Positions 1 to 64,000 of a stretch of DNA of 64,000 nucleotides are shown in pieces. The translations under genes and the position numbers were made by a program. How positions within the stretch are numbered: position 1 is the first letter of the stretch; every line of letters starts with the position of its first letter. Below the pieces are notes generated by a model that searched no databases, was not told the origin of the DNA, and saw only the letters and a list, made by a program, of their open reading frames with translations. The stretch comes from Chloroflexia bacterium (GTDB lineage Bacteria; Chloroflexota; Chloroflexia; QHBQ01; JADMIH01): NCBI GenBank assembly GCA_036399775.1, contig DASWMJ010000009.1, positions 3,866-67,865 of the forward strand. Reading direction: 5' to 3'.

Positions 1-174
1 GGCTGCATCGTGGAGTCGCAGCCCTGCCCGCCCACCGGCTACCCGATTGACTACCCGCTTACGCTCACCCTGACGCTAATATTGGTGGTAGTTGTGGCCT
101 TCTCCAACCTGCTTGCCGACATCCTCTACACGATAGTGGACCCCAGGATAAACTACAACGCCGCCCCGCAGTAA
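1..174 (+). CDS. ABC transporter permease, C-terminal fragment (DppB/OppB-like); 5' end lies outside the window
   Basis: In-frame translation from nt 1 gives ...GYPIDYPLTLTLTLILVVVVAFSNLLADILYTIVDPRINYNAAPQ*. This closely parallels the C-terminus of the full permease at 1575..2783 (GYPIDYPLALALTLIFVAIVAFSNLITDYLYTLADPRI). Confidence 0.6.
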   Translation, partial: GCIVESQPCPPTGYPIDYPLTLTLTLILVVVVAFSNLLADILYTIVDPRINYNAAPQ

Positions 175-421
175 CGCCCCAAAGCGCCCAAATGAACCTT
201 ATCAGGCGTAAATGTGTCAATATGATATAGGGGCGTAGTGCGTAGTACGTACTGCGTATCGCATAGTGCTTATCACGAAAATACGCATCACACGACAGTA
301 GTACAAATTACGACAGACATTCAGTTTTCCTGAGAGGCTTGGGGAAACTGGTTTTTATTGCACCCAACCGAGTAAACGTCACCCTACAACTACCATCTGT
401 CACTGAGACTAATATCAAACT

Positions 422-444
422 CTGACCCCTGACCCCTGACCCCT
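422..444. repeat. Tandem heptamer array (GACCCCT x3), member of the intergenic heptamer-repeat family
   Basis: Direct reading: ctgacccctgacccctgacccct. The same heptamer or its reverse complement recurs at 38133-38213, 38916-38951 and 40455-40480. Confidence 0.7.
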
Positions 445-483
445 ATTTTCGAGAGAAGAACATATGAAGGGAGCAAGTTCCAT

Positions 484-1458
484 ATGGCCGCGATAGCCCA
501 GGCGCATGACAGGCCCGCTTCTGCCGGTGTAGAGCGAAGCGAGGCCGCCGCGATATGGCGACGTTTTCGCAGGCACAAGCTAGGCGTTGCCGGGCTGATT
601 ATGCTGGCGATACTTGGACTGGCAGCGCTGATAATACCTGCCGTTTCACCTTATAGCTACCGCGACGTAAACCCCCTCATGCCGTTCGCGCCCGCCAACT
701 CTATGGATTCTGTTAGGGGTATCCCTCACTTATTTGGCACCGATTACCTCGGCAGGGATGTATTCACCCGCCTCTTTTACGGCGAGCGAACGTCTTTGTT
801 CGTTTCGATATTTGCCACCCTTTTCATAGTGGTCATCGGTGTGGTCACGGGCGCGATTGCGGGGTTCTACGGGGGTTGGGTCGATACGGTGCTGATGCGA
901 TTCACCGACTTCATGCTGGCCCTGCCCCTGCTGCCGGTATACTTGTTCGCCAACAAGCTATTCAGGCCGACGACCATCACGCCCGAAGACGCCTTCCCCG
1001 TAACCATGAACCTGGCCCTCATATTCGTGCTATTCGGCTGGATGGGCATGAGCCGCCTGGTCAGAGGCTCTTTCCTGTCGCTCCGCACGGAGTCTTACGT
1101 CGAAGCGTCAAAGGCGCTTGGGGCCAGCAATCGCAGGCTGATCTTCAGGCACCTGCTCCCCAATTCTATCGCGCCCGTGCTGGTGGCGGCCACCTTCTCC
1201 GTGGGGGACTTCATCATCTGGGAGTGCGTTCTTGCCTACTTCGGCCAGGGCGTAACCGATTTTATCGTGCCCTCGCTCGGCAATATGGTGGTGACGGCGC
1301 AGGTCTTCGTCTGGAACATGGACGTGCTCAATCCCTTCGAGGGAATTAAAGCATATCTGCTGATAATCCCCGGCGCTATGATATTTTTGACGGTCCTTTC
1401 CATCAACTATGTAGGCGACGCTCTCCGCAACGCCCTCGATCCCCACCAAACCAATTGA
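484..1458 (+). CDS. ABC transporter permease, DppC/OppC-like
   Basis: 324 aa with multiple TM segments. Carries the classic BPD-transporter motif region LGRDVFTRLFYGERTSLFVSIF...AGFYGGWVDTVLMRFTDFMLALP typical of OppC/DppC. Confidence 0.85.
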   Translation: MAAIAQAHDRPASAGVERSEAAAIWRRFRRHKLGVAGLIMLAILGLAALIIPAVSPYSYRDVNPLMPFAPANSMDSVRGIPHLFGTDYLGRDVFTRLFYGERTSLFVSIFATLFIVVIGVVTGAIAGFYGGWVDTVLMRFTDFMLALPLLPVYLFANKLFRPTTITPEDAFPVTMNLALIFVLFGWMGMSRLVRGSFLSLRTESYVEASKALGASNRRLIFRHLLPNSIAPVLVAATFSVGDFIIWECVLAYFGQGVTDFIVPSLGNMVVTAQVFVWNMDVLNPFEGIKAYLLIIPGAMIFLTVLSINYVGDALRNALDPHQTN

Positions 1459-1460
1459 CG

Positions 1461-1552
1461 AATTTTGAATTCTAAATTCTAAATTTTGAGTTATCCGCCT
1501 ATTTCAGAGGTTGTCTGAATTTAGAATTCAAAATTCAAAACTCAAAATTCAG
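1461..1552. repeat. Inverted pair of AT-rich tandem-heptamer arrays (AATTCTA/AACTCAA type) flanking a ~25-bp centre
   Basis: aattttgaattctaaattctaaattttgag ... aatttagaattcaaaattcaaaactcaaaattc. The arms are approximately reverse-complementary and the element sits between two permease genes. Confidence 0.7.
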
Positions 1553-1574
1553 AGAAGGGTTGGAGTGACAAACT

Positions 1575-2783
1575 ATGGCAACGTACATGTTGCGGCGGTT
1601 TTTGCAGAGTATCGGTTTTATTGCTATTGCCTGGCTCATTGTGTACTCGGTAGTTGTGCTATTGATACCCAACGGGCCGAAGCAGAGTTATGATCGCCAG
1701 ATACAGGCATTTCGAGAGATGAGCGGGCTGACTGACGTGAGCAGCCCGGAAACCGACCTGCTGGCACAGCGCTACAAGGTTGACAAGCCCTGGCCGCTCA
1801 ACTTCTTCTATTGGCTATTCGACCCCGACGTCAGGCCGGTAGAAGGTGCGACTGGAGGGCCTTTCGGGCAGCCAGTAGAGCACAAGCCGGTCATAGTAGA
1901 CATACAGATTGGGGGCCTGACCCTTCACGGAGCGGGCATTCTTACGGGGGACTTCGGCCAATCGGTCCGAGTGTACAGGGGCCGCCTAGTCGCAGATCTG
2001 GTGAGAGAAGCATGGCTGCATACCGCTATTCTAGTGGGTCTGTCGCTGGTGATCGCGGTAGCGCTCGCGGTGCCGGTTGGGATAGTTGGCGCTGTGCGGC
2101 AACGCTCTAAGCTAGACCACGCGTTGACCTTCTTCTCGTTTGCGGGGTTCTCGATGCCCCTCTTCCAGATCGGCCTGGTACTTATGATCTGGCTGGCCGT
2201 GTTCCCATACTTCTGGCACACCAGGGACGGTTGGACGTGGATGCCTTACTTGCCCGCAATCGGCGTGTCGGATCCCGACCAGTACGATAACTGGATAAAT
2301 CGTATCTACCATCTCATATTGCCTACGCTCACGTTGGCGCTCCCGCAGATAGTGCTGCTGTCGCGTTATATCCGCTCGTCCCTGGCAGAAGTGTTGAAGC
2401 AGGACTATATACGTACGGCCCGCGCTAAAGGACTATCCACGCGGCGCGTGGTGTGGAAGCACGGTTTGCGTAACGCCCTGATACCGCTCATCACGGTCGT
2501 AGGCGTGATGCTGCCCAGCCTGGTTTCCGGCGCGATTATCGTTGAGACCCTATTCGGCTATCCCGGCGTGGGCCAGATGTTTTACAAAGGGCTGGGCGGC
2601 TGCCTGCCGACCCTGATAGCCGGCGATACCTGTCCTGAGGGTGGATATCCAATAGACTATCCCCTGGCCCTCGCTCTGACCCTCATATTCGTGGCGATAG
2701 TGGCTTTCTCCAATCTCATCACCGACTATCTCTACACCCTGGCCGACCCCAGGATAAGTCTCACGGCGCGGCAACAGGGTTGA
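1575..2783 (+). CDS. ABC transporter permease, DppB/OppB-like, with an internal insertion
   Basis: 402 aa with TM segments. Motif region ...YIRTARAKGLSTRRVVWKHGLRNALIPLITVVG... is the characteristic permease signature. It is ~90 aa longer than typical DppB. Confidence 0.85.
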   Translation: MATYMLRRFLQSIGFIAIAWLIVYSVVVLLIPNGPKQSYDRQIQAFREMSGLTDVSSPETDLLAQRYKVDKPWPLNFFYWLFDPDVRPVEGATGGPFGQPVEHKPVIVDIQIGGLTLHGAGILTGDFGQSVRVYRGRLVADLVREAWLHTAILVGLSLVIAVALAVPVGIVGAVRQRSKLDHALTFFSFAGFSMPLFQIGLVLMIWLAVFPYFWHTRDGWTWMPYLPAIGVSDPDQYDNWINRIYHLILPTLTLALPQIVLLSRYIRSSLAEVLKQDYIRTARAKGLSTRRVVWKHGLRNALIPLITVVGVMLPSLVSGAIIVETLFGYPGVGQMFYKGLGGCLPTLIAGDTCPEGGYPIDYPLALALTLIFVAIVAFSNLITDYLYTLADPRISLTARQQG

Positions 2784-2813
2784 TGATGTAGCATATCCCT
2801 CTCAGGTTTAGGC

Positions 2814-2857
2814 AAAGGGTAGGGTTGAATCAAGTAGCAACCCTACCCTTTGTTTGT
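2814..2857 (+). terminator. Rho-independent terminator-like hairpin
   Basis: Perfect 15-bp stem caaagggtagggttg / caaccctaccctttg with a 10-nt loop, followed by a tttgtttg T-tract. Lies immediately after the permease stop. Confidence 0.6.
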
Positions 2858-2926
2858 CGTAACACTGACGCTACACCGCACAACACTGTTGCAGCGCCGT
2901 AAAATACAGGAACGCCATCTTACCAT

Positions 2927-3054
2927 CCTTGTCATTCTGAGCGTAGCGAAGAATCTCGTCCCTCGCGTATGCTCTTGCCCTTGCATTCCCCGTCTACGCT
3001 CCCCGGCTTTGTACGCGAGGGACGAGATTCTTCGCTGCGCTCAGAATGACAAGG
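2927..3054. repeat. MITE-like palindromic element A, copy 1 (~43-bp inverted arms, GTCATTCTGAGCG-AGCGAAGAATCTCG core)
   Basis: Left arm ccttgtcattctgagcgtagcgaagaatctcgtccctcgcgta and its reverse complement tacgcgagggacgagattcttcgctgcgctcagaatgacaagg. A second copy is at 58691-58859. Confidence 0.65.
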
Positions 3055-3201
3055 GGAAGGGGGTTCGTTACCCTCTACATTATGCCCCACTTCACAGCCG
3101 CCTTACTAACTTCTGTATAAGTTTTCCCCAACTCCGCATCCCCGTGCTATAATAGTCGCACACTAAAACATACGTGCTAATATCCACCGTAACGGCACCT
3201 C

Positions 3202-5928
3202 ATGAAGTGCCTGCCAAGACGAGAAAAGGTCAGCCCTATGCCATCAGCCCCCGCAAAGAAATCAACCAGGCCCGCCGCGCCTACTTGGTCGAAGGTGAGC
3301 GGTAGCAGCAACACTCCTCGGACGTCCGCTTCAAAGTCCACCGGCGCAAAGAACAGTTCTCGACCTGCATCTTCTTCCGCGCGCAACGCTGCCGGTAAAG
3401 TGAAGGCGCGCAGTACGGCGCGTGCGTCTCGTGCCGCTTCGTCTCCGCCATTTGAGATACCCGCGCATCTACGGCGGGAGATAATGGCGCTGGCTATGCT
3501 GGCGGTGGCGGGGCTGTTCGTGGTGGGGCTGCTTAGCTGGTCGAGTGGCGGCCAGGGTATCGTAGGCGTCATGGGTGGCGTGGTGGCGCAGTTGTTCGGA
3601 GTGCTGGCGTGGGTGGTGCCGGTTGCGCTGGCTGCCGGGGCCGTCGTGCTCCTGCTGGGTGCGCGCTCTGATGCTCGGTGGCTTTCCCCGTTGATGCCGT
3701 TGGGCCTCTCCATAATGCTGCTTGGGCTGATGGGTTTCGCCCATCTCTTCACTAACGGGCAGGGGGCGGCTGATAGCGGGCAGGGTGGCGGCTATGTCGG
3801 TCTCGCCATCTCTACATTCCTGTCAGACTTCCTCACCAGCGCGGGCGCGGGGGTAGTGCTTGCCGCGCTCATCCTGATCGGCTTCATGCTGGCCTTCGGG
3901 GTATCTCTGGCGCAGGTGGTACGCGGTATAGGCCGCCCCACCGTCGCCGCCGGACGCCTCACAGGTAAAGCTATAGGCGAAGCAAGCACCCAGGTATCGC
4001 GCATTCTTGATGAGAGGCAGACAAAATCTAAAATCCGGGTGCCCTCTGGGCGACCAAAATCCAATATCAACACAGAGCCTGTGCGAATAAACGGGCTGGA
4101 TACTTCTCTTGAAGCAAGTGATACCTCCGCGCTACCTACTTTTGACGTGTTGTCGGAGGTCGGTGGGGAGGCGATTGACCCGGCCTCTGCACCCACAGAG
4201 GTTGTGAATCTCCTGGGCGATAAGAGTGCGACGCCGGAAAACGGCAAGGCCAAGCCCGACCCGGTGATAAACATCCGCAAGTCGGATAAGAAGGCGGGGA
4301 CTACCGAACCGACGCTCGGCCCGCAAGAGCCTATCCAGTCGCCGTTGGGCTACATCTGGAACCTGCCTCCCATGAATTTGCTTGAAACGACCAGCGAATT
4401 GAAGGTGAGCCAGGCCGACATCAAGGCCAAGATAAAGGTGATAGAGGACGCCCTGCAATCGTTCAACGTGGAGGCGACGGTGCGCGAGGTCAACACAGGC
4501 CCCGCCGTCACGCAGTTCGCCATCGAGCCGGGCACGGGGGTGCGCGTCAACCGCATAACCGCGCTGGACAAAGACCTGGCATTGGCCCTCGCCGCCCCTG
4601 ACATACGCATCGAAGCGCCAATACCGGGGCAGTCCCGCGTTGGTATAGAGGTGCCCAACGTGTCTCTACAGGTGGTGGGCCTGCGGAGTATCCTGGAGGC
4701 TGACGCCTTCCAGGTCAGCAAGGGCCGGCTGAAGATCGCGCTGGGGCGGGACACGCACGGCCAGCCTGTGGTGACGGACCTCGCCAAGCTGCCTCACATA
4801 CTGGTGGCCGGGGCGACTGGTAGCGGCAAGTCGGTCTTCCTCAACTCGATGGTGATAGGCTTCCTGACGCAGTTTACGCCCGACGACCTTCGCATGCTGA
4901 TGATAGACCCCAAGCGGGTAGAGTTGACCGGCTTCAACGGCATCCCCCACCTCCTGCGTCCTGTGGTCACGGATGTGCGCCTCGAAAAAGACCAGTCCCG
5001 GCCTCAGAATCCGAAGTCTAAGGGAGAAGCCGACCGGGAGCGCCCCCTGACGGCTGTGGAGGCGTTGAAGTGGGCGTTGTGGGAGATGGAGAGGCGTTAT
5101 AAACTCTTCGCGAATGGAAAGCGCGGGAAGGACGGCATCAGCAAGGTATTCCGCAACATAGAGCAGTATCGCACTTTCCTGAAGGAAAACCCCGAAACCA
5201 ACATGGAATACCTGCCGTATATAGTCATCATCATAGACGAGCTTGCCGACCTGATGCTTACCGCGCCAGAGGAGGTAGAGACATCGCTGTGCCGCCTGGC
5301 GCAGCTTGCCCGCGCAACCGGCATACATTTAGTGGTCGCCACCCAGCGCCCCTCGGTGGACGTGGTGACGGGCCTCATCAAGGCCAACTTCCCTGCGCGT
5401 GCTGCATTCGCTGTCACGTCGCAAGTGGACAGCAAGGTTATCCTGGATGGGGGTGGTGCCGAGAAGCTATTGGGACGCGGCGACATGCTCTACACGGCTT
5501 CCGACGAGAGCAAGCCTGTGCGTATCCAGGGTACGTTCGTATCGGATGCCGAGTCGGATAAGGTAGTGCATTTCTGGCGCAAGCAGTTGCCGTCGGAGAA
5601 AGAGCTAGCCGAGACGGGCGTGGAGGCCCCGGTACAGCCGATGCCGATGCCCGATTGGCTGGGCACGGGCGACGCCAACGAAGAGAGCGAGCTTCTTGAG
5701 CAGGCGATAGAGCTTGTGAAGAAGAGCCAGTACGTATCGGTCTCTATGCTGCAACGCAAGCTACGTATCGGCTACAACCGCGCAGCCCGCATCGTGGAGC
5801 AGATGGAGGAGCTAGGGCTGATCTCGCCCGCGAATGGCGACAGCCGGGGCAAGCCACGCGAAGTGTTGCTGGGCGCGCCCGACCCCCGCGCCGACGATAT
5901 GCGAGAACTGGTAGGTGACGAGGACTAG
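3202..5928 (+). CDS. ftsK: DNA translocase FtsK/SpoIIIE
   Basis: N-terminal TM region, long low-complexity linker, then motor domain with Walker A LVAGATGSGKSVFLNSM, Walker B IIIDELADLM, and the LVVATQRPSVDVVTGLIKANFPARAAFAVTSQVDS motif. C-terminal gamma-like winged helix (VSMLQRKLRIGYNRAARIVEQMEELGLI). The true start may be the Met at 3238. Confidence 0.9.
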   Translation: MKCLPRREKVSPMPSAPAKKSTRPAAPTWSKVSGSSNTPRTSASKSTGAKNSSRPASSSARNAAGKVKARSTARASRAASSPPFEIPAHLRREIMALAMLAVAGLFVVGLLSWSSGGQGIVGVMGGVVAQLFGVLAWVVPVALAAGAVVLLLGARSDARWLSPLMPLGLSIMLLGLMGFAHLFTNGQGAADSGQGGGYVGLAISTFLSDFLTSAGAGVVLAALILIGFMLAFGVSLAQVVRGIGRPTVAAGRLTGKAIGEASTQVSRILDERQTKSKIRVPSGRPKSNINTEPVRINGLDTSLEASDTSALPTFDVLSEVGGEAIDPASAPTEVVNLLGDKSATPENGKAKPDPVINIRKSDKKAGTTEPTLGPQEPIQSPLGYIWNLPPMNLLETTSELKVSQADIKAKIKVIEDALQSFNVEATVREVNTGPAVTQFAIEPGTGVRVNRITALDKDLALALAAPDIRIEAPIPGQSRVGIEVPNVSLQVVGLRSILEADAFQVSKGRLKIALGRDTHGQPVVTDLAKLPHILVAGATGSGKSVFLNSMVIGFLTQFTPDDLRMLMIDPKRVELTGFNGIPHLLRPVVTDVRLEKDQSRPQNPKSKGEADRERPLTAVEALKWALWEMERRYKLFANGKRGKDGISKVFRNIEQYRTFLKENPETNMEYLPYIVIIIDELADLMLTAPEEVETSLCRLAQLARATGIHLVVATQRPSVDVVTGLIKANFPARAAFAVTSQVDSKVILDGGGAEKLLGRGDMLYTASDESKPVRIQGTFVSDAESDKVVHFWRKQLPSEKELAETGVEAPVQPMPMPDWLGTGDANEESELLEQAIELVKKSQYVSVSMLQRKLRIGYNRAARIVEQMEELGLISPANGDSRGKPREVLLGAPDPRADDMRELVGDED

Positions 5929-6487
5929 AAGCATTGACGTAACCGGAAGGAGGCGGAAGGTGGACGTAAGACCTTACAACAACGGCAACTTGATTGCGGG
6001 TGTGGCTCTTATCCTGCTTGGCTTGATCTTTTTCGTCGCCACGCAGGGCGCGTTCAACCTCAACTGGGGCACCATATGGCCCGTCTTTCCCATGCTGGCG
6101 GGCGCTCTCGTTCTATTCCAGGCACTTACTATCGGTGACGCCAATCGCCGCGTCGGAATGGTGTTCGCCGGTACCATACCTTTTTTAGTAGGCGCGTTTT
6201 TCTTCACGGTTACTCTAGGTCTCTTTTCGTGGGGCGACATGGCGACCCTCTGGCCCATGTTTCCTCTGATAGTGGGCGTGGCCTTTTTCGCCGCGTACAT
6301 GGCTTCGGGCCGGCAAGAGAATAACCTTCTTATGTCCGCCATCGTGATGACGGGCGTGGGCGTGGTACTCCTGGCTGTGTTGCAGATAGGCGGATCGTAC
6401 GCGGCCCTCGGTAAGCTGTGGCCGATCATCCTGATAATCGCGGGCGTATTGATGCTCGTGCCGGGGCTGCGCAGGGCCAGGGGTTGA
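5915..6487 (+). CDS. Hypothetical small membrane protein (4-5 predicted TM helices)
   Basis: ORF with hydrophobic stretches LIAGVALILLGLIFFVAT, LAGALVLFQALTIG, FLVGAFFFTVTLGLF and VVLLAVLQIGG. Overlaps the ftsK stop by 14 nt; start uncertain. Confidence 0.5.
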   Translation: MTRTRSIDVTGRRRKVDVRPYNNGNLIAGVALILLGLIFFVATQGAFNLNWGTIWPVFPMLAGALVLFQALTIGDANRRVGMVFAGTIPFLVGAFFFTVTLGLFSWGDMATLWPMFPLIVGVAFFAAYMASGRQENNLLMSAIVMTGVGVVLLAVLQIGGSYAALGKLWPIILIIAGVLMLVPGLRRARG

Positions 6488-6594
6488 ACACTCCTGCGTG
6501 TCAGGCACACGCCTCTAACGACAAGAGTCCAGGGTGAGCAATTAGCGCTCACCCTGAACTGTTGTTATTTGACGTAGAAGCAGAGCGCTAGCGT

Positions 6595-7221
6595 TCAGCG
6601 ATTCCCACTCGAAATGACAGCGATCACGATGACCGTTATGATCACCGATATGATCACTGAAATGAGCACAATGAGCAAGATGGTCAAGAGAATGCTGAGT
6701 AGTACGGCCGCGACGGCTTTGCCGGTGGATATCTTGCCATCCTCACGAATACCAATTACGTTGCCTATGATTTGAAGGATGGATCCGAGCAACTGCCCAA
6801 CAATAGGCACGGGAATGGCACCAAGCAGATGGAACAAATAGGTATGGCCTACGATGCGCAAGACATTGGCTCGCGTCGTTTGCGCGCCAAAGAAGCGCCT
6901 GGCAGCCAGGGTGAGCATCCGCGAGCTTGCGCTCCAGAAGATCAGCTCAAAAAGCATCCCCACAACGACGCGCCCCACCAGCACCAGCGTAGGGTCGGTC
7001 CCGGCGGCTAGCTCCATCCTGTAACCCTCCGGGATACCGTAGCCCTCCGGGAGCAGAGCGGTGGAGCCGCTTTGTGCCCTTATCAACGCACCCACCAGGC
7101 CCCGGACCAGGCCCACAACCAGCACGATGAGTAGCGCTATCCGTGTGGCCTCGCGGTCTTGTGCAACCTCACGATACGCAGCAGGTCTGAAAGTCACGAT
7201 ACCGAGCAAGCGTTCAATCAT
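6595..7221 (-). CDS. Yip1-family membrane protein (start trimmed to internal Met preceded by GGAGG)
   Basis: From MIERLLGIVTFRPAAYREVAQDREATRIALLIVLVVGLVRG..., multi-TM. The minus-strand sequence reads ggaggccaaagATGattgaacgc, giving a good RBS. The longer ORF to 7371 has an implausible Cys-rich N-terminus. Confidence 0.55.
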   Translation of the reverse strand: MIERLLGIVTFRPAAYREVAQDREATRIALLIVLVVGLVRGLVGALIRAQSGSTALLPEGYGIPEGYRMELAAGTDPTLVLVGRVVVGMLFELIFWSASSRMLTLAARRFFGAQTTRANVLRIVGHTYLFHLLGAIPVPIVGQLLGSILQIIGNVIGIREDGKISTGKAVAAVLLSILLTILLIVLISVIISVIITVIVIAVISSGNR

Positions 7222-7694
7222 CTTTGGCCTCCAGCAAAGTTGATACGTCGAAATAGCTGCCTGTTCATAATAGGAACGGGCACATGCAACGCTGTTGCCG
7301 CCACCAAACGGCTCAACGAACGGCACGCAAGCACATAGCGTTGTCGCACATAGTATCACACAGTTGACCAAAAAGCAATAGGTTAGCCCACTGTTTACTC
7401 GATTCTAAGTACAGCATATACAGAGGGAGCGTCAACCGGACAGCAACGACTTGTCTCCGCATCCGTACCTTTTCTCTCCTGTCTCACAGCACTCATGGCT
7501 GATCTCGAGTAGCCCGTTCTTCGTTTGCGTAGCTGCTCCAAAGGGCTAACATGCGCTGGCAACTCCCCTCCTCTATGCCGTCGCCATTATCTCCTATTTA
7601 GATGCGGTTGCCCTGGCGGGGGCCTTACTATTCTATTGCGCGCTATGCACGCTTGTGTTATCTTAGGTGTAACTCGGCTGATGGAGGTCACACG

Positions 7695-7916
7695 ATGCAG
7701 AGCGAACTTACCAGGGCCATTTACGACTCGGCGGGCATGGACTGGCAGACCGCCGAAAAGGTCGTCTACACATTCCTTACATACATGGAGCGCAAGATGC
7801 CGCCGGAGGACTACGCGGTGCTCAAGCGGTACATGCTCGGCGACGTAGAATACAAGCTGCCCGACAGGTCGGCCTATCCCGGCTATGCGGGGGAGATACC
7901 GGACCAGGCGCGATAA
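7695..7916 (+). CDS. Small hypothetical protein (73 aa)
   Basis: MQSELTRAIYDSAGMDWQTAEKVVYTFLTYMERKMPPEDYAVLKRYMLGDVEYKL... preceded by ggaggtcacacgATG. Family not recognised. Confidence 0.4.
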   Translation: MQSELTRAIYDSAGMDWQTAEKVVYTFLTYMERKMPPEDYAVLKRYMLGDVEYKLPDRSAYPGYAGEIPDQAR

Positions 7917-8028
7917 ACTTAGCACAGAGCATGGCCGCGATGCCCGGTTCGCATATCTGACGGAAAGTGGGGGCACGAGATAATCGTGCCCCTACGCGCA
8001 TCTTTGGGGTTGAGCAGGGGGTTTTGCG

Positions 8029-9180
8029 ATGAAAAGTGGCGTGTTCAAGATCGTGACCATAGGGGGCGTGGACATCAAGGCCCATTGGAGTTGGCTGCTG
8101 ATCCTGCTCCTCTTCACCTACCAACTGGCTACCCTCTACTTCCCAAACGCGCTGCCCGGCGAGAGCGAGATTGTTTACCTGGCGCTGGGCCTGGTGGCCG
8201 CGCTCCTCCTGTTCGTGTCGGTGCTGGTACACGAGTTGAGCCATGCGTTCATGGCTCGCGCTCGCGGGTTGAAGGTGCGCGATATAGTGCTCTTTATCTT
8301 CGGCGGCGCGGCCAACATCGAACAGGAGCCCGAGAAGCCGGGGGACGAGTTCCTCATAGCGGTGGTCGGGCCGTTGACCAGTATAGCCCTTGCTGCCCTC
8401 TTCTACGGCCTGGCGCTCATTGTTGACCCACCCATGAGGCGGGCGGGAGCATTCGCGGCCTCCGTCCTACAATACCTGGCCTTTATCAACTTCATGCTGG
8501 CACTGTTTAACATGATACCCGGCTTCCCCCTGGACGGCGGGCGCGTGCTGCGCTCCATAATCTGGGGCGTGACCCGAAACTTCCAGTCAGCCACGCGCAT
8601 TGCGGGCTTCTTCGGCCAAATGGTAGCTTATGGCTTTATCTTCCTGGGCCTTTACCAAACCTTCTTCCAGGGTGGCTTCGACGTGAGTGGGCTGTGGCTG
8701 GCCTTTATCGGCTGGTTCCTCCTGAACGCCACCCAGCAGAGCGTGGCAGGCTCTACCATACGCAATATCACACGCGGTATCACCGTAGCCCAGGTTATGC
8801 AGCAAGCCCCAACTATGGTTGCGCCCCACTATACGCTGGCGCATCTGCTTACACAATTTATGCTCCCCTACAACCTCCGCGCGATGCCCGTAGGCCAGGA
8901 AGGCAGGCTTGAGGGCATAGTCACCCAGAGCGACATCAAGGACGTGCCGCAAGACCAGTGGGGCATCGTCACGGTGGGCAATGTGATGACGGCAGGCGAC
9001 AATCTGCGCACGGTAAGCCCTCAGGACGGCCTGGAACGCGCCATGCAGCTACTAAGCGAAGGTGATTTCGACCAATTGCCGGTGGTAGACAATCTCGGCA
9101 AGCTGGTAGGCATGCTCTCCCGCGCCCACGTCCTGCGCTGGCTCCAAATCAGGGACGAGTTGAAGATGCGTGAAACGTAA
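8029..9180 (+). CDS. Site-2 protease family (M50) zinc metallopeptidase with C-terminal CBS domain pair
   Basis: HExxH in VLVHELSHAFMARARG; multi-TM core. C-terminal region ...PVGQEGRLEGIVTQSDI...LPVVDNLGKLVGMLSRAHVLRWL is typical of CBS pairs. Confidence 0.85.
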   Translation: MKSGVFKIVTIGGVDIKAHWSWLLILLLFTYQLATLYFPNALPGESEIVYLALGLVAALLLFVSVLVHELSHAFMARARGLKVRDIVLFIFGGAANIEQEPEKPGDEFLIAVVGPLTSIALAALFYGLALIVDPPMRRAGAFAASVLQYLAFINFMLALFNMIPGFPLDGGRVLRSIIWGVTRNFQSATRIAGFFGQMVAYGFIFLGLYQTFFQGGFDVSGLWLAFIGWFLLNATQQSVAGSTIRNITRGITVAQVMQQAPTMVAPHYTLAHLLTQFMLPYNLRAMPVGQEGRLEGIVTQSDIKDVPQDQWGIVTVGNVMTAGDNLRTVSPQDGLERAMQLLSEGDFDQLPVVDNLGKLVGMLSRAHVLRWLQIRDELKMRET

Positions 9181-9181
9181 A

Positions 9182-9236
9182 ACGTCAAGATGGCATGTGC
9201 TCCGGTAGGGTAAGCCAGACTTCGCCTGCGGGGAGG
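9182..9236. repeat. Direct repeat DR1-left: displaced copy of the 3' end of gene 10564..11487
   Basis: acgtcaagatggcatgtgctccggtagggtaagccagacttcgcctgcggggagg aligns with 10561-10616 (6 substitutions plus 1 indel). On the minus strand it still encodes PAGEVWLTLPEHMPS-stop. Confidence 0.8.
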
Positions 9237-9335
9237 ACTTGGCAGTTGTAGGCTCGTCATGTGAAATTACAGCGGAGTATGCCACTTGAATAAACGCCAA
9301 GTTGCAGTTTTTCTGGCCGTTTCCGATGAGAATAG

Positions 9336-10388
9336 CTATGAGCCGAGTTTGCCGTAGGCCTTAAGAATACGATATGTATCTTTACCGTCTATAAAGCAGT
9401 AGTAACGTGGCTGATAGGCATATCGAGCCAATGCCGCAAGTACATGTCTAACCTTATGATCAATATCATGGGCATGTTGGACGATCAACAAATCCGCTTG
9501 CACAGTTGCTAATCTATAGAGCTGGTCATTGGCCTTACCCTGATTGCTACTCAATGTCATAGGGCTAAAACGGGCAGGACCCTTCAGTAAGAACGCTGCT
9601 GTAACTCTCTTGCCTCCAATATGCAAAGCAGGAGTGAAGTGATCCATTTGTTCGCCTCCCCAGTCTTTACCAGTTGTATCTCCAAGCAAATCAGCTAATC
9701 TCGCCTTTATAACCTTCTCTGGCAGGTTCTTCATTTGAGATTGCCAAACAGCTAATGCAGGCGGCATTATCTTTCGACACTCACTAAACTCATCTATATT
9801 TTCTGCATGGATCTCGAATGTTTCGTAGCCAGGCCATATAACTGAATAGTCTAAATCGTGATGAGCAGAGTTATGGGTAACGACAGGCAAGCCGATCACT
9901 AAAGGCTGGATGACCACTTGCTTCTCATCAAAACTGTGTATCCGTCCTATGATTGAAACAGGTGCGCCTTCAGTCAACAAGACTCTCATGGTGGTTGATA
10001 CAAAATGCTCTGGACTGAAATCTAGAATTATAGTACGTGCATCGTATACCTGTCCAATGACCTTTTGTATGCGCTCGTTATCTGATCTGAGTTTTCCAGG
10101 TGCCACACGCTCCAAACTTGCGAATACCGTCCCCTCCCGCAGGTCATGAAGAACGGCAGCTAGTGTGGGAATACGCTTATTACGACACTTGGCAAGAACA
10201 CGATCAGACAAGAACACGCTTCTGCTCTTTACACCGAAAGGGTCGGTAAGTAGGAGCAACGCAGGGAACCGAAGAGTAATCTCAGCAATTATAGAAGGTC
10301 CAATGAACGACATACACATCCGCTCATTAAGAAATCCAGGATCAACATTTACCTCATATCCATCTGAACCAAAGAGCACTCTTATCAC
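9336..10388 (-). CDS. Hypothetical protein, cargo of low-GC islet 1 (no family recognised; C-terminal region with clustered D/E/H/K residues, possibly nuclease-like)
   Basis: 350-aa ORF in clearly AT-richer DNA, GTG start (alternative GTG at 10379 has a GAGGTG RBS). Its own ~170-bp AT-rich upstream region is 10389-10560. C-terminus ...GKDWGGEQMDHFTPALHIGGKRVTAAFLLKG...LLIVQHAHDIDHKVRH.... Confidence 0.65.
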   Translation of the reverse strand: MIRVLFGSDGYEVNVDPGFLNERMCMSFIGPSIIAEITLRFPALLLLTDPFGVKSRSVFLSDRVLAKCRNKRIPTLAAVLHDLREGTVFASLERVAPGKLRSDNERIQKVIGQVYDARTIILDFSPEHFVSTTMRVLLTEGAPVSIIGRIHSFDEKQVVIQPLVIGLPVVTHNSAHHDLDYSVIWPGYETFEIHAENIDEFSECRKIMPPALAVWQSQMKNLPEKVIKARLADLLGDTTGKDWGGEQMDHFTPALHIGGKRVTAAFLLKGPARFSPMTLSSNQGKANDQLYRLATVQADLLIVQHAHDIDHKVRHVLAALARYAYQPRYYCFIDGKDTYRILKAYGKLGS

Positions 10389-10560
10389 CTCACAGTTGCA
10401 GAACTGCGACTAAAACACAGATGGGTGCATTTAAGGCTCCCATACCACAAGTAGAATCAGAATATCCTATATGGTTGTGCCGAAGATGGGATGCGAACTC
10501 ACAGTTATGCTAGATATAAGCAATCGACAAGACACCCTTCCATGATGAGGTGTCTGCCCC

Positions 10561-10616
10561 ACGTCAAGACGGCATATGCTCCGGCAGGGTGAGCCACACC
10601 TCGCCTGCGGGGGAGG
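10561..10616. repeat. Direct repeat DR1-right: functional 3' end of gene 10564..11487
   Basis: acgtcaagacggcatatgctccggcagggtgagccacacctcgcctgcgggggagg; partner of 9182-9236. Confidence 0.8.
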
Positions 10617-11487
10617 GCTTGCTGCGAGGAGTGAGGCCGGGGCCGCCTAGCACTCTAATGGCTAGTAGAGTGCCGTCCTGGAGCATTTCTTCCACTACCC
10701 TCTCGGTCACGCCTGGGTCCCAGCCGAATAGGCGCGGGAAGATGTGGGAGGGCGCGCCCACCGAGGTATGGAGGTATCGCTCTATCAGGTAGCGCATGGC
10801 GGCGCGGCTGTTGTACTGGCGGGCCTGCTCCGCCAGGTTGGGCGCCCACCTGAGCAGCAGGTCGTAGATGTAGCAGTATTTCCACCTGTTCGAGTCGGAG
10901 ATGCCCGCCTTCACTATCTTGAGGTCGCCCTGTAGCTCCACTATGGCGCGCTCGAAGCGGCGAGCGTTATCTCCCCCACCTCCCATGCCGCAAGCCTTCC
11001 TCATCGCGCTGGTGGGCATAGGCCCTTCCCTCAGCAGCGTTTCGTAGACCAGTTTGGCCTCCACGCTCATCATTCCGTCCGCGTAGGCTTCCAGGTAGTC
11101 GTCAATCTCCCCGTAGTTGGAGGAGAGAGCGTAGACCGCAGGCAGATCGCGCATCGAGATGAAGGCGGGCTTTCCCCGGATTATCTTGCCGTACCATGCC
11201 TCCTTGCGCTCCGGTATCTTGTCTTTCCAGTCCCAGGTCTTGTGGAGGGCGTAGTCGTGGTGGTGCTTGGGCAGCTTGCGCTCGCAGCCGTTGATGGCGC
11301 TCCACAGGTCGGGGAGGGGCAGCCTATCGCCCGGAAAGAGGAGGGCGATACCTACGTCGTTGATGAATTTCACCGCTTCACCCTGCGTCTTCACCTTGAA
11401 ATCGGGGTGCATGCGGTAGCGCGGCAGGCGCACGTCGAGTATATGCGTGTAATGGAAGACAGGTAGGGAAACAGGTTCAGCTAGCAT
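10564..11487 (-). CDS. Conserved hypothetical protein (307 aa)
   Basis: Long ORF with typical high-GC codon usage. Overlaps the downstream EamA gene start by 11 nt, so operonic. No family recognised with confidence. Confidence 0.6.
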   Translation of the reverse strand: MLAEPVSLPVFHYTHILDVRLPRYRMHPDFKVKTQGEAVKFINDVGIALLFPGDRLPLPDLWSAINGCERKLPKHHHDYALHKTWDWKDKIPERKEAWYGKIIRGKPAFISMRDLPAVYALSSNYGEIDDYLEAYADGMMSVEAKLVYETLLREGPMPTSAMRKACGMGGGGDNARRFERAIVELQGDLKIVKAGISDSNRWKYCYIYDLLLRWAPNLAEQARQYNSRAAMRYLIERYLHTSVGAPSHIFPRLFGWDPGVTERVVEEMLQDGTLLAIRVLGGPGLTPRSKPSPAGEVWLTLPEHMPS

Positions 11488-12499
11488 CTGAGTGTGGTAA
11501 GTCCGTTCTAGCCTCTATGGCAGGGATAAGTTGTTTAGTAGCAAGGGTGCGCGTGCGCCTGGACCTTACGGAGCGCAACTGCGGGCCTAGCTCGGCAATA
11601 ATCATGCCCGCCAGGATGAGCGCCCCGCCCGACAAGGCGATTGGTCCGAAGCGGTCGCCGTGCAGCGCGATGCCGAACATAGCGGCGAATACCGGCTCTA
11701 ACGTGAAGATAAGGGCTGTATGTACGGCGGTCGTGTATCGCTGCACGGTCGTCTGTATCGTGAAGGCCAAGCCTGTGGCAACGATGCCCATGAAGGCTAT
11801 CCCGGCCCATACCTCCGCGCCGATGCCGCGCACGGGCGTTTCGAACAGCAGCGTGCACGCGCCACTCAGCACGCCCGCTACCATCACCTCTATCGCGGTC
11901 ACGCGCATGGCGTCGGCCCATTTTGCCACGCGAGATACGAGCACAATCTGTAGGGCGAACGCGAAGGCGCACCCCAGCACGATCGGGTCGCCTGGATTGA
12001 GGCGCAACAACTCAGCGAAGTTGCCTTGAGCAAATGCCTCATCGAAGCGCAGGCTAAGCATCCCCAGGCCCGCAGCAGCGAGCGCCACCCCCGTCCACGC
12101 CCATGCCCCAGGCTTGTAGCGCAGGACAAAGAGGCCGAACACGGGCACCAGCACGACGGAGAGGCCCGTTATGAAGCCCGCGTTGCTGGCGGTGGTCTCC
12201 TTCAGGCCGATGGTCTGGAAGGCATACCCGGCCCACAGCGCTACACCTATCAGCGAACCCCATGCAACCTCACGCATGGACAGCCCACGCCATTTGCCCA
12301 GGAATAAGATCACGAGCGCGAGGGCCAGCGCACCGAGGGCAAAGCGGGCGGCAAGGAAGATGAGTGGGGATAACTGCTCGGTGATGTCTTTGATGAGCAC
12401 AAAGGTCGCGCCCCAAACGAAGGTAACGCCCAGCAGAGCAAGGTCTGAGAGCGCCTGCTTTCTGGTGGAAACCGTATCCTGGAGAAGGGTCGCGGCCAT
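11477..12499 (-). CDS. EamA/DMT-family transporter
   Basis: ~10 TM helices, duplicated EamA-like halves; LLGVTFVWGATFVLIKD at the N-terminus. Confidence 0.8.
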   Translation of the reverse strand: MAATLLQDTVSTRKQALSDLALLGVTFVWGATFVLIKDITEQLSPLIFLAARFALGALALALVILFLGKWRGLSMREVAWGSLIGVALWAGYAFQTIGLKETTASNAGFITGLSVVLVPVFGLFVLRYKPGAWAWTGVALAAAGLGMLSLRFDEAFAQGNFAELLRLNPGDPIVLGCAFAFALQIVLVSRVAKWADAMRVTAIEVMVAGVLSGACTLLFETPVRGIGAEVWAGIAFMGIVATGLAFTIQTTVQRYTTAVHTALIFTLEPVFAAMFGIALHGDRFGPIALSGGALILAGMIIAELGPQLRSVRSRRTRTLATKQLIPAIEARTDLPHSDAS

Positions 12500-12619
12500 G
12501 AGCCAATTATAACTGAGAACACATGGGCTAATCCAGGGGACATATCGCTTGCAAAGTGGGATGTTGTGGAATATAATCAGCCTGTGGGACTGTTATGGTT
12601 CCGGCCAGGAGGCATCATT

Positions 12620-13618
12620 ATGAAAACGACGAAAGTCAGAGAGAAGGTTGCCGAGCAGCCGCCGGTGGCTGAGGAGGATGAGCCACGAAAGGAGAGGGCG
12701 GTGCAGGCGGCGCTCTTCACGCTCAACGGGAGGGGGGAGCTTACCGACCCCGTAGCCGACATCCCGGCGCTCGGCCCATCTTCCAGCCTGGACGTGGCGC
12801 GCTGGTGGTACAAGCGCCACCTAGAGCAGCAGAAGCGGCCCATCAACACGATAGACTCCTATATGTACGACCTTGCGCTCTTCCAGGAGTCGCTTGGCAA
12901 CAAGACGCTCGACCGGGTGAACAACACCGACATAGCGAACTTCCTGGGGCAGGCGAACAACAAGTCTACCCGCAAGCGGCGGCTTACCTCCTTGCAGGGC
13001 ATGTACCGCTACCTGGTGAACAAAGAGAAGATACTGCCCAAGAACCCCTGCGACAGCTTCTTCCCCGACTACATCCCCCTCAAGACGCCGCGCACCCTCT
13101 TCCCGCAAGAGCAGGACGCTATGCTTGAGGCCGCCCGCGACGAGAACTCGCGCACTTACCTGATCGTGTACCTGCTGCTGAAGCTGGGGCTGACGCGCAC
13201 CGAACTGCTCGCGCTGAAGGTAGACCACATAGACGTGAGCAACCCCGACCAGCCCATCGTCTACATTTACTATGACGAGATACGCTGGCAGCCGAAGGAG
13301 CGCAAGCTGGCGGCGGATGCCGAGTTCACCGATGCCTTCCTGCGGTACGTGGAGGAATACAGCCCGGTAGCGCGCATGTTCAATCTGCTGCCCCAGTCCA
13401 TCAACAAGATAGTGGACCGTATAGCCGAGGCCGCAGGGATAGGCAAGACGGTGACGCCCCAATCCCTGCGCGATACCTTCGCCGTTGAGCAGGCGAAGAT
13501 CGGGGCCGACGAAAAGAAGCTGCTGCTAATACTGGGCCTCGCGCCCGACAGCCGCAACCGCAAGAGCGTGCAGAGGTACATGAAGCTGGCCGCCCCGCCC
13601 GTCGCTGGCGTGGTGTGA
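12620..13618 (+). CDS. Tyrosine-type site-specific recombinase/integrase (divergent active-site residues)
   Basis: GGAGG RBS then ATG at 12620. N-terminal SAM-like core-binding region (WWYKRHLEQQKRPINTIDSYMYDLALFQESL). Catalytic-domain motifs LTRTELLALKVDHIDV (Arg-I), QSLRDTFAV (HxLRH box with H->Q and H->D), LGLAPDSRNRKSVQRYMKL (Tyr). Confidence 0.75.
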   Translation: MKTTKVREKVAEQPPVAEEDEPRKERAVQAALFTLNGRGELTDPVADIPALGPSSSLDVARWWYKRHLEQQKRPINTIDSYMYDLALFQESLGNKTLDRVNNTDIANFLGQANNKSTRKRRLTSLQGMYRYLVNKEKILPKNPCDSFFPDYIPLKTPRTLFPQEQDAMLEAARDENSRTYLIVYLLLKLGLTRTELLALKVDHIDVSNPDQPIVYIYYDEIRWQPKERKLAADAEFTDAFLRYVEEYSPVARMFNLLPQSINKIVDRIAEAAGIGKTVTPQSLRDTFAVEQAKIGADEKKLLLILGLAPDSRNRKSVQRYMKLAAPPVAGVV

Positions 13619-13704
13619 TTTTCGGTTTCAGCAGCTTCTTTCAAGCATGCGGAGTAGTGTAGAATATAGCTTGGTCATAAATCGCCACAATACAGGGGGC
13701 AACC

Positions 13705-14112
13705 ATGCACTGGCTAGCGATTGTACTCGTCTTAACTCCGGTGATTCTGTTGTGCGCACACTGCATCCTGGCCAATAGAATCGGAAGAAATAGAAGTTTC
13801 TTTTCGATCTTGGCAGGGTTGTTAGGATTGACGGTTGTTACTACTTTAACTTGGGTAGGCTCATCTTACGCGGCTGCGTACTTTGTTTTTCAAACTCGTG
13901 AACCCAAACAACAAACTCTGCTTGATGTGTTTGATAAGACATTATCATTGCCCTTCTATCTGTTCCCTCAGGCTCCGATTCTACAATCCTTCTTAGGTCT
14001 GCCGCCAATGAACGTAGCGAGTGTTCTGCTATTGCCTTCTGTTCTGTTAATACTGGGTTTAGTTTTTGCTACCATTCGAGTTCCAAGGCGCATAGCGAGA
14101 GTGCAGGCATAG
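13705..14112 (+). CDS. Small hypothetical membrane protein in a low-GC patch
   Basis: 135 aa, 3-4 hydrophobic helices. Surrounding DNA 13640-14180 is AT-richer than the flanks. Confidence 0.45.
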   Translation: MHWLAIVLVLTPVILLCAHCILANRIGRNRSFFSILAGLLGLTVVTTLTWVGSSYAAAYFVFQTREPKQQTLLDVFDKTLSLPFYLFPQAPILQSFLGLPPMNVASVLLLPSVLLILGLVFATIRVPRRIARVQA

Positions 14113-14187
14113 CGTCTTGCATGAAATTTGAAATGAAATTGTTGCTTGGGTGTCTGTATTTGGATGTTGGAGCTGTGAGTTAGCCAT

Positions 14188-14643
14188 ATGAGTAACGTTA
14201 CCGGGGAGGATAAGCGCGAAATCTCGCATACCTTTCGTGTTCGCTATGCGGAGACCGACGCTATGGGGATCGTGCATCACAGCAGCTACGTCATATGGCT
14301 GGAGATGGGGCGCACCGAGTTCATGCGCGCTTTCGGTTTCACATACAGGGAGCTTGAGGAGATGGGGGTGGTGATGCCTGTGCTTGAGATAGGCGTCCGC
14401 TACAGGCAGCCCGCCTACTACGACGACGAGCTACGCATCTCTACCTGGGTTGACGAGTTGAGCCGCACCAAAATCAAGCTGGCCTATAAGATAGTCCGCA
14501 CCTCCGACGGTAAGCTGCTGACCGAGGGCTTCTCCCTGCACACCTTCACCGGGCACGATGGCAGGCTCATCAGGATAACCCACCACCTCGAAGCCTGGTC
14601 GCGCCTGCGGGCGATGTCCCCACACCTGGATGTCAAGGAATAG
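14188..14643 (+). CDS. Acyl-CoA thioesterase, 4HBT/YbgC family
   Basis: ISHTFRVRYAETDAMGIVHHSSYVIWLEMGRTEFMRAFGF is the hotdog-fold thioesterase N-terminal signature. Confidence 0.8.
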   Translation: MSNVTGEDKREISHTFRVRYAETDAMGIVHHSSYVIWLEMGRTEFMRAFGFTYRELEEMGVVMPVLEIGVRYRQPAYYDDELRISTWVDELSRTKIKLAYKIVRTSDGKLLTEGFSLHTFTGHDGRLIRITHHLEAWSRLRAMSPHLDVKE

Positions 14644-14702
14644 GCTTTCGCGGCAGGGTCACATAAGACAGAAAAGACGGAACCACAAAGACACAAGCTA
14701 CA

Positions 14703-14752
14703 AACATGATGCAAGCCCGAAATATAGAATTCGGGCTTGCATCATGTTTACG
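14703..14752 (+). terminator. Terminator-like hairpin
   Basis: 19-bp perfect stem aacatgatgcaagcccgaa / ttcgggcttgcatcatgtt with an 8-nt loop, then tta. Confidence 0.55.
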
Positions 14753-14999
14753 CTCACCCAACTACATCTCCCCTATTCGAGAGGAATGTTCAAGAGAAGA
14801 AAACAGGCGGCGCAGTAGCCTGTTTTCTTCTTTAACTAATGATTTTACACTTGCCAACAGAGAAATATAAACATTTGAAATTTCACCTTGCCTAAATTGT
14901 GTATTGACAATATAAGAAATGGGATATATAATGAGGTATAATTTAGACTAGCCTAAAAATCACTACCGATTATGTACCGGGGTGTTGGAGATCATCAGA

Positions 15000-16052
15000 A
15001 TGGCGAAAGATACTTTATCACGGAGAGGATTCCTGCGGATGGGCGCAATAGGTATGGCTAGCATCGCCAGCCTGCCCGTGTTGGACAGATTAGCGCCTGG
15101 CAAGGCCCAGGCCCATCTCGCGACGCCTGTAGTTGAAAACGCGCATAAACCTGCCCATGCAGGGCGCTTCCAGCAGGATGCTCACGGCAACCACAACCAA
15201 TCTACCGTCGGGGACGTTGACACATCTCGTTTCGATCCGATGGAGTTCCTCACCAATTTCGATTATGGCACGACCAGCACCTTACCGAACGGGCAGACCC
15301 TGCGGGAATGGACGGTAATCGCCGGTGATGTTGAGATCGAGGTAGCGCCCGGCGTGTACTTCGCGGCCTGGGCGTATAACGGGCAGGTGCCCGGCCCCAC
15401 TTTCCGGTGCGTAGAGGGAGATCGCCTGCGCTTTACCTTCCTCAATGGATCGGTCCACCCTCACACCATACACTTCCATGGGATACACCCGCCCAGCATG
15501 GACGGCGTAGACCCACAGGTTATGCCGGGGGGCACATTCGTATACGAGTTCGACGCCGACCCTTTCGGTATGCACCTGTATCATTGCCACTCTGTACCGC
15601 TAGCCCGGCACATCCACAAGGGGCTGTACGGAAACTTCATCATTGATCCTCCCGGTGGCCGTCCTCCGGCGAAGGAGTTCTCGATGGTGATAAACGCGTT
15701 CGACACCAACTTTGATGGCGGGAACGAAGTGTACGCTGTCAATACGGTAGCATTTCACTATATGAAGCACCCTATCAAAGTGAAGGTGGGTGAGTTGGTC
15801 CGTATCTACGTATCCAACGTCACCGAGTTTGACCTTGTAAACTCGTTCCACTTGCATTCCGGCATGTACAAGCTCTACCGCACAGGCACCAGCCTTACAC
15901 AGTACGAATATACCGACAACGTGCTGATGAGCCAGGGTGACCGGCATATTATAGAGTTCACGCTGAAGTACCCCGGCAAATATATGTTCCACGCTCACCA
16001 AACAGAGTTCACCGAGCTTGGGTGGATGGGCTTCTTTGAAGCGGAAGCGTAA
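15000..16052 (+). CDS. Tat-secreted multicopper oxidase / cupredoxin-domain protein (NirK-like two-domain type)
   Basis: Twin-arginine signal SRRGFLRMGAIGMASIASL. Copper-ligand motifs HTIHFHGIH, HCHSV..H and MFHAHQTEF. Confidence 0.8.
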   Translation: MAKDTLSRRGFLRMGAIGMASIASLPVLDRLAPGKAQAHLATPVVENAHKPAHAGRFQQDAHGNHNQSTVGDVDTSRFDPMEFLTNFDYGTTSTLPNGQTLREWTVIAGDVEIEVAPGVYFAAWAYNGQVPGPTFRCVEGDRLRFTFLNGSVHPHTIHFHGIHPPSMDGVDPQVMPGGTFVYEFDADPFGMHLYHCHSVPLARHIHKGLYGNFIIDPPGGRPPAKEFSMVINAFDTNFDGGNEVYAVNTVAFHYMKHPIKVKVGELVRIYVSNVTEFDLVNSFHLHSGMYKLYRTGTSLTQYEYTDNVLMSQGDRHIIEFTLKYPGKYMFHAHQTEFTELGWMGFFEAEA

Positions 16053-16076
16053 TCCAGAGACAAGAGGAGTCCCGAA

Positions 16077-17342
16077 ATGTCAGTAAATAGTGAGGTCCTC
16101 GCCCGGCTACCCGGTGAGTCCTCGCACTCCATCGAACCGGCAAAACCTGCTGAGCCTAAAGCGCGCGGCGGAGGCTTGTTTATCCTGCTTGCTTCGCTCA
16201 TTCCACTCGGACTGCTGGCTGGTATGCTCGCGGTCTTCAACTTTATCAATCCCCTGGCGCTCTTTACGGCGGAGCTGCCACCGATAGAGAGCTTGAGCAT
16301 TCAACGCATAAACGTGACGGAAACAGGGTTCAAGTTCACCGTAATCAATGGCGGCCCGGAGCCGGTAACGATAGCCCAGGTGCTGGTGGACGACGCCTAC
16401 TGGAACTTCACCATTGAACCGTCTGCTGCTATACCACGATTGGGAGAGGCGACTATCAACGTGCCTTACCCCTGGGTGGAAGGGGAGCCAAACGCCCTGG
16501 TGCTGCTAACCTCTACGGGCGCTACCTTCGAGGGCGTGGTGCCTGTGGCTACGGAGACCCCAAGCCCAGGTTCTAAAGAGTTCCTGGCGTATGGGTTGTT
16601 GGGAGTTTACGTCGGCATCATCCCCGTGTTGCTCGGTATGCTCTGGTTCCCGGCGATGAAGCGGCTGGGGAGGCGCTGGCTGGCTGTGATCCTCGCGCTA
16701 ACGATTGGCCTGCTCTTTTTCTTACTCGTTGATACCTTGCTTGAGGCGTTCGAGGTCAGCGCCACGCTGCCGGAAGTCTACCAGGGCGTGCCCCTGACCC
16801 TTTTCGCCGCCTTACTCACATGGTTAGGGATAGCTGCGGTAAGCGCACGAGGCACAAAGCGAAATGCCGATCCTGTGAAGCAGAGGCTATTCGTAGCGAC
16901 GCTGATAGCGGTAAGCATCGGCCTGCACAACCTGGGAGAAGGGCTGGCGATAGGGGCAGCCTTCGCGCTGGGAGAAGCGGCCCTCGGCTCCTTCCTGGTG
17001 ATTGGGTTTACGTTGCACAATGTCACGGAAGGCGTAGGTATAGCTACCCCACTTACTAAAGATAGCCCCAAACTATGGCTGTTCGCGCTATTGGCGTTGG
17101 TGGCAGGCTTACCCGCCAGCATAGGCGCATGGATCGGCGGCTTCGCCTACTCTCCCCTGCTGGCGGTAATTTTCCTGGGTATCGGTGTCGGGGCTATAGT
17201 GCAGGTGATAGTTGAGGTCGGAAGGCTCCTCCTCCAGGACGCGCAGAAGGAAGGCAGACCCGCCGTGAGTTGGGCCAACGTGGGTGGGCTGGCGATGGGT
17301 ATCGGGTTGATGTACTTCACAGCGTTCTTCGTGAAGTTCTAA
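16077..17342 (+). CDS. ZIP-family (ZupT-like) metal cation transporter with N-terminal extracytoplasmic domain
   Basis: ZIP signatures GLHNLGEGLAIGAAF and HNVTEGVGIA; multi-TM C-terminal half. Confidence 0.8.
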   Translation: MSVNSEVLARLPGESSHSIEPAKPAEPKARGGGLFILLASLIPLGLLAGMLAVFNFINPLALFTAELPPIESLSIQRINVTETGFKFTVINGGPEPVTIAQVLVDDAYWNFTIEPSAAIPRLGEATINVPYPWVEGEPNALVLLTSTGATFEGVVPVATETPSPGSKEFLAYGLLGVYVGIIPVLLGMLWFPAMKRLGRRWLAVILALTIGLLFFLLVDTLLEAFEVSATLPEVYQGVPLTLFAALLTWLGIAAVSARGTKRNADPVKQRLFVATLIAVSIGLHNLGEGLAIGAAFALGEAALGSFLVIGFTLHNVTEGVGIATPLTKDSPKLWLFALLALVAGLPASIGAWIGGFAYSPLLAVIFLGIGVGAIVQVIVEVGRLLLQDAQKEGRPAVSWANVGGLAMGIGLMYFTAFFVKF

Positions 17343-17358
17343 AGAAAAAGAGATTATC

Positions 17359-17403
17359 AATAAGCGGAAAATGGGCGGCGCAGCCGCCCATTTTCCGCTT
17401 ATT
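17359..17403. terminator. Bidirectional terminator-like palindrome (AAAATGGGCGGC-GCA-GCCGCCCATTTT family)
   Basis: 21-bp perfect arms aataagcggaaaatgggcggc / gccgcccattttccgcttatt between convergent genes. A related palindrome is at 23487-23536. Confidence 0.65.
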
Positions 17404-17444
17404 GACAAAAAACATCTCTCTGTCCAGGCCAGTCACCCAGGTCC

Positions 17445-18731
17445 CTAGCACTCCTCTTTACAACGTATGACTTCCAGTCCACCCATGTATGGCCGCAAAG
17501 CGCCGGGGATGACTACCGAGCCATCTTCTTGCTGGAAATTCTCCAGGATCGCGGCCCAGGTGCGGCCTATCGCGAGACCTGAGCCGTTGAGGGTGTGGGC
17601 GAAGCGGGGGCGCTCCTCCGGGGCGGGGCGGTAGCGGATATTGGCGCGGCGGGCCTGGAAGTCCTCGAAGTTGCTGCACGACGAAATCTCGCGGTAAGTG
17701 TCCTGCGCGGGAAGCCATACTTCCAGGTCGTAGCTCTTGGCGGCGCTGAAGCCCAGGTCGGCGGTGCAGTGCTCGCTCACCTGGTAGGGGATATTCAGAC
17801 GCTGCAGTACGGCCTCTGCGTCGGCGGTCAGCGTCTCAAGCTCCTCGTAGCTGGTCTCGGCGGTGGTGAACTTTACCATCTCGACCTTGTTGAACTGGTG
17901 TACCCTGATTACCCCGCGCACGTCCTTGCCCGCCGACCCCGCCTCGCGGCGGAAGCAGGCTGTATAGGCGGTGTAGTAGATGGGCAGTTGGTTCGCGCTA
18001 AGTATCTCTTCGCGGTGCAGGTTGGTGACGGGCACCTCTGCCGTTGGGATGAGGTAGAGATCGTCGTTCGCCAGCTTATACATGTCTTCCTCGAACTTGG
18101 GAAGCTGGCCGGTGCCTACCATGCTGGCCTCGTTCACCAGCACGGGCGGGAATACCTCCGTGTAGCCGTGCTCCGTTATGTGCATGTCGAGCATGAAGTT
18201 GAAGAGCGCTCTCTCAAGGCGAGCGCCCAGGCCTGTGAGCACGTAGAAGCGCGCCCCGCTTATCTTGACGCCGCGCTCGAAGTCTACCATGCCGAGGCGC
18301 ACGCCTACGTCCCAGTGGGCGAGCGGCTCGAACTCGAACTGGCGCGGCTCGCCCCACCGCCGCACTACCACGTTATCCTCTTCGCCCTCGCCGACGGGCA
18401 CCGACTCGTGCGGGAGGTTGGGGAGGCTCAACAGCACCTTCCTCAGCGCCTGCTCTACCTCGTCTGTCTGCCTGTCTAGCTCGGCTATGCGCGGGCCTAT
18501 GGCTTTCGACTCCTCGATGAGAGGTGCGCGCTCCTGTGGGTCCTTCGCCCTGGGCACCTGCTTCGACAATTCGTTGCGGCGGGCTTGCAGGGTCTCTTTC
18601 TCTACCAGCAAGGCGCGGCGCTGCTCGTCAAGTTCTAAGATGCGGCCAACGTGCGCGGGGTCTTCGTTGCGATTTTGCAGCCCGGCTCGCACCTTGTCGG
18701 GCGCTTCGCGTACCAGTCGGATGTCTAACAT
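17445..18731 (-). CDS. serS: Seryl-tRNA synthetase
   Basis: 428 aa. N-terminal coiled-coil MLDIRLVRE..., class II core with ...[26 protein letters not shown]... and the C-terminal [15 protein letters not shown] motif. Confidence 0.92.
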
Positions 18732-18826
18732 TTATGGCCTCCTGATGTAAATAGGACATACAAGTATAAAGCAAAACCCCCGCAACTGTGTGCAGGGGTG
18801 TACGCTGAAGTCCGCGACGTGCGGCT

Positions 18827-19372
18827 TCAGCTGGGGCTGCTGGAGGAGACGGCGGGTTGCATGCCCGGCAGGTAGATGAGCCATTCATCGAGCGGGCCGG
18901 TCTCCATGTAGCGATAGACCATGTGGTAGATATTGGCGCGCGGCTCGCGGGGCGCGCGGGCCAGGTGCATGCGTGCTTCGGCCAGGCTCTTGCCGCCCTT
19001 GCGATGGTTGCAGCCCCGGCACGCGCTGACCAGGTTCTCCCAGGTGTGGGGACCGCTCTTGCTGCGCGGGATAACGTGGTCGAGGGTGAGGTCGCGCGTC
19101 TTCACGCCGCAGTACTGGCAGGTGTAGCTGTCGCGGATGAAGATCTCCTTGCGGCTGAGGCGGGCGCGTACGCGGGGACGCCTGATGAGGTAGGCCAGGC
19201 GGATGACCGAAGGGCAATGGATGCTGAGGGTGGGCGTATGTATTACCTGGTGGTTTAGTTCCAGCACCTCGGCTTTTCCGCCCAGCACCAGCACAAGGGC
19301 GCGCTTGACGTTGCAGACGTTCAGCGGCTCGTAATTCTGGTTCAGCACCAATACTGGAGCGTTGTACATCAT
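18827..19372 (-). CDS. HNH endonuclease
   Basis: CQYCG...LTLDHVIPRSKSGPHTWENLVSACRGCNHRKG is the canonical HNH motif. N-terminus MMYNAPVLVLNQNYEPLNVCN is typical of small standalone HNH proteins. Confidence 0.85.
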   Translation of the reverse strand: MMYNAPVLVLNQNYEPLNVCNVKRALVLVLGGKAEVLELNHQVIHTPTLSIHCPSVIRLAYLIRRPRVRARLSRKEIFIRDSYTCQYCGVKTRDLTLDHVIPRSKSGPHTWENLVSACRGCNHRKGGKSLAEARMHLARAPREPRANIYHMVYRYMETGPLDEWLIYLPGMQPAVSSSSPS

Positions 19373-19595
19373 GTTTCCCTTGCCCGTTCTAGCTCTTTCT
19401 CCTCGATGTCTACTTTAATCGGTGGTCTAACCATAAGCGTTTATGGCTACCTATGAGGATATTGTACCATGTTATATTATCGCTAGCAATCATTCCACAG
19501 AAGGACATTTCCGGCATTTCTCTCCCCCGTTACGCGCCCGCGTTAGCCCATTCTAAGATACACCAAGAATCTAGGATAGTAAGCACATCTTCTAA

Positions 19596-19710
19596 TCGCC
19601 AAGACGCCAAGACGCCAAGAATCCGCTAAGCGTCTTATTGTTTGGTTTCTCGCAGGCAGTACTATAAGCCAGATCGGATACCCCTACACAGTCTTTGCGT
19701 CTTGGCGGTT
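19596..19710. repeat. Inverted pair of heptamer arrays (CGCCAAGA type) around a ~60-bp centre
   Basis: cgccaagacgccaagacgccaaga ... tttgcgtcttggcgg. Confidence 0.6.
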
Positions 19711-19810
19711 AGTATCTATTCGACGTGCCAGCCCTGGACGTGTAGTATATAATAGTCTGTACGGCCCTTTTACCGGCCAAAGAGATATACTCGCCCAACA
19801 CGCGAACAAA

Positions 19811-19850
19811 CTGACTTCTGATTTCTAACTTCTAACTTCTAACTTCTAGC
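19811..19850. repeat. Tandem heptamer array (AACTTCT x4) immediately upstream of metG
   Basis: ctgacttctgatttctaacttctaacttctaacttctagc. Confidence 0.7.
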
Positions 19851-19855
19851 AAAAC

Positions 19856-21691
19856 ATGACAGATCACACGAACCACACCCCTGAGAAGATATTTGTAGCG
19901 GTAGCGTGGCCCTACGCAAGCGGGCCTCGACACGTGGGACACGTCGCGGGCGCGTACCTGCCTGCCGACATATTCGCGCGCTACCACCGCATGAAGGGCA
20001 ACCGCGTGCTTATGGTGTCGGGCAGCGACATGAACGGCACACCCATCACCGTCAACGCGGAGGCTGCGGGGGTCTCGCCCGCTACCCTGGCGCGGCGCAT
20101 CCACCGGCTCAACACCGAGCTATGGCACAAGATGGGCTTTACCTACGACCTCTTCACCGACACCACTACGCCCATACACCGGGAAGTGGTACAGGACTTC
20201 TTCCTCAAGCTGCACGAGAAGGGGTATATCTTCAAGGACAGCACCATCGCGCCCTTCTGTCCGGTTGACCAGCGCTTCCTCCCCGACCGCTACGTGGAGG
20301 GCACCTGCCCGCATTGCGGCTACACCAACGCGCGCGGCGACCAGTGCGACAACTGCGGGCGGCCTCTCGACCCCATAGACTTAATAGACGCGCGCTGCCG
20401 CCTCTGCGGCACCAAGCCTGAGTTTCGCTCCACCGAGCACTTCTTCCTGGACCTCCCCAAGCTGGAGAAGCCCCTCCTCGAATGGCTACAGCAGGGTAAC
20501 GAACACTGGCGGCAAAACGTCATCACTTACACCCTCAACTGGATACGCGAGGGCCTGCGTCCGCGCTCCTACACCCGCGACATCGAGTGGGGCGTGCCTA
20601 TACCGATGGAGGGGTACGAGAACAGCGGCAAGCGCATATACGTTTGGTTCGACGCGGTGAAGGGCTATGTGTCGGCTGCCGTAGAGTGGGCGCGACTTAA
20701 AGGCGACCCCGACGCATGGAAAGAGTGGTGGCTGCAAGAGAAGGGGGAGCCTCGCCCCAGCAAGTCTTACTACTTCATAGGCAAGGACAATATTACCTTC
20801 CACACTATCCTCTGGCCGAGCATGCTGATAGGCTACGGCGGCCTGATGCTGCCATACGACGTGCCCGCCAACGAGTTCCTGACGGGCGAATCGGGTGAGA
20901 AAGCCAGCACCAGCCGGGGCGGGGGCGGGGTGCCCTGGCTGCCCGACTACCTGGACCGCTACGAGCCTGACCCCATACGTTACTTCATGACGATCAAGGC
21001 CCCGGAAACGCGCGACGCTACCTTTTCGTGGGCCGAGTTCTACAGCCGCAACAACGACGAACTGGTAGCCACCTATGGCAACCTTGTCCACCGCATGCTC
21101 ACCTTCACCTCGCGCAACTTCGAGGGCGCGGTGCCCCAACCCGGCCAACTGACCCCCCAGGACGAGGCTATCCTGGCGATTGCCAGGGGCGCGTTCGAGC
21201 GCGTTGGCGAGCTGATAGCAGCGTGCCGCTTCAAGGAAGCGTTGCGGGAGGTCATGGCCGTCGCCACCGAGGCCAACCGCTACCTGGACGAAGCTGCCCC
21301 CTGGAAGGCGCTCAAGACCGACCGGGAGCGTGCGGGTACGTCCACATACGTCACCCTGTCGGTCATCAACATGCTGAAGATACTGACCGCGCCGTTCCTT
21401 CCCTTCTCGTCGCAGAAGCTCCACGAGATGCTTGGCTTCACGGGCGATGTCCACAAAGAGCGTTGGGCCGCGCCCGATCTCCCCGCAGGACAGAAGCTGG
21501 GCACGCCCGCGCCTCTCTTCATCAAGCTGGACGAGGCATTGCTTGAAGAGGAGAACGCCCGCCTCGGCCTACCCTGGCAGGACCCTGAAGGCGCGCTATC
21601 CGAAGATAAGCCCCAGGAGCGCGTAGTCATATTCGAGGGAGAGATAAGGAATCGCGAAGAACTGGGCGAGGCAGGAGAGGGCTGGAGTTGA
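19856..21691 (+). CDS. metG: Methionyl-tRNA synthetase
   Basis: HIGH-type motif PRHVGHVAG and KMSKS-like KASTSRGG. Zinc knuckles CPHCG...CDNCG...CRLCG are characteristic of MetRS; C-terminal anticodon-binding region. Confidence 0.88.
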   Translation: MTDHTNHTPEKIFVAVAWPYASGPRHVGHVAGAYLPADIFARYHRMKGNRVLMVSGSDMNGTPITVNAEAAGVSPATLARRIHRLNTELWHKMGFTYDLFTDTTTPIHREVVQDFFLKLHEKGYIFKDSTIAPFCPVDQRFLPDRYVEGTCPHCGYTNARGDQCDNCGRPLDPIDLIDARCRLCGTKPEFRSTEHFFLDLPKLEKPLLEWLQQGNEHWRQNVITYTLNWIREGLRPRSYTRDIEWGVPIPMEGYENSGKRIYVWFDAVKGYVSAAVEWARLKGDPDAWKEWWLQEKGEPRPSKSYYFIGKDNITFHTILWPSMLIGYGGLMLPYDVPANEFLTGESGEKASTSRGGGGVPWLPDYLDRYEPDPIRYFMTIKAPETRDATFSWAEFYSRNNDELVATYGNLVHRMLTFTSRNFEGAVPQPGQLTPQDEAILAIARGAFERVGELIAACRFKEALREVMAVATEANRYLDEAAPWKALKTDRERAGTSTYVTLSVINMLKILTAPFLPFSSQKLHEMLGFTGDVHKERWAAPDLPAGQKLGTPAPLFIKLDEALLEEENARLGLPWQDPEGALSEDKPQERVVIFEGEIRNREELGEAGEGWS

Positions 21692-21734
21692 ACATTGCTC
21701 TCGCGGCCAACTATTTAGCCTAGCCGCAAATCCC

Positions 21735-22100
21735 ATGTCAGAACCAAATTGGGTTGTTCGCTCCGGTATAGCGACACCAGAGCGGCTGAAGGATGGTACG
21801 AGCGAGCATAAGGCAATAGCGGGCCTATATGGTTTCTCTGTGCAATACCAACCAGGACGTAGTATCCAGGAACTTGCTGTCGCGGGCTGGTTTCCAAATA
21901 GGCACATTAGCGTTGCAACAACTGAGGACCTGATTGCTGCTGGTGAAAATGCTGGTTACAATGTGAGTGTGGTTAAGAGTCTAGGTAGAGGTTATCATCA
22001 CACAATCGAAGTACCTTACCCGATGCCGGATGATTTGGCGAGGGCGTTGAGCAGCGTATTCACTCAGATGCTCAATCCTGCACCTTTCCCGAGGCCGTGA
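21735..22100 (+). CDS. Hypothetical protein (121 aa) in an AT-richer patch
   Basis: ORF with lower GC than neighbours; no family recognised. Its stop overlaps the start region of the next small ORF. Confidence 0.4.
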   Translation: MSEPNWVVRSGIATPERLKDGTSEHKAIAGLYGFSVQYQPGRSIQELAVAGWFPNRHISVATTEDLIAAGENAGYNVSVVKSLGRGYHHTIEVPYPMPDDLARALSSVFTQMLNPAPFPRP

Positions 22101-22120
22101 CCCAAAAGGAGGCGATACCA

Positions 22121-22369
22121 ATGTGCCGAATTTCGGTTGATTTTAATACCATGATGATGGATGAGGATGAGCGGGTTCTCATCAATCTCAGCACGCACGA
22201 GGGTCTGGCCGAGCACCTATCCCCAGGATTGCGAGTCATGCTTTACGACGAAGAGCTTGAAGTAGAAGCCAACCTGGAGTTCGATGGAAAAGGTGGCATG
22301 TGGTGGGGTAGGCCCGATTGGTCCACCCGCCGCGACATATCTTACCTGGCAGACAACGTAGCTTCCTAA
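22121..22369 (+). CDS. Hypothetical small protein (82 aa), probable partner of 21735..22100
   Basis: aaaaggaggcgataccaATG gives a strong RBS. MCRISVDFNTMMMDEDERVLINLSTHEGLAEHL.... Confidence 0.4.
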   Translation: MCRISVDFNTMMMDEDERVLINLSTHEGLAEHLSPGLRVMLYDEELEVEANLEFDGKGGMWWGRPDWSTRRDISYLADNVAS

Positions 22370-22389
22370 GTGGAGGGATTTAGCGCTTT

Positions 22390-23436
22390 ATGGCTCAAGA
22401 GAAGGTTCTAATCACCGGCGGGGCGGGCTTCCTGGGTATCAACCTGATACGCTACCTGGATGCGCGCGGGTACAGTCTCGTATCGCTCGACATAGCCGAC
22501 TTCGACTACCCCGATATGAAGGACAAGATAACTATCGTCAAGGGCGACATCCGCAACGAGAAGGACGTTGAGCGGGCGATGGAGGGAGTTGACATGGTGG
22601 TGCATTGCGCCGCCGCCCTGCCGCTCTACACACCCAAAGACATCTATACGACCGACGTAGAGGGCACGCGCATGGTGCTCAAGGTAGCCCATCGCCTGAA
22701 GGTCAAGCGGGTGGTGCATATCTCCTCGACGGCGGTATACGGCATCCCCGACCACCACCCTCTATATGAGGACGACAAGCTGGAAGGGGTTGGCCCCTAC
22801 GGGCAGGCGAAGATACAGGCCGAGATGGTATGCCTCGAATACAGAGGGAAGGGGATGGTAGTGCCTATCATCCGCCCCAAGTCGTTCATCGGGCCGGAGC
22901 GCCTGGGCGTGTTCGCGCTCCTCTACGACTGGGCGCTGGATGGCCGCAACTTCCCCATGATAGGGAACGGGCGCAACCGCTACCAGCTGCTCGACGTGGA
23001 AGACCTGTGCCAGGCCATCCATCTCTGCATGACCCTGCCCGATGAGGTGGTCAATGACACCTTCAACATCGGCGCGAAGCACTTCACCACGATGAAGCGA
23101 GACTACCAAGCCGTGCTCGATTACGCGGGCAAAGGCAAGAAAATAGTTGGATTCCCGGCGGAGCCTGCCATCTGGGGCCTGCGCTTCCTGGAGATGCTGC
23201 ACGTCTCGCCCCTCTACAAGTGGGTGTACGAGACCGCCTCGAAGGACTCCTTCGTCTCGATAGAGAAGGCCGAGCGCGTGCTTGGCTATAAGCCTAAGTA
23301 CTCCAACAAGGACGCGCTGATACGCAACTTCAAGTGGTACATTGAGAGCCGCCACAAGTTCGAGTCGCAGTCGGGCATCTCCCACCGCGTACCCTGGAAG
23401 CAAGGCGCGCTTGGCCTCCTCAAGAAGGTATTCTAG
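22390..23436 (+). CDS. NAD-dependent epimerase/dehydratase (SDR superfamily)
   Basis: Rossmann motif VLITGGAGFLGINLIRYL. YxxxK within ...GPYGQAKIQAE.... Confidence 0.85.
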   Translation: MAQEKVLITGGAGFLGINLIRYLDARGYSLVSLDIADFDYPDMKDKITIVKGDIRNEKDVERAMEGVDMVVHCAAALPLYTPKDIYTTDVEGTRMVLKVAHRLKVKRVVHISSTAVYGIPDHHPLYEDDKLEGVGPYGQAKIQAEMVCLEYRGKGMVVPIIRPKSFIGPERLGVFALLYDWALDGRNFPMIGNGRNRYQLLDVEDLCQAIHLCMTLPDEVVNDTFNIGAKHFTTMKRDYQAVLDYAGKGKKIVGFPAEPAIWGLRFLEMLHVSPLYKWVYETASKDSFVSIEKAERVLGYKPKYSNKDALIRNFKWYIESRHKFESQSGISHRVPWKQGALGLLKKVF

Positions 23437-23486
23437 CTCGCCTGGCATACTGAACGGCGTTTGCCGACAAGCGTAAAATTCTTAGT

Positions 23487-23536
23487 TCAAAAATAATAAA
23501 ATGGGCGGCGCAGCTGCCCATTTTATTATTTTTGAA
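23487..23536. terminator. Terminator-like palindrome (same core as 17359-17403)
   Basis: ttcaaaaataataaaatgggcggc gca gctgcccattttattatttttgaa. Confidence 0.6.
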
Positions 23537-23597
23537 CATCCCTCTTTAACACGGAGGGCTGTAGTGGAGCGCTCGTAAGCATGAGGCGAGCACGAAG

Positions 23598-26243
23598 CTA
23601 TTTGGTAGGGCTTGCAGCCTCACAGGTTGGGAAGAAGGTATTTGTTACGATCTTCGACACCTGGCCCCTGGTGGCATTGTTGTTTACGCGGAAGTAGGGT
23701 TTGTTGTCTGAGCCGCATGGCTCTCCCTCCCCGCCACAGTTGTAGCCGCCCATGATGCCGCGAATAGCCAGCCTCTGCACCCAATCGTAGAAGCTGCTGC
23801 CGGGCGGTACATCCTCGAATATCTGCGTGCCAGCCGGTTCGTTGTAACCCGCCGCGTTGGAGACTATCTTGGAGATTTGCCCCCTGGTGGCGTTGTTGTT
23901 CGTGCGGAAGTAAGGCTTGTCGTCCGAGCCGCACGGCTCGCCCTCTCCACCGCAAGCGTACCCGCCCATGATGCCGAGGTTGGACAGCCTATTTATCCAG
24001 GTGTAGAAGGTGCTGCTGAGCGGCACGTCCTCGAATATCTGTGGGCCGGGGTCCGCGTCGAAGCCCGCCGAGTTGGACACTATCTTGGCTAACTGGCCCC
24101 TGGTTATCGAGTTGTTGGGGCGGAAGGTGTTGTCGCCATACCCACTGATGACATCCTGGGTTGCCATGCACTCGATGAAGGAGTAGAAGGTATTGGTGGT
24201 GGGCACGTCATAGTAGCGTTGGCCCGGCCCCAGCGGGTCATATCTTATGATAGTGCTTCTACTCCCTACAATCCAGCCTCCACGTCCCGGTACGAGAGAT
24301 ATACCATTTAATTCAGACTGGGTAGGCGGATAACCTTCTGAGCGCCATTCCCCGCCTACGTTGTGGTATGCCCAGCCTCCAATGCCCCATGCTTCACCGA
24401 GAGCTTCCGCCGATAGGCTGTAGATGCTGCTACCCCCCTCGATGTTGGTATCTACCGTCCATACTCCGCCGCTTAATCGTAGCACCCCGCCCCCGCCATT
24501 CGAACTTGTGCCGGCTGCCCAGCCCGCCGTTCCATCTGGTGCCAGCAAAATATCGCGCAGGTGCGGAGCGTTTGCAGGCAGGCTTGAGCTGCGGTCTACC
24601 CAGTTGCCTCCGGTATACTCCAACAAGACCGGAACATAGTTCTCAGGTAAAGGTACGAAATCATACCCCACTGCCCAGCCGTGGGATGGGGAGTCCATCG
24701 CCACCGCGTAGAGGTCTCGTGTGGTTGGGCTAGCCACAGTGCTCCATGTTCCACCGGAGGCGTGCCAGATAGCTCCGTTCTCCCCCACAACCCAGCCCTC
24801 TCCACTGCCTAGCATGTACACCCCATGTAAAGGTGCAGGGGAACTTATTACTTTCGTCCAATAGGTGCCGTCCCATTTCAGGACCCCATCAACCCCTACC
24901 GCGTAACCATCAGTGGGAGAAATCATTTGTACGTCATATAGTGCGTTGATAGACAGGGACGTAACGGGTTGCCACGTGCCACCCGTATAATGCAAGATGC
25001 TGCCAAGCTCACCGACTGCCCAGGCATCATCTGTGCTGAGAGTAAAAACAGAATAGAGATCGCTGGTGACTGGGCTGCCGCGCTCCCGTGGCCAAAATCC
25101 AGTGCCGTGGCGGCTCAGGATGATGTCCGCCTCGCCGACGGCCCAGACCTGCCCCGCTACGCCTGACACATCGAAGATACGCGTTCCGCCGATGTCGTCG
25201 TCAAGGCTCCAACTCGTACCGTCCCAGCGCAATATCGTATAGGGCGTCACCACCCAACCCTGCGAGGAGTCAAGCATGAACAGGGAGGTCGGGTCTGTGC
25301 CGTGCTCGGGTATCGCGAAGGAACTCCATGTGCCGCCACTATAACGATACAGTTTATCCGTGTTGTCCGTGTCATAGCCTGTGAACCATATATCCGTCGG
25401 TGAGGCTACTGAAAGTTCAATTAATCTACCTACGTCAGCCAGCACGGCTACGGAAGACCACGTTCCCGCGTTGTAGTGGTACAAGACAGGTGTGGTTGGC
25501 GCGCCCCCACCTGGGTAGTCGAAGCCGACCGCCCAGCCGTCGGTGGCACTTGCCATCTTGATATCGGTGAAGTGAGTAGTAAAGGGGATCGCCGGCCCTG
25601 CTGCCGTCCAGCTACTGCCATCCCAATGTGCTATCCTACCGCAACAGTTTGTGCGTGGGTTGTAAAGATACCCCAGGCCCCACACGTCATCTGCGGATAC
25701 TGCGGAGACGTAATTGACATAGAGAGCGTCAGGACCGAGACCCTGGCTCTTCTCCTGCCATACGCTGCCGTTGTACTGGAAGGCCTTGTACCCGGTCACG
25801 AGCCACCCGCTGCTCGATGACACCATATCAATGTCTTTTATAAACTCGCCGCGCATATCAGTTGGGTCAACTTCGATCCAGGAGCCGCCCGTGTAATGCA
25901 GCAGATGACCATATTCACCGCCAGCCCATGCGTCTGTGCTTGACACTGCGCTGACTGTGTTCAGATCAGGATAGAGGTTAGTCCAGTTGCCTACGGTGAC
26001 GGCCTCCGGCCCGTTCCTGTTGTCCGCGCCCGGCTGGCAAGACGTGGGCATGGCTGGCGGGGTAGAAGGCTTTTGTCCTACCCCTTTATCCGTCCTAGGA
26101 GCGGACCACGCGCTGGTGCTCGCGGTCAGCATAGCCAACAGCAAAATCAGCGTAAACCCGATACCAGCCGTAAGCCATCTACTCTCACGTCGCATACCAG
26201 GGTGGTGCCTGTCGGACCGCCGCATGAAGAAATATGCAAACAC
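23598..26243 (-). CDS. Cell-surface beta-propeller repeat protein with three C-terminal SLH-like domains
   Basis: Signal peptide (true start probably MRRESRWLTAGIGFTLILLLAMLTAS, ~26195). A GGTW/DGTSW-type motif recurs every ~45 aa. Three C-terminal repeats F.DVP....FY.WI.RL...GIMGGY.CGGEGEPCGSD.KPYFR.NNN.TRGQ.SKIV match the SLH consensus with a Cys-containing loop insertion. Confidence 0.75.
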   Translation of the reverse strand: MFAYFFMRRSDRHHPGMRRESRWLTAGIGFTLILLLAMLTASTSAWSAPRTDKGVGQKPSTPPAMPTSCQPGADNRNGPEAVTVGNWTNLYPDLNTVSAVSSTDAWAGGEYGHLLHYTGGSWIEVDPTDMRGEFIKDIDMVSSSSGWLVTGYKAFQYNGSVWQEKSQGLGPDALYVNYVSAVSADDVWGLGYLYNPRTNCCGRIAHWDGSSWTAAGPAIPFTTHFTDIKMASATDGWAVGFDYPGGGAPTTPVLYHYNAGTWSSVAVLADVGRLIELSVASPTDIWFTGYDTDNTDKLYRYSGGTWSSFAIPEHGTDPTSLFMLDSSQGWVVTPYTILRWDGTSWSLDDDIGGTRIFDVSGVAGQVWAVGEADIILSRHGTGFWPRERGSPVTSDLYSVFTLSTDDAWAVGELGSILHYTGGTWQPVTSLSINALYDVQMISPTDGYAVGVDGVLKWDGTYWTKVISSPAPLHGVYMLGSGEGWVVGENGAIWHASGGTWSTVASPTTRDLYAVAMDSPSHGWAVGYDFVPLPENYVPVLLEYTGGNWVDRSSSLPANAPHLRDILLAPDGTAGWAAGTSSNGGGGVLRLSGGVWTVDTNIEGGSSIYSLSAEALGEAWGIGGWAYHNVGGEWRSEGYPPTQSELNGISLVPGRGGWIVGSRSTIIRYDPLGPGQRYYDVPTTNTFYSFIECMATQDVISGYGDNTFRPNNSITRGQLAKIVSNSAGFDADPGPQIFEDVPLSSTFYTWINRLSNLGIMGGYACGGEGEPCGSDDKPYFRTNNNATRGQISKIVSNAAGYNEPAGTQIFEDVPPGSSFYDWVQRLAIRGIMGGYNCGGEGEPCGSDNKPYFRVNNNATRGQVSKIVTNTFFPTCEAASPTK

Positions 26244-26357
26244 GCTATGCCTTCATCTTTCTTTAGATGCCGAGATCGTACACGTTCATATATACTGCGT
26301 TGCAGCAGATATGCGCTAATTCCGGCCAGGTGCGTTGATAATGCCGTGCTGATCCCA

Positions 26358-26398
26358 AGCGGGCGCTAATCAGATTTACTATCTGATTAGCGCCCGCT
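26358..26398. terminator. Terminator-like hairpin downstream of 26482..28536
   Basis: agcgggcgctaatcagat / atctgattagcgcccgct, an 18-bp stem. Confidence 0.5.
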
Positions 26399-26481
26399 GA
26401 AGTCTGAATAGCACTAAGAATTGTACCAATAAGAAGCCGGACGTTGCAAGTCGTTTCCTTATTGATAGCGAATAGTTGCGT

Positions 26482-28536
26482 CTATGGTTCTGTAGCTAAG
26501 ACACACGCCGGGAAGAAGGTAGCTGCCGCTATCTTGGCGGTCTGGCCTCGCGTCACGTCGGCGTTGGGGCGGAAATATGGGCGGTTGGCGGGTGGCACGC
26601 ACGGCTCGTCCTGCGTGCCGCAACGGTAGCCCCCGATGCTGCCATGCGCAGACAAGCGCTCTATCCAGACGAAGAAAGCGTGAGAAGCAGGCACATCCTG
26701 GAAAGTCTGCTCGGTATGCGGCTCGTTGTACCCGGCGGCGTTGGAGATGATCTTGGCAAGCTGGCCCCTGGTGGTGTCGTTGTATGGCCGGAAGTATGGC
26801 TTGTTGTCAGGGGCTATGCACGGCTCCCAGTAAAGCCTGCCGCATGGGTAGCCACCCAGGATGCCTCTGCGAGCCAGCCTGTTTATCCAGGGATAGAAGC
26901 CATCATATACGCCTACATCCTGGAAAATAGCCGGCCCCGGATCGTCGTTCAGCCCGGCGGCGCTTGCAACTATCTTGGCGATCTGGCCCCGCGTGATGTC
27001 GGTGTTGGGTCGGAAATAGGGGTCGTTGTTGATATTGCAAGGCTCATTCGGGTACCCGCATTGGTACCCGCCTACGATGTTTCTGCATGCAAGATAATGT
27101 ATGTAGGGATAGAAGACATTGCTGGGCGGCACGTCGGTGAAGCGCGTCTGACAGTCGTTCGTTGTGCTGGTGTAGTGCTGGATGAGGGTCCGAGGCTCGT
27201 AGTCATAGCTGTAGCCGCTGGCCCGCCCTACCGCCCATACGTCGCCGGGGGCGATTACTACGACTGAAGAAAGGTAGTTGTAGGTCACAGGCCCGAAGTC
27301 CGGAGTGGGCACGATGCTCCACGCCTGCCCATCCCAATGTGCGGAGATAGAGCGCGGCCAGTAGTAATAGCCACCTGCGCGTCCCACGGCCCATATATCG
27401 TCCGCCGAGCGTGCATCTACCCATAGGAACTGGTAGTCCTCTTCGGTGGGCACCGGCACGGGCACCGCCTCAAAGGCGCTCCCGTCCCAATGGAGAGACA
27501 ATGGCCTGTACACTCCCCTGTTGTCTATATAATATCCTACAGCCCACACGTTATCGGCGGAGACTGCATCAATGGAGAGCGCCAGGTTGTCCGTCGATCC
27601 CACGTTGGGGCTTGGCACGACGCTCCATGCCAGGCCATCCCAATGCATCGCCAGAGTCCTGAGCAGATCGTCCGTGCTGATGGAGAAGCCCACCGCCCAG
27701 ATGTCGCTTGCTGAAATGATAGCCAGGTCGTGCAGCGCGTTGCCTTCCGGCCCAGTGTTGGGGCTGGGCACTACAGTCCACGCCTTCCCCTGCCAGCGCA
27801 TCGTCAAGGTCTGCCCAACGCCCACGTCATCTATGTAATACCCAACCGCCCACACGTCGTCCGCCGTTACGGCTTGCACGGAAAGCAATTCGTTATCCCG
27901 CAGTGGGGTGGTGTTCGGGCTAGACAAGATCTCCCACTGCGTACCATTCCAATGCTCAACAAGCGTCTGGGCCACGCCAAAGTCGTTGAGGTAATAGCCT
28001 ACCGCCCACACGTCATCCTCAGCGACGACATCCACAGACAGCAGGTGATTATCATCAAGTCCAACATTTGGGCTGGGCACGATGGTCCACTGGGTGCCGT
28101 CCCACCGCTCAACTAACGTGCGGAGCACGAAGGTGCTGTCTTCACGGTCCGCGTGCCCGCGCTTCAACGATTGCCACTTCTCCAGCTCGGTCTGCCGTTC
28201 GTGATGCGAGCCGTTGCTCCCCATGTAGTAGCCAACCGCCCACAACTCGTCTGCTGATACGGCGTCCACGCTATAAAGCTCGTTCGGCCCCTCCTCAGCG
28301 TTGGGGCTGCTGACCACGTACCAAACGGATGGGCAGGTAGCGGTTCCGATCGTGGTCGCAGGCGCACCGCCTGGCGCGTCGCTCTTGATTGGCTCAGTGT
28401 ATGGTTGGGGTTGCGGCCCCTTGCCTTTGGCCGCGACCTTCCCGCCATCCCCTGCGGAATAGCTATTGCTGGCCGTGAGCATTGCCCCTGCCGCCAACAA
28501 CATAAATGTCCCTACCAGTATGATGAGACTCTTCAT
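26482..28536 (-). CDS. Paralogous cell-surface beta-propeller protein with three C-terminal SLH-like domains
   Basis: Signal peptide MKSLIILVGTFMLLAAGAMLTAS. Repeats D.VWAVGYY...W.G..W; the same Cys-loop SLH-like C-terminal triplet as 23598..26243. Confidence 0.8.
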   Translation of the reverse strand: MKSLIILVGTFMLLAAGAMLTASNSYSAGDGGKVAAKGKGPQPQPYTEPIKSDAPGGAPATTIGTATCPSVWYVVSSPNAEEGPNELYSVDAVSADELWAVGYYMGSNGSHHERQTELEKWQSLKRGHADREDSTFVLRTLVERWDGTQWTIVPSPNVGLDDNHLLSVDVVAEDDVWAVGYYLNDFGVAQTLVEHWNGTQWEILSSPNTTPLRDNELLSVQAVTADDVWAVGYYIDDVGVGQTLTMRWQGKAWTVVPSPNTGPEGNALHDLAIISASDIWAVGFSISTDDLLRTLAMHWDGLAWSVVPSPNVGSTDNLALSIDAVSADNVWAVGYYIDNRGVYRPLSLHWDGSAFEAVPVPVPTEEDYQFLWVDARSADDIWAVGRAGGYYYWPRSISAHWDGQAWSIVPTPDFGPVTYNYLSSVVVIAPGDVWAVGRASGYSYDYEPRTLIQHYTSTTNDCQTRFTDVPPSNVFYPYIHYLACRNIVGGYQCGYPNEPCNINNDPYFRPNTDITRGQIAKIVASAAGLNDDPGPAIFQDVGVYDGFYPWINRLARRGILGGYPCGRLYWEPCIAPDNKPYFRPYNDTTRGQLAKIISNAAGYNEPHTEQTFQDVPASHAFFVWIERLSAHGSIGGYRCGTQDEPCVPPANRPYFRPNADVTRGQTAKIAAATFFPACVLATEP

Positions 28537-29009
28537 GGCACAGCACTCCTTCGCTATTCCTTTGTCATGTGTGTAGTTTATGCCTTCGGAAGGCCGGTTG
28601 TAAAGTTATGCACGGTCGGAATGTTCACAGCTAATAACGAACTGCTCTACATGGAGTTGCGCATCCTGCCGTTGTGAAGTTATGCCTTCCTGATCTACTC
28701 TGAAAGTAGCCACTCGGACACTCACCGAGCCGCTCAGGAGTAAGCGCTCACGTTTGAGGTAGGGGCGACCCGGTGGGTCGCCCTGGCGGGGTTAGCGTAC
28801 CATGCTTATGTGCTACCCCAACTAGGGCGACCCGGCGGGTCGCCCCTACGGAAACATTCCTTTATCCCTATTCTAAACAGTTACGCTTAGGAAAGTTATT
28901 CACATACAACAGAGTAAAATTACTATTGGCACAGGCCACGCGTTGTGGTATGATTGCAAGACCTGACTTTCGTTTCCTCTTGAGTCACTAACCACAGGTT
29001 GATTATTGC

Positions 29010-30290
29010 ATGGGCGCGAATTTCCAAGACAATGCACCCGACTCTTCGGGCGATGATCCGGCCTCAGAGCAGAGTTTACAAGCGCGGGAGGAAGAACTTC
29101 GCTCACGCTTCAGCTACGCTCGTACGCTGATCCAGTATGGCCGCGTGCCTGAAGCTTTGACTGTCATCACTGAAACTGAAGCAAGTGCCCAAAGGTTTTG
29201 GGAGAAACTGCCTGCGGATGTGCGCTACCTTCCGCACTTCCTTCGAGGGCGCGCGTATCTCCAGCAGGTTGAGCCCGCCCTGGCGCAACCTCACTTGGAA
29301 GCAGCCCTGGAGATTGTCAGGGAGGATCAGGAGGCTGCGGCCCGCGTGCGTAACCTGTTAGGCGTGGTCTACTTAGAGCAGCAGCGACCCGATCTGGCGC
29401 TCAAACAACATCTAGAATGCCTGGATGTTGCTCTTGCCAAGGGCTTCAAGGATCAAGATCGTAGTTTCCGTTTGAGCGTCTACCGCAATCTTGCCAACGA
29501 CTATCTGGCTACCAACAATATTTTGCAAGCCATTGACGTATATAAACAGGCATTGGTAATTATGGAAGATCACCATGACCTTGAACGACAGGCTGGAACG
29601 CATTGGGGTTTAGCTATGGCCTATCAGGCTCGAAATGATTGGACACGAGCTATGGCGCATGGCATTCGTAGCGTAGATATCTATGAGAGTATCGGCAAGA
29701 AAGCTGATGCTGCTTCTGTTGGTTTAAACCTAGCGGAGATGCTGACTGACATTGGTCGTTATGGTGATGCAGAGCGCTTACTGAACCGTGTTAAAGTCCT
29801 GTTAGACGCTATAGATAACCTTGAACTGCTGGGTTACTTCTATATCTATCGGGCGGATCTAGCCCGTAAGCAGAAGGTGATGGACAATGCCAAGGAATAC
29901 TCCACCAAGGCTCTAGAATTAGCAGAGGCTCTTATAGGCGAAATATCCACCTCAGAGGAAATCTATGTAGAGGGTCTGGTGCAGGCTGCTTCAGGCGGTG
30001 GCAGTAAGGTAGGCAATGGAACGTCGGGCAAGCTTTGGATAGCACCCGTCCACGTTTACATTGAGGCTCTAGGTGTGACCGCGATGGTCGAAGAAGATCT
30101 CGGTCACGAAGATGCTGCTGACAGGCTCTTCAAGCATGCCGTTATCTTGATCCAACAGATTGGATTTCGCGATATGTTACGTACTATGAGTTGGAAATAT
30201 GCGAAGGTGCTCAGCTCACGTGGGGCGCACGGAAAAGCCGTGGAATATTATAGTATGGCTGTCGATCCCAACCGATATACACCATCCTAA
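29010..30290 (+). CDS. Tetratricopeptide-repeat protein
   Basis: Multiple TPR-like helical repeats (…ALKQHLECLDVALAKGFKDQDRSFRLSVYRNLANDYL…). Lower-GC region. Confidence 0.65.
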   Translation: MGANFQDNAPDSSGDDPASEQSLQAREEELRSRFSYARTLIQYGRVPEALTVITETEASAQRFWEKLPADVRYLPHFLRGRAYLQQVEPALAQPHLEAALEIVREDQEAAARVRNLLGVVYLEQQRPDLALKQHLECLDVALAKGFKDQDRSFRLSVYRNLANDYLATNNILQAIDVYKQALVIMEDHHDLERQAGTHWGLAMAYQARNDWTRAMAHGIRSVDIYESIGKKADAASVGLNLAEMLTDIGRYGDAERLLNRVKVLLDAIDNLELLGYFYIYRADLARKQKVMDNAKEYSTKALELAEALIGEISTSEEIYVEGLVQAASGGGSKVGNGTSGKLWIAPVHVYIEALGVTAMVEEDLGHEDAADRLFKHAVILIQQIGFRDMLRTMSWKYAKVLSSRGAHGKAVEYYSMAVDPNRYTPS

Positions 30291-30396
30291 TGATGCGACC
30301 ATTAAATAACAGGCGCAGGTGCTCAATACTCCCAGGCCTTTGCAAGGGCGATACAATCAAGGTCGTTTCGCCCTTGCAGTTGGATTTGTGTGACTC

Positions 30397-30621
30397 TTAT
30401 TCTCCGTCTGGGGTCGCAGTGGGCGTAGGAGTAGGCGGGCACAAACCATCTAGGTCCGGCGGTGGACGCACACCATCGCACCCATCAGCATAAGCCACCG
30501 TCGCTCCCCCCTGCGTTCCCAGCGACGGTATGACTGCGCTGCCAAAGATGCCAAGTGCCAGGGCCAGTATCGCCACCCCGGAAGCCACTATGCGTTTGCG
30601 ATTCTTGTTTATATCAGACAT
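30397..30621 (-). CDS. Small secreted/membrane-anchored Cys- and Pro/Thr-rich peptide (74 aa)
   Basis: MSDINKNRKRIVASGVAILALALGIFGSAV... then ...GCDGVRPPPDLDGLCPPTPTPTATPDGE. Confidence 0.4.
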   Translation of the reverse strand: MSDINKNRKRIVASGVAILALALGIFGSAVIPSLGTQGGATVAYADGCDGVRPPPDLDGLCPPTPTPTATPDGE

Positions 30622-30848
30622 TTCTCTTCCTCTCCTTCCAACTAAGTGATATTGCGGTACTTTCCACACTGAGACCTCAAAGGCCACAGGAAAGAACCTC
30701 TTATCTACCTAATAGGGAGAGGGCATAGAAATCGGGACATTTCCGAAACGAATTACTATAGAACTTATGGGTGATTGACAACTTCGCGCGTATAAGTTTA
30801 TGATATACTCAGGTTGTTTGCTCTGTACTTAATAGATTTGGAAACAGA

Positions 30849-31505
30849 ATGGCTGAAACCTTGAAAGATGTACAGGTCTTTGGGTTTGAAGATGCAGAAC
30901 TGGCGCGGTGGCCGGAGGATTACGGCCTGCGACCAAACAATCTGACGTTGGAAGAGATGCTGCATCTGCCTGATGATGAGCCTCTCATAATACACGTCCG
31001 ACTAGGGGTCGAAGCTACCCGGACACTCGAAACTGCGGGCAGTGAGAACGACGTAATCCTCTATGTGCCCCAGGGCCAGGACGTACCGCGAGGCGCATAT
31101 TACGAAGCACGAATCACCGACGCCGGGCTACCTGCTTTGCGCGGTATGCTCGCCCACCCTGAGCAGTTCCGCATGCGAGAGCTTGCCGAGGATGTGCCGC
31201 TAGGCCTACTCGCAAGGGCCATCGAGACAATAGATTTAGGCGAGTTGGGCCTACCTGAGCAGGCTTCCAGGCACCTGTCGGGTTGCCGTATCTGCCAGAG
31301 GGCGCTCCGAGAGGCCCTGCAAGACAAAGTGCTCCTCTACCAGAAGATGTTCTGCCCAAGCCCCGGCATGCTGATTGTCTATTCGCTTGAGGGAAGCGAT
31401 GGGGAAGGGTCATTACGCACCCACATTGACAGTTGTCCTCTTTGTGGCCCCCAGTTAAGTGCCTTGCGCGATGCATTCACCGGCCCCAAGCAGCGAATAG
31501 GATAG
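30849..31505 (+). CDS. Hypothetical protein with C-terminal zf-HC2-like motif (possible anti-sigma-like regulator)
   Basis: C-terminus CRICQ...(about 45 aa)...HIDSCPLCG matches the H-x3-C-x2-C arrangement seen in zf-HC2 anti-sigma domains. Confidence 0.4.
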   Translation: MAETLKDVQVFGFEDAELARWPEDYGLRPNNLTLEEMLHLPDDEPLIIHVRLGVEATRTLETAGSENDVILYVPQGQDVPRGAYYEARITDAGLPALRGMLAHPEQFRMRELAEDVPLGLLARAIETIDLGELGLPEQASRHLSGCRICQRALREALQDKVLLYQKMFCPSPGMLIVYSLEGSDGEGSLRTHIDSCPLCGPQLSALRDAFTGPKQRIG

Positions 31506-31591
31506 ACAGCGCCCACCAGGCATAATATCGTCGCAGTCCACACCGATATCAGGAAAAATTAATAAGTACCTGGCATCGCTGTGGAGGTAAG

Positions 31592-32821
31592 ATGTTAGCT
31601 CTTGACGATATAGCGCATGGGCTATTTGACGTGGCGCGAACGGGCGATAACGCTTACGTGCAGGTTATAGCCTCGCGCGTCGGCACATGGCACCAAGATC
31701 GCCCACTCATCATTCAAAGCCGATCTAACCATATAAAGAGGCGTAAATCCGCGCAGGCTGCTTTACATAAGCATCGAATTCGCCTGCTCATCAACCCTGG
31801 ATGGAGATGCCCATATCTCGTAGCTGAGAACCTGTATAAAAAGGGTTGCCCTCTGCTGGATGAGTTGCAGGCGCGAGTAGACATCTATGGAAATGGCATA
31901 GATTGGGCCTGCGGTTTGCTGGAAATCGGACAGAAGCTCGAAGCGCAATACAACGACTGGCTATGGGACTGGAGCCATATCCTGCTCATGCGTAATGGCC
32001 GGGTGGAGGCAGCGTCACGCCTGCTGGACAAGTACATCGGCCACATCGAGAAGCTGGCCCGGCGCTTTGAGGGTATGTGCCCGGCGCTGGCAGACGACCT
32101 GTTCCAGGAAGCCTGGATCCACTTCCATTACCGTGTGCTGCCCAGCTACGACCCGACGCATGGTGCCACTTTGTGGGAATACGCGTCAGTCGCGCTCCAA
32201 CGCAAGTTACGCGATGTATGTCTGAAATGGTCCCACGCCTCCCGCTGGGATAGAACGCCTTACAAGTTGGTGCAGGATACCTTGCAGGACCTGCGCGGCA
32301 GACTGGAGCGTGAGCCTGCCGATACAGAAGTGGCGCAGGAGTGCAGGCTGGCCCTGGCGGAAGTTCAGGAAATCCTGGATAGGGACCGGCTGCCTCGAAC
32401 CGTGTCGCTCGACCTGGCAGCCGGCGGGAGCAGCATCCGGCCCCCCAAAGAATCGGACGTGCCGAGCGCGCTGATAGAGTTCATGGGCCGCCAGTCGCAG
32501 CTTGATGAGATCGTCAGGTTCCTCAACGAGGACAACGGCGGGTCTGATGGGGTGAAATGGTTGAGTATCTACGCCCTGAAACTTTATGAAAAGCATACCT
32601 GGGCTGATATTCTCCTGGTGCTGGATGACGCTCAACCCATCGAGTGGGCAACCGTACACGCACGCTACAGACTGCCTTCGTCGGTGCCTACCCACTGGCC
32701 TACAATCCGCGCTTTGTTCGATAAGCGGCCTCCGACGCTGAACGTGGAAAGCATGAAAAAGTGGTTCAGGCGGCGCACGGACAGGCTGCTCAGCGAGTTC
32801 AAACCTGCGCCCCGATCCTGA
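31592..32821 (+). CDS. Sigma-70-family-like protein with long N-terminal extension
   Basis: Region ADDLFQEAWIHFHYRVLPSYDPTHGATLWEYASVALQRKLRD resembles sigma-70 region 2 (DLxQEtfl...W.......). The remainder is not recognised. Confidence 0.45.
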   Translation: MLALDDIAHGLFDVARTGDNAYVQVIASRVGTWHQDRPLIIQSRSNHIKRRKSAQAALHKHRIRLLINPGWRCPYLVAENLYKKGCPLLDELQARVDIYGNGIDWACGLLEIGQKLEAQYNDWLWDWSHILLMRNGRVEAASRLLDKYIGHIEKLARRFEGMCPALADDLFQEAWIHFHYRVLPSYDPTHGATLWEYASVALQRKLRDVCLKWSHASRWDRTPYKLVQDTLQDLRGRLEREPADTEVAQECRLALAEVQEILDRDRLPRTVSLDLAAGGSSIRPPKESDVPSALIEFMGRQSQLDEIVRFLNEDNGGSDGVKWLSIYALKLYEKHTWADILLVLDDAQPIEWATVHARYRLPSSVPTHWPTIRALFDKRPPTLNVESMKKWFRRRTDRLLSEFKPAPRS

Positions 32822-32859
32822 CAGGTCTTGATCGTTCTCGGAGGCTTAATGCAACCACA

Positions 32860-32985
32860 CCGCCCGGCGACTAAAGTCGCGGGCAACAACAACAAAGTCG
32901 CCCTTCGGCGACTACTTTCATGGCATAGTCCGCGTAGGCGGACTTCGTAACCGTAGCCCGCGAATTCATTCGCCGGGCGGTGTCC
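32860..32985. repeat. REP-like structured palindrome, solo copy (family also flanking the IS200-like tnpA)
   Basis: ccgcccggcgactaaagtcgcgggcaac...gtcgcccttcggcgac...agtccgcgtaggcggact...cgccgggcgg. Nested hairpins. About 85-90% identical to 44149-44275 and 44738-44870. Confidence 0.7.
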
Positions 32986-33020
32986 AGGGATAATGATCAG
33001 ACTCTTGCAGCCCTGATAGT

Positions 33021-34028
33021 TCAGGTATTCACTTCAACCCTGCGGCCCGTGCGTGCTGATTCTAGCAACGCGCCCATCGTCTGCATATTAGCCAGGCTCT
33101 CTCCGAGGGTGTAACTCAATTCGGTATTTGACAGCACGGCATCGGCAAAGTGTTCGACCATCAGGTGGTATTCGTGGGCACCCTCGATGGTTATAGATTC
33201 TATTGGGCTTGTGGCCTCGCATCTGTCGATTACTATAGCCGTATCTTCCTCGCGTATGCGAAACGGCTCCGCTACCTTGATCAACCCGTCGGTGCCGGAG
33301 ATTTCGACCCACTGCTGCATGGTACGACCTACGTTGAAGCTGCAATCAATGAGCGCAAGCACGCCGTTCGGAAACTCCAACGTGCCCACCAGCGACATAT
33401 CGACGCCTGTATCGGCCCATACCGCGCTGGCCGTTACCCGGTGCGGTGGCATGCCCGCCAGCAAGGTCGCGATATTCACGCAGTAGCAGCCGACATCCAT
33501 GAGCGCGCCCCCTCCCAGGTCTTTGCTCCACCGCACGTCGTGGGGACGCCTCAGGTAGAAGTCGAAGGTTGCCCTGATTATTCGTGTTTCGCCTATCGCC
33601 TGGTCCGCCACCAACTGCCTGACGCGCTCCGTCTGGGGGTGGAAGCGGAACATGAACGCCTCCATAATCTTGACCCCGTTCTCTTGAGCGGCGGCTATCA
33701 TCCTCTCCACGTCTTGCGGGTTGGTAGCGGCGGGCTTCTCGCAGAGGACGTGTTTATGGTGTTCGGCAGCGCGTATGCTCCACTCGGCATGCAGGGCGTT
33801 GGGGAGCGGCACGTACACCGCGTCAATCAGGTCAGATGCTAGCATTTCGTCGTAGCTACCGAAGTAGTGGGGGACGTCGCGCTCCTGCGCCCAGGCGCGG
33901 GCCTTCTCTATATCCCGGCTCGCTATCGCCACCAATTCCCCGTTCTTCGACTTTCTGATCCCGGCTACATTCGCGTCTGCGATACGTGCAGTACCGAGCA
34001 CGCCCCACCGCAATTTTGTCTTTTGCAT
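33021..34028 (-). CDS. Gfo/Idh/MocA-family NAD(P)-dependent oxidoreductase
   Basis: N-terminal Rossmann LRWGVLGTARIADANV...; EKP motif in HVLCEKPAA. Confidence 0.85.
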   Translation of the reverse strand: MQKTKLRWGVLGTARIADANVAGIRKSKNGELVAIASRDIEKARAWAQERDVPHYFGSYDEMLASDLIDAVYVPLPNALHAEWSIRAAEHHKHVLCEKPAATNPQDVERMIAAAQENGVKIMEAFMFRFHPQTERVRQLVADQAIGETRIIRATFDFYLRRPHDVRWSKDLGGGALMDVGCYCVNIATLLAGMPPHRVTASAVWADTGVDMSLVGTLEFPNGVLALIDCSFNVGRTMQQWVEISGTDGLIKVAEPFRIREEDTAIVIDRCEATSPIESITIEGAHEYHLMVEHFADAVLSNTELSYTLGESLANMQTMGALLESARTGRRVEVNT

Positions 34029-34043
34029 ACTTGCTCCCTCTGA

Positions 34044-35690
34044 TTACTTGGCAATGTCACGCTTCTTCAGCCCCACGAGGCTGCCGGCGGCCAATAGCAG
34101 CGTTGCCGCCACCAACGCCAACGTCCCGCCCCACTGGATGCCCTGTATCATCGGCTTGCCGTAGAGGTGGAAGATGGAGAGGTTGAGCACGGCGTCGGGC
34201 AGACCCAGGAGCGGGGCGAATAGCTCCAGGAAGAACATAGCGACAACGATGCCTATCGTTACCGGCATGGCGACTCCCGGCCTCTTCAGCCACGCTGCCA
34301 CGCACAGCCCGAACGCCGCCACAACCATGCCAAGCGGCAGGCTCGCGCCCAGGGCACCCCACATACGGCTTGTGTCGAGCGTTACTCCACTGGCCGCCGC
34401 GCCAAGCAGGAGGGCCGCGCCTAGCGCCCCCAGGATGACCAGCAGCGACAGCAAGATGGCAGCATAGCGCGCCGCGATTAGCTGCCACCTCGGCAGGGGC
34501 ATGGCCGCGAGCACTTCCAGACGCCCCTCTTCCTCGTCGCTTGCCCAGCCCTCGACCTGGGTTATCGCGAAGGCCGACAGGAGCGCGGGCAGGTAGGTGA
34601 AGAGGCTGTACGATACATATGCCTCAGGGGTTGACATGTTGCCAATGATAGCCCCGATCAAGCCCATATCTCCGTTGCTTAGCATCTGGCGTAACGGCCC
34701 CAGGACCTCGTTTACTGTTGAGACGAGCATCAGGGCGTATAGCCCCAGGCCGAGAGACCAGAAGAAGGTCGGCCACAGGAGGTCTCGTATGCTCTTGCCG
34801 AAGACCGACCCCAGCAGCGTGCTCGCCCCCTCTTTGGCGCGCGTCCCTGCCCTTGATGGGAAGATACGGAAGGTCGAGCCAATATCGCGCCGCACGAAGA
34901 GCAGCCCCGCCATCAGCAACGCTCCTGCGGTGAACGCCATGAGCGCCAGCCACGCTCCCCATTCCATGACCCGCCCCGGCACGAGCGGCTTGCTGACCGA
35001 ATAGTAATGGAACGGCATGAGCCACCCCAGCCATTTGAGGTTGGGCAAGCCTTCGAGCAGGTTGTTCAGCAGGAACGTGCCGAAGATGATCCCGCCCGTG
35101 ATGGACGATGCCGTGCGCCTGACGAGCACCAACTGTCCGACAAGTAGGCCCACCGCCGCCCAGAACGCCATTATGGCGGCTATGTTGAGCATCGCCAGGG
35201 CTAGCTCGATGGCGGGTAGAGGCTCGCCCGAAGCGAGGATGCCTACGAACAGGCCCAGGCTCAAGAAGGCTATGGCTGCCACTATCACTACCAGGAGAGC
35301 CGCTACTTTCTCCCGCAGCACGGAGAGGCGGCTGTGCGGCGTTGACAGGAGCATATCGAGCGCGCCCTGCTGCTCCTCGCCTCTTATCAACCCGATAGCA
35401 ACCACCGCTATCCATAAGGCAAGCATCACAGGCACGAAGCCAAGTATGCGAGTAGTCAGGAAGCCCCCGATAGTATCGAGCGCGGTGATTTCGCCCAACA
35501 TGAAGCTGAAAGCCTGGAACGCCTTGGCCATCTCCGCAGCCATGCGAGCGCGCATCTCGCCAGCCCCGCCTATCACCTGTGGGTACTGCGCCGCCCCTAC
35601 CAGCATAATGAACCCAAACCCCGCCCCCCAACCAAGCACCCCCGCCCGGTTGTCGCGCAAGCTCTTCAAGAATATGCTTCTGAGCATCAT
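34044..35690 (-). CDS. ABC-2-type exporter permease (large, ~12 TM)
   Basis: 548-aa highly hydrophobic protein immediately downstream of, and co-directional with, the ABC ATPase gene. Confidence 0.75.
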   Translation of the reverse strand: MMLRSIFLKSLRDNRAGVLGWGAGFGFIMLVGAAQYPQVIGGAGEMRARMAAEMAKAFQAFSFMLGEITALDTIGGFLTTRILGFVPVMLALWIAVVAIGLIRGEEQQGALDMLLSTPHSRLSVLREKVAALLVVIVAAIAFLSLGLFVGILASGEPLPAIELALAMLNIAAIMAFWAAVGLLVGQLVLVRRTASSITGGIIFGTFLLNNLLEGLPNLKWLGWLMPFHYYSVSKPLVPGRVMEWGAWLALMAFTAGALLMAGLLFVRRDIGSTFRIFPSRAGTRAKEGASTLLGSVFGKSIRDLLWPTFFWSLGLGLYALMLVSTVNEVLGPLRQMLSNGDMGLIGAIIGNMSTPEAYVSYSLFTYLPALLSAFAITQVEGWASDEEEGRLEVLAAMPLPRWQLIAARYAAILLSLLVILGALGAALLLGAAASGVTLDTSRMWGALGASLPLGMVVAAFGLCVAAWLKRPGVAMPVTIGIVVAMFFLELFAPLLGLPDAVLNLSIFHLYGKPMIQGIQWGGTLALVAATLLLAAGSLVGLKKRDIAK

Positions 35691-35700
35691 AATCTTACCC

Positions 35701-35812
35701 TACTGCGTAGTGCGTAGTGCGTAATTGTTGAACCGCAAAATCGCAAAGGAACGCAGAGTTCGCAAAGGTTATTATAGGTTCTACGCAATACGCAATACGT
35801 TTACGTTTCACG
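35701..35812. repeat. Inverted pair of heptamer arrays (GCGTAGT / CGCAATA type) between the two ABC genes
   Basis: ctgcgtagtgcgtagtgcgtaa ... ctacgcaatacgcaatacgtttacgtttcacg. Confidence 0.65.
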
Positions 35813-36705
35813 ATAGTACGTCAGGAACGCTTCTTCCAGGGTCGGTTCGTGGCTGGTCATGGAAACGATGGGGTACGACACTGCCTGCTTTAGCACCTGG
35901 TCCATCTCTCCGTGGACTACGAACTGTAGCGAGTGGTCGGTGGCGGTTACGCCGCTTACGTTGGGGAGGGATGAGAACGCTTGCTGCATGTCGTCGGTGG
36001 CAGGCACGCCCAGCGTCAGGGTCATGTGGTAGAGGCGCTCGGCTACCACCTCGCGCACCGAGCCTACGCGCACCAGGCGGCCTTCGCGTATGATGCCCAC
36101 GCGGTCGCAGCTATGCTCGACCTCGCTCAGTACGTGCGACGACAGGAAGACGCTCGCCCCGCGCTCTCGCGCTTCGACCACCATGCGGAAGAACTCCTGC
36201 TGGTTCAGGGGGTCTAGGCCGCTGGTCGGCTCGTCCAGTATGAGCAGGCGCGGCTGGTGCATCAACGCCTGTACCAGCCCCACCTTCTGCTTGTTTCCTT
36301 TGGAGTATTCGCGGAACTTCTTACTCAGGTCCAACTGAAGCCGCTCGGCGTAACCTTCTATCACGCTCGGCTCGACCCCGCCGCGCAGGTTGCCCAGGTA
36401 AGTGAGCGTCTGCCGTCCCGTCAGGTTATTCCACAGGGATAGCTCGCCCGGCAGGTAGCCCACCATGCGCTTTATCGCTACCGGGTCGGCCTGGCAGTCT
36501 TTACCGAAGATAGCAGCCTTACCCTGGGTGGGGCGTATCAGGTCCATCAGCACGCGTATAGTGGTCGTCTTGCCCGCGCCGTTGGGCCCCAGGAAGCCGA
36601 ATATCTCCCCGTCCTCCACCCGCAAATCGAGGTCAATAACACCCCGCGCCTGGCCGTAGCTCTTGGTCAGGCTCTCTATTTCAATGGCAGGCACATTCGC
36701 GGCCA
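35801..36705 (-). CDS. ABC transporter ATP-binding protein
   Basis: Walker A GPNGAGKTT, signature YSKGNKQK, Walker B LILDEPTSGLD. Start set at MAANVP preceded by AGGAGGG. Confidence 0.88.
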
Positions 36706-36978
36706 TGTACAGCCCTCCTGCTGCTGTACCGGGTCTCCCAATTACTTCGGGTCGCCCGGCAATATCACTCACAAAAAGGATAGCACTGCGCGGGAAATGT
36801 GTCAACGGCTTTGACACCGCCCGGCCCGTGTGCTATTATCCTCTCATAATCGGTTATCTTGTCCATCTTTCCAGGGAAAACTAACGGCATACTTATTGCG
36901 GCGCGGTGTACCAATCGGTACACTTTTTTGTCCGTTATCATCATTTTGTTCTGCAATCATTCGTAACTTAGAGCTTAT

Positions 36979-38133
36979 ATGTCGTTCAACATAACGATCC
37001 GCGTAATCGGGATGTTGCTGTTCGCGGCGGCGGGCCTTCTCCTGGGGCTGGACCTCTCTCCCAGGCTCTACGGCGATAGCCCTAACGGCTTCAACGAGGT
37101 CGTTCTGCCCCTCACCATCGGTGGCGCGCTCGTCGGCTTCTTCCTGCTGCCATACCTGACCATCTACCCGTTGCGGTGGGTGCGCAACAGGCTCAGGATG
37201 ATGCCCGCGCTGGACCTTATCTCGGCTGCGGTGGGCCTCTTCGTGGGCTTGCTGCTGGGTGCGCTGCTGGCGTGGCCCCTCAGCACGCTGCCGGGGTGGT
37301 TGGGCCAGGCAGCGCCTACCGTCTCAACGCTCCTTTTCGGATACCTCGGCATATACGCGAGTGTGCTACGCAAGCGTGACGTGCTTGATGCGTTGCGCCT
37401 CGAACGTAAGAAGGAATCCACTAACGGCTCCGGGAATGGGAACAGACACCCGCGCGTTGAGAGCTTGCGCCTGGCGACGGGCCAGCTACACCCTGATACG
37501 GTTACGGCTCCGGACGATAGGATACAGACCGAAAAGTACCTGCTGGTAGATACGAGCGCCATCATTGACGGGCGCATAGCCGACATCAGCAAAACAGGCT
37601 TCCTGGACGGCGTGCTTCTAGTGCCGCGCTTCATACTCAACGAATTGCAGCACATCGCGGACTCGGCGGACGGCCTGCGCCGGGCCAGGGGCCGCCGGGG
37701 ATTGGATATGCTCAACCGTTTGCAAAAGGAGTCGGTGGTGCCTATCCAAATAAGTGAAGTGGACGCGGAGGATATACCGGAGGTAGACGGCAAGCTGGTG
37801 AAGATCGCCCGCGTCTACCACTGTCCCATAATCACCAACGACTTCAACCTGAACCGCGTAGCCGAGATACAGGGTGTGAAGGTGCTCAACATCAACGAAT
37901 TGGCGAACGCGGTAAAGCCTGTGGTGCTGCCGGGCGAGGAGATGAACGTCCACGTAATCCAGGAAGGCAAGGAATTGGGTCAGGGCGTAGCCTACCTGGA
38001 CGACGGCACGATGGTGGTAGTGGAGAACGGCAAGAAGTACATGCACAACGACGTAGACGTAGTCGTGACGCGCGTCCTGCAAACGGTAGCCGGGCGCATG
38101 ATATTCGCGCAAATGAAGAACGGGCGAGTTTAG
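36979..38133 (+). CDS. PIN/TRAM-domain membrane protein (YacL-like)
   Basis: N-terminal TM helices; PIN core KYLLVDTSAIIDGRI; C-terminal TRAM-like beta-barrel (...VVVENGKKYMHNDVDVVVTRVLQTVAGRMIFAQ). Synteny yacL-ispD-ispF as in Firmicutes. Confidence 0.8.
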   Translation: MSFNITIRVIGMLLFAAAGLLLGLDLSPRLYGDSPNGFNEVVLPLTIGGALVGFFLLPYLTIYPLRWVRNRLRMMPALDLISAAVGLFVGLLLGALLAWPLSTLPGWLGQAAPTVSTLLFGYLGIYASVLRKRDVLDALRLERKKESTNGSGNGNRHPRVESLRLATGQLHPDTVTAPDDRIQTEKYLLVDTSAIIDGRIADISKTGFLDGVLLVPRFILNELQHIADSADGLRRARGRRGLDMLNRLQKESVVPIQISEVDAEDIPEVDGKLVKIARVYHCPIITNDFNLNRVAEIQGVKVLNINELANAVKPVVLPGEEMNVHVIQEGKELGQGVAYLDDGTMVVVENGKKYMHNDVDVVVTRVLQTVAGRMIFAQMKNGRV

Positions 38134-38213
38134 GGATCAGGGGCCAGGGGCTAGGGGTCAGGGATTTGTACCTGGCGGATCCTGATCCCTGATCCCTAAC
38201 CCCTGGCCCCTGG
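38133..38213. repeat. Inverted pair of heptamer arrays (GGGGTCA/GGGGCCA type)
   Basis: gggatcaggggccaggggctaggggtcaggg ... cctgatccctgatccctaacccctggcccctgg. Confidence 0.7.
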
Positions 38214-38222
38214 AGGAACGAA

Positions 38223-38951
38223 ATGAGTGTTATGGTAGCGATAATCGTAGCGGCGGGGCGGAGCCAGAGGATGGGCGGGGCTGATAAGCAGTTGCGGACC
38301 ATCGCGGGGGTGCCCGTGCTGGCTCGCACGGTCGAGGCTTTCAGCGCGTGCCCCGACGTGGGCGCTATCGTGCTCGTGCTCAACCCCGACAATATGGTGG
38401 GCGCTGCCGAGATGAAGATGGAGTACGGCTGGGACAAGGTGCAGGCGATGGTGCCGGGTGGGGAGCGTCGCCAGGACTCGGTGGCTGCCGGGCTGGCGGC
38501 TGTGAAGTCAATGGGCCGGGGAGGCTCAGGCTATGAGTGGGTGGCGGTCCATGATGGGGCGCGTCCCCTCGTCACGCCTGACGTGATAAGTCGCGGGCTG
38601 GAAGCGGCGCGTGAGGTTGGCGCGGCTATCGCAGCCGTGCCCGCTACCGATACGGTAAAGGTGGTGGACGCCTCTCGTATTATTACCGCCACACCTGAGC
38701 GAAGCAACCTGTGGCTGGCGCAGACCCCGCAGGTCTTCCGAACGTCGCTGCTCGCGGGCGCTTACGAAGCCCTGGCGAGCGACGATGCGCTGCTGGATGT
38801 GACAGATTGCGCGCGCCTGCTTGAACTGACGGGCCACGCCGTGAAGATATTCGAAGGCGAGCGCACGAATATCAAAATAACTACCCCACTCGACCTCTGG
38901 ATAGCTGAGGCTATCGTGAGGGGCCAGGGGCCAGGGGCGAGGGGCCAGTAG
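38223..38951 (+). CDS. ispD: 2-C-methyl-D-erythritol 4-phosphate cytidylyltransferase
   Basis: VAIIVAAGRSQRMGGADKQ...GVPVL is the IspD N-terminal signature. The last ~11 codons (VRGQGPGARGQ) are encoded by a GGGGCCA heptamer array. Confidence 0.88.
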   Translation: MSVMVAIIVAAGRSQRMGGADKQLRTIAGVPVLARTVEAFSACPDVGAIVLVLNPDNMVGAAEMKMEYGWDKVQAMVPGGERRQDSVAAGLAAVKSMGRGGSGYEWVAVHDGARPLVTPDVISRGLEAAREVGAAIAAVPATDTVKVVDASRIITATPERSNLWLAQTPQVFRTSLLAGAYEALASDDALLDVTDCARLLELTGHAVKIFEGERTNIKITTPLDLWIAEAIVRGQGPGARGQ

Positions 38952-39488
38952 TTGGGAGAAGATCGGCAGTATCATGGCTACCGTGCCGGTTTTGGTTACG
39001 ACGCGCACAGGCTGGTAGAGGGTCGCCCTCTTATCCTGGGGGGTATCGAGGTGCCCTTCGAGAAGGGATTAGACGGGCACTCGGACGCCGACGTGCTGCT
39101 GCACGCTCTTATAGACGCCATCCTGGGCGCGGCGGGCATGGGCGATATAGGCACCCACTTCCCCTCGTCCGACCCGGCGTTAGAGGGCATATCCAGCGTT
39201 GACATGCTCGCAAGGGTTATGGAGAAAGTGAGTGAGGAAGGCTGGCGGGTGGAGAACGTAGACGGCACGATTGTCGCTCAACGTCCGCGCCTCTCTTCCC
39301 ACACGCCTCGCATGAAGGCAAAGATAGCCGCGATAGTGGGTATCGAAGAAAGCCATGTCAACATCAAGAGCAAGACCACCGACGGGATGGGCTTCACAGG
39401 CACGGGAGAAGGCATGGAGGCCTATTGTACCGTGATGATGGTTAGATATAAGTATGACCTAGAGCCTGTGACGAACTACAGGGAATAA
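38952..39488 (+). CDS. ispF: 2-C-methyl-D-erythritol 2,4-cyclodiphosphate synthase
   Basis: RAGFGYDAHRL...GHSDADVLLHALIDAILGA are the metal-binding motifs of IspF. Non-ATG start immediately after the ispD stop. Confidence 0.88.
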   Translation: MGEDRQYHGYRAGFGYDAHRLVEGRPLILGGIEVPFEKGLDGHSDADVLLHALIDAILGAAGMGDIGTHFPSSDPALEGISSVDMLARVMEKVSEEGWRVENVDGTIVAQRPRLSSHTPRMKAKIAAIVGIEESHVNIKSKTTDGMGFTGTGEGMEAYCTVMMVRYKYDLEPVTNYRE

Positions 39489-39628
39489 AGTTGATACAAT
39501 CGGGGATGGAAGACAAAGAACGATACCCCGGTGATGTAAGTGGTGATGACTGGCTCTCACAACCTTCTCGCCCAATCCTTACGCGCCTGCCAACGATTTA
39601 CAAAGTAGCTTACTAGGAGGTTCCACTG

Positions 39629-40294
39629 ATGGAGCCCAGTCGGACCCCAAAAAAGAGCGTGCTCGCTATTCTCCTCTTCTATATCGGCCTGTTCGACGCT
39701 CTATTCCCCAGAACCTGGACGCTGTATCAGAAGTTGCGAAACTCCTTAGTGAGGTTCCTTTACTTAGTGGCAGGGGTTCTTGGAGTGCCGATTATTGCCT
39801 GGTGGCTTACATATCTTGCCGCTGGGCAACTCGACCCGATGCACCAAGTTCAAGTTTCAAAGGGCTTCCTGTATTTGTATCTGGTCCTCGACCTGGTTTG
39901 TTTCACTTTCCTCGGGCGAATATTGATAACTAGACTTGATGCAATTTACGAGAAATCAATAGGGAGGTATGAGTTTGTACGACGCTATATAGTAGTACCG
40001 ATACCACTTCCCGGTGTTATTGACAACGTTACATACAGGGGCCTGATTCGTAGTCTTGCTCCTGAGTTCGTAACGATATTGATATACGGCCTACTCGTAG
40101 TAGCGGCAATGATTGCTAAATTCGAGGACTTCTCCGGGGTAGAAATCATTACAGTGAGTCTTTGGAAAGATTACCGCTCGGTCTTCGTTGAAGTTCTGCT
40201 CACATACATTATCATTATTGAAGGCTATAAGCGACTGGATGAGTGGTTTCAAAAAGCTAATGTCGCTCACGATATAGCCAGTAAATCCGAGTAG
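39629..40294 (+). CDS. Hypothetical membrane protein in a low-GC patch
   Basis: 221 aa, 5-6 hydrophobic helices, AT-richer than the flanks, followed by MITE-like element B. Confidence 0.5.
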   Translation: MEPSRTPKKSVLAILLFYIGLFDALFPRTWTLYQKLRNSLVRFLYLVAGVLGVPIIAWWLTYLAAGQLDPMHQVQVSKGFLYLYLVLDLVCFTFLGRILITRLDAIYEKSIGRYEFVRRYIVVPIPLPGVIDNVTYRGLIRSLAPEFVTILIYGLLVVAAMIAKFEDFSGVEIITVSLWKDYRSVFVEVLLTYIIIIEGYKRLDEWFQKANVAHDIASKSE

Positions 40295-40321
40295 GAACTA
40301 TTCCAGAGAAGTCTAACGTCT

Positions 40322-40385
40322 TATAGCCCCGGAGGGGCGTAAAACATAGACAGGGGCTATTTAAGACTTACGCCCTTCCGGGGCT
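40322..40385. repeat. MITE-like palindromic element B, copy 1 (TATAGCCCCGGAGGGGCGTAA arms)
   Basis: tatagccccggaggggcgtaa ... ttacgcccttccggggct. Second copy at 62231-62316. Confidence 0.65.
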
Positions 40386-40476
40386 TGGTTTGGCTGCTGC
40401 CCCCTACATTGATAATTATGGGGCTGCTCGATAGCTTTCGCTGCGATAGCCTCCTCTCACCCCTGACCCCTGATCT

Positions 40477-40964
40477 CTACCTCGTCCATCGCCCCTCTAT
40501 GGCTACCAGCAACTCCTCGAAATAGGCCGACACCTCCGGGTAATTGCATTTTGCCTGAACGGCTATCCGGCCGTCCGCAAGCGGAAAAACCATGAATACT
40601 ATCGCCTGGTAGTGCATTATGATGCCGCCTTCTTTCTCGCAAAAGAGGGCATTCATGGTGAGCAGGGTGTTATCCTCGGCCTCGTTCTCGTCCGTTCGCC
40701 TGGGCGCGTGGGCCTGCTCGATAGTGTAGTAGCCGTCGGGCGTGTGGTATTTTTGCCTGGGGGTTGTGCGCGCGGCTGCATTGAGCCAGCGTGCAAAGTG
40801 GTCCGCGTTTGTGTCGAGCAGCAGCGTCCGAGCCGCGCCGGATCGAGGTTTGTCCTGCCCAGCAGCGTCCGGGTAAAGGGCATCCAGGCGCGCAATCAGG
40901 CTCTTCATACGCGCCTGGCGAGCTTCTTTGCTCTCTTCATTTCCCTGGTTGTTATTTACATCGG
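40477..40964 (-). CDS. Hypothetical protein (trimmed from the over-extended ORF 40477..41265)
   Basis: From MSDVNNNQGNEESKEARQARMKSLIARLDALYP.... The upstream 100 codons of the longer ORF are Arg/Cys/Pro-rich and overlap the dtd promoter. Weak RBS. Confidence 0.35.
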
Positions 40965-41069
40965 ACATAGCTTTCGCCCCGTCAGGGTAGTTGATAATAG
41001 TATGGCACACGCGTAAAATGCATAATATCATATCGCAGTAACATTCTCTGACCCCAACATCCAACACCC

Positions 41070-41519
41070 ATGAGAGCAGTAGTACAGCGAGTAACGCACG
41101 CGAGCGTCGAAGTTGAGGGTGAGACTGTGGGCAGTATCGGCCCCGGCTTTCTCGTGCTGCTCGGCGCGGGGCGCGACGACACAGAGGAGGACGTGCGCTA
41201 CATCGCCCGCAAGATAGCCGAGATGCGCATCTTCCAGGACGCGGATGGCAAGACGAACCTTTCACTGGCAGACGTGGGTGGCGCTATCCTGCTGGTGTCG
41301 CAGTTCACCCTCTACGCCGATACGCGCAAGGGGAGGCGGCCTTCCTTCACCGACGCCGCCCCGCCCGATCTCGCGAATGCGCTGGTAGACAGGTGCGCCC
41401 AACTCTTCCGAGAGGCGGGCCTCCACGTAGAGACAGGCCGGTTCGGCGCGCACATGCACGTGTCTCTACTCAACGACGGCCCGGTAACGATCCTGCTAGA
41501 CACGGCAGGCCATGTATGA
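41070..41519 (+). CDS. dtd: D-aminoacyl-tRNA deacylase
   Basis: MRAVVQRV...GPGFLVLLG...SQFTLY...NDGPVT; the SQFTLY motif is diagnostic. Confidence 0.88.
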
Positions 41520-41520
41520 A

Positions 41521-41634
41521 CCGTATTGCGTAAAGCTATATAGAGTTTGTACAATCCCACAAATCGCTTAGTGTTCTTTGTGTCTTTGTGGTTCGATAAT
41601 CACGCAATACGCAATACGAACTACGCAATACGAG
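41521..41634. repeat. Composite repeat: GAACCACAAAGACACAAAGAACACTAAG unit (reverse orientation) joined to a CGCAATACG heptamer array
   Basis: cttagtgttctttgtgtctttgtggttcgat aatcacgcaatacgcaatacgaactacgcaatacg. The same unit in opposite orientation is at 61326-61460; a partial is at 14676-14697. Confidence 0.7.
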
Positions 41635-41648
41635 TCCAGGAGCACTCC

Positions 41649-42836
41649 ATGATACAGACACCACCGGCTTCGATTGACCCTATCATTTCGCGGTTGCGGC
41701 CACGCTCTGTGGGCGAGGTGGTTGACCACTCATTCAGGCTTTATCGCAGGCACTTCCTGACGTTCCTGGCGATAACGGCCATCATCTTTGTGCCTGTGCA
41801 ACTGGCTATCCAGGCATTGACCCTCTGGATACAGGGTAGCACCGGGATGTTAAATAACGCGTCGGACCCGCTAACCTCCAGCGATTTTCAGGGCGGCGCT
41901 GCCAATGAGGTATTTATAGGCCTGATGATAGCGCTAATCGCGCTGCTGGTGCTGGCAGTACTGGGTAGCCTCTTGATGTATCTGAGCCAGGGCGCGCTCA
42001 CCGCCGCCGTAGCCGACAGCCATCTCGATAAGCCCGTCAGCTTCGGAGAGGCATACCGCAGTATGCTCAAACACGTCGGCCCGTTGCTGGGTATCATGGC
42101 CTTGCAGGTACTGGTTGGTATAGGGGTCTTCATACCTGTGTTCTTGCTTTTCTTTGTGGCTATACTCATGGTTGCCGGCTCGGGGGACGGCGCTGGCGCA
42201 GCCTTCGGGCTGATATGTTTTGCCTTCCTGGCTATGATACCGGCGTTCGTCTTCTACATATATATTAGCGTGCGCTGGTCGCTGGTCGTGCCCGCTATCA
42301 TGGTTGAGAACCTCGGCCCGGTGCAAGCTATCCGCAGAAGCTGGGGACTTGTTCAGGACTACTGGTGGCGCACGGCAGGCATAGGCTTCCTCCTCTACGT
42401 AATCGAAGCCATAATTTCGGCGGGGCCTGTATACGTAATTACGGCGCTGGCGTTGGTCCTGTTCAGAAATATGGACCCGGTGGCGCTTGGTGCCATAACA
42501 GGAGGGATAACGGTACTCACCACACTCTTGTACGTGCCGCTCGAACTGACGGCCTGGACCCTCTATTATTTCGACCAGAGAGTGCGCAAGGAAGGCTTCG
42601 ACATAGAGACCGCCCTGGCGCAGAGGTACCCCCAGGCACCGCCCCCCGGCTATAATGTCGGGCAACCTGGTCAACCGCAGCAATACGGCCCGGCGCAAAG
42701 CGGCGCTGTGGCCCCGCCTGTGCTTGGCTACGAGTCGCAGGGGGCGGGCTATGGGTCAGGCTATGGTCAAAGTTACAAGCAACCTGAGCAGCCCCGCCAA
42801 ACTCCGCAAGACGATGATACACCGCCCCAGGGTTGA
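41649..42836 (+). CDS. Hypothetical polytopic membrane protein with Pro/Gln/Gly-rich C-terminal tail
   Basis: MIQTPPASIDPIISRLRPRSVGEVVDHSFRLYRRHFLTFLAITAIIFVPVQLAIQAL..., 6+ TM helices. Tail ...PPPGYNVGQPGQPQQYGPAQSG.... Confidence 0.55.
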   Translation: MIQTPPASIDPIISRLRPRSVGEVVDHSFRLYRRHFLTFLAITAIIFVPVQLAIQALTLWIQGSTGMLNNASDPLTSSDFQGGAANEVFIGLMIALIALLVLAVLGSLLMYLSQGALTAAVADSHLDKPVSFGEAYRSMLKHVGPLLGIMALQVLVGIGVFIPVFLLFFVAILMVAGSGDGAGAAFGLICFAFLAMIPAFVFYIYISVRWSLVVPAIMVENLGPVQAIRRSWGLVQDYWWRTAGIGFLLYVIEAIISAGPVYVITALALVLFRNMDPVALGAITGGITVLTTLLYVPLELTAWTLYYFDQRVRKEGFDIETALAQRYPQAPPPGYNVGQPGQPQQYGPAQSGAVAPPVLGYESQGAGYGSGYGQSYKQPEQPRQTPQDDDTPPQG

Positions 42837-42921
42837 GGACCGCAAGCACGATGCTCACCGAATCGCCCGAACTCTCCACTGGACTTGCACGCTACAACGC
42901 CGGAAAAGGTGGTAGCGGGCA

Positions 42922-44136
42922 GTGAGTGCCCTTGTTCAGCAATTTGGCAGCATCCCCGCACGCATGAAGTGGGGCGGCCTGGCCGCTGTTGTGCTTATGG
43001 CGGCGCTCCTGGGGTGGTACTTCTTCCGCAGCGCGCCGGGGCAGGGCCAGCTAGCCGCGCCACCCCCGCCGCGCCCCGCTATCGGCAAGACGATCACATA
43101 TAGGGAATATACCGCCGCCATACTCAGCGCGCTCTCCGATGTCCGCAAGGCCAAACCGGCTGCGTTGGGTGACGAGCGGGAAGAGTTGCTCAAGAAAGCG
43201 GCAGGTACCCTCGAAGGAGTAGAGGGCGCGGGCACGCCCGCGCGAGATGGTGGTCTGTCGGAGATAGACAACACCGCTATCATTGACGCGCTCAGGGCTA
43301 AAGACCCGGATGTCGAGGATATAGAGTCCAGCCTGTCGGCGCTTGCCCAGGGCTTACAGGGAGGCGCGTTAGACCCGGTGGCGGGCACGCTCGATGGCGC
43401 GCAGGCCACCGGCGCGATGCATGAGGTGTTGAACGACCCCATCTTCGACTACGAGCAGCAGATATCACCCCTGCAAAGGTTGGCGCGCTGGCTTGCCGGT
43501 TTCACGGGAGATGGCGACCCTGACGACGTGCTCTGGCGGTGGTTCTCAGCCCTGGTGGCAGCCATAGCTGCGGGCGCGCTCACGTTTCTGGCGAGTGACA
43601 AGTTGGGCAATCGCTGGGCGCGGCTGGGGCTTGCGGTGTTAGTAGGTTTGCTCGTCGGGGCGCTCTTCTTTGCTGGGTTGGGCGCGATTGACGACACAAT
43701 ACTGCTTTTGGGTGCCGTGGGGCTGGTGGTAGCGGCTATAGTGGTCGGCCTACTCGTGGCGGGACTGGGTCGCGGGTCCGCGCCGAGCGCGAGGCCGCCC
43801 GCTATATCGGAGCTGGCTGCGGCCCTGGGCATGAACGCCGCCGAAGCGCGCAGGAGATCGGCGGAGGCTGCGGGAGAGGGCGATTACCGTGGAGCGATAA
43901 GATACAGGTGCCTGGCCGTGCTCCTCGCGCTTGACGAGGTGGGCAGGCTCACGTTCGACCGGGCCGCCACCAACCGTGAATACCTGTACCGCGCCCCCGG
44001 CACCCTCCAGGAAGAGCTACAGCCCCTGCTCACCCGCTTCGATGCTATCTGGTACGGCGGCTCCCCCACCGATGGAGAGGAATGGGCCGAGTATTCGGAG
44101 CGCGCTGCTCGAATAGAAGCGCAGGTGGCTGTGTGA
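42922..44136 (+). CDS. DUF4129-like protein (first gene of the MoxR/DUF58 cluster)
   Basis: C-terminus LTFDRAATNREYLYRAPGTLQEELQPLLTRFDAIWYGG is typical of DUF4129. N-terminal TM helices. GTG start (alternative ATG at 42964). Confidence 0.6.
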   Translation: MSALVQQFGSIPARMKWGGLAAVVLMAALLGWYFFRSAPGQGQLAAPPPPRPAIGKTITYREYTAAILSALSDVRKAKPAALGDEREELLKKAAGTLEGVEGAGTPARDGGLSEIDNTAIIDALRAKDPDVEDIESSLSALAQGLQGGALDPVAGTLDGAQATGAMHEVLNDPIFDYEQQISPLQRLARWLAGFTGDGDPDDVLWRWFSALVAAIAAGALTFLASDKLGNRWARLGLAVLVGLLVGALFFAGLGAIDDTILLLGAVGLVVAAIVVGLLVAGLGRGSAPSARPPAISELAAALGMNAAEARRRSAEAAGEGDYRGAIRYRCLAVLLALDEVGRLTFDRAATNREYLYRAPGTLQEELQPLLTRFDAIWYGGSPTDGEEWAEYSERAARIEAQVAV

Positions 44137-44148
44137 AAATAGACAGAA

Positions 44149-44275
44149 TTGCCCTTGCGACTGAAGTCGCGGGCAACAAAAACAAAGTCGCCCTTCGGCG
44201 ACTACTCTATCCAATATAGTCCGCGCAGGCGGACTTCGTAATCGTTGCCCGCGACTTCAGTCGCAAGGGCAATTT
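44149..44275. repeat. REP-like palindrome, copy flanking tnpA on the 5' side
   Basis: attgcccttgcgactgaagtcgcgggcaac...gtcgcccttcggcgac...agtccgcgcaggcggact...gttgcccgcgacttcagtcgcaagggcaat. Confidence 0.75.
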
Positions 44276-44299
44276 TGACAATAGCAAAGGGGCAGGCGT

Positions 44300-44728
44300 A
44301 TGCGCGCACCTTACACGCAACTTTATCTGCATTGCGTTTGGGCAACATGGGATCGCTTGCCATTGATTACCCCTACCGTTGAGCCGCACGTTTATGCTTG
44401 TATAGCTACCAAGTGTGAGGAGCATAGTTGTGAAACGCTTGCCGTTGGTGGAATTGAGGACCATATTCACCTACTGGTACGCTTTCCTCCTACGCTTGAA
44501 ATAGCAAGAATTATGAAAGAGGTAAAAGGCGCATCGTCGCACTTGATGACACATGTGCTTACGCCGGATGTCTTCTTCAAGTGGCAAGGCGGGTATGGAG
44601 CATTCACGGTTACTAAATTTGGAGTGGATAAAGCCAGAGCCTATGTAGAGAAGCAAAAGGAGCATCACTCCGCGAACCGGTTGTTTTCAGAATGGGAACG
44701 ATACGAATTCGATGATAAAGATGCGTGA
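44300..44728 (+). mobile_element. tnpA: IS200/IS605-family Y1 transposase (TnpA; REP-associated tyrosine transposase-like)
   Basis: 142 aa. HxH motif in GIEDHIHLLVRF; N-terminus MRAPYTQLYLHCVWATWDRLPLI and ...GGYGAFTV... are typical of IS200-like TnpA. Flanked on both sides by REP-like palindromes. Confidence 0.8.
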
Positions 44729-44737
44729 TCCCCGACA

Positions 44738-44870
44738 TTGCCCAGCGACTGAAGTCGCGGGCAACAAAAACAAAGTCGCCCTTCGGCGACTACTCTCTCC
44801 TAGAGAGTCCGCCTGCGCGGACTTCGTTTCCGTTGCCCGCGACTTCAGTCGCCGGGCAATCCTCCGGCGC
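44738..44870. repeat. REP-like palindrome, copy flanking tnpA on the 3' side
   Basis: attgcccagcgactgaagtcgcgggcaac...gtcgcccttcggcgac...agtccgcctgcgcggact...gttgcccgcgacttcagtcgccgggcaat. Confidence 0.75.
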
Positions 44871-44881
44871 GAGGCAAGCAT

Positions 44882-46138
44882 ATGAGCATAGAGCCTGTAC
44901 GCCAGGGCAACAGCAGGCTCGGCGAGCTTGCGGTGCTCGGCGTGTCTGTGGTGGCGGTCTTCGCCGGCATGATATGGCTGGTCGGCCTGCAAGGTACGTC
45001 AGACACGCCCGAAAGCGCGGGTTCTTCCCAGAGCGCGGGGCGCAGGGGTACGCTGGCTCTCTACAGGTGGTTGGAGAGATCGGGGTTTGAGGTATCACGT
45101 GTGGCGGGCGGGGAGCAGTTCCCGCCGCGCGTAGATACTCTTATCATGGTCAACCCCAACGGGGACTTCCCTCAGGGGCAGGCGGGCAGCGTGCGCCGGT
45201 GGGTAGAGGAGGGGCACACCCTCATCCTCGCGCTGGGCAGCAGGAACGGCGATCTGAGCACAGGCATAGGAGGCAGACACCCTATGCTACGCGAGCTTGG
45301 CATTGACCTCGACCTGTCACCCGGTTATTCCTCGACGGTGCCTCTTTCCCAGCCTCTTTTCAGCCGCCCGCCGGTATCGAAAGTCAAGTTGCCAGGGGTA
45401 TTCAGGTTGGAGTTGCCTGTGCGCGACACCGTTGTGCTCGCATCTTCCGGCAACGAGGATGGCAGCCGCGCACACCTGGCCGCTTTGCTCAAGCTGGGCG
45501 AGGGGCGCGTTTTCGTGCTCGCCAGCGATTACCCTCTCAACAACGAGGGTCTGCGCGACGAAGACAACGGCGCATTCATCTATAACATGGCGCAGGCGGC
45601 AGGCGGCAGGCGTGTAGCCTTTGACGAAGCGCATCACGGCCAGAGCGTCGGCGGCGACCTCATCGCCCTCTTGACGGACAATCCCTGGGGTTGGGCGCTA
45701 CTCTATGGCGTGCTGCTCACGGGCGTATATATCTTTTGGAGCGCGCGCCGCCTCGGCCCTCCACTGCCGGTAAGGTCGCCCGACCAGCGTAGGCCCACTT
45801 CCGATTACGTTACTTCGGTGGCGGGCCTCTTCAGGCGAGCACGCAAGCCGGGTTACGTTGCGGAGCGCTATCTACAGTTTTTCAAGCGCACCCTCTCACG
45901 CCACGCCGAGCTAGACCCGACCCTCACCGACTCGCGCTTCGTGCAGGCGCTCTCTGAACGAGGTCGCCATACCTTTGACCCGGAAAGTATGCTGCGTGCC
46001 GTAGAGCGTCTGCGTCGCCTGGAAGGTGAGGCTACGGCTGGTGAAGGCATAGAGTTAGAGACGCTAAAGGCGATACGAGAGGCGGAAAGAGTTAGGCGGG
46101 AGGCCTTGGGGCTGCGGAGTGATTCTGAAAACGGCTGA
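44882..46138 (+). CDS. DUF4350-like protein (MoxR cluster)
   Basis: N-terminal TM; GTLALYRWLERSGFEV...LIMVNP resembles the DUF4350 signature. It sits between DUF4129 and MoxR as in the canonical cluster. Confidence 0.6.
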   Translation: MSIEPVRQGNSRLGELAVLGVSVVAVFAGMIWLVGLQGTSDTPESAGSSQSAGRRGTLALYRWLERSGFEVSRVAGGEQFPPRVDTLIMVNPNGDFPQGQAGSVRRWVEEGHTLILALGSRNGDLSTGIGGRHPMLRELGIDLDLSPGYSSTVPLSQPLFSRPPVSKVKLPGVFRLELPVRDTVVLASSGNEDGSRAHLAALLKLGEGRVFVLASDYPLNNEGLRDEDNGAFIYNMAQAAGGRRVAFDEAHHGQSVGGDLIALLTDNPWGWALLYGVLLTGVYIFWSARRLGPPLPVRSPDQRRPTSDYVTSVAGLFRRARKPGYVAERYLQFFKRTLSRHAELDPTLTDSRFVQALSERGRHTFDPESMLRAVERLRRLEGEATAGEGIELETLKAIREAERVRREALGLRSDSENG

Positions 46139-46228
46139 AATTTGCTATTCACCGCTTGTACGAAATCATAGAATATAGTAGGATAAAGATAGCGCAGTTT
46201 GCGCTATTTACACAAAAGGGGGTATATC

Positions 46229-46501
46229 ATGGAGAAGGCAATAAGTGCGTTCGAGGCAAGACGTAACTTTGGAAAGTTGCTACAGGACGTTGCAGCAAAG
46301 GGAGACAAGATAGTTGTAGAGCGTCACGGAGAGCCGGTGGCTGTGCTGGTGCCCATGTCAGTTTATAAGCAATGGCAATGCAACAGGGAGAGGGCATATA
46401 ACACTCTGCGGGAGATATCTGAACGGGTGAACATGTCTGAGGAAGAGGCCAATATACTCATTGAGGAGGCCATAAGCGCGGTTCGCAGAGGCGAAGATTG
46501 A
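46229..46501 (+). CDS. Type II antitoxin, Phd/YefM family
   Basis: MEKAISAFEARRNFGKLLQDVAAKGDKIVVERHGEPVAVLVPMSVYKQW; AAGGGGG RBS. Confidence 0.75.
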   Translation: MEKAISAFEARRNFGKLLQDVAAKGDKIVVERHGEPVAVLVPMSVYKQWQCNRERAYNTLREISERVNMSEEEANILIEEAISAVRRGED

Positions 46502-46920
46502 TGAAGGTGGTGGTAGACGCTAACATTATTATTAGTCGTATACTCGTGCCCACAGGCGTACCAGCACAGGTTATAGAATACCATAAGAAAACGATTGAAC
46601 TTCTGACTTCCGAGCCTATTCTTGCGGAATGTCGCAGGGTGATGCGCTACAAACGCCTTCGCGCACGTCATCATTTGACTGACGATGAGATAGATTTGGC
46701 TATTGATTCGTTTAGGGAGATTGCCGATGTGGTGGAAGGAATCATGAATCTTGATGTCATCACAAAAGACCCGGACGACAATAAGATTATTGAATGCGCG
46801 GTGGTAGGCGGGGCTGATTACATAGTAAGTGGTGACGCCCACCTACTCAATGTCGGAGAGTATAAAGGCATCAGGATTCTCTCCCCCGCAAGTTTCCTAC
46901 TCCTATTAAAACGGGCCTAG
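46498..46920 (+). CDS. PIN-domain toxin (VapC-like), overlaps antitoxin stop by 4 nt
   Basis: MMKVVVDANIIISRIL... with acidic residues at typical PIN positions (DAN, ...SGD). ATGA overlap with the upstream antitoxin. AT-richer DNA. Confidence 0.6.
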   Translation: MMKVVVDANIIISRILVPTGVPAQVIEYHKKTIELLTSEPILAECRRVMRYKRLRARHHLTDDEIDLAIDSFREIADVVEGIMNLDVITKDPDDNKIIECAVVGGADYIVSGDAHLLNVGEYKGIRILSPASFLLLLKRA

Positions 46921-47020
46921 TTCATCTTACACCGTTGCCCCACCCCACCACCCTCTGCTATACTAAGCCCTCGACAGGGGCCGATAATACACACCTTTTA
47001 TCCATCATGGAGGTGCGCGC

Positions 47021-47779
47021 ATGACGGTGACCATTCAGCAAGAGGACTGGCAGAAGGTGCTCGCCGAGGTGGTCGGCACGTTCTTTTTCTTTTTCATCGG
47101 CATAGGCAGCGTGGCGTGGGTGCAGACCGGCGGCGTGGTTTACGTGGCGCTGGCTCACGGCCTGGCGCTGGCGATAGCTATCTCGGCGTTGGGGCACATA
47201 TCGGGCGGGCACTTCAACCCCGCCGTGACGCTGGGCCTCATGGTAGCCCGCAAGATTAGCCCTATGCTGGCTCTGCTTTATATCGTAGGGCAGATAGTAG
47301 GAGGCGTGCTGGCCTGCCTCGCGGTGGCTTTTGTGCTCCCCCCAGGCACAGTCCAGAGTGCCACTCCCCATCTCGCGGGCGGCATAGGTATGCTAGAGGC
47401 GATAATCCTTGAGGCAATACTTACTTTCTTCCTGGTCATCGCCGTCTTCGGCACGGCAGTAGACCCACGCGCCACTCGCATCGGCGGCTTTGGCATCGGT
47501 CTCACCGTGTTCGCTGACATCCTGGTGGGCGGGCCAGTGACGGGCGGAGTGATGAACCCGGCCAGGGCCATTACCCCCGCCATCATCGCCCGCGACTTCC
47601 AGCCGGATATGCTAGTGTACTGGGTAGGCCCCATCGTAGGAGGCATAATAGCAGCCCTCCTATACTCAATGGTCTTCCTGCCGAAGGGTGACGAGCCGAT
47701 AATCAAAGCCCCCGACGCCACCGATAGACTCGTAGAGCCGCCTCTGAGCGAGCCTGGGCTGGTGACAAACAGAAAGTAA
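47021..47779 (+). CDS. Aquaporin / MIP-family channel
   Basis: Two NPA boxes: [14 protein letters not shown] and [12 protein letters not shown]. Confidence 0.88.
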
Positions 47780-47789
47780 GGAGTATTAC

Positions 47790-48731
47790 TTGCCACTCGT
47801 AGACATGTATCGCGCCCTTGATAGCGAGCGGCGCAAAGTTATCGTTGGGCAGCGTTGGACGTTCGATTTGCTGCTCGTGGCCCTGCTCACCGACGGGCAC
47901 GTCTTGTTGGAGGGAGTGCCGGGGGTGGCTAAGACCCTCATGGCGCGCACCCTTGCTACTACCCTGCGAGCCGACTTCAAGCGCGTGCAGTTCACACCTG
48001 ACCTCATGCCCTCCGACGTTATCGGCACCAACGTATTTGACCTGGCGAGCAGCACTTTCTCTCTGAGGCGGGGACCCGTATTTACCAGCATCATGCTAGG
48101 CGACGAGATAAACCGCGCCCCGGCCAAGACCCAATCGGCACTCCTGGAAGCGATGGAGGAGCGTCAGGTGACTATTGACGGCGTGAGCCACCCCCTGCCC
48201 GATCTCTTCATGGTCATCGCCACCCAGAACCCAATCGAGTACGAGGGCACCTACCCCTTGCCGGAGGCGCAACTCGACCGCTTCCTCTTCAAAGTGCTGG
48301 TGGACTACCCTACGCACGAAGAAGGTCTGCAAGTATTGAGGAATTACCAGGCGGGGTTCAGTCCGCGCAGGCTAACGGGTATAGAGCCGGTGGCGGGGCC
48401 GGACGACCTGCGCTCGGCGCGCCACGAGATAGCCGCCATCAAAGTAGCCGACCCGCTGATCGACTACATCCAGCGCATCGTGGACGAGAGCCGCCGCTCA
48501 CCCGATTTGTCGCTGGGTGGCTCCCCACGCGCCGCGATAGCCCTTCTCAACGCGAGCAAAACCCTCGCCGCGCTCCAGGGCCGCGAGTACGTTGTGCCCG
48601 ACGACATCAAGCTCCTGGTGCCGCCCGTTATGCGCCACCGCGTCATCCTCAAACCCGAAGCTGAGATAGAGGGGCTGAACGCCGATCGTGCCCTTGAGCG
48701 CATCATGGCGCGGGTCGAAGTACCCAGGTAA
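47790..48731 (+). CDS. MoxR-family AAA+ ATPase
   Basis: Walker [13 protein letters not shown], Walker B region [24 protein letters not shown], then the ...[21 protein letters not shown] sensor motifs. Confidence 0.88.
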
Positions 48732-48784
48732 ATTGCGAATTTCGGATTGCGGATTGCGAATTTGATGACCTTAGATTTTACGGC

Positions 48785-50164
48785 ATGATAACGCGGCGTG
48801 CTCTTTATTTGCTGCTGCTCGCGGCACCTATACTCGCGCTGGCGACTATAGTGCCCGTCGCTGTATGGGCGGCTGCTCTTTACCTGGCGGGTATGCTGGC
48901 GCTGCTGGCCGCCGACTTTTGGCTGTCGCCCAAGCCTTCCGACTTCAGGCTTGCACGGGAGAATGAAAGCAAGCTCTCCCTCGGTGCAGACAACATGGTG
49001 CGTATCGCTATCAGGCGGCTGGGCGCGCCCGGCGGCCAGGGCCTGAGAGATGCCCCCGTGCCCTTCCTGGTGCGCGACGAGCCTCCGGTCGAGTACATCG
49101 CCAGCGACGTATTTCTCCCACGCAGCAACGAGGCAAATAACTCAAAACTCAAAACTCAAAACTCAAAACTCGAAATCGGTCCAGGGGAGACGGCGGAAGT
49201 CAGCTATACCGTCAAGCCGTTGCGGCGCGGGGACTATGCGTTCGGTGGGTGCCACCTGCGCTATGGCGGCGTGCTGGGCCTCATCCTCCGCCAGCATCGC
49301 TACCCCATCGGTGCGCCCGTGAAGGTCTACCCTAACCTACTGGAAGTGCGTAAATATGAATTGCTGGCGCGGCGGGACCAGCTATTCGAGATAGGGCTGA
49401 AGAATGCTCGGCGCATAGGGCAGGGCACCGAGTTCGAGCGGCTGCGTGACTATGAGCGCGACGACGACTACCGCCGCATCAACTGGCCCGCCACCGCCCG
49501 CCTGCACAAGCCCATCACTACGGATTACCAGCCCGAAAGGAGCCAGAGCGTTATCGTCATGCTCGACGCGGGGCGATTGATGACCGCGCCCCTCGGCCCG
49601 CTCTCCAAGCTCGATTATGCTATCAACACGACGCTACTGCTGGCATACGTAGCTATAATTCGGGGGGACCGGGTCGGCCTCCTTACCTTCGCCGATAGAG
49701 TGACGGGCTACTGGGAGCCGGACAAGGGCCGCAAGCAGTTCCTCGCGCTGCTGGATGCCCTCTACAAGGTGCAGCCCCAGCAAGTTGAGGCCGATTATAT
49801 GCGGGCGAGCGCGTTCCTCTCTACGAGGCGCAGCAAGCGCAGCCTGGTGGTGCTCTTCACCGACATTATAGACAGGCAGCAGGCCGACGTGATGGTGCGC
49901 GGCTTCGGGCGGCTGGCCCCACGCCACCTGCCTGTGGCCGTGACTATGGCCGACAACGAAGTGCTGACTATGGCCCACCGCGAACCGTCCGATGCCCAGC
50001 AGATGTACGAGAAGGTAATCGCCCAGCAACTCCTGGACGACCGCGTGAAGGCTCTGGACGCCCTCCAACGCCGGGGCGCGCTCACCATAGACGTGCCCGC
50101 CGACAAGCTGACGCCTGCGGTAGTGAACAAGTACCTTGAGCTAAAGGCGCGAGGGAGGTTGTAA
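48785..50164 (+). CDS. DUF58-domain protein (vWA-like, MoxR partner)
   Basis: DYERDDDYRRINWPATARLHKPITTDYQPERSQSVIVMLDAGRLM is the DUF58 core. Contains an in-frame AACTCAA heptamer array (49139-49177) encoding NSKLKTQNSKLEI. Confidence 0.8.
   Translation: MITRRALYLLLLAAPILALATIVPVAVWAAALYLAGMLALLAADFWLSPKPSDFRLARENESKLSLGADNMVRIAIRRLGAPGGQGLRDAPVPFLVRDEPPVEYIASDVFLPRSNEANNSKLKTQNSKLEIGPGETAEVSYTVKPLRRGDYAFGGCHLRYGGVLGLILRQHRYPIGAPVKVYPNLLEVRKYELLARRDQLFEIGLKNARRIGQGTEFERLRDYERDDDYRRINWPATARLHKPITTDYQPERSQSVIVMLDAGRLMTAPLGPLSKLDYAINTTLLLAYVAIIRGDRVGLLTFADRVTGYWEPDKGRKQFLALLDALYKVQPQQVEADYMRASAFLSTRRSKRSLVVLFTDIIDRQQADVMVRGFGRLAPRHLPVAVTMADNEVLTMAHREPSDAQQMYEKVIAQQLLDDRVKALDALQRRGALTIDVPADKLTPAVVNKYLELKARGRL
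50081..50164. repeat. Direct repeat DR2-left: native 3' end of the DUF58 gene (84 bp)
   Basis: ctcaccatagacgtgcccgccgacaagctgacgcctgcggtagtgaacaagtaccttgagctaaaggcgcgagggaggttgtaa. Partner at 52063-52146 has 5 differences. Confidence 0.85.
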
Positions 50165-50538
50165 AATCGGTTTCAGATCCCCACTCTTCGTATCGTCTTC
50201 AGCCATTGCAATCATTCCATTAGGTTATCAGCCTCGAGTAGGTTGCAGAGGACTTTGAGATGCTTAGGCGAGGGTGATAATTGTGCTGGCTAGCTGTGCT
50301 CAATAATATCTTGGGAAAGTTGAGCTTTGCGTAACGAAAGCCACATAGTATGAATATTCTTCAAAATAGACGTGTAAAATGTGGGAAACTGTGGTACAAT
50401 GAGGTGTACGGAGTGCATATGTTTATGTAATGCCTCGTTTTTCCGCCCTCAGTATAGAGTTCTGGCACCAAGCTATTCAAGAGAAATCAGCATTTTGGGG
50501 TAGGGTGCTAAGAGCTAAAGGAATAAGGGACGAGTGTT

Positions 50539-50862
50539 GTGCCATTCACTAAGGGATTCGTATCTGAATCAGAACTACTCGACCACTTTGATAGGCATAA
50601 TAAACTGATTGGCGCGCATGATGAGCAGCATTACTTACAGCTTGCTGACACGTTTTTAGGCGGTCCCAAAGGCCCCACAACGCTGGAGTGCCCCGAAAGA
50701 GCGCGAGATGGGTGTTTGACTAGATTTGATTATGTTACAAATGAATTTGGTGTGCTGACCCCTGATAGCTATATTCTGTCGTATTATATACCGGAGCCGA
50801 AACGTCATAAACAGCGTACCAATACAAAGTATTTTCAGGCTGATTGCAGGAGCAAAGAATGA
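50539..50862 (+). CDS. Hypothetical protein (107 aa), islet 2 gene A
   Basis: ORF in AT-rich islet, GTG start, overlaps the next ORF by 19 nt. No family recognised. Confidence 0.45.
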   Translation: MPFTKGFVSESELLDHFDRHNKLIGAHDEQHYLQLADTFLGGPKGPTTLECPERARDGCLTRFDYVTNEFGVLTPDSYILSYYIPEPKRHKQRTNTKYFQADCRSKE

Positions 50863-51248
50863 ACTATACATGTCCAGTTTGCGGATACGACAAATTGATT
50901 AGCCCGCCAGCGAACTATCATATTTGCCCATCCTGTGGCACCGAGTTTGAATACGATGACTTTGCCACGAGCCATGATCTGTTGCTTAAGCAGTGGATAC
51001 GAGAAGGGATGCCCTGGCATAAGACGCGAACTGGCCCGCCGCCCGGATGGGATCCGGTCGTGCAGATCTTCCAAGCCGGACTTGGTGCTGCTCTAATCGA
51101 ATTTATGGCAAGGGAAGCCCGGCAGAGCTACGAGGCTATTACACTGGGTACGGTGCAGCCCTACGTTTCAGGTAGCATCAAGCTTACTACTAACGCGCCT
51201 GCACACCAATTGAGCACTCAGAACTGTTTTGCCTTCGCCTCTAGTTAA
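50844..51248 (+). CDS. Hypothetical zinc-ribbon protein (134 aa), islet 2 gene B
   Basis: N-terminal CPVCGYDKLISPPANYHICPSCGTEF (two CxxC pairs). Confidence 0.5.
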   Translation: MQEQRMNYTCPVCGYDKLISPPANYHICPSCGTEFEYDDFATSHDLLLKQWIREGMPWHKTRTGPPPGWDPVVQIFQAGLGAALIEFMAREARQSYEAITLGTVQPYVSGSIKLTTNAPAHQLSTQNCFAFASS

Positions 51249-51266
51249 GTACATGAGAGAAAAGCA

Positions 51267-51725
51267 ATGCCCAAGCTTGTCGTCTTCGCGCCATGCCTAA
51301 AGGTGATTATCAGCGAGAGAGATGACTCACTCTCGCTGATAGCGCTAATGGATGCTATAAAAGTAAGTGTTGCTGAGGGTGCGGAAGTGCCTGCTGATGC
51401 CAAAGTACCTAATGCCTGGGACATCCTCGCTTTTTGGCGTAACTCAGCGGATGATGCAGGAAAGGAATACGAGCAACGTACGCGGCTTTTACTACCTAAT
51501 GGCGAAACGAGTGTAGAAGCAACAATGTCCTTTTCAGGTAATAATCGTTCGCATCGGAATGTGATCAATATTACCGGAGTTCCGGTTGGACAGGCAGGTG
51601 AATGCTCCCTTCAATTATGGCTTCGCGAAGCGGGTGCGGATGATTGGGGAGATCCTGTAGCAGATTATTCTTTGATGGTCATCCATGATACTGTACCAGT
51701 AGAGACGGAGCAACCCGAAGAATAG
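51267..51725 (+). CDS. Hypothetical protein (152 aa), islet 2 gene C
   Basis: ORF 19 nt after gene B, same strand. No family recognised. Confidence 0.45.
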   Translation: MPKLVVFAPCLKVIISERDDSLSLIALMDAIKVSVAEGAEVPADAKVPNAWDILAFWRNSADDAGKEYEQRTRLLLPNGETSVEATMSFSGNNRSHRNVINITGVPVGQAGECSLQLWLREAGADDWGDPVADYSLMVIHDTVPVETEQPEE

Positions 51726-51878
51726 ATAGTAGGAGCAGCCCACGTCATGCTTCCTGTGTGAGACCAAGAAATCCGGCGGGTTACCCGGCAGTGCTTAGGG
51801 TATCGGCGGAGGCACTGAATGGAGAGGTGCTCATAAGATCCTCCTGACTAAAGAGCTCAGTCTTATCATGACTGAGCT

Positions 51879-52046
51879 CTAATCTTCGGCTTCCTCGTCA
51901 AAATCCTCATAGCCCCAATCAACATCGTCCAGTTCATATATGCTCAAAAGTTCGTTCTTTAGATCCTTCCCTTCTACCTCGTTGGAGAAAACCTCTTCTG
52001 AATACACCTGTAGCATACCTTTTTCATCCCTTTCAATCTCAGTCAT
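51879..52046 (-). CDS. Small acidic hypothetical protein (55 aa), islet 2 gene D (start trimmed)
   Basis: MTEIERDEKGMLQVYSEEVFSNEVEGKDLKNELLSIYELDDVDWGYEDFDEEAED. The longer ORF to 52184 is antisense to the duplicated DUF58 3' end. Confidence 0.35.
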   Translation of the reverse strand: MTEIERDEKGMLQVYSEEVFSNEVEGKDLKNELLSIYELDDVDWGYEDFDEEAED

Positions 52047-52062
52047 TTTCCATAAGCCCGTC

Positions 52063-52146
52063 CTCACCATAGATGTGCCTGTCGACAAGCTCACGCCTGC
52101 GGTGGTGAACAAGTACCTTGAGCTAAAGGCGCGAGGGAGGTTGTAA
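52063..52146. repeat. Direct repeat DR2-right: second copy of the DUF58 3' end
   Basis: ctcaccatagatgtgcctgtcgacaagctcacgcctgcggtggtgaacaagtaccttgagctaaaggcgcgagggaggttgtaa. Encodes LTIDVPVDKLTPAVVNKYLELKARGRL-stop, versus native ...PADKL... (4 synonymous and 1 A->V change). Confidence 0.85.
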
Positions 52147-52329
52147 CGTAAGTGTCCAGTACGAATAACATTCCTTCCTGGCATCTAAGCATTTACGTTG
52201 TACGATAGGCGTGAGAAGGGTGGGATTGTAATAGAGGGCCAATCTTCGGAATAGTCTTGTAACTTTTGTGAGATACAATGCTAGGGGATGAACGTATAAT
52301 AGTTATAGGCATATTAAGGAGACATACCA

Positions 52330-52728
52330 ATGAAAAGTAAAGTAATCAAGTCTGATGCGGAGTGGAAGCAACAACTTACCCCGGATCAGTACCGGGTCGC
52401 CCGCCAGAAGGGTACGGAGCGCGCCTTCACAGGCGAATACGCTCACACCCACGACGAGGGCGTGTATAAGTGCGTGTGCTGTGGGGCGGAACTATTCAGC
52501 TCGGACACCAAATTCGAGTCGGGCACCGGCTGGCCCAGCTTCTACGCGCCCATCTCGGAGGAGAATGTCAGCACGGAGACCGACGACAGCTTCTGGATGC
52601 GGCGCACAGAAGTGATGTGTAGCGCCTGCGACGCCCACCTGGGCCACGTCTTCGATGACGGCCCCCAGCCGACGGGCCTGCGCTATTGCATCAACTCGGC
52701 ATCTCTCAAGCTGGATAGGGAAGCGTAA
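52330..52728 (+). CDS. msrB: Peptide methionine sulfoxide reductase MsrB
   Basis: CxxC...CxxC zinc site and GTGWPSF...RYCINSASL catalytic motif. Confidence 0.88.
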
Positions 52729-52738
52729 AACGTAAAAC

Positions 52739-53248
52739 GTGAGAGGAAATAGGAGAAATAGAATGGAAAAGGCAACATTGGAGAAGGCGACGTTTGGAGC
52801 GGGGTGCTTCTGGGGTGTAGAGGCGGCGTTTCGACAGATAAAGGGGGTGGTCTCGACCTCGGTTGGATACAGTGGTGGAGCGTACAACAACCCATCCTAC
52901 CGGGATGTCTGCACGGGGAGGACCGGGCATGCTGAGGTGGTGGAGGTGGTATACGACCCGGCTAGAGTCTCATACGACGATCTCTTGCAGGTCTTCTGGG
53001 AGAACCACAACCCGACCACGATGAACCGGCAAGGCCCCGACGTAGGCACTCAGTACAGGTCCGCGATCTTCTTCCACAGCCCTGAACAGCAGGCAGCCGC
53101 GCTGGCCTCAAAAACGAAGCTGGATAGCAGTGGCAGGTATGGCAGGCCAATCGTGACGGAAATCACGCCCGCCTCGCAGTTCTACCCTGCGGAGGAGTAC
53201 CACCAGCAGTACCTGGAGAAGCGCGGGCTGTCTACCTGCCATATTTAG
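52739..53248 (+). CDS. msrA: Peptide methionine sulfoxide reductase MsrA
   Basis: [15 protein letters not shown] is the GCFWG active-site motif. Confidence 0.88.
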
Positions 53249-53358
53249 AGCGTCTGATAACGCACAGATGTGGATCAAGCAGGAGCTGTTCTTGGACTGC
53301 TTCTGCTTGAGATTTGTTAAGAGCGCTAACGGGTAGCTCGCTTCGCTTCTGTAAGACT

Positions 53359-53586
53359 TCAAGCAACCGAAGGAGATTGATCTGGTTGATACCGAAGGGC
53401 CATTAGCATGCTATCATGCAAAGCAAGCATTGCATAGGTCCGGCCCTCGTCGTCGCTGAATTCTACTTCAAAGGCGTCAGGCGCAAGTATCTCCACAACG
53501 GTGCCTACCTGTCCGCGACGAAGACCCCTTTCCGGTAAGTCCTCCGTCAGTGCTACCACACTAAGAAGGGTGATTTCGTTATTCAT
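53359..53586 (-). CDS. DUF4926-like small protein
   Basis: LLSVVALTEDLPERGLRRGQVGTVVEILAPDAFEVEFSDDEGRTYAMLAL matches my recollection of the DUF4926 pattern (recall only). Confidence 0.55.
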   Translation of the reverse strand: MNNEITLLSVVALTEDLPERGLRRGQVGTVVEILAPDAFEVEFSDDEGRTYAMLALHDSMLMALRYQPDQSPSVA

Positions 53587-53596
53587 TGATACCTCC

Positions 53597-53929
53597 TCAT
53601 GGTATATAGCAGCTTATGAGCCTCGGAAAATCCTCTCTGGCACGAACAATCCAGGCACTCCGCACCGTAGCCCTTCCACGAGGCCCAGTCATTACAAAGT
53701 CCAACACGTAGCGTTGCCCGTATTCATCCCCTTGACCAATAGTTGCATCCTCATTCTCAGCCGCATTACGAAGGGCGAAATACAACTCGCTTACATGAAT
53801 AGCTGTTAATCCAAGTACTGATAGGAACACCCTGGCTTTGTGACGCCCTCGTAGATGCTCGAAGCTCAAGCAGTAGTCACGAAGTTTCTCAATATCTACA
53901 ACAGCACGCTCCGGGTTCGGTAGCTTCAC
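53597..53929 (-). CDS. DUF6883-like protein, upstream partner of the DUF4926 gene
   Basis: IEKLRDYCLSFEHLRGRHKARVFLSVLGLT resembles the DUF6883 signature (KLTDYLLS..HP.GRHKARFF; recall only). 10-nt gap to the next gene, same strand. Confidence 0.5.
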   Translation of the reverse strand: MKLPNPERAVVDIEKLRDYCLSFEHLRGRHKARVFLSVLGLTAIHVSELYFALRNAAENEDATIGQGDEYGQRYVLDFVMTGPRGRATVRSAWIVRAREDFPRLISCYIP

Positions 53930-54089
53930 TGCGCCAACTCCTTGCCCTTTCTGCCCCTCGCCATCAGAATTTCCGTCCTGAACTTTACCGCGTCAGTATT
54001 TCGATACGCTTTCTCCTCTTATAGCCCCCTGGGGGCATAAGATTGTAAAATAGTGTCTCCACTTGCTCCCGCCTTACGCTTCGAGTGGG

Positions 54090-55202
54090 CTATAGCCACT
54101 TGCGAACCCTGAAAAACGCGAGCATGCTAACGGCCACCACGATCATCATGAAGATAACAATAGGGAAGGCGTAAGGACTCTCCTCGCCGGGTAGCTTGAC
54201 GTTCATGCCCAGGATGCCTGAGATGAGGGTGAGAGGCAGCAGGATAACCGAGATGAGCGTGAGCACCTTGATTATCTCGTTGATGCGGTTGGAGGTGAGG
54301 GAGTTGATGGTGTCGCTCAGCCCCTCGATTACCTCCTTGAAGTCTTCCAGCGTATCCCATATCTTGCTCAGGTGGTCGGAAATGTCACCGAAGTATTCCT
54401 CCATGTCTTCATTGAGGTAAGGGCGGTGCTTGCGCTCAAGGCTGTTGACCACCGGGATAAGCGGCTTGACTATACGGCGGAAGGCGATAATGTCGCGCCT
54501 GATGACGGATATATCCTGGATGGTCCGGCGCACTTTCTCCTCGAATATCTCATCCTCCGCACGCTCGATGTTGGCGTCTATCTTATTGAGGATGGGGAAG
54601 CAGTAGTCTACCAGCTTATCTACTATGAGATAGAGCAAGTAGCCGGTGGAGCGGCTCATAGCGGCGGCGCGCACGGCGGGGTCCTCAAGGCACTGGTTGA
54701 ACAGGCGAGTGAGAGGCTTGAGCTTGCCATCGTGGACGGTAATCACGTAGTTCTGCCCCACGAATATATCTACTTCGCTGGGCGTGGTGACGCGCACCAG
54801 CTTGGAGTAGACGGGGATATGCATGACGATAAAGGAGTAGTCATCGTCGTCGTCTATTTTGGGGCGCTGGACCTTCGAGAGAGTGTCGTCGAGGTACAAG
54901 GGGTGGAACTGGTAATGAGCGCGCAGCCACTCGATCTCAGCGTCTCCTGGGTGGACAATATCTACCCAGGTTATATCGCCGTGCGTGATGGTGCGAACGG
55001 AGAGTGGGCGCGGCGTATCAGACACGGGCGCGGTCCCACGAGGGCGCGTGCGCATGTCCGAAGGCGCGGGCATAGAGACCACAGGCTGCATAGCCCCCTG
55101 TCCCTGGACCTGCGGTTGGGTCTGCAAGTTTACCTGGGTAGCCGGGATGCCACCCTTGATTTCCGGCTTCGGCTGCTGCACGTTCACACCTCCTCTCAAC
55201 AT
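54090..55202 (-). CDS. corA: Magnesium/cobalt transporter CorA
   Basis: C-terminal two TM helices with the GMN motif (ILGMNVKLPG). The real start may be the GTG at ~55181 preceded by GAGGAGG. Confidence 0.85.
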   Translation of the reverse strand: MLRGGVNVQQPKPEIKGGIPATQVNLQTQPQVQGQGAMQPVVSMPAPSDMRTRPRGTAPVSDTPRPLSVRTITHGDITWVDIVHPGDAEIEWLRAHYQFHPLYLDDTLSKVQRPKIDDDDDYSFIVMHIPVYSKLVRVTTPSEVDIFVGQNYVITVHDGKLKPLTRLFNQCLEDPAVRAAAMSRSTGYLLYLIVDKLVDYCFPILNKIDANIERAEDEIFEEKVRRTIQDISVIRRDIIAFRRIVKPLIPVVNSLERKHRPYLNEDMEEYFGDISDHLSKIWDTLEDFKEVIEGLSDTINSLTSNRINEIIKVLTLISVILLPLTLISGILGMNVKLPGEESPYAFPIVIFMMIVVAVSMLAFFRVRKWL

Positions 55203-55252
55203 AAGGCTTATGTACCACTATAAGTATAAGCCTGTAGAGGAAGAGTGGCAAA

Positions 55253-55413
55253 TGCGGAGTGCGGAGTGCGGAGTGCGGAAGGCGGAGTGCGGAGTGCGGA
55301 GTGCGGAGTGCGGAATATAGCCGAGCACTAACGCCAACATTACCGATTACCCAAATTGGCCTATCTTAATTCCGCATTCCGCACTCCGCATTCCGCACTC
55401 CGCATTCCGCATT
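55253..55413. repeat. Inverted pair of heptamer arrays (GCGGAGT x9 / TTCCGCA x6) around a 53-bp centre
   Basis: gcggagtgcggagtgcggagtgcggaaggcggagt... atagccgagcactaacgccaacattaccgattacccaaattggcctatcttaa ...ttccgcattccgcactccgcattccgc. Confidence 0.8.
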
Positions 55414-55787
55414 CAGGAGGCTGCTCGCTCTTGAAGGTCGGTGTACTTCGTGTTGCGGCCTCTTGACAGGTCGGCGGGGTAGTGGCCTGCGGAGATCGCC
55501 ATCTTGTCGCGGAAGACGGCAGAGAGGTCGAAGTCTACCGAGGAAGCGAGCGCCAGGACGTGATAGAGCAGATCGGCTATCTCGTGGGCGACGGCCAGCC
55601 GCTTGCCTGGCTGCTTGAGGAGGGCTTCTATCTCATCATCTGTGCGGAAGCGGAAATGCTCCATCAACTCGCCCAGCTCTATCGCCATGCTGAGGGTGAG
55701 GTCCTTCGGGGACTCATGCCACTGGCGCTCCTCGCAAAACTTATCTACCAGGCTGCGCAGGTAGGCTACCGATGTCTGCTCGTCCAT
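55413..55787 (-). CDS. MazG-like nucleotide pyrophosphohydrolase
   Basis: ELGELMEHFRF...EIADLLYHVLALA is the EExxE/D MazG core. Confidence 0.8.
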   Translation of the reverse strand: MDEQTSVAYLRSLVDKFCEERQWHESPKDLTLSMAIELGELMEHFRFRTDDEIEALLKQPGKRLAVAHEIADLLYHVLALASSVDFDLSAVFRDKMAISAGHYPADLSRGRNTKYTDLQERAAS

Positions 55788-56002
55788 CTCTGTAGATGCT
55801 CCTGTGGCTCTATTGGGTGATGGGTGATAGGTTTTGGGTGGTAGGCAGTCGAAGTGCCGCTATCCGGTTAACGGATTATAGCCCGCATGGTTCCCGCGCG
55901 CCGACATTTCCACTAATCGGGATACCTGTTTCATGAGAAATCCCGATTTTCCTTATCCTTGCGCAAATCGGCACTCTCATCTGCCAGGCACAAACCTCTT
56001 AT

Positions 56003-56057
56003 AAAATCAACAGTAAAAATCACGCCGCGCAGCGGCGTGATTTTTACTGTTGATTTT
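56003..56057. terminator. Long perfect palindrome, terminator-like
   Basis: aaaatcaacagtaaaaatcacgccgc gcag cggcgtgatttttactgttgatttt (26-bp arms). It is followed by a second hairpin cccctccccacgctgggggtgggg. Confidence 0.55.
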
Positions 56058-56151
56058 AATCTCCCCTCCCCACGCTGGGGGTGGGGTGTTAGGGTTCCGA
56101 ATCTAAATTTCGGGATGTGTCCTGTGTCTGAAAGAAGTGGAGGCAGGCGGG

Positions 56152-56820
56152 CTAGCCTGCTACCAGGCTGAACTCCAGGAGGCGGGTCAGGCGGGAGGCT
56201 TTTTCGGACGGCAGCACGTCCAGGGCGGAGCGCAGCAGGTCCGTGCTGTAGCCGCAGGAGCGCATGGCGTGGAGTATGCGGCGGGTGAACTGCGCGTCGT
56301 TGGTCGCCGCGCTCTCAGCCAGCAAGAACTCTATGGGCACCACCGCCACGTCCAGGTTGCCCTCAAAGGAGGCGCGGCGCACTTCCGCTTCGGGGCGCAC
56401 GGCCTGGGCAACCGGGTCGGAGTAGACGCTGCGGACGTAGGAGACCTGCACCGTAGCGCCGTCTACCAGCCACCGGCCAAACCAGCAGGCCCGCCCGGCA
56501 TGGCTCCACGCGACGATGCGCTGGTGGACGTTGGAGTGCCAGCTTTCGGAAGGGGGAACGTTGCCGCCCCGCCTGTAGATGATGGTGGCTTTGTTCGCGG
56601 GGACCTCGTAGGGCTTCATAAACTGCGCGAAATAGGCAGCCGCGAAGGGCGAGATGGCCCGGAACTCTATCACGTCGGGTTCTACGTCAACGCCCTGTAG
56701 GGCGAGCGCCGCGTCCCCGGACAGAAGCCACGGGACGGGGGTTCGGGTGGTTGGGTCATAGACCCTTCGGAGGGTATGCCGCAAGGACTCGGCCCAGCGG
56801 CCCGTTCTGGTTACACACAT
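56152..56820 (-). CDS. Hypothetical protein (222 aa), last gene of the FtsK-like/DinB operon
   Basis: Long ORF with good codon usage, co-directional and closely spaced with 56924..57388. Family not recognised. Confidence 0.5.
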   Translation of the reverse strand: MCVTRTGRWAESLRHTLRRVYDPTTRTPVPWLLSGDAALALQGVDVEPDVIEFRAISPFAAAYFAQFMKPYEVPANKATIIYRRGGNVPPSESWHSNVHQRIVAWSHAGRACWFGRWLVDGATVQVSYVRSVYSDPVAQAVRPEAEVRRASFEGNLDVAVVPIEFLLAESAATNDAQFTRRILHAMRSCGYSTDLLRSALDVLPSEKASRLTRLLEFSLVAG

Positions 56821-56923
56821 AGCTCTATCACCTCTCTAATCTAACTCTCTAAAACTCTGCTCAAACTCTCTTGGCTGATTTTCTGCATATTTTCCTGGTT
56901 AGCTGGCAGGTAGCGGAGTGTCG

Positions 56924-57388
56924 CTACCTTGTTCCCCATTCCCACATGCCATAAGCCGTCTTCTTGTCGAGGGCATGTCCTGATTGGTTGAGTATCATGC
57001 CAATCTCGCCCTGGTGGTACGACTCGTGGGCAATCAGGTAGGCCATGAAGGCCACCGCATGGGGCTTGAAGCCCTTTATCTTGCCGCCCGCCTCTATGCC
57101 CCTCCCCAGCAAGGCATCTATGGCGCTGCCCGACCCTTCCAGCGCCCGCCGCAGCAACTCTTTATCGCCCGCGCTCCCCTTGTCTATCTTCGCCAGCCCC
57201 TCTATCAGATCGGGCGCTGCCGCCTCAAGCCACGCGATGCGGTTGTTGTGCATGTGGGCGAACTCTGCTCCGACTGTGCGCCCTTTGGAGGCTGAAACGC
57301 CGCCCAATGCTTCGGGCGAGATGGCATCCAGCACGTAAAGGGTGATGCGGTTGTGGATGCGCCAGGTATCCAGCACATGCTCGTCCAT
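56924..57388 (-). CDS. DinB/YfiT-family (DinB_2-like) metal-dependent protein
   Basis: Histidine pattern H...(about 100 aa)...HESYHQGEI typical of the DinB_2 helical bundle. Confidence 0.7.
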   Translation of the reverse strand: MDEHVLDTWRIHNRITLYVLDAISPEALGGVSASKGRTVGAEFAHMHNNRIAWLEAAAPDLIEGLAKIDKGSAGDKELLRRALEGSGSAIDALLGRGIEAGGKIKGFKPHAVAFMAYLIAHESYHQGEIGMILNQSGHALDKKTAYGMWEWGTR

Positions 57389-57391
57389 GCC

Positions 57392-58603
57392 TTACTCGCC
57401 GCTCCAATTGCGCCTCAACTGGATCGGTTCCTCCACGTGGCGCTCAGGCTTGCCTGCGCGGTGGCGCGTGGCAGGCATCAGGTCTTCTTCGCCGTAAGCC
57501 TGGGAAGGGGTCTGCGTATGGGATACCAGGTAATCAACGGCTTTGCGGACCTCGGCTTCGCTAGCGCCTGCGGCCTGGAAGCGTATTAGCTCTGCGTTGA
57601 GCGTGATGAGGAAGTCGCCCGCGCCCAACAGGCCATGCGCGCCTGAGCCTTTGATGCCTGTCGCCAGGCGCGCGGCCTCCTGCGATGAGACCCAGCCGCT
57701 GATGCGCGCACTCCACCGCACGTCACCCAGGCGTTCAGGCTGCTGGGCCGACACTACCATGTGGATGTTGTGCCTGCGCCCCTCCATGAGAAGGCGGCTG
57801 AGCGCGTCTAGGGCTTCGGCGTCCGCCCGTCGGTTGCCGGTCGAGCATAGCTCGTCGGCCCCATCAACCATGACCACGAGAACAGGTTCCTCTGCATGGC
57901 CTGAGTACTCAAAGAGCCGTTCATCCTCTCTCGTGTCGTCATCATCGAAGCTTAGCTCGTCGCGCTCGGAGAGGTGGAGACGGCGGGTCAGGGTGCGTAA
58001 AGCCCAGCGCAGGCTGACCAGCGAATTGACGGGGCCGCGCGCCACCGGGCAGGCGAGGTGGGGCAGGCCGTCCAACCCTCTGAACGCGCTGCCGTCCGCC
58101 GCGCCACTCAACAGCAGGAGGCCCATCCTTTGGGGCGAATTGTGCAGGGCAAGGGAGAGGGCCATACCCCTGAGCAGGCTGCTTTTGCCCGCGCCCGGGT
58201 TGCCCGCGACAATCACCGGGTCTACGTCGGGTGAGTTGAGCCTCAGGAGGAGGGGAGTGCTGTCCGTGTCGAGGCCCAGCGTAGCGGTGAAGGGCGGGAC
58301 CACGTCAGCGACGCGCTGTACCAGGGGCAGCAAGCGCACGGGCACGGGGTCGGGTCGGGGCACTTCCAGGTAAACGCCCTCGTCGGTGGGCGCGAGCCTG
58401 CACGATACCACGCCAAGCGCGTCGGCTATTTCAGGTACGAGGGAGGTTAGTTGAGCAGGCCGCACGCCCGGCGGCAGCATAATGTGGAAATGCGTGAGCC
58501 GGGGCGACATTTTACCGCCGTCTACCTGCCCTTTGATGCCGTGTATGTGCAGCACGTATTCGATGCTGTTGGCCTGCCGGTCCAGTATGTCTCGTAGTGC
58601 CAT
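57392..58603 (-). CDS. Soluble FtsK/SpoIIIE-family ATPase paralogue (alpha+beta motor domains only)
   Basis: N-terminal ...LDRQANSIEYVLHIHGIKGQV...VSCRLAPTDEGVYLEVP parallels the FtsK alpha domain. Walker A VIVAGNPGAGKSSLL, Walker B VLVVMVDGADEL, ...MVVSAQQP.... No TM helices or gamma domain. Stop overlaps the DinB-family gene start. Confidence 0.75.
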   Translation of the reverse strand: MALRDILDRQANSIEYVLHIHGIKGQVDGGKMSPRLTHFHIMLPPGVRPAQLTSLVPEIADALGVVSCRLAPTDEGVYLEVPRPDPVPVRLLPLVQRVADVVPPFTATLGLDTDSTPLLLRLNSPDVDPVIVAGNPGAGKSSLLRGMALSLALHNSPQRMGLLLLSGAADGSAFRGLDGLPHLACPVARGPVNSLVSLRWALRTLTRRLHLSERDELSFDDDDTREDERLFEYSGHAEEPVLVVMVDGADELCSTGNRRADAEALDALSRLLMEGRRHNIHMVVSAQQPERLGDVRWSARISGWVSSQEAARLATGIKGSGAHGLLGAGDFLITLNAELIRFQAAGASEAEVRKAVDYLVSHTQTPSQAYGEEDLMPATRHRAGKPERHVEEPIQLRRNWSGE

Positions 58604-58690
58604 GGTAGTGACCTCGGATAATCTTAGGTAGTCTTATTTGCTCTCTGGTGGCGTATCAAAAAAGTAGCGAGGGAACGCCACCCTACTATT

Positions 58691-58859
58691 CCTGTCATTC
58701 TGAGCGAAGCGAAGAATCTCGATCCTCGCGTAGATGCTTATGGTACGCCTTGTATGCTTACCCGACACGATCTCTGAGAGCGAGATTCTTCTTTCTTACG
58801 AATAATCCCGGCATTGTTCGCGAGGATCGAGATTCTTCGCTTCGCTCAGAATGACAAGG
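58691..58859. repeat. MITE-like palindromic element A, copy 2
   Basis: cctgtcattctgagcgaagcgaagaatctcgatcctcgcgta ... cgcgaggatcgagattcttcgcttcgctcagaatgacaagg. Confidence 0.65.
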
Positions 58860-58929
58860 CTTACTTTATTCGCTTACTCCTCACAATCTGCTTGCCCATG
58901 TGAAGTAACTGCTCAGATACGGGTTGACA

Positions 58930-59463
58930 TTATGCCTGCTGTAGCTGCTCCTCCGATTCTGGCTTTTCCAGCCAGGCGCTTATCGGCCCGAGGTGCTCTG
59001 GATAGTGCTCGAAGGTGTTCTCAGCGATGAGCCGCCAGGGCTTCCAGTCGGGAGGCATATCTTCGTAAAGGGAGGCGTCGTTCAGGTCTTCATCAGATAG
59101 CTTCTCGATTTCTGCGACAAGCTGCGCGTATACCTGTTGCGCTTCCGACAAGACTTCATCCAGTGATAGATGCTTGCCCTCCTCCACCATCGCGGTATTA
59201 CGCTCGGTTTGGGGCAGATCCCAGAGGTCGGAGCCTGTCAGCTTGTGCTGCCGGAATACCTCTATAATCTCGCGTTCGCCCCACAACACATGGTATATGA
59301 CATCCTTGACCGTCCACTCCGACCCATCTCCCATCACCCCAGGCTCCGTCATGCGCGCCGACGGTATCCGCGAAATGAGCGCGTCCCACTCCTGGCGGGC
59401 GCTACGCATCGCCTCCAACACCTCTGCCTTGCTCATTTCTTCACCCATTCTCGACCCTCTCAA
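58930..59463 (-). CDS. DfsB/ClbS-family (DUF1706-like) four-helix-bundle protein
   Basis: WTVKDVIYHVLWGEREII... and C-terminal ...FEHYPEH... resemble the ClbS/DfsB pattern (recall only). Confidence 0.55.
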   Translation of the reverse strand: MRGSRMGEEMSKAEVLEAMRSARQEWDALISRIPSARMTEPGVMGDGSEWTVKDVIYHVLWGEREIIEVFRQHKLTGSDLWDLPQTERNTAMVEEGKHLSLDEVLSEAQQVYAQLVAEIEKLSDEDLNDASLYEDMPPDWKPWRLIAENTFEHYPEHLGPISAWLEKPESEEQLQQA

Positions 59464-59514
59464 ATGCGGAATGCCGAATATGACCTTCGCAAATCACGTT
59501 TTACGTTTCACGTT

Positions 59515-60234
59515 TCACGCATCACACTTGAGTACCATCGTCACCACGCCCTGCACGCGTACCGGGTCGCGGTCGCCTTCGCGGCGGCCTGGGAAGATGC
59601 GGATGGGGTCGGTGGAGGCATTGGCTGATTGTAGGAAGATGTGGTCGCGGCGCTTGTAGAACCGCTTGAGGGTGGCGAGACCTTCCGCGCCTGCCGCGTC
59701 CCCGGCGGTGAAGCCTGCTACCACGAAATCGCCGTCTTCGGCCCAGTTCTGCGGGCGCACTATCACAACGTCGCCCGGCTCGATGCCGACGTGGGTCATG
59801 GAGGTGCCGCGCACGCGCAGAGCGTAAGAGCCGCCACGCGCCAGGGCTTTCTCCACCAGCACGCCGCCTTCGTAGTCGAGGCAGTCGTACTCCTGGTAGG
59901 CCACCGTCACATCGTACTGCCCCGCCGCGATCTCGCCTATGACGGGCAGGCGGGACACGCTGGCTGCGGGCTTGCGGCGCTGCCTCTCCACATTGGAGAC
60001 GTAGACGCTGCTGTTGTGCTTGTTGCGCTCCGGCCTGCTCTGCTGTTCGTCCGAAAGGGTAGGCTCTCCACCGAGCACGCGGTATGCCTCAGCTTCAGGC
60101 TTGAACGCCTTGAGGCTGACGCTGCTCACCCAATCGGGCGGCGCTGCTACCGTGCGGGTGAAGCGCGCCCAGGCCGGGTTAGGCCCCGCCTGCGGCCCGC
60201 GATGTGGTGAAAATCCCGGCAATCGAATTACCAT
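59515..60234 (-). CDS. S24-family peptidase (LexA/UmuD-like C-terminal domain) with non-canonical N-terminus
   Basis: C-terminus GTSMTHVGIEPGDVVIVRPQNWAEDGDFVVAGFTAGDAAGAEGLATLKRFYKR is the S24 catalytic domain (Ser in GTSM, Lys in LKRF). The N-terminal ~110 aa lack an obvious wHTH. Start uncertain. Confidence 0.6.
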   Translation of the reverse strand: MVIRLPGFSPHRGPQAGPNPAWARFTRTVAAPPDWVSSVSLKAFKPEAEAYRVLGGEPTLSDEQQSRPERNKHNSSVYVSNVERQRRKPAASVSRLPVIGEIAAGQYDVTVAYQEYDCLDYEGGVLVEKALARGGSYALRVRGTSMTHVGIEPGDVVIVRPQNWAEDGDFVVAGFTAGDAAGAEGLATLKRFYKRRDHIFLQSANASTDPIRIFPGRREGDRDPVRVQGVVTMVLKCDA

Positions 60235-60250
60235 TGTGCCTACCTCCTAA

Positions 60251-60371
60251 CGTATTGCGTAGTGCGTATTTCGTATTGCAATGGAGTTAGTGAACTTGAG
60301 TTGTGGAAGCTAGCTATTACTAACCCTCTTTGATTGGGACCTTACGCAATACGAAATACGCACTACGTAAG
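60251..60371. repeat. Inverted pair of heptamer arrays (CGTATTG/CGTAGTG) around a ~75-bp centre
   Basis: cgtattgcgtagtgcgtatttcgtattgca ... ttacgcaatacgaaatacgcactacgtaa (exact reverse-complement arms). Confidence 0.8.
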
Positions 60372-60471
60372 GATGGATGGCGAACCGGCCAGGGATAAGC
60401 CCCAGGCCGGCGCACTCTATTTAGGGTATGCACCCGGCGCATACCTCTAATGACTCAGTTATCGCTTATTT

Positions 60472-61170
60472 TTAGTCCAGGCGGCGGATGACGCCCACTA
60501 CCCTGCCCTTGATCTCTACGTTGTCGGGCTGGGTGAAGATGGGGGACATGGTGCTGTTGGCGGGCTGCAAGCGAACGCGCCCCTCTTCGAGGTAGAACCT
60601 CTTGAGGGTAGCTTCCTGCTCGGCCTTGAGCCATGCCGCGACGGTCTGGCCGTTCTCGGCTGTCTCCCGCGCTTCGAGGATCACCAGATCGCCGTCGTTG
60701 ATGAGGGCGTCTATCATGGAGGTCCCCTTGACGCGCAGGGCGTACAGGCGGTCTATGTGCGTCGCGTGGCGGCCCAGGAAGTCACCTGTCACCTCCACCG
60801 TGTCGTCGGTCGCCGCGCCCATGCGGATGTCTTCCAGCACGGGGATGGGGGAACCGGCGGCGATGGGCGTTGGCGCGACGGGTATCATGTAGGCCGGCTG
60901 GCGGTTGCGGCTGCGCCCGTTGCTGTCCACAAGCTCTATCGCCCGTGACTTATTGCGGTCGCGCCTGATGTAGCCCGCCTCCTCCAATGCGCGCAGGTTG
61001 TAGTCTACAACCGACGTGGAGGTGTTGCCCGATGCCGTGCGCACGAGGCCTGCCTTCTCGACTTCGCCCTTGATCTCGCGGATAGAAGGCGCGTAGCCGT
61101 GTTCCCGGAGGTAGTCGCCGATGAAGGACAGGATAAAGCGTTGGCGTTCCGATAATCGCTTCTTTTTCAT
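60472..61170 (-). CDS. lexA: LexA repressor
   Basis: N-terminal wHTH LSERQRFILSFIGDYLREHGYAPSIREI. Cleavage/catalytic domain ...ALRVKGTSMIDALINDGDLVILEARETAENGQTVAAWLKAEQEATLKRFY. Confidence 0.88.
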   Translation of the reverse strand: MKKKRLSERQRFILSFIGDYLREHGYAPSIREIKGEVEKAGLVRTASGNTSTSVVDYNLRALEEAGYIRRDRNKSRAIELVDSNGRSRNRQPAYMIPVAPTPIAAGSPIPVLEDIRMGAATDDTVEVTGDFLGRHATHIDRLYALRVKGTSMIDALINDGDLVILEARETAENGQTVAAWLKAEQEATLKRFYLEEGRVRLQPANSTMSPIFTQPDNVEIKGRVVGVIRRLD

Positions 61171-61270
61171 GGTTCTATTTCCTCTCTAGTGCTCCCCCGG
61201 AGCTTTTGCATATAATGGGCATTCTGAATTTCTTGCGATACGCCCGATATGCCTAGGGCGACTATAGCAT

Positions 61271-61284
61271 AGAACCAATGTTCT
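61271..61284. promoter_or_regulatory. Candidate LexA operator (Cheo-box-like GAAC-N4-GTTC) between lexA and the divergent cvpA-like gene
   Basis: agaaccaatgttct, ~100 bp upstream of the lexA start codon. Palindromic GAAC/GTTC half-sites with a 4-nt spacer. Confidence 0.45.
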
Positions 61285-61325
61285 TGTCAATACCTTTTTG
61301 CACTAATTTGGAACAAATATGCTGA

Positions 61326-61460
61326 TTCGTATTGCGTAGTGCGTATTGCGTATTGCATGTGAACCACAAAGACACAAAGAACACTAAGGTTTCGGGATTG
61401 AACCATAGGAGCGCTGAGGCTATTAGAAGCTTTACGCAATACGTACTACGTAGTACGAGG
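61326..61460. repeat. Composite repeat: CGTATTG heptamer array + GAACCACAAAGACACAAAGAACACTAAG unit + inverted heptamer array
   Basis: cgtattgcgtagtgcgtattgcgtattg catgt gaaccacaaagacacaaagaacactaagg ... ctttacgcaatacgtactacgtagtacg. The unit matches 41555-41585 in opposite orientation. Confidence 0.75.
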
Positions 61461-61570
61461 CGCCTTTTACGTTTGGGCCATATGCCGGTGTGACTTATGT
61501 CCTATTCCTCGCTGGGGGTGGTGCCGTTAGAATGATGGGGTATGAGTGTGTGCAGTAGGGGGTTTAGTCT

Positions 61571-62182
61571 GTGCGTGAGCTAATCAATCTTATACCGTTC
61601 TTGGACATAGCCATTGGAGTGTTGGTGCTCTTTTTCCTGTACCTGGGGTGGAATCATGGCGTGCCGAAGCTGTTGATGGTCATAGGGGCTATCTACACGG
61701 GGTTTCTGCTGGCTTCGGTCTACTATCATCTTATTGGGGTGAAGCTTGCCACCGTGTTCAAGATAAAGAGCGCGTTCGTAGCCGACCTGATTACGTTCCT
61801 GGCGCTTGACGCGCTGGTTACCATATTTATGCTGGTTGTGCTGCTCAATGTTTTCAAGCACGTGCAGTTCAAAGGGCGGGTCGTGGTGTTCGATAAGATA
61901 GCGGGGTCGGTGGTGGGTCTCTTCGCGGCGGTGCTGGTCGCAGGCATCCTGATAGCTTTGTTGAGGGTGCCCTACGAGGCTGGCAAGAGCAAGATCAACC
62001 CGGCAACGGATGTGCCTGCGGTGCAGGTGTTCAATAACGCTTATGAGAAATCCGCGCTCGCACCCAATTTCCTGAAGGCCGCACCGCTATTTATACGTAC
62101 CGTAGCGCCGCTATTGCCAACGGAGACTAAGGAGAAGGGCGCAGTGCCTCTGCTTCAAAGTATAGTGGTGTCGCAGCAGTAG
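61571..62182 (+). CDS. CvpA-family membrane protein
   Basis: N-terminus LIPFLDIAIGVLVLFFLYLGWNHGVPKLL and 3-4 TM helices are typical of colicin V production protein CvpA. GTG start. Confidence 0.65.
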   Translation: MRELINLIPFLDIAIGVLVLFFLYLGWNHGVPKLLMVIGAIYTGFLLASVYYHLIGVKLATVFKIKSAFVADLITFLALDALVTIFMLVVLLNVFKHVQFKGRVVVFDKIAGSVVGLFAAVLVAGILIALLRVPYEAGKSKINPATDVPAVQVFNNAYEKSALAPNFLKAAPLFIRTVAPLLPTETKEKGAVPLLQSIVVSQQ

Positions 62183-62230
62183 TTCAGAGCTCCAGGGCGC
62201 AAGCCTGGGGAACGACAACACAATATAGTT

Positions 62231-62316
62231 TATAGCCCCGGAGGGGCGTAAGACGTTTAGCGCAGAGCCGATCACGACTCTATATCCGCTACATCTTACG
62301 CCCCTCCGGGGCTATT
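62231..62316. repeat. MITE-like palindromic element B, copy 2
   Basis: tatagccccggaggggcgtaag ... cttacgcccctccggggctat with a 43-bp spacer. Confidence 0.65.
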
Positions 62317-62475
62317 TTGGGAGAGAATAGCTTTCCCGGGCCAAAGCTTACCTCCTAGTCATCCTGAGTGCTGCACTAACAAAAGCGTTGCCAATAATCC
62401 AACTGTTGAAAATGACATATAGAGCAGCTGATCTCTCACAGACAGCAATTTATAACTCGCTTCGAGCATTTTCAC

Positions 62476-63177
62476 CTATCGAATACGTCGTCGGAACCGT
62501 CTCGGAAAGAAGAACAGAATAGGTCTAAGAAAGAATCCAACAATAGGGACTGCGATATCGGTGCCAATGTCTATTTCGATGAACTGATCGATACTTCTTA
62601 CTCCTTTGATATATCCTTCGACTCTGAATGGCCCTGATAACTGCGTACCTATTATCTGTAAGTGAAACCAATTATGATCATTGATGAGCGTCTTTTCCAG
62701 TGTCACGGTTCCACCATTGGCAGTTGCATTTAGCTGTAGGCTTGGTGGATGAGACTCAGTAGTATAGGCTTCATATATGTGGGCATTGCTATCTACGAAT
62801 GTCACTTGAATTGGCATCTCGTAGTCTGATGGCTCAATTGGAAGTTCACCAGTATTGGCAAACTTTAATATGACAACGTCAGGATTAGTTATCACCCGAC
62901 GTCCGAGTTTCAGTGATATGATCTTGGTACTGGCTGCTGGGCTTCTAAGACCCGGTAGTGGTCCCTGTGAGAGGATTTGATACATCAAAACCTTTCGTTT
63001 CGTTGCGACCCTAATCGTGACGATAATGGCTAATACGGAAAGGAGAATGGCAATGATTGTCCCTATGCCTTGAATGCCTGTCCATATTGGGTTGCTCAAA
63101 TCAGGGAACCGTGGAGGTATGTCTGTCTGACTGACCACCGTCTGTGTTATTGCTCGACTAGTAAACTCATCGCTCAT
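62476..63177 (-). CDS. Hypothetical membrane-anchored protein in a low-GC region
   Basis: 233 aa with one N-proximal TM (IGTIIAILLSVLAIIVTI). AT-rich DNA (about 42% GC by eye). Confidence 0.45.
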   Translation of the reverse strand: MSDEFTSRAITQTVVSQTDIPPRFPDLSNPIWTGIQGIGTIIAILLSVLAIIVTIRVATKRKVLMYQILSQGPLPGLRSPAASTKIISLKLGRRVITNPDVVILKFANTGELPIEPSDYEMPIQVTFVDSNAHIYEAYTTESHPPSLQLNATANGGTVTLEKTLINDHNWFHLQIIGTQLSGPFRVEGYIKGVRSIDQFIEIDIGTDIAVPIVGFFLRPILFFFPRRFRRRIR

Positions 63178-63784
63178 ATCAGAGTACTCCGTTGCAGCTA
63201 AACGTACGCAACAATCTCTTGCTATGGATCATCTAGATGATGCCAGCCCTTCTCCTATCGCCGTCTGGTTCGACCAACTCTCACGTTGTGCATAAAGATC
63301 ATGTCTAAGCAGCTAGGAAATTAGCACATTAGACTCATTTGATTGCTCATACCATCACAATATTTGGTAATGATAATTTCATTTGCTAGCATATATTGAC
63401 ATAATGGTAACCTATCGAGTATATTACGCTCATAGGTTCTAATTTTGTATTTGTTCGTGGTTATATCAGTAGGTAGGATGGTATAGAGGAAACTAATGGC
63501 CTTATGCAGGCGTCGTAGACATTGACAATTGTATGGCTCTCGTATATCTTCATAACTGCGGAAAGACAAACCAATCGGTTCTGATCTTTCCACCCCAATC
63601 CAAGGGGCGAGTTTGTCCTGCAATGCTTACCCGCCTCCTGTTTCCTCATCCCTTTTTCTTATGGTACTACCTCAGCAATAGAAGTATTGAGTTTTACACG
63701 AACTTTTCTAGAATTCTTCTACCAACTGCCTGAAAATATTCGGCAAATCAGGTAGACAATGGTTGGTCAAGGATGGGAGGATCC

Positions 63785-64000
63785 ATGCGTAAAGGTGTTA
63801 CGATAGATGATGCGGCACGAAAGCTCCGCCTGAGCACTAAGACAGTAAGGCGTTATGTCGAAATTGGGAAATTATCAGGGGAGAAAATAGATGGACGTTG
63901 GATAATCAACCTCCCTGAAGACGTAGAAGAGTACGTGGATCAAGAAGGTTTCAGCGTTTCAAGTCTTCAAGCTCAATTAGAAGCAATGAGGACAGAGCGT
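63785..64000 (+). CDS. Excisionase/AlpA-family helix-turn-helix DNA-binding protein, 3'-truncated by the window edge
   Basis: GGGAGG RBS then ATG at 63785. MRKGVTIDDAARKLRLSTKTVRRYVEIGKLSGEKIDGRWII matches the Xis/excisionase-family HTH pattern (ITI.EAA..LG.S..T.YR....G.L.A.K.G..WRI). Not in the ORF track because no stop falls within the window. Confidence 0.6.
   Translation, partial: MRKGVTIDDAARKLRLSTKTVRRYVEIGKLSGEKIDGRWIINLPEDVEEYVDQEGFSVSSLQAQLEAMRTER

Follow-up and report, generated by a model that had tools for sequence, protein, structure and literature searches.

The locus described here lies in a 64-kb stretch of DNA (64,000 nucleotides), hereafter termed the window. Its minus strand carries lexA (60472..61170), a LexA-derived S24 autoprotease paralogue (59515..60234), a DinB_2/DUF1706 family gene (58930..59463), a gene for a soluble FtsK-like P-loop protein (57392..58603) and a gene assigned by Pfam to the DinB family (56924..57388), the start of which overlaps the FtsK-like stop codon. 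The open reading frames of lexA and the paralogue were confirmed at these coordinates, and the second S24 gene is indeed encoded on the same strand as lexA, as stated in the original prediction.

The lexA product comprises 232 aa, in which Pfam detects both the LexA-type wHTH (LexA_DNA_bind, PF01726; residues 4-77, E 2.1e-15) and Peptidase_S24 (PF00717). The protein scores 158 bits against the TIGR00498 lexA model, the cut-off of which is 110.95. Cleavage is predicted at Ala105-Gly106, within the motif IAAG, and the catalytic residues are predicted to be Ser151 (motif GTSM) and Lys190 (motif LKRF). The closest solved relative is the LexA of Thermotoga (3k2z). LexA proteins of the close clade carry an insertion of ~12 aa that separates helix 2 from the recognition helix. 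Judged by its sequence, the gene is canonical lexA and encodes the SOS repressor, as had been proposed.

Among sigma-70-like sites in the region 57000-61700, the lexA promoter (61261..61290, minus strand) was the sole strong one, matching at 11 of 12 positions. It is composed of TTGACA (61290-61285), an 18-nt spacer and a TG-extended -10, TATAGT (61266-61261). Within the spacer lies the Cheo-type LexA box GAACCAATGTTC (61272..61283), the GAAC-N4-GTTC palindrome previously reported upstream of lexA, which is located 102 nt 5' of the lexA ATG. No other exact GAAC-N4-GTTC occurs in the 64-kb window. The expected number per 64 kb is 0.55, and at least one occurrence was observed in 44 of 100 shuffled sequences; a single exact box is unremarkable alone, but chance does not come close to accounting for where it lies and how well it is conserved.

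The promoter architecture of lexA recurs in related loci, including those of the distant clade. In 260 kb of DNA from 30 related loci, 28 exact boxes were detected, all of them (28 of 28) in lexA promoters and always in the order TTGACA, box, -10. Of the 29 orthologous promoters of lexA in Chloroflexia MAGs, 28 keep this layout, and the remaining one bears a one-mismatch box at the same position. The arms of the box are invariant across the loci and the N4 spacer occurs in 11 different forms, a pattern that amounts to a clear phylogenetic footprint of autoregulation by LexA. Use of the box as an operator, which had been advanced earlier as a conjecture, is well backed by this location and conservation, and GAACCAATGTTC, a dyad that overlaps the core promoter of an SOS gene, is very probably the operator of lexA. 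None of recA, uvrA or uvrB was seen in the examined parts of the window or in the fetched loci. Alignment of the lexA upstream regions also revealed a conserved element immediately 5' of the -35 (61295..61317, minus strand; TTTGTTC...ATTnGTGCAnAAA), which in some relatives reads GAACATTCGTGC, a one-mismatch box. This element could serve LexA as an auxiliary half-site, act as an UP-like element or belong to the divergent cvpA promoter.

GAAC-N4-GTTC is established as the motif recognized by LexA in Firmicutes and Actinobacteria (PMC4951493), and variants in Chloroflexi are mentioned in a passage of the same source that cites Fernandez de Henestrosa 2002. In the Cheo-box LexA systems of Bacillus subtilis, other Firmicutes, Actinobacteria and Dehalococcoides ethenogenes, the repressor combines wHTH and S24 domains, as does the lexA product described here; the dyad and its spacing are shared with the present operator, and the box is likewise located in lexA's own promoter, providing autoregulation. 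Nothing essential distinguishes the present case, apart from the ~12-aa insertion in LexA of the close clade and the fact that the operator is here predicted from sequence. The lexA and Cheo-box part of the locus is in this respect ordinary and would add an uncultured Chloroflexia lineage to the bacteria with a Gram-positive-type SOS operator, for which the comparative evidence is unusually clean.

The spacer between lexA and the paralogue measures 237 nt in the window and contains three strong hairpins, which could terminate transcription. In the distant clade, only ~20-60 nt separate the lexA stop from the paralogue ATG. A conserved element follows the lexA stop (60371..60445, minus strand) and consists of a variable hairpin, P1 (60425-60445), a second hairpin, P2 (CCGGCC-x-GGG..CCC-x-GGCCGG; 60385-60410), and, after P2, an invariant tail, TTCGCCATCCATCC (60371-60384). 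The two-hairpin element was found in 18 of 19 close-clade genome loci, and in a metagenome-wide pattern scan all 14 matches in lexA/paralogue loci were positioned at the lexA-paralogue junction. An RNA structure for P2 is plausible, the hairpin being 95.5% paired, with one compensatory pair and G-U pairs on the sense strand only, its covariation being modest (6 of 9 pairs never vary). No Rfam family matched this lexA 3' element at gathering thresholds, and matches at E up to 10 were noise only (a DnaX frameshift element, E 2). ARAGORN detected no tRNA in the window.

The part of the spacer nearest the paralogue is occupied by a heptamer-repeat (TACGCAA-type) hairpin (60251..60370), the arms of which (60255-60279 and 60346-60370) are 96% complementary and the 3' arm of which adjoins the paralogue Shine-Dalgarno. 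The hairpin belongs to a dispersed family (20 matches versus 0.86 expected), and this portion of the intergenic region varies between loci, without conservation. A degenerate Cheo site had been noted between the two genes. Such a site does exist in the loop of the heptamer hairpin (GAACTTGAGTTG, 60292-60303, one mismatch), but its candidacy as a second operator was rejected: one-mismatch boxes are at chance level (9 found against 18.8 expected, with no enrichment), and the site between lexA and the paralogue is absent in every other locus. The remaining one-mismatch boxes of the window are all within ORFs, apart from the one at 6556-6567.

The paralogue encodes a protein of 239 aa, preceded by a GGAGG Shine-Dalgarno 8 nt ahead of the ATG. 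Pfam recognizes only Peptidase_S24 in its sequence (PF00717; residues 97-231, E 2.1e-19). The fold, the Ser/Lys residues and the Ala-Gly site of the S24 self-cleaving family are all present, with cleavage predicted at Ala104-Gly105 and Ser145 and Lys190 as predicted catalytic residues; the motifs GTSM and LKRFYKR, on which the earlier assignment of a clear catalytic domain had been based, are both found. In 67 sequences of the family, residues A103, A104, G105, S145 and K190 never vary. The best Foldseek matches are LexA C-terminal domains, and BLASTP aligns the protein with the neighboring LexA at 34% identity from residue 69 on. Its TIGR00498 score of 67.7 bits is nevertheless under the 110.95 cut-off, which leaves the protein outside the class of LexA repressors.

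The N-terminal region of the paralogue is of a different nature. Its lack of a recognizable wHTH, reported from the sequence earlier, was upheld by three approaches, and a cryptic wHTH was accordingly rejected: PF01726 was not matched in Pfam, AlphaFold2 predicts for residues 1-70 a beta-hairpin (residues 23-43) and mostly disorder, with no helical bundle, and hhalign of the N-terminal profile against the local LexA N-terminal domains returned a probability of 0.03%. No DNA-binding family was matched by the N-terminus in Pfam or PHROGs, nor did PHROGs yield a match of any other kind. A tblastn search in all frames gave no signal of an origin by frameshift from the 5' part of lexA (best E 0.27), and no PADLOC defence system matched the protein. 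The region is Pro/Gly-rich, basic and lineage-specific, and contains the conserved motifs GPQPGPxPAWARFxR, KPDxxAYRVLG and RNxHNSSVYV. The pI of the N-terminal 104 aa is 10.5, a basic value that is also compatible with nucleic-acid binding. Homologues of the first ~66-96 residues occur only within the protein's own family; the N-terminal profile found 11 matches among 1.84 billion representatives, and the 7 inspected were members of that family. The family as a whole numbers 161 members, all from Chloroflexia/Chloroflexota MAGs or unnamed metagenome contigs, most of them full-length at 49-96% identity and some of them fragments. These comparisons support the derivation of the paralogue from LexA, with the cleavage-site region and the Ser/Lys domain retained and the three-helix DNA-binding bundle replaced.

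A tandem copy beside lexA that has lost its HTH might be taken for a decaying duplicate, and the frequent occurrence of S24 proteins as phage repressors (phrog_4) could suggest instead the repressor of a prophage or integrated element. Both identities had been considered in the original prediction, as a LexA pseudo-paralogue and a phage-repressor-like protein, and both are most improbable, being already contradicted by the evidence. The dN/dS ratios are well below 1 in both halves of the protein (0.12-0.30 for residues 1-66 and 0.03-0.16 for the C-terminal domain), values that indicate purifying selection on the N-terminus as well. Moreover, the catalytic residues are invariant in the 67 sequences, and the start codon and Shine-Dalgarno are kept across loci. 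The protein lacks both an HTH and a phage context: no integrase or phage genes occur within 10 kb, and the neighbors cvpA, lexA and the FtsK-like gene are constant wherever the DNA of the locus reaches, the same chromosomal neighbors being observed in 29 of 29 loci that contain the upstream region.

UmuD is an S24 protein without an HTH that serves as a self-cleaving subunit of DNA polymerase V. Its RecA-stimulated self-cleavage at an Ala/Cys-Gly bond removes an N-terminal piece and thereby alters protein-protein interactions rather than DNA binding. The paralogue was also suspected of being UmuD-like, i.e., a translesion-polymerase subunit activated by removal of its N-terminus, and the S24 domain with its intact cleavage site, the SOS context and weak matches to the UmuD models NF007621 (37.5 bits) and phrog_811 are in keeping with that identity. 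We nonetheless regard it as very unlikely. The score of 37.5 bits is far under the NF007621 cut-off of 110, and the LexA model fits better, at 67.7 bits; the fold is nearer to LexA than to UmuD', and the N-terminal piece measures 104 aa, not 24. In addition, neither umuC nor any other Y-family polymerase gene was present in the Pfam-annotated contexts. UmuD is instead the favored mechanistic analogy, both proteins being HTH-less members of the S24 family for which an effect at the protein level would apply. The paralogue differs from UmuD in its apparent derivation from LexA, its sub-cut-off score, its conserved 104-aa N-terminal piece and its lack of a UmuC partner, and its own apparent partner would be the FtsK-like P-loop protein.

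The association between these genes is strict. The genes flanking the paralogue in 30 loci were accounted for by tblastn of the window's operon proteins. In each of the 29 loci that extend upstream, the paralogue immediately follows lexA, and the FtsK-like gene follows the paralogue in 28 genome loci, which are all those whose downstream DNA reaches that far; in one locus the stop of the paralogue overlaps the start of the FtsK-like gene. The DinB_2/DUF1706 gene, assigned by Pfam, is an optional member (172 aa in the public gene call, 177 aa as the longest ORF), with a tblastn match in 12 of 30 genome loci, and in locus L012 it sits between lexA and the paralogue. The set of lexA, paralogue and FtsK-like gene was found in one uncultured Chloroflexia lineage only. 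Neither a box nor a recognizable promoter accompanies the paralogue itself, and its transcription most likely depends on read-through that starts at the lexA promoter; the 237-nt spacer may also hold a promoter that is weak or not of the sigma-70 type. We consider it somewhat better than an even chance (a probability of roughly 0.55) that lexA, the S24 paralogue, the optional DinB-fold genes and the FtsK-like gene form one LexA-autoregulated operon that includes a damage switch.

Of the FtsK domains, the FtsK-like protein (403 aa) has just the alpha and beta motor domains. Pfam identifies PF17854 and PF01580, and the protein aligns to residues 91-461 of PDB 2iuu, in the alpha/beta motor of FtsK. 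Neither FtsK_gamma nor FtsK_4TM was detected by Pfam, such that the gamma domain and the membrane anchor are both missing. The Walker A GKS is present in all 112 members compared. The Walker B, of the form hhhhD-G, lacks the Asp-Glu pair, with Gly in place of Glu in 109 of 112 members, a loss that is not proof of lost ATPase activity; an acidic residue at +3 from the Walker B Asp occurs in 103 of 112. The C-terminus carries the motif PLRRxWxGE. The family yielded 146 matches, exclusively from Chloroflexia/Chloroflexota MAGs and metagenome contigs, similar to the 161 of the paralogue, and in PADLOC the ATPase gave generic P-loop matches only. In contrast, a canonical FtsK of 908 aa is encoded elsewhere in the window (3202-5928), complete with 4TM, alpha, beta and gamma domains and retaining the DE and QR residues.

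Soluble FtsK-like proteins have a precedent in the translocase SftA of B. subtilis, which the present protein resembles in this property. Regulation of an FtsK-family protein by LexA, as proposed here, is likewise known from E. coli, in which ftsK is SOS-inducible via the dinH promoter (PMC4080785). The present protein differs from both in being a second copy, of about 400 aa, that lacks TM and gamma domains and has Gly in Walker B in 109 of 112 members, with the housekeeping FtsK encoded separately. A search of the literature found no paper that describes a LexA paralogue without an HTH in association with FtsK.

Two further readings of the paralogue were weighed against this genomic context. 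In the first, it would tune LexA itself, either by forming heterodimers with one DNA-binding domain and thereby weakening repression (a dominant-negative effect) or by competing for RecA filaments and so shaping when the SOS response is induced and shut off. The two proteins are made together, being encoded one directly after the other in 29 of 29 loci with the upstream region, and the C-terminal domain of the paralogue most resembles the LexA C-terminal domains that form the dimer, with 34% identity to the adjacent LexA. At that level of identity, the dimer interface may not be conserved, and such a role would leave unexplained both the purifying selection on an orphan N-terminus of 66-96 aa with its own motifs and the fact that the FtsK-like gene is strictly co-inherited. 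We consider this reading unlikely.

In the second, the paralogue would be a cleavable regulator of transcription or RNA, the basic N-terminus of which binds nucleic acid by means of an unrecognized fold, perhaps at the CCGGCC...GGCCGG repeat. UmuDAb of Acinetobacter and the non-canonical LexA of Bacteroidetes are self-cleaving S24 SOS proteins in which the N-terminal domain is not a canonical wHTH (PMC4807011, PMC11332147, PMC8565304). As S24 repressors with atypical N-terminal domains they provide precedents (PMC4807011, PMC8565304), and the pI of 10.5, the predicted beta-hairpin at residues 23-43 (AlphaFold2) and the sequence-invariant inverted repeat upstream of the paralogue in the close clade are consistent with a nucleic-acid ligand. 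These precedents, however, are DNA-binding main SOS repressors in lineages without a canonical LexA, whereas here a canonical LexA is encoded directly upstream and the paralogue has no detectable DNA-binding fold. Its N-terminus matches no DNA-binding family in Pfam or PHROGs and nothing outside its own family, and residues 1-70 are predicted to be mostly disordered. Furthermore, the spacing of the repeat arms varies (in the P2 loop and inner stem), which is a poor fit to a fixed dimer; the distant clade possesses the protein without the repeat, and in L012 a DinB-family gene intervenes between the repeat and the paralogue. A regulator of this type is quite unlikely.

The preferred reading is that of an SOS operon with a protein-level switch. 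LexA dimers would bind the GAAC-N4-GTTC box in the -35/-10 spacer and block RNA polymerase, and upon DNA damage self-cleavage of LexA at Ala105-Gly106 would derepress the operon; both of these steps are well supported by the sequence. Read-through in the close clade would have to pass the two-hairpin element, which may determine how much of the downstream products is made relative to LexA. The paralogue would then act as a protein-level damage switch and not as a repressor: cleavage at Ala104-Gly105, stimulated by RecA filaments, would detach the catalytic domain from an N-terminal piece of 104 aa and would either free or inactivate a partner. The most likely candidate for that partner is the co-inherited FtsK paralogue. 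The FtsK-like protein, with its Walker A intact, would bind nucleotide and, without the catalytic Glu, anchor and gamma domain, could regulate or poison the canonical FtsK; otherwise, it could hold chromosome segregation or division during repair. In general terms, the locus is probably an SOS-operon module that includes a damage-cleavable switch, the paralogue, with the FtsK-like protein as its target. The more specific proposal, that an HTH-less LexA copy senses RecA filaments and controls a crippled FtsK copy as a segregation or division checkpoint, for example by poisoning of the canonical FtsK hexamer, is tentative, and we put it forward as a possibility that falls well short of even odds.

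To our knowledge, no SOS division inhibitor works via such a pair of LexA and FtsK copies. The interest of the locus resides in the conserved trio itself, in which a LexA paralogue that retains its protease and carries an orphan region in place of the DNA-binding domain is tied to a Glu-less FtsK paralogue. If the paralogue is indeed a damage-cleavable switch of segregation or division, it would represent a new coupling of the SOS signal to the cell cycle and, after UmuD, a second case in which S24 self-cleavage controls a protein machine rather than transcription.

The canonical lexA gene (60472-61170) and the second gene (59515-60234) lie at the coordinates originally given, both on the minus strand. 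The former encodes a 232-residue protein with LexA_DNA_bind and Peptidase_S24 domains, which exceeded the curated lexA equivalog cut-off (158 bits versus 110.95), and the latter a 239-residue paralogue in which Peptidase_S24 alone was matched (residues 97-231), in keeping with the predicted lack of a recognisable winged helix-turn-helix (wHTH). The comparison set comprised 30 Chloroflexia MAG loci (260 kb in total), each encoding a relative of the second gene. The LexA recognition helix (STSVVDYNL) is invariant across the close and distant clades of this set; relative to the distant clade, close-clade LexA proteins carry an insertion of ~12 residues (EKAGLVRTASGN; window 61020-61060, residues ~37-49) at the junction of helix 2 and the recognition helix.

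The GAAC-N4-GTTC palindrome noted upstream of lexA is present as GAACCAATGTTC (61272-61283), the sole exact match within the 64-kb window. It occupies the spacer between the -35 and -10 of the lexA promoter (minus strand; TTGACA, 61290-61285; 18-nt spacer; TATAGT, 61266-61261, with a TG extended -10; 11 of 12 positions matched), which was the only sigma-70-type promoter in a consensus scan of 57000-61700. The 30 loci contained 28 exact boxes, all in lexA promoters; of the two other loci, one lacks the promoter region in its DNA, and L029 carries a box with one mismatch at the same position. The layout of TTGACA-n-GAAC-N4-GTTC followed by a -10 is retained even by the most distant relatives, and 11 variants of the N4 spacer occur. 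Judged from sequence, a pair of fixed arms around a freely varying spacer, placed within a core promoter, is the footprint classically left by a dimeric repressor. GAAC-N4-GTTC is established as the LexA motif in Firmicutes and Actinobacteria, and Cyanobacteria and Chloroflexi have variants of it (PMC4951493). Because of this footprint and motif, LexA autoregulation through the predicted operator is well supported, and the suggested use of the Cheo-type box gains from its promoter position and conservation; this portion is a known type of system. A further conserved element just 5' of the -35 (61295-61317, minus strand; TTTGTTC...ATTnGTGCAnAAA) reads GAACATTCGTGC in some relatives; the form in six related loci, GAACATT[CA]GTGC, departs from a Cheo box at one position and is located 28 nt upstream of the main box. 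The element could serve LexA as an auxiliary site or form part of the divergent cvpA promoter.

The degenerate operator proposed between the two genes (60292-60303) did not hold up. We treat it as a chance occurrence, since it forms part of the loop of a hairpin from a dispersed heptamer-repeat family, and in the other loci the stretch from lexA to the second gene holds no site within one mismatch of the box. It is itself a one-mismatch match, a class that shows no enrichment across the window (9 found versus 18.8 expected). The remaining such sites of the window are inside ORFs, with the sole exception of 6556-6567.

Intergenic hairpins with tandem-heptamer arms (TACGCAA, GAGTGCG, CAGGGGC, GAATTTT or CACGTTT) occur at 234-258, 1460-1543, 35706-35799, 38138-38212, 41522-41632, 55243-55414, 59494-59521, 60251-60370 and 61327-61458. 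Their 3' arm often adjoins the Shine-Dalgarno sequence of the next gene, the loops at 41522-41632 and 61327-61458 have ~28 nt in common in opposite orientation, and at corresponding intergenic positions the heptamers of related MAGs differ in sequence; these hairpins resemble the STRR repeats of cyanobacteria. A MITE-like inverted repeat, TGTCATTCTGAGCG(A/T)AGCGAAGAATCTCG, with arms of 38-43 nt, is found at 2927-3054 and 58693-58856, the latter copy between the DinB_2 and FtsK-like genes of the operon. Near-perfect A/T-rich palindromes of 25-27 nt (96-100% complementary, 3-nt loops, GGCGGC/GCCGCC in the centre) at 56002-56058, 17354-17408 and 23485-23537 look like bidirectional terminators.

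A search of 5.8 billion proteins yielded 161 relatives of the paralogue, all from Chloroflexia/Chloroflexota MAGs or unnamed metagenome contigs, mostly of full-length coverage (some fragments) and 49-96% identity. Alignments of 20 and of 67 members show no variation in the AAG cleavage motif, Ser145 or Lys190, and the N-terminal motifs MVIRLPG, GPQPGPxPAWARFxR, KPDxxAYRVLG and RNxHNSSVYV are conserved. GGAGG precedes the ATG by 8 nt. The AlphaFold2 model (mean pLDDT 75.7) shows a confident S24 core against which residues 71-100 pack, and first 70 residues that are disordered apart from a beta-hairpin (23-43) of moderate confidence. Foldseek ranked LexA C-terminal domains above lambda CI, and lambda CI above UmuD'; BLASTP aligned the paralogue with the neighbouring LexA (34% identity) from LexA residue 69 on, placing the wing strand RRDRNKSRAIELV opposite RPERNKHNSSVYV. 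A retained wing remnant is only suggestive, since profile-profile comparison revealed no similarity between the N-terminal regions of the two proteins. The N-terminus could bind nucleic acid through an unrecognised fold, as the precedent of UmuDAb (PMC4807011) might suggest, but the tests here contradict this. Foldseek found no match to the N-terminus, and a profile of residues 1-96 retrieved only 11 of 1.84 billion representative proteins, the seven inspected all being members of the paralogue family.

The N-terminus showed no sign of a frameshift origin, and dN/dS among close orthologues was 0.12-0.30 over residues 1-66, against 0.03-0.16 over the catalytic domain. These values and the invariant catalytic residues contradict a pseudogene, and together with the LexA-like fold they indicate a functional, LexA-derived, predicted autoprotease, whose DNA-binding bundle appears to have been swapped for a lineage-specific region. 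Selection on this orphan N-terminus, and an autoprotease intact by sequence, are strongly supported. A UmuD-like function, also envisaged originally, is contradicted by a score of 37.5 bits on the UmuD model (67.7 on the lexA model; both far under cut-offs) and by the lack of Y-family polymerase genes in the Pfam-annotated neighbourhoods. These neighbourhoods consist of ordinary chromosomal genes, with no integrase or phage genes, which contradicts a repressor of phage or other mobile-element type.

The order cvpA (divergent), lexA, paralogue was found in 29 of 29 loci with upstream DNA, and a ~400-residue FtsK/SpoIIIE-domain gene comes next in the 28 loci whose downstream DNA reaches that far; the linkage of lexA, paralogue and FtsK-like gene is thus conserved. 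A DinB_2/DUF1706 gene is inserted in some loci (in the window at 58930-59463, minus strand). Another gene of the window, of the DinB family (56924-57388, minus strand), starts within the end of the FtsK-like gene. In the distant clade only ~20-60 nt separate the lexA stop from the paralogue ATG, and in L028 the stop of the paralogue and the start of the FtsK-like gene overlap. Transcription of the paralogue is most simply read as read-through from the lexA promoter, because no exact box (in the loci) or promoter-like site (in the window) occurs downstream of that promoter and the corresponding intergenic stretch is not conserved.

On the 3' side of the lexA stop lies a two-hairpin element (60371-60445, minus strand) conserved in the close clade. 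Its first hairpin, P1, keeps its position in every locus with unrelated sequence; in P2 the CCGGCC/GGCCGG arms are invariant, an internal mismatch is conserved and the inner stem shows GC-to-UA exchanges. An invariant tail, TTCGCCATCCATCC, comes after P2. A metagenome-wide scan for P2 plus tail returned 35 loci. Of these, 14 contain lexA or the paralogue, each with the pattern at the lexA-paralogue junction; in the other 21, neither gene was seen, and the pattern there appears to have matched unrelated GC-rich DNA by chance. G-U pairs confined to the sense strand favour an RNA element, for which Rfam gave no match. In L012 a DinB-family gene separates the element from the paralogue, which assigns the element to the 3' side of lexA; attenuation or processing of the operon transcript is a possible role.

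The FtsK-like protein (57392-58603, minus strand; 403 residues) aligns to the FtsK alpha and beta motor domains (PDB 2iuu, E 2.5e-19), with no membrane or gamma domain. Its family (146 members) comes from Chloroflexia MAGs and metagenome contigs of the kinds that also yielded the paralogue family. The Walker A GKS is invariant (112/112), the Walker B Glu of FtsK is replaced by Gly in 109/112, and Arg occupies the arginine-finger position in just 55/112. A variable acidic tail precedes a C-terminal motif, P-x-P-L-R-R-x-W-x-G-E/D (window 57392-57430), conserved in most members (Trp in 88/112), which looks like a docking peptide. Because the window also encodes a complete FtsK (3202-5928, plus strand; 908 residues; 4TM, alpha, beta and gamma, with Walker B DE and QR arginine intact), the shorter gene is an extra, degenerate copy, so that LexA and FtsK each have a degenerate paralogue in the operon. 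The SOS-inducible ftsK of E. coli, driven by the dinH promoter (PMC4080785), is a precedent for such a link.

We infer that the paralogue would be co-transcribed with lexA and cleaved at Ala104-Gly105 upon stimulation by RecA, its output being exerted at the protein level, most likely on the FtsK-like protein; alternatively, it might heterodimerise with LexA. Our literature search found no account of a LexA paralogue that lacks the HTH and is coupled to a degenerate paralogue of FtsK. The pair represents a new form of the S24 self-cleaving theme, confined to an uncultured lineage of Chloroflexia.
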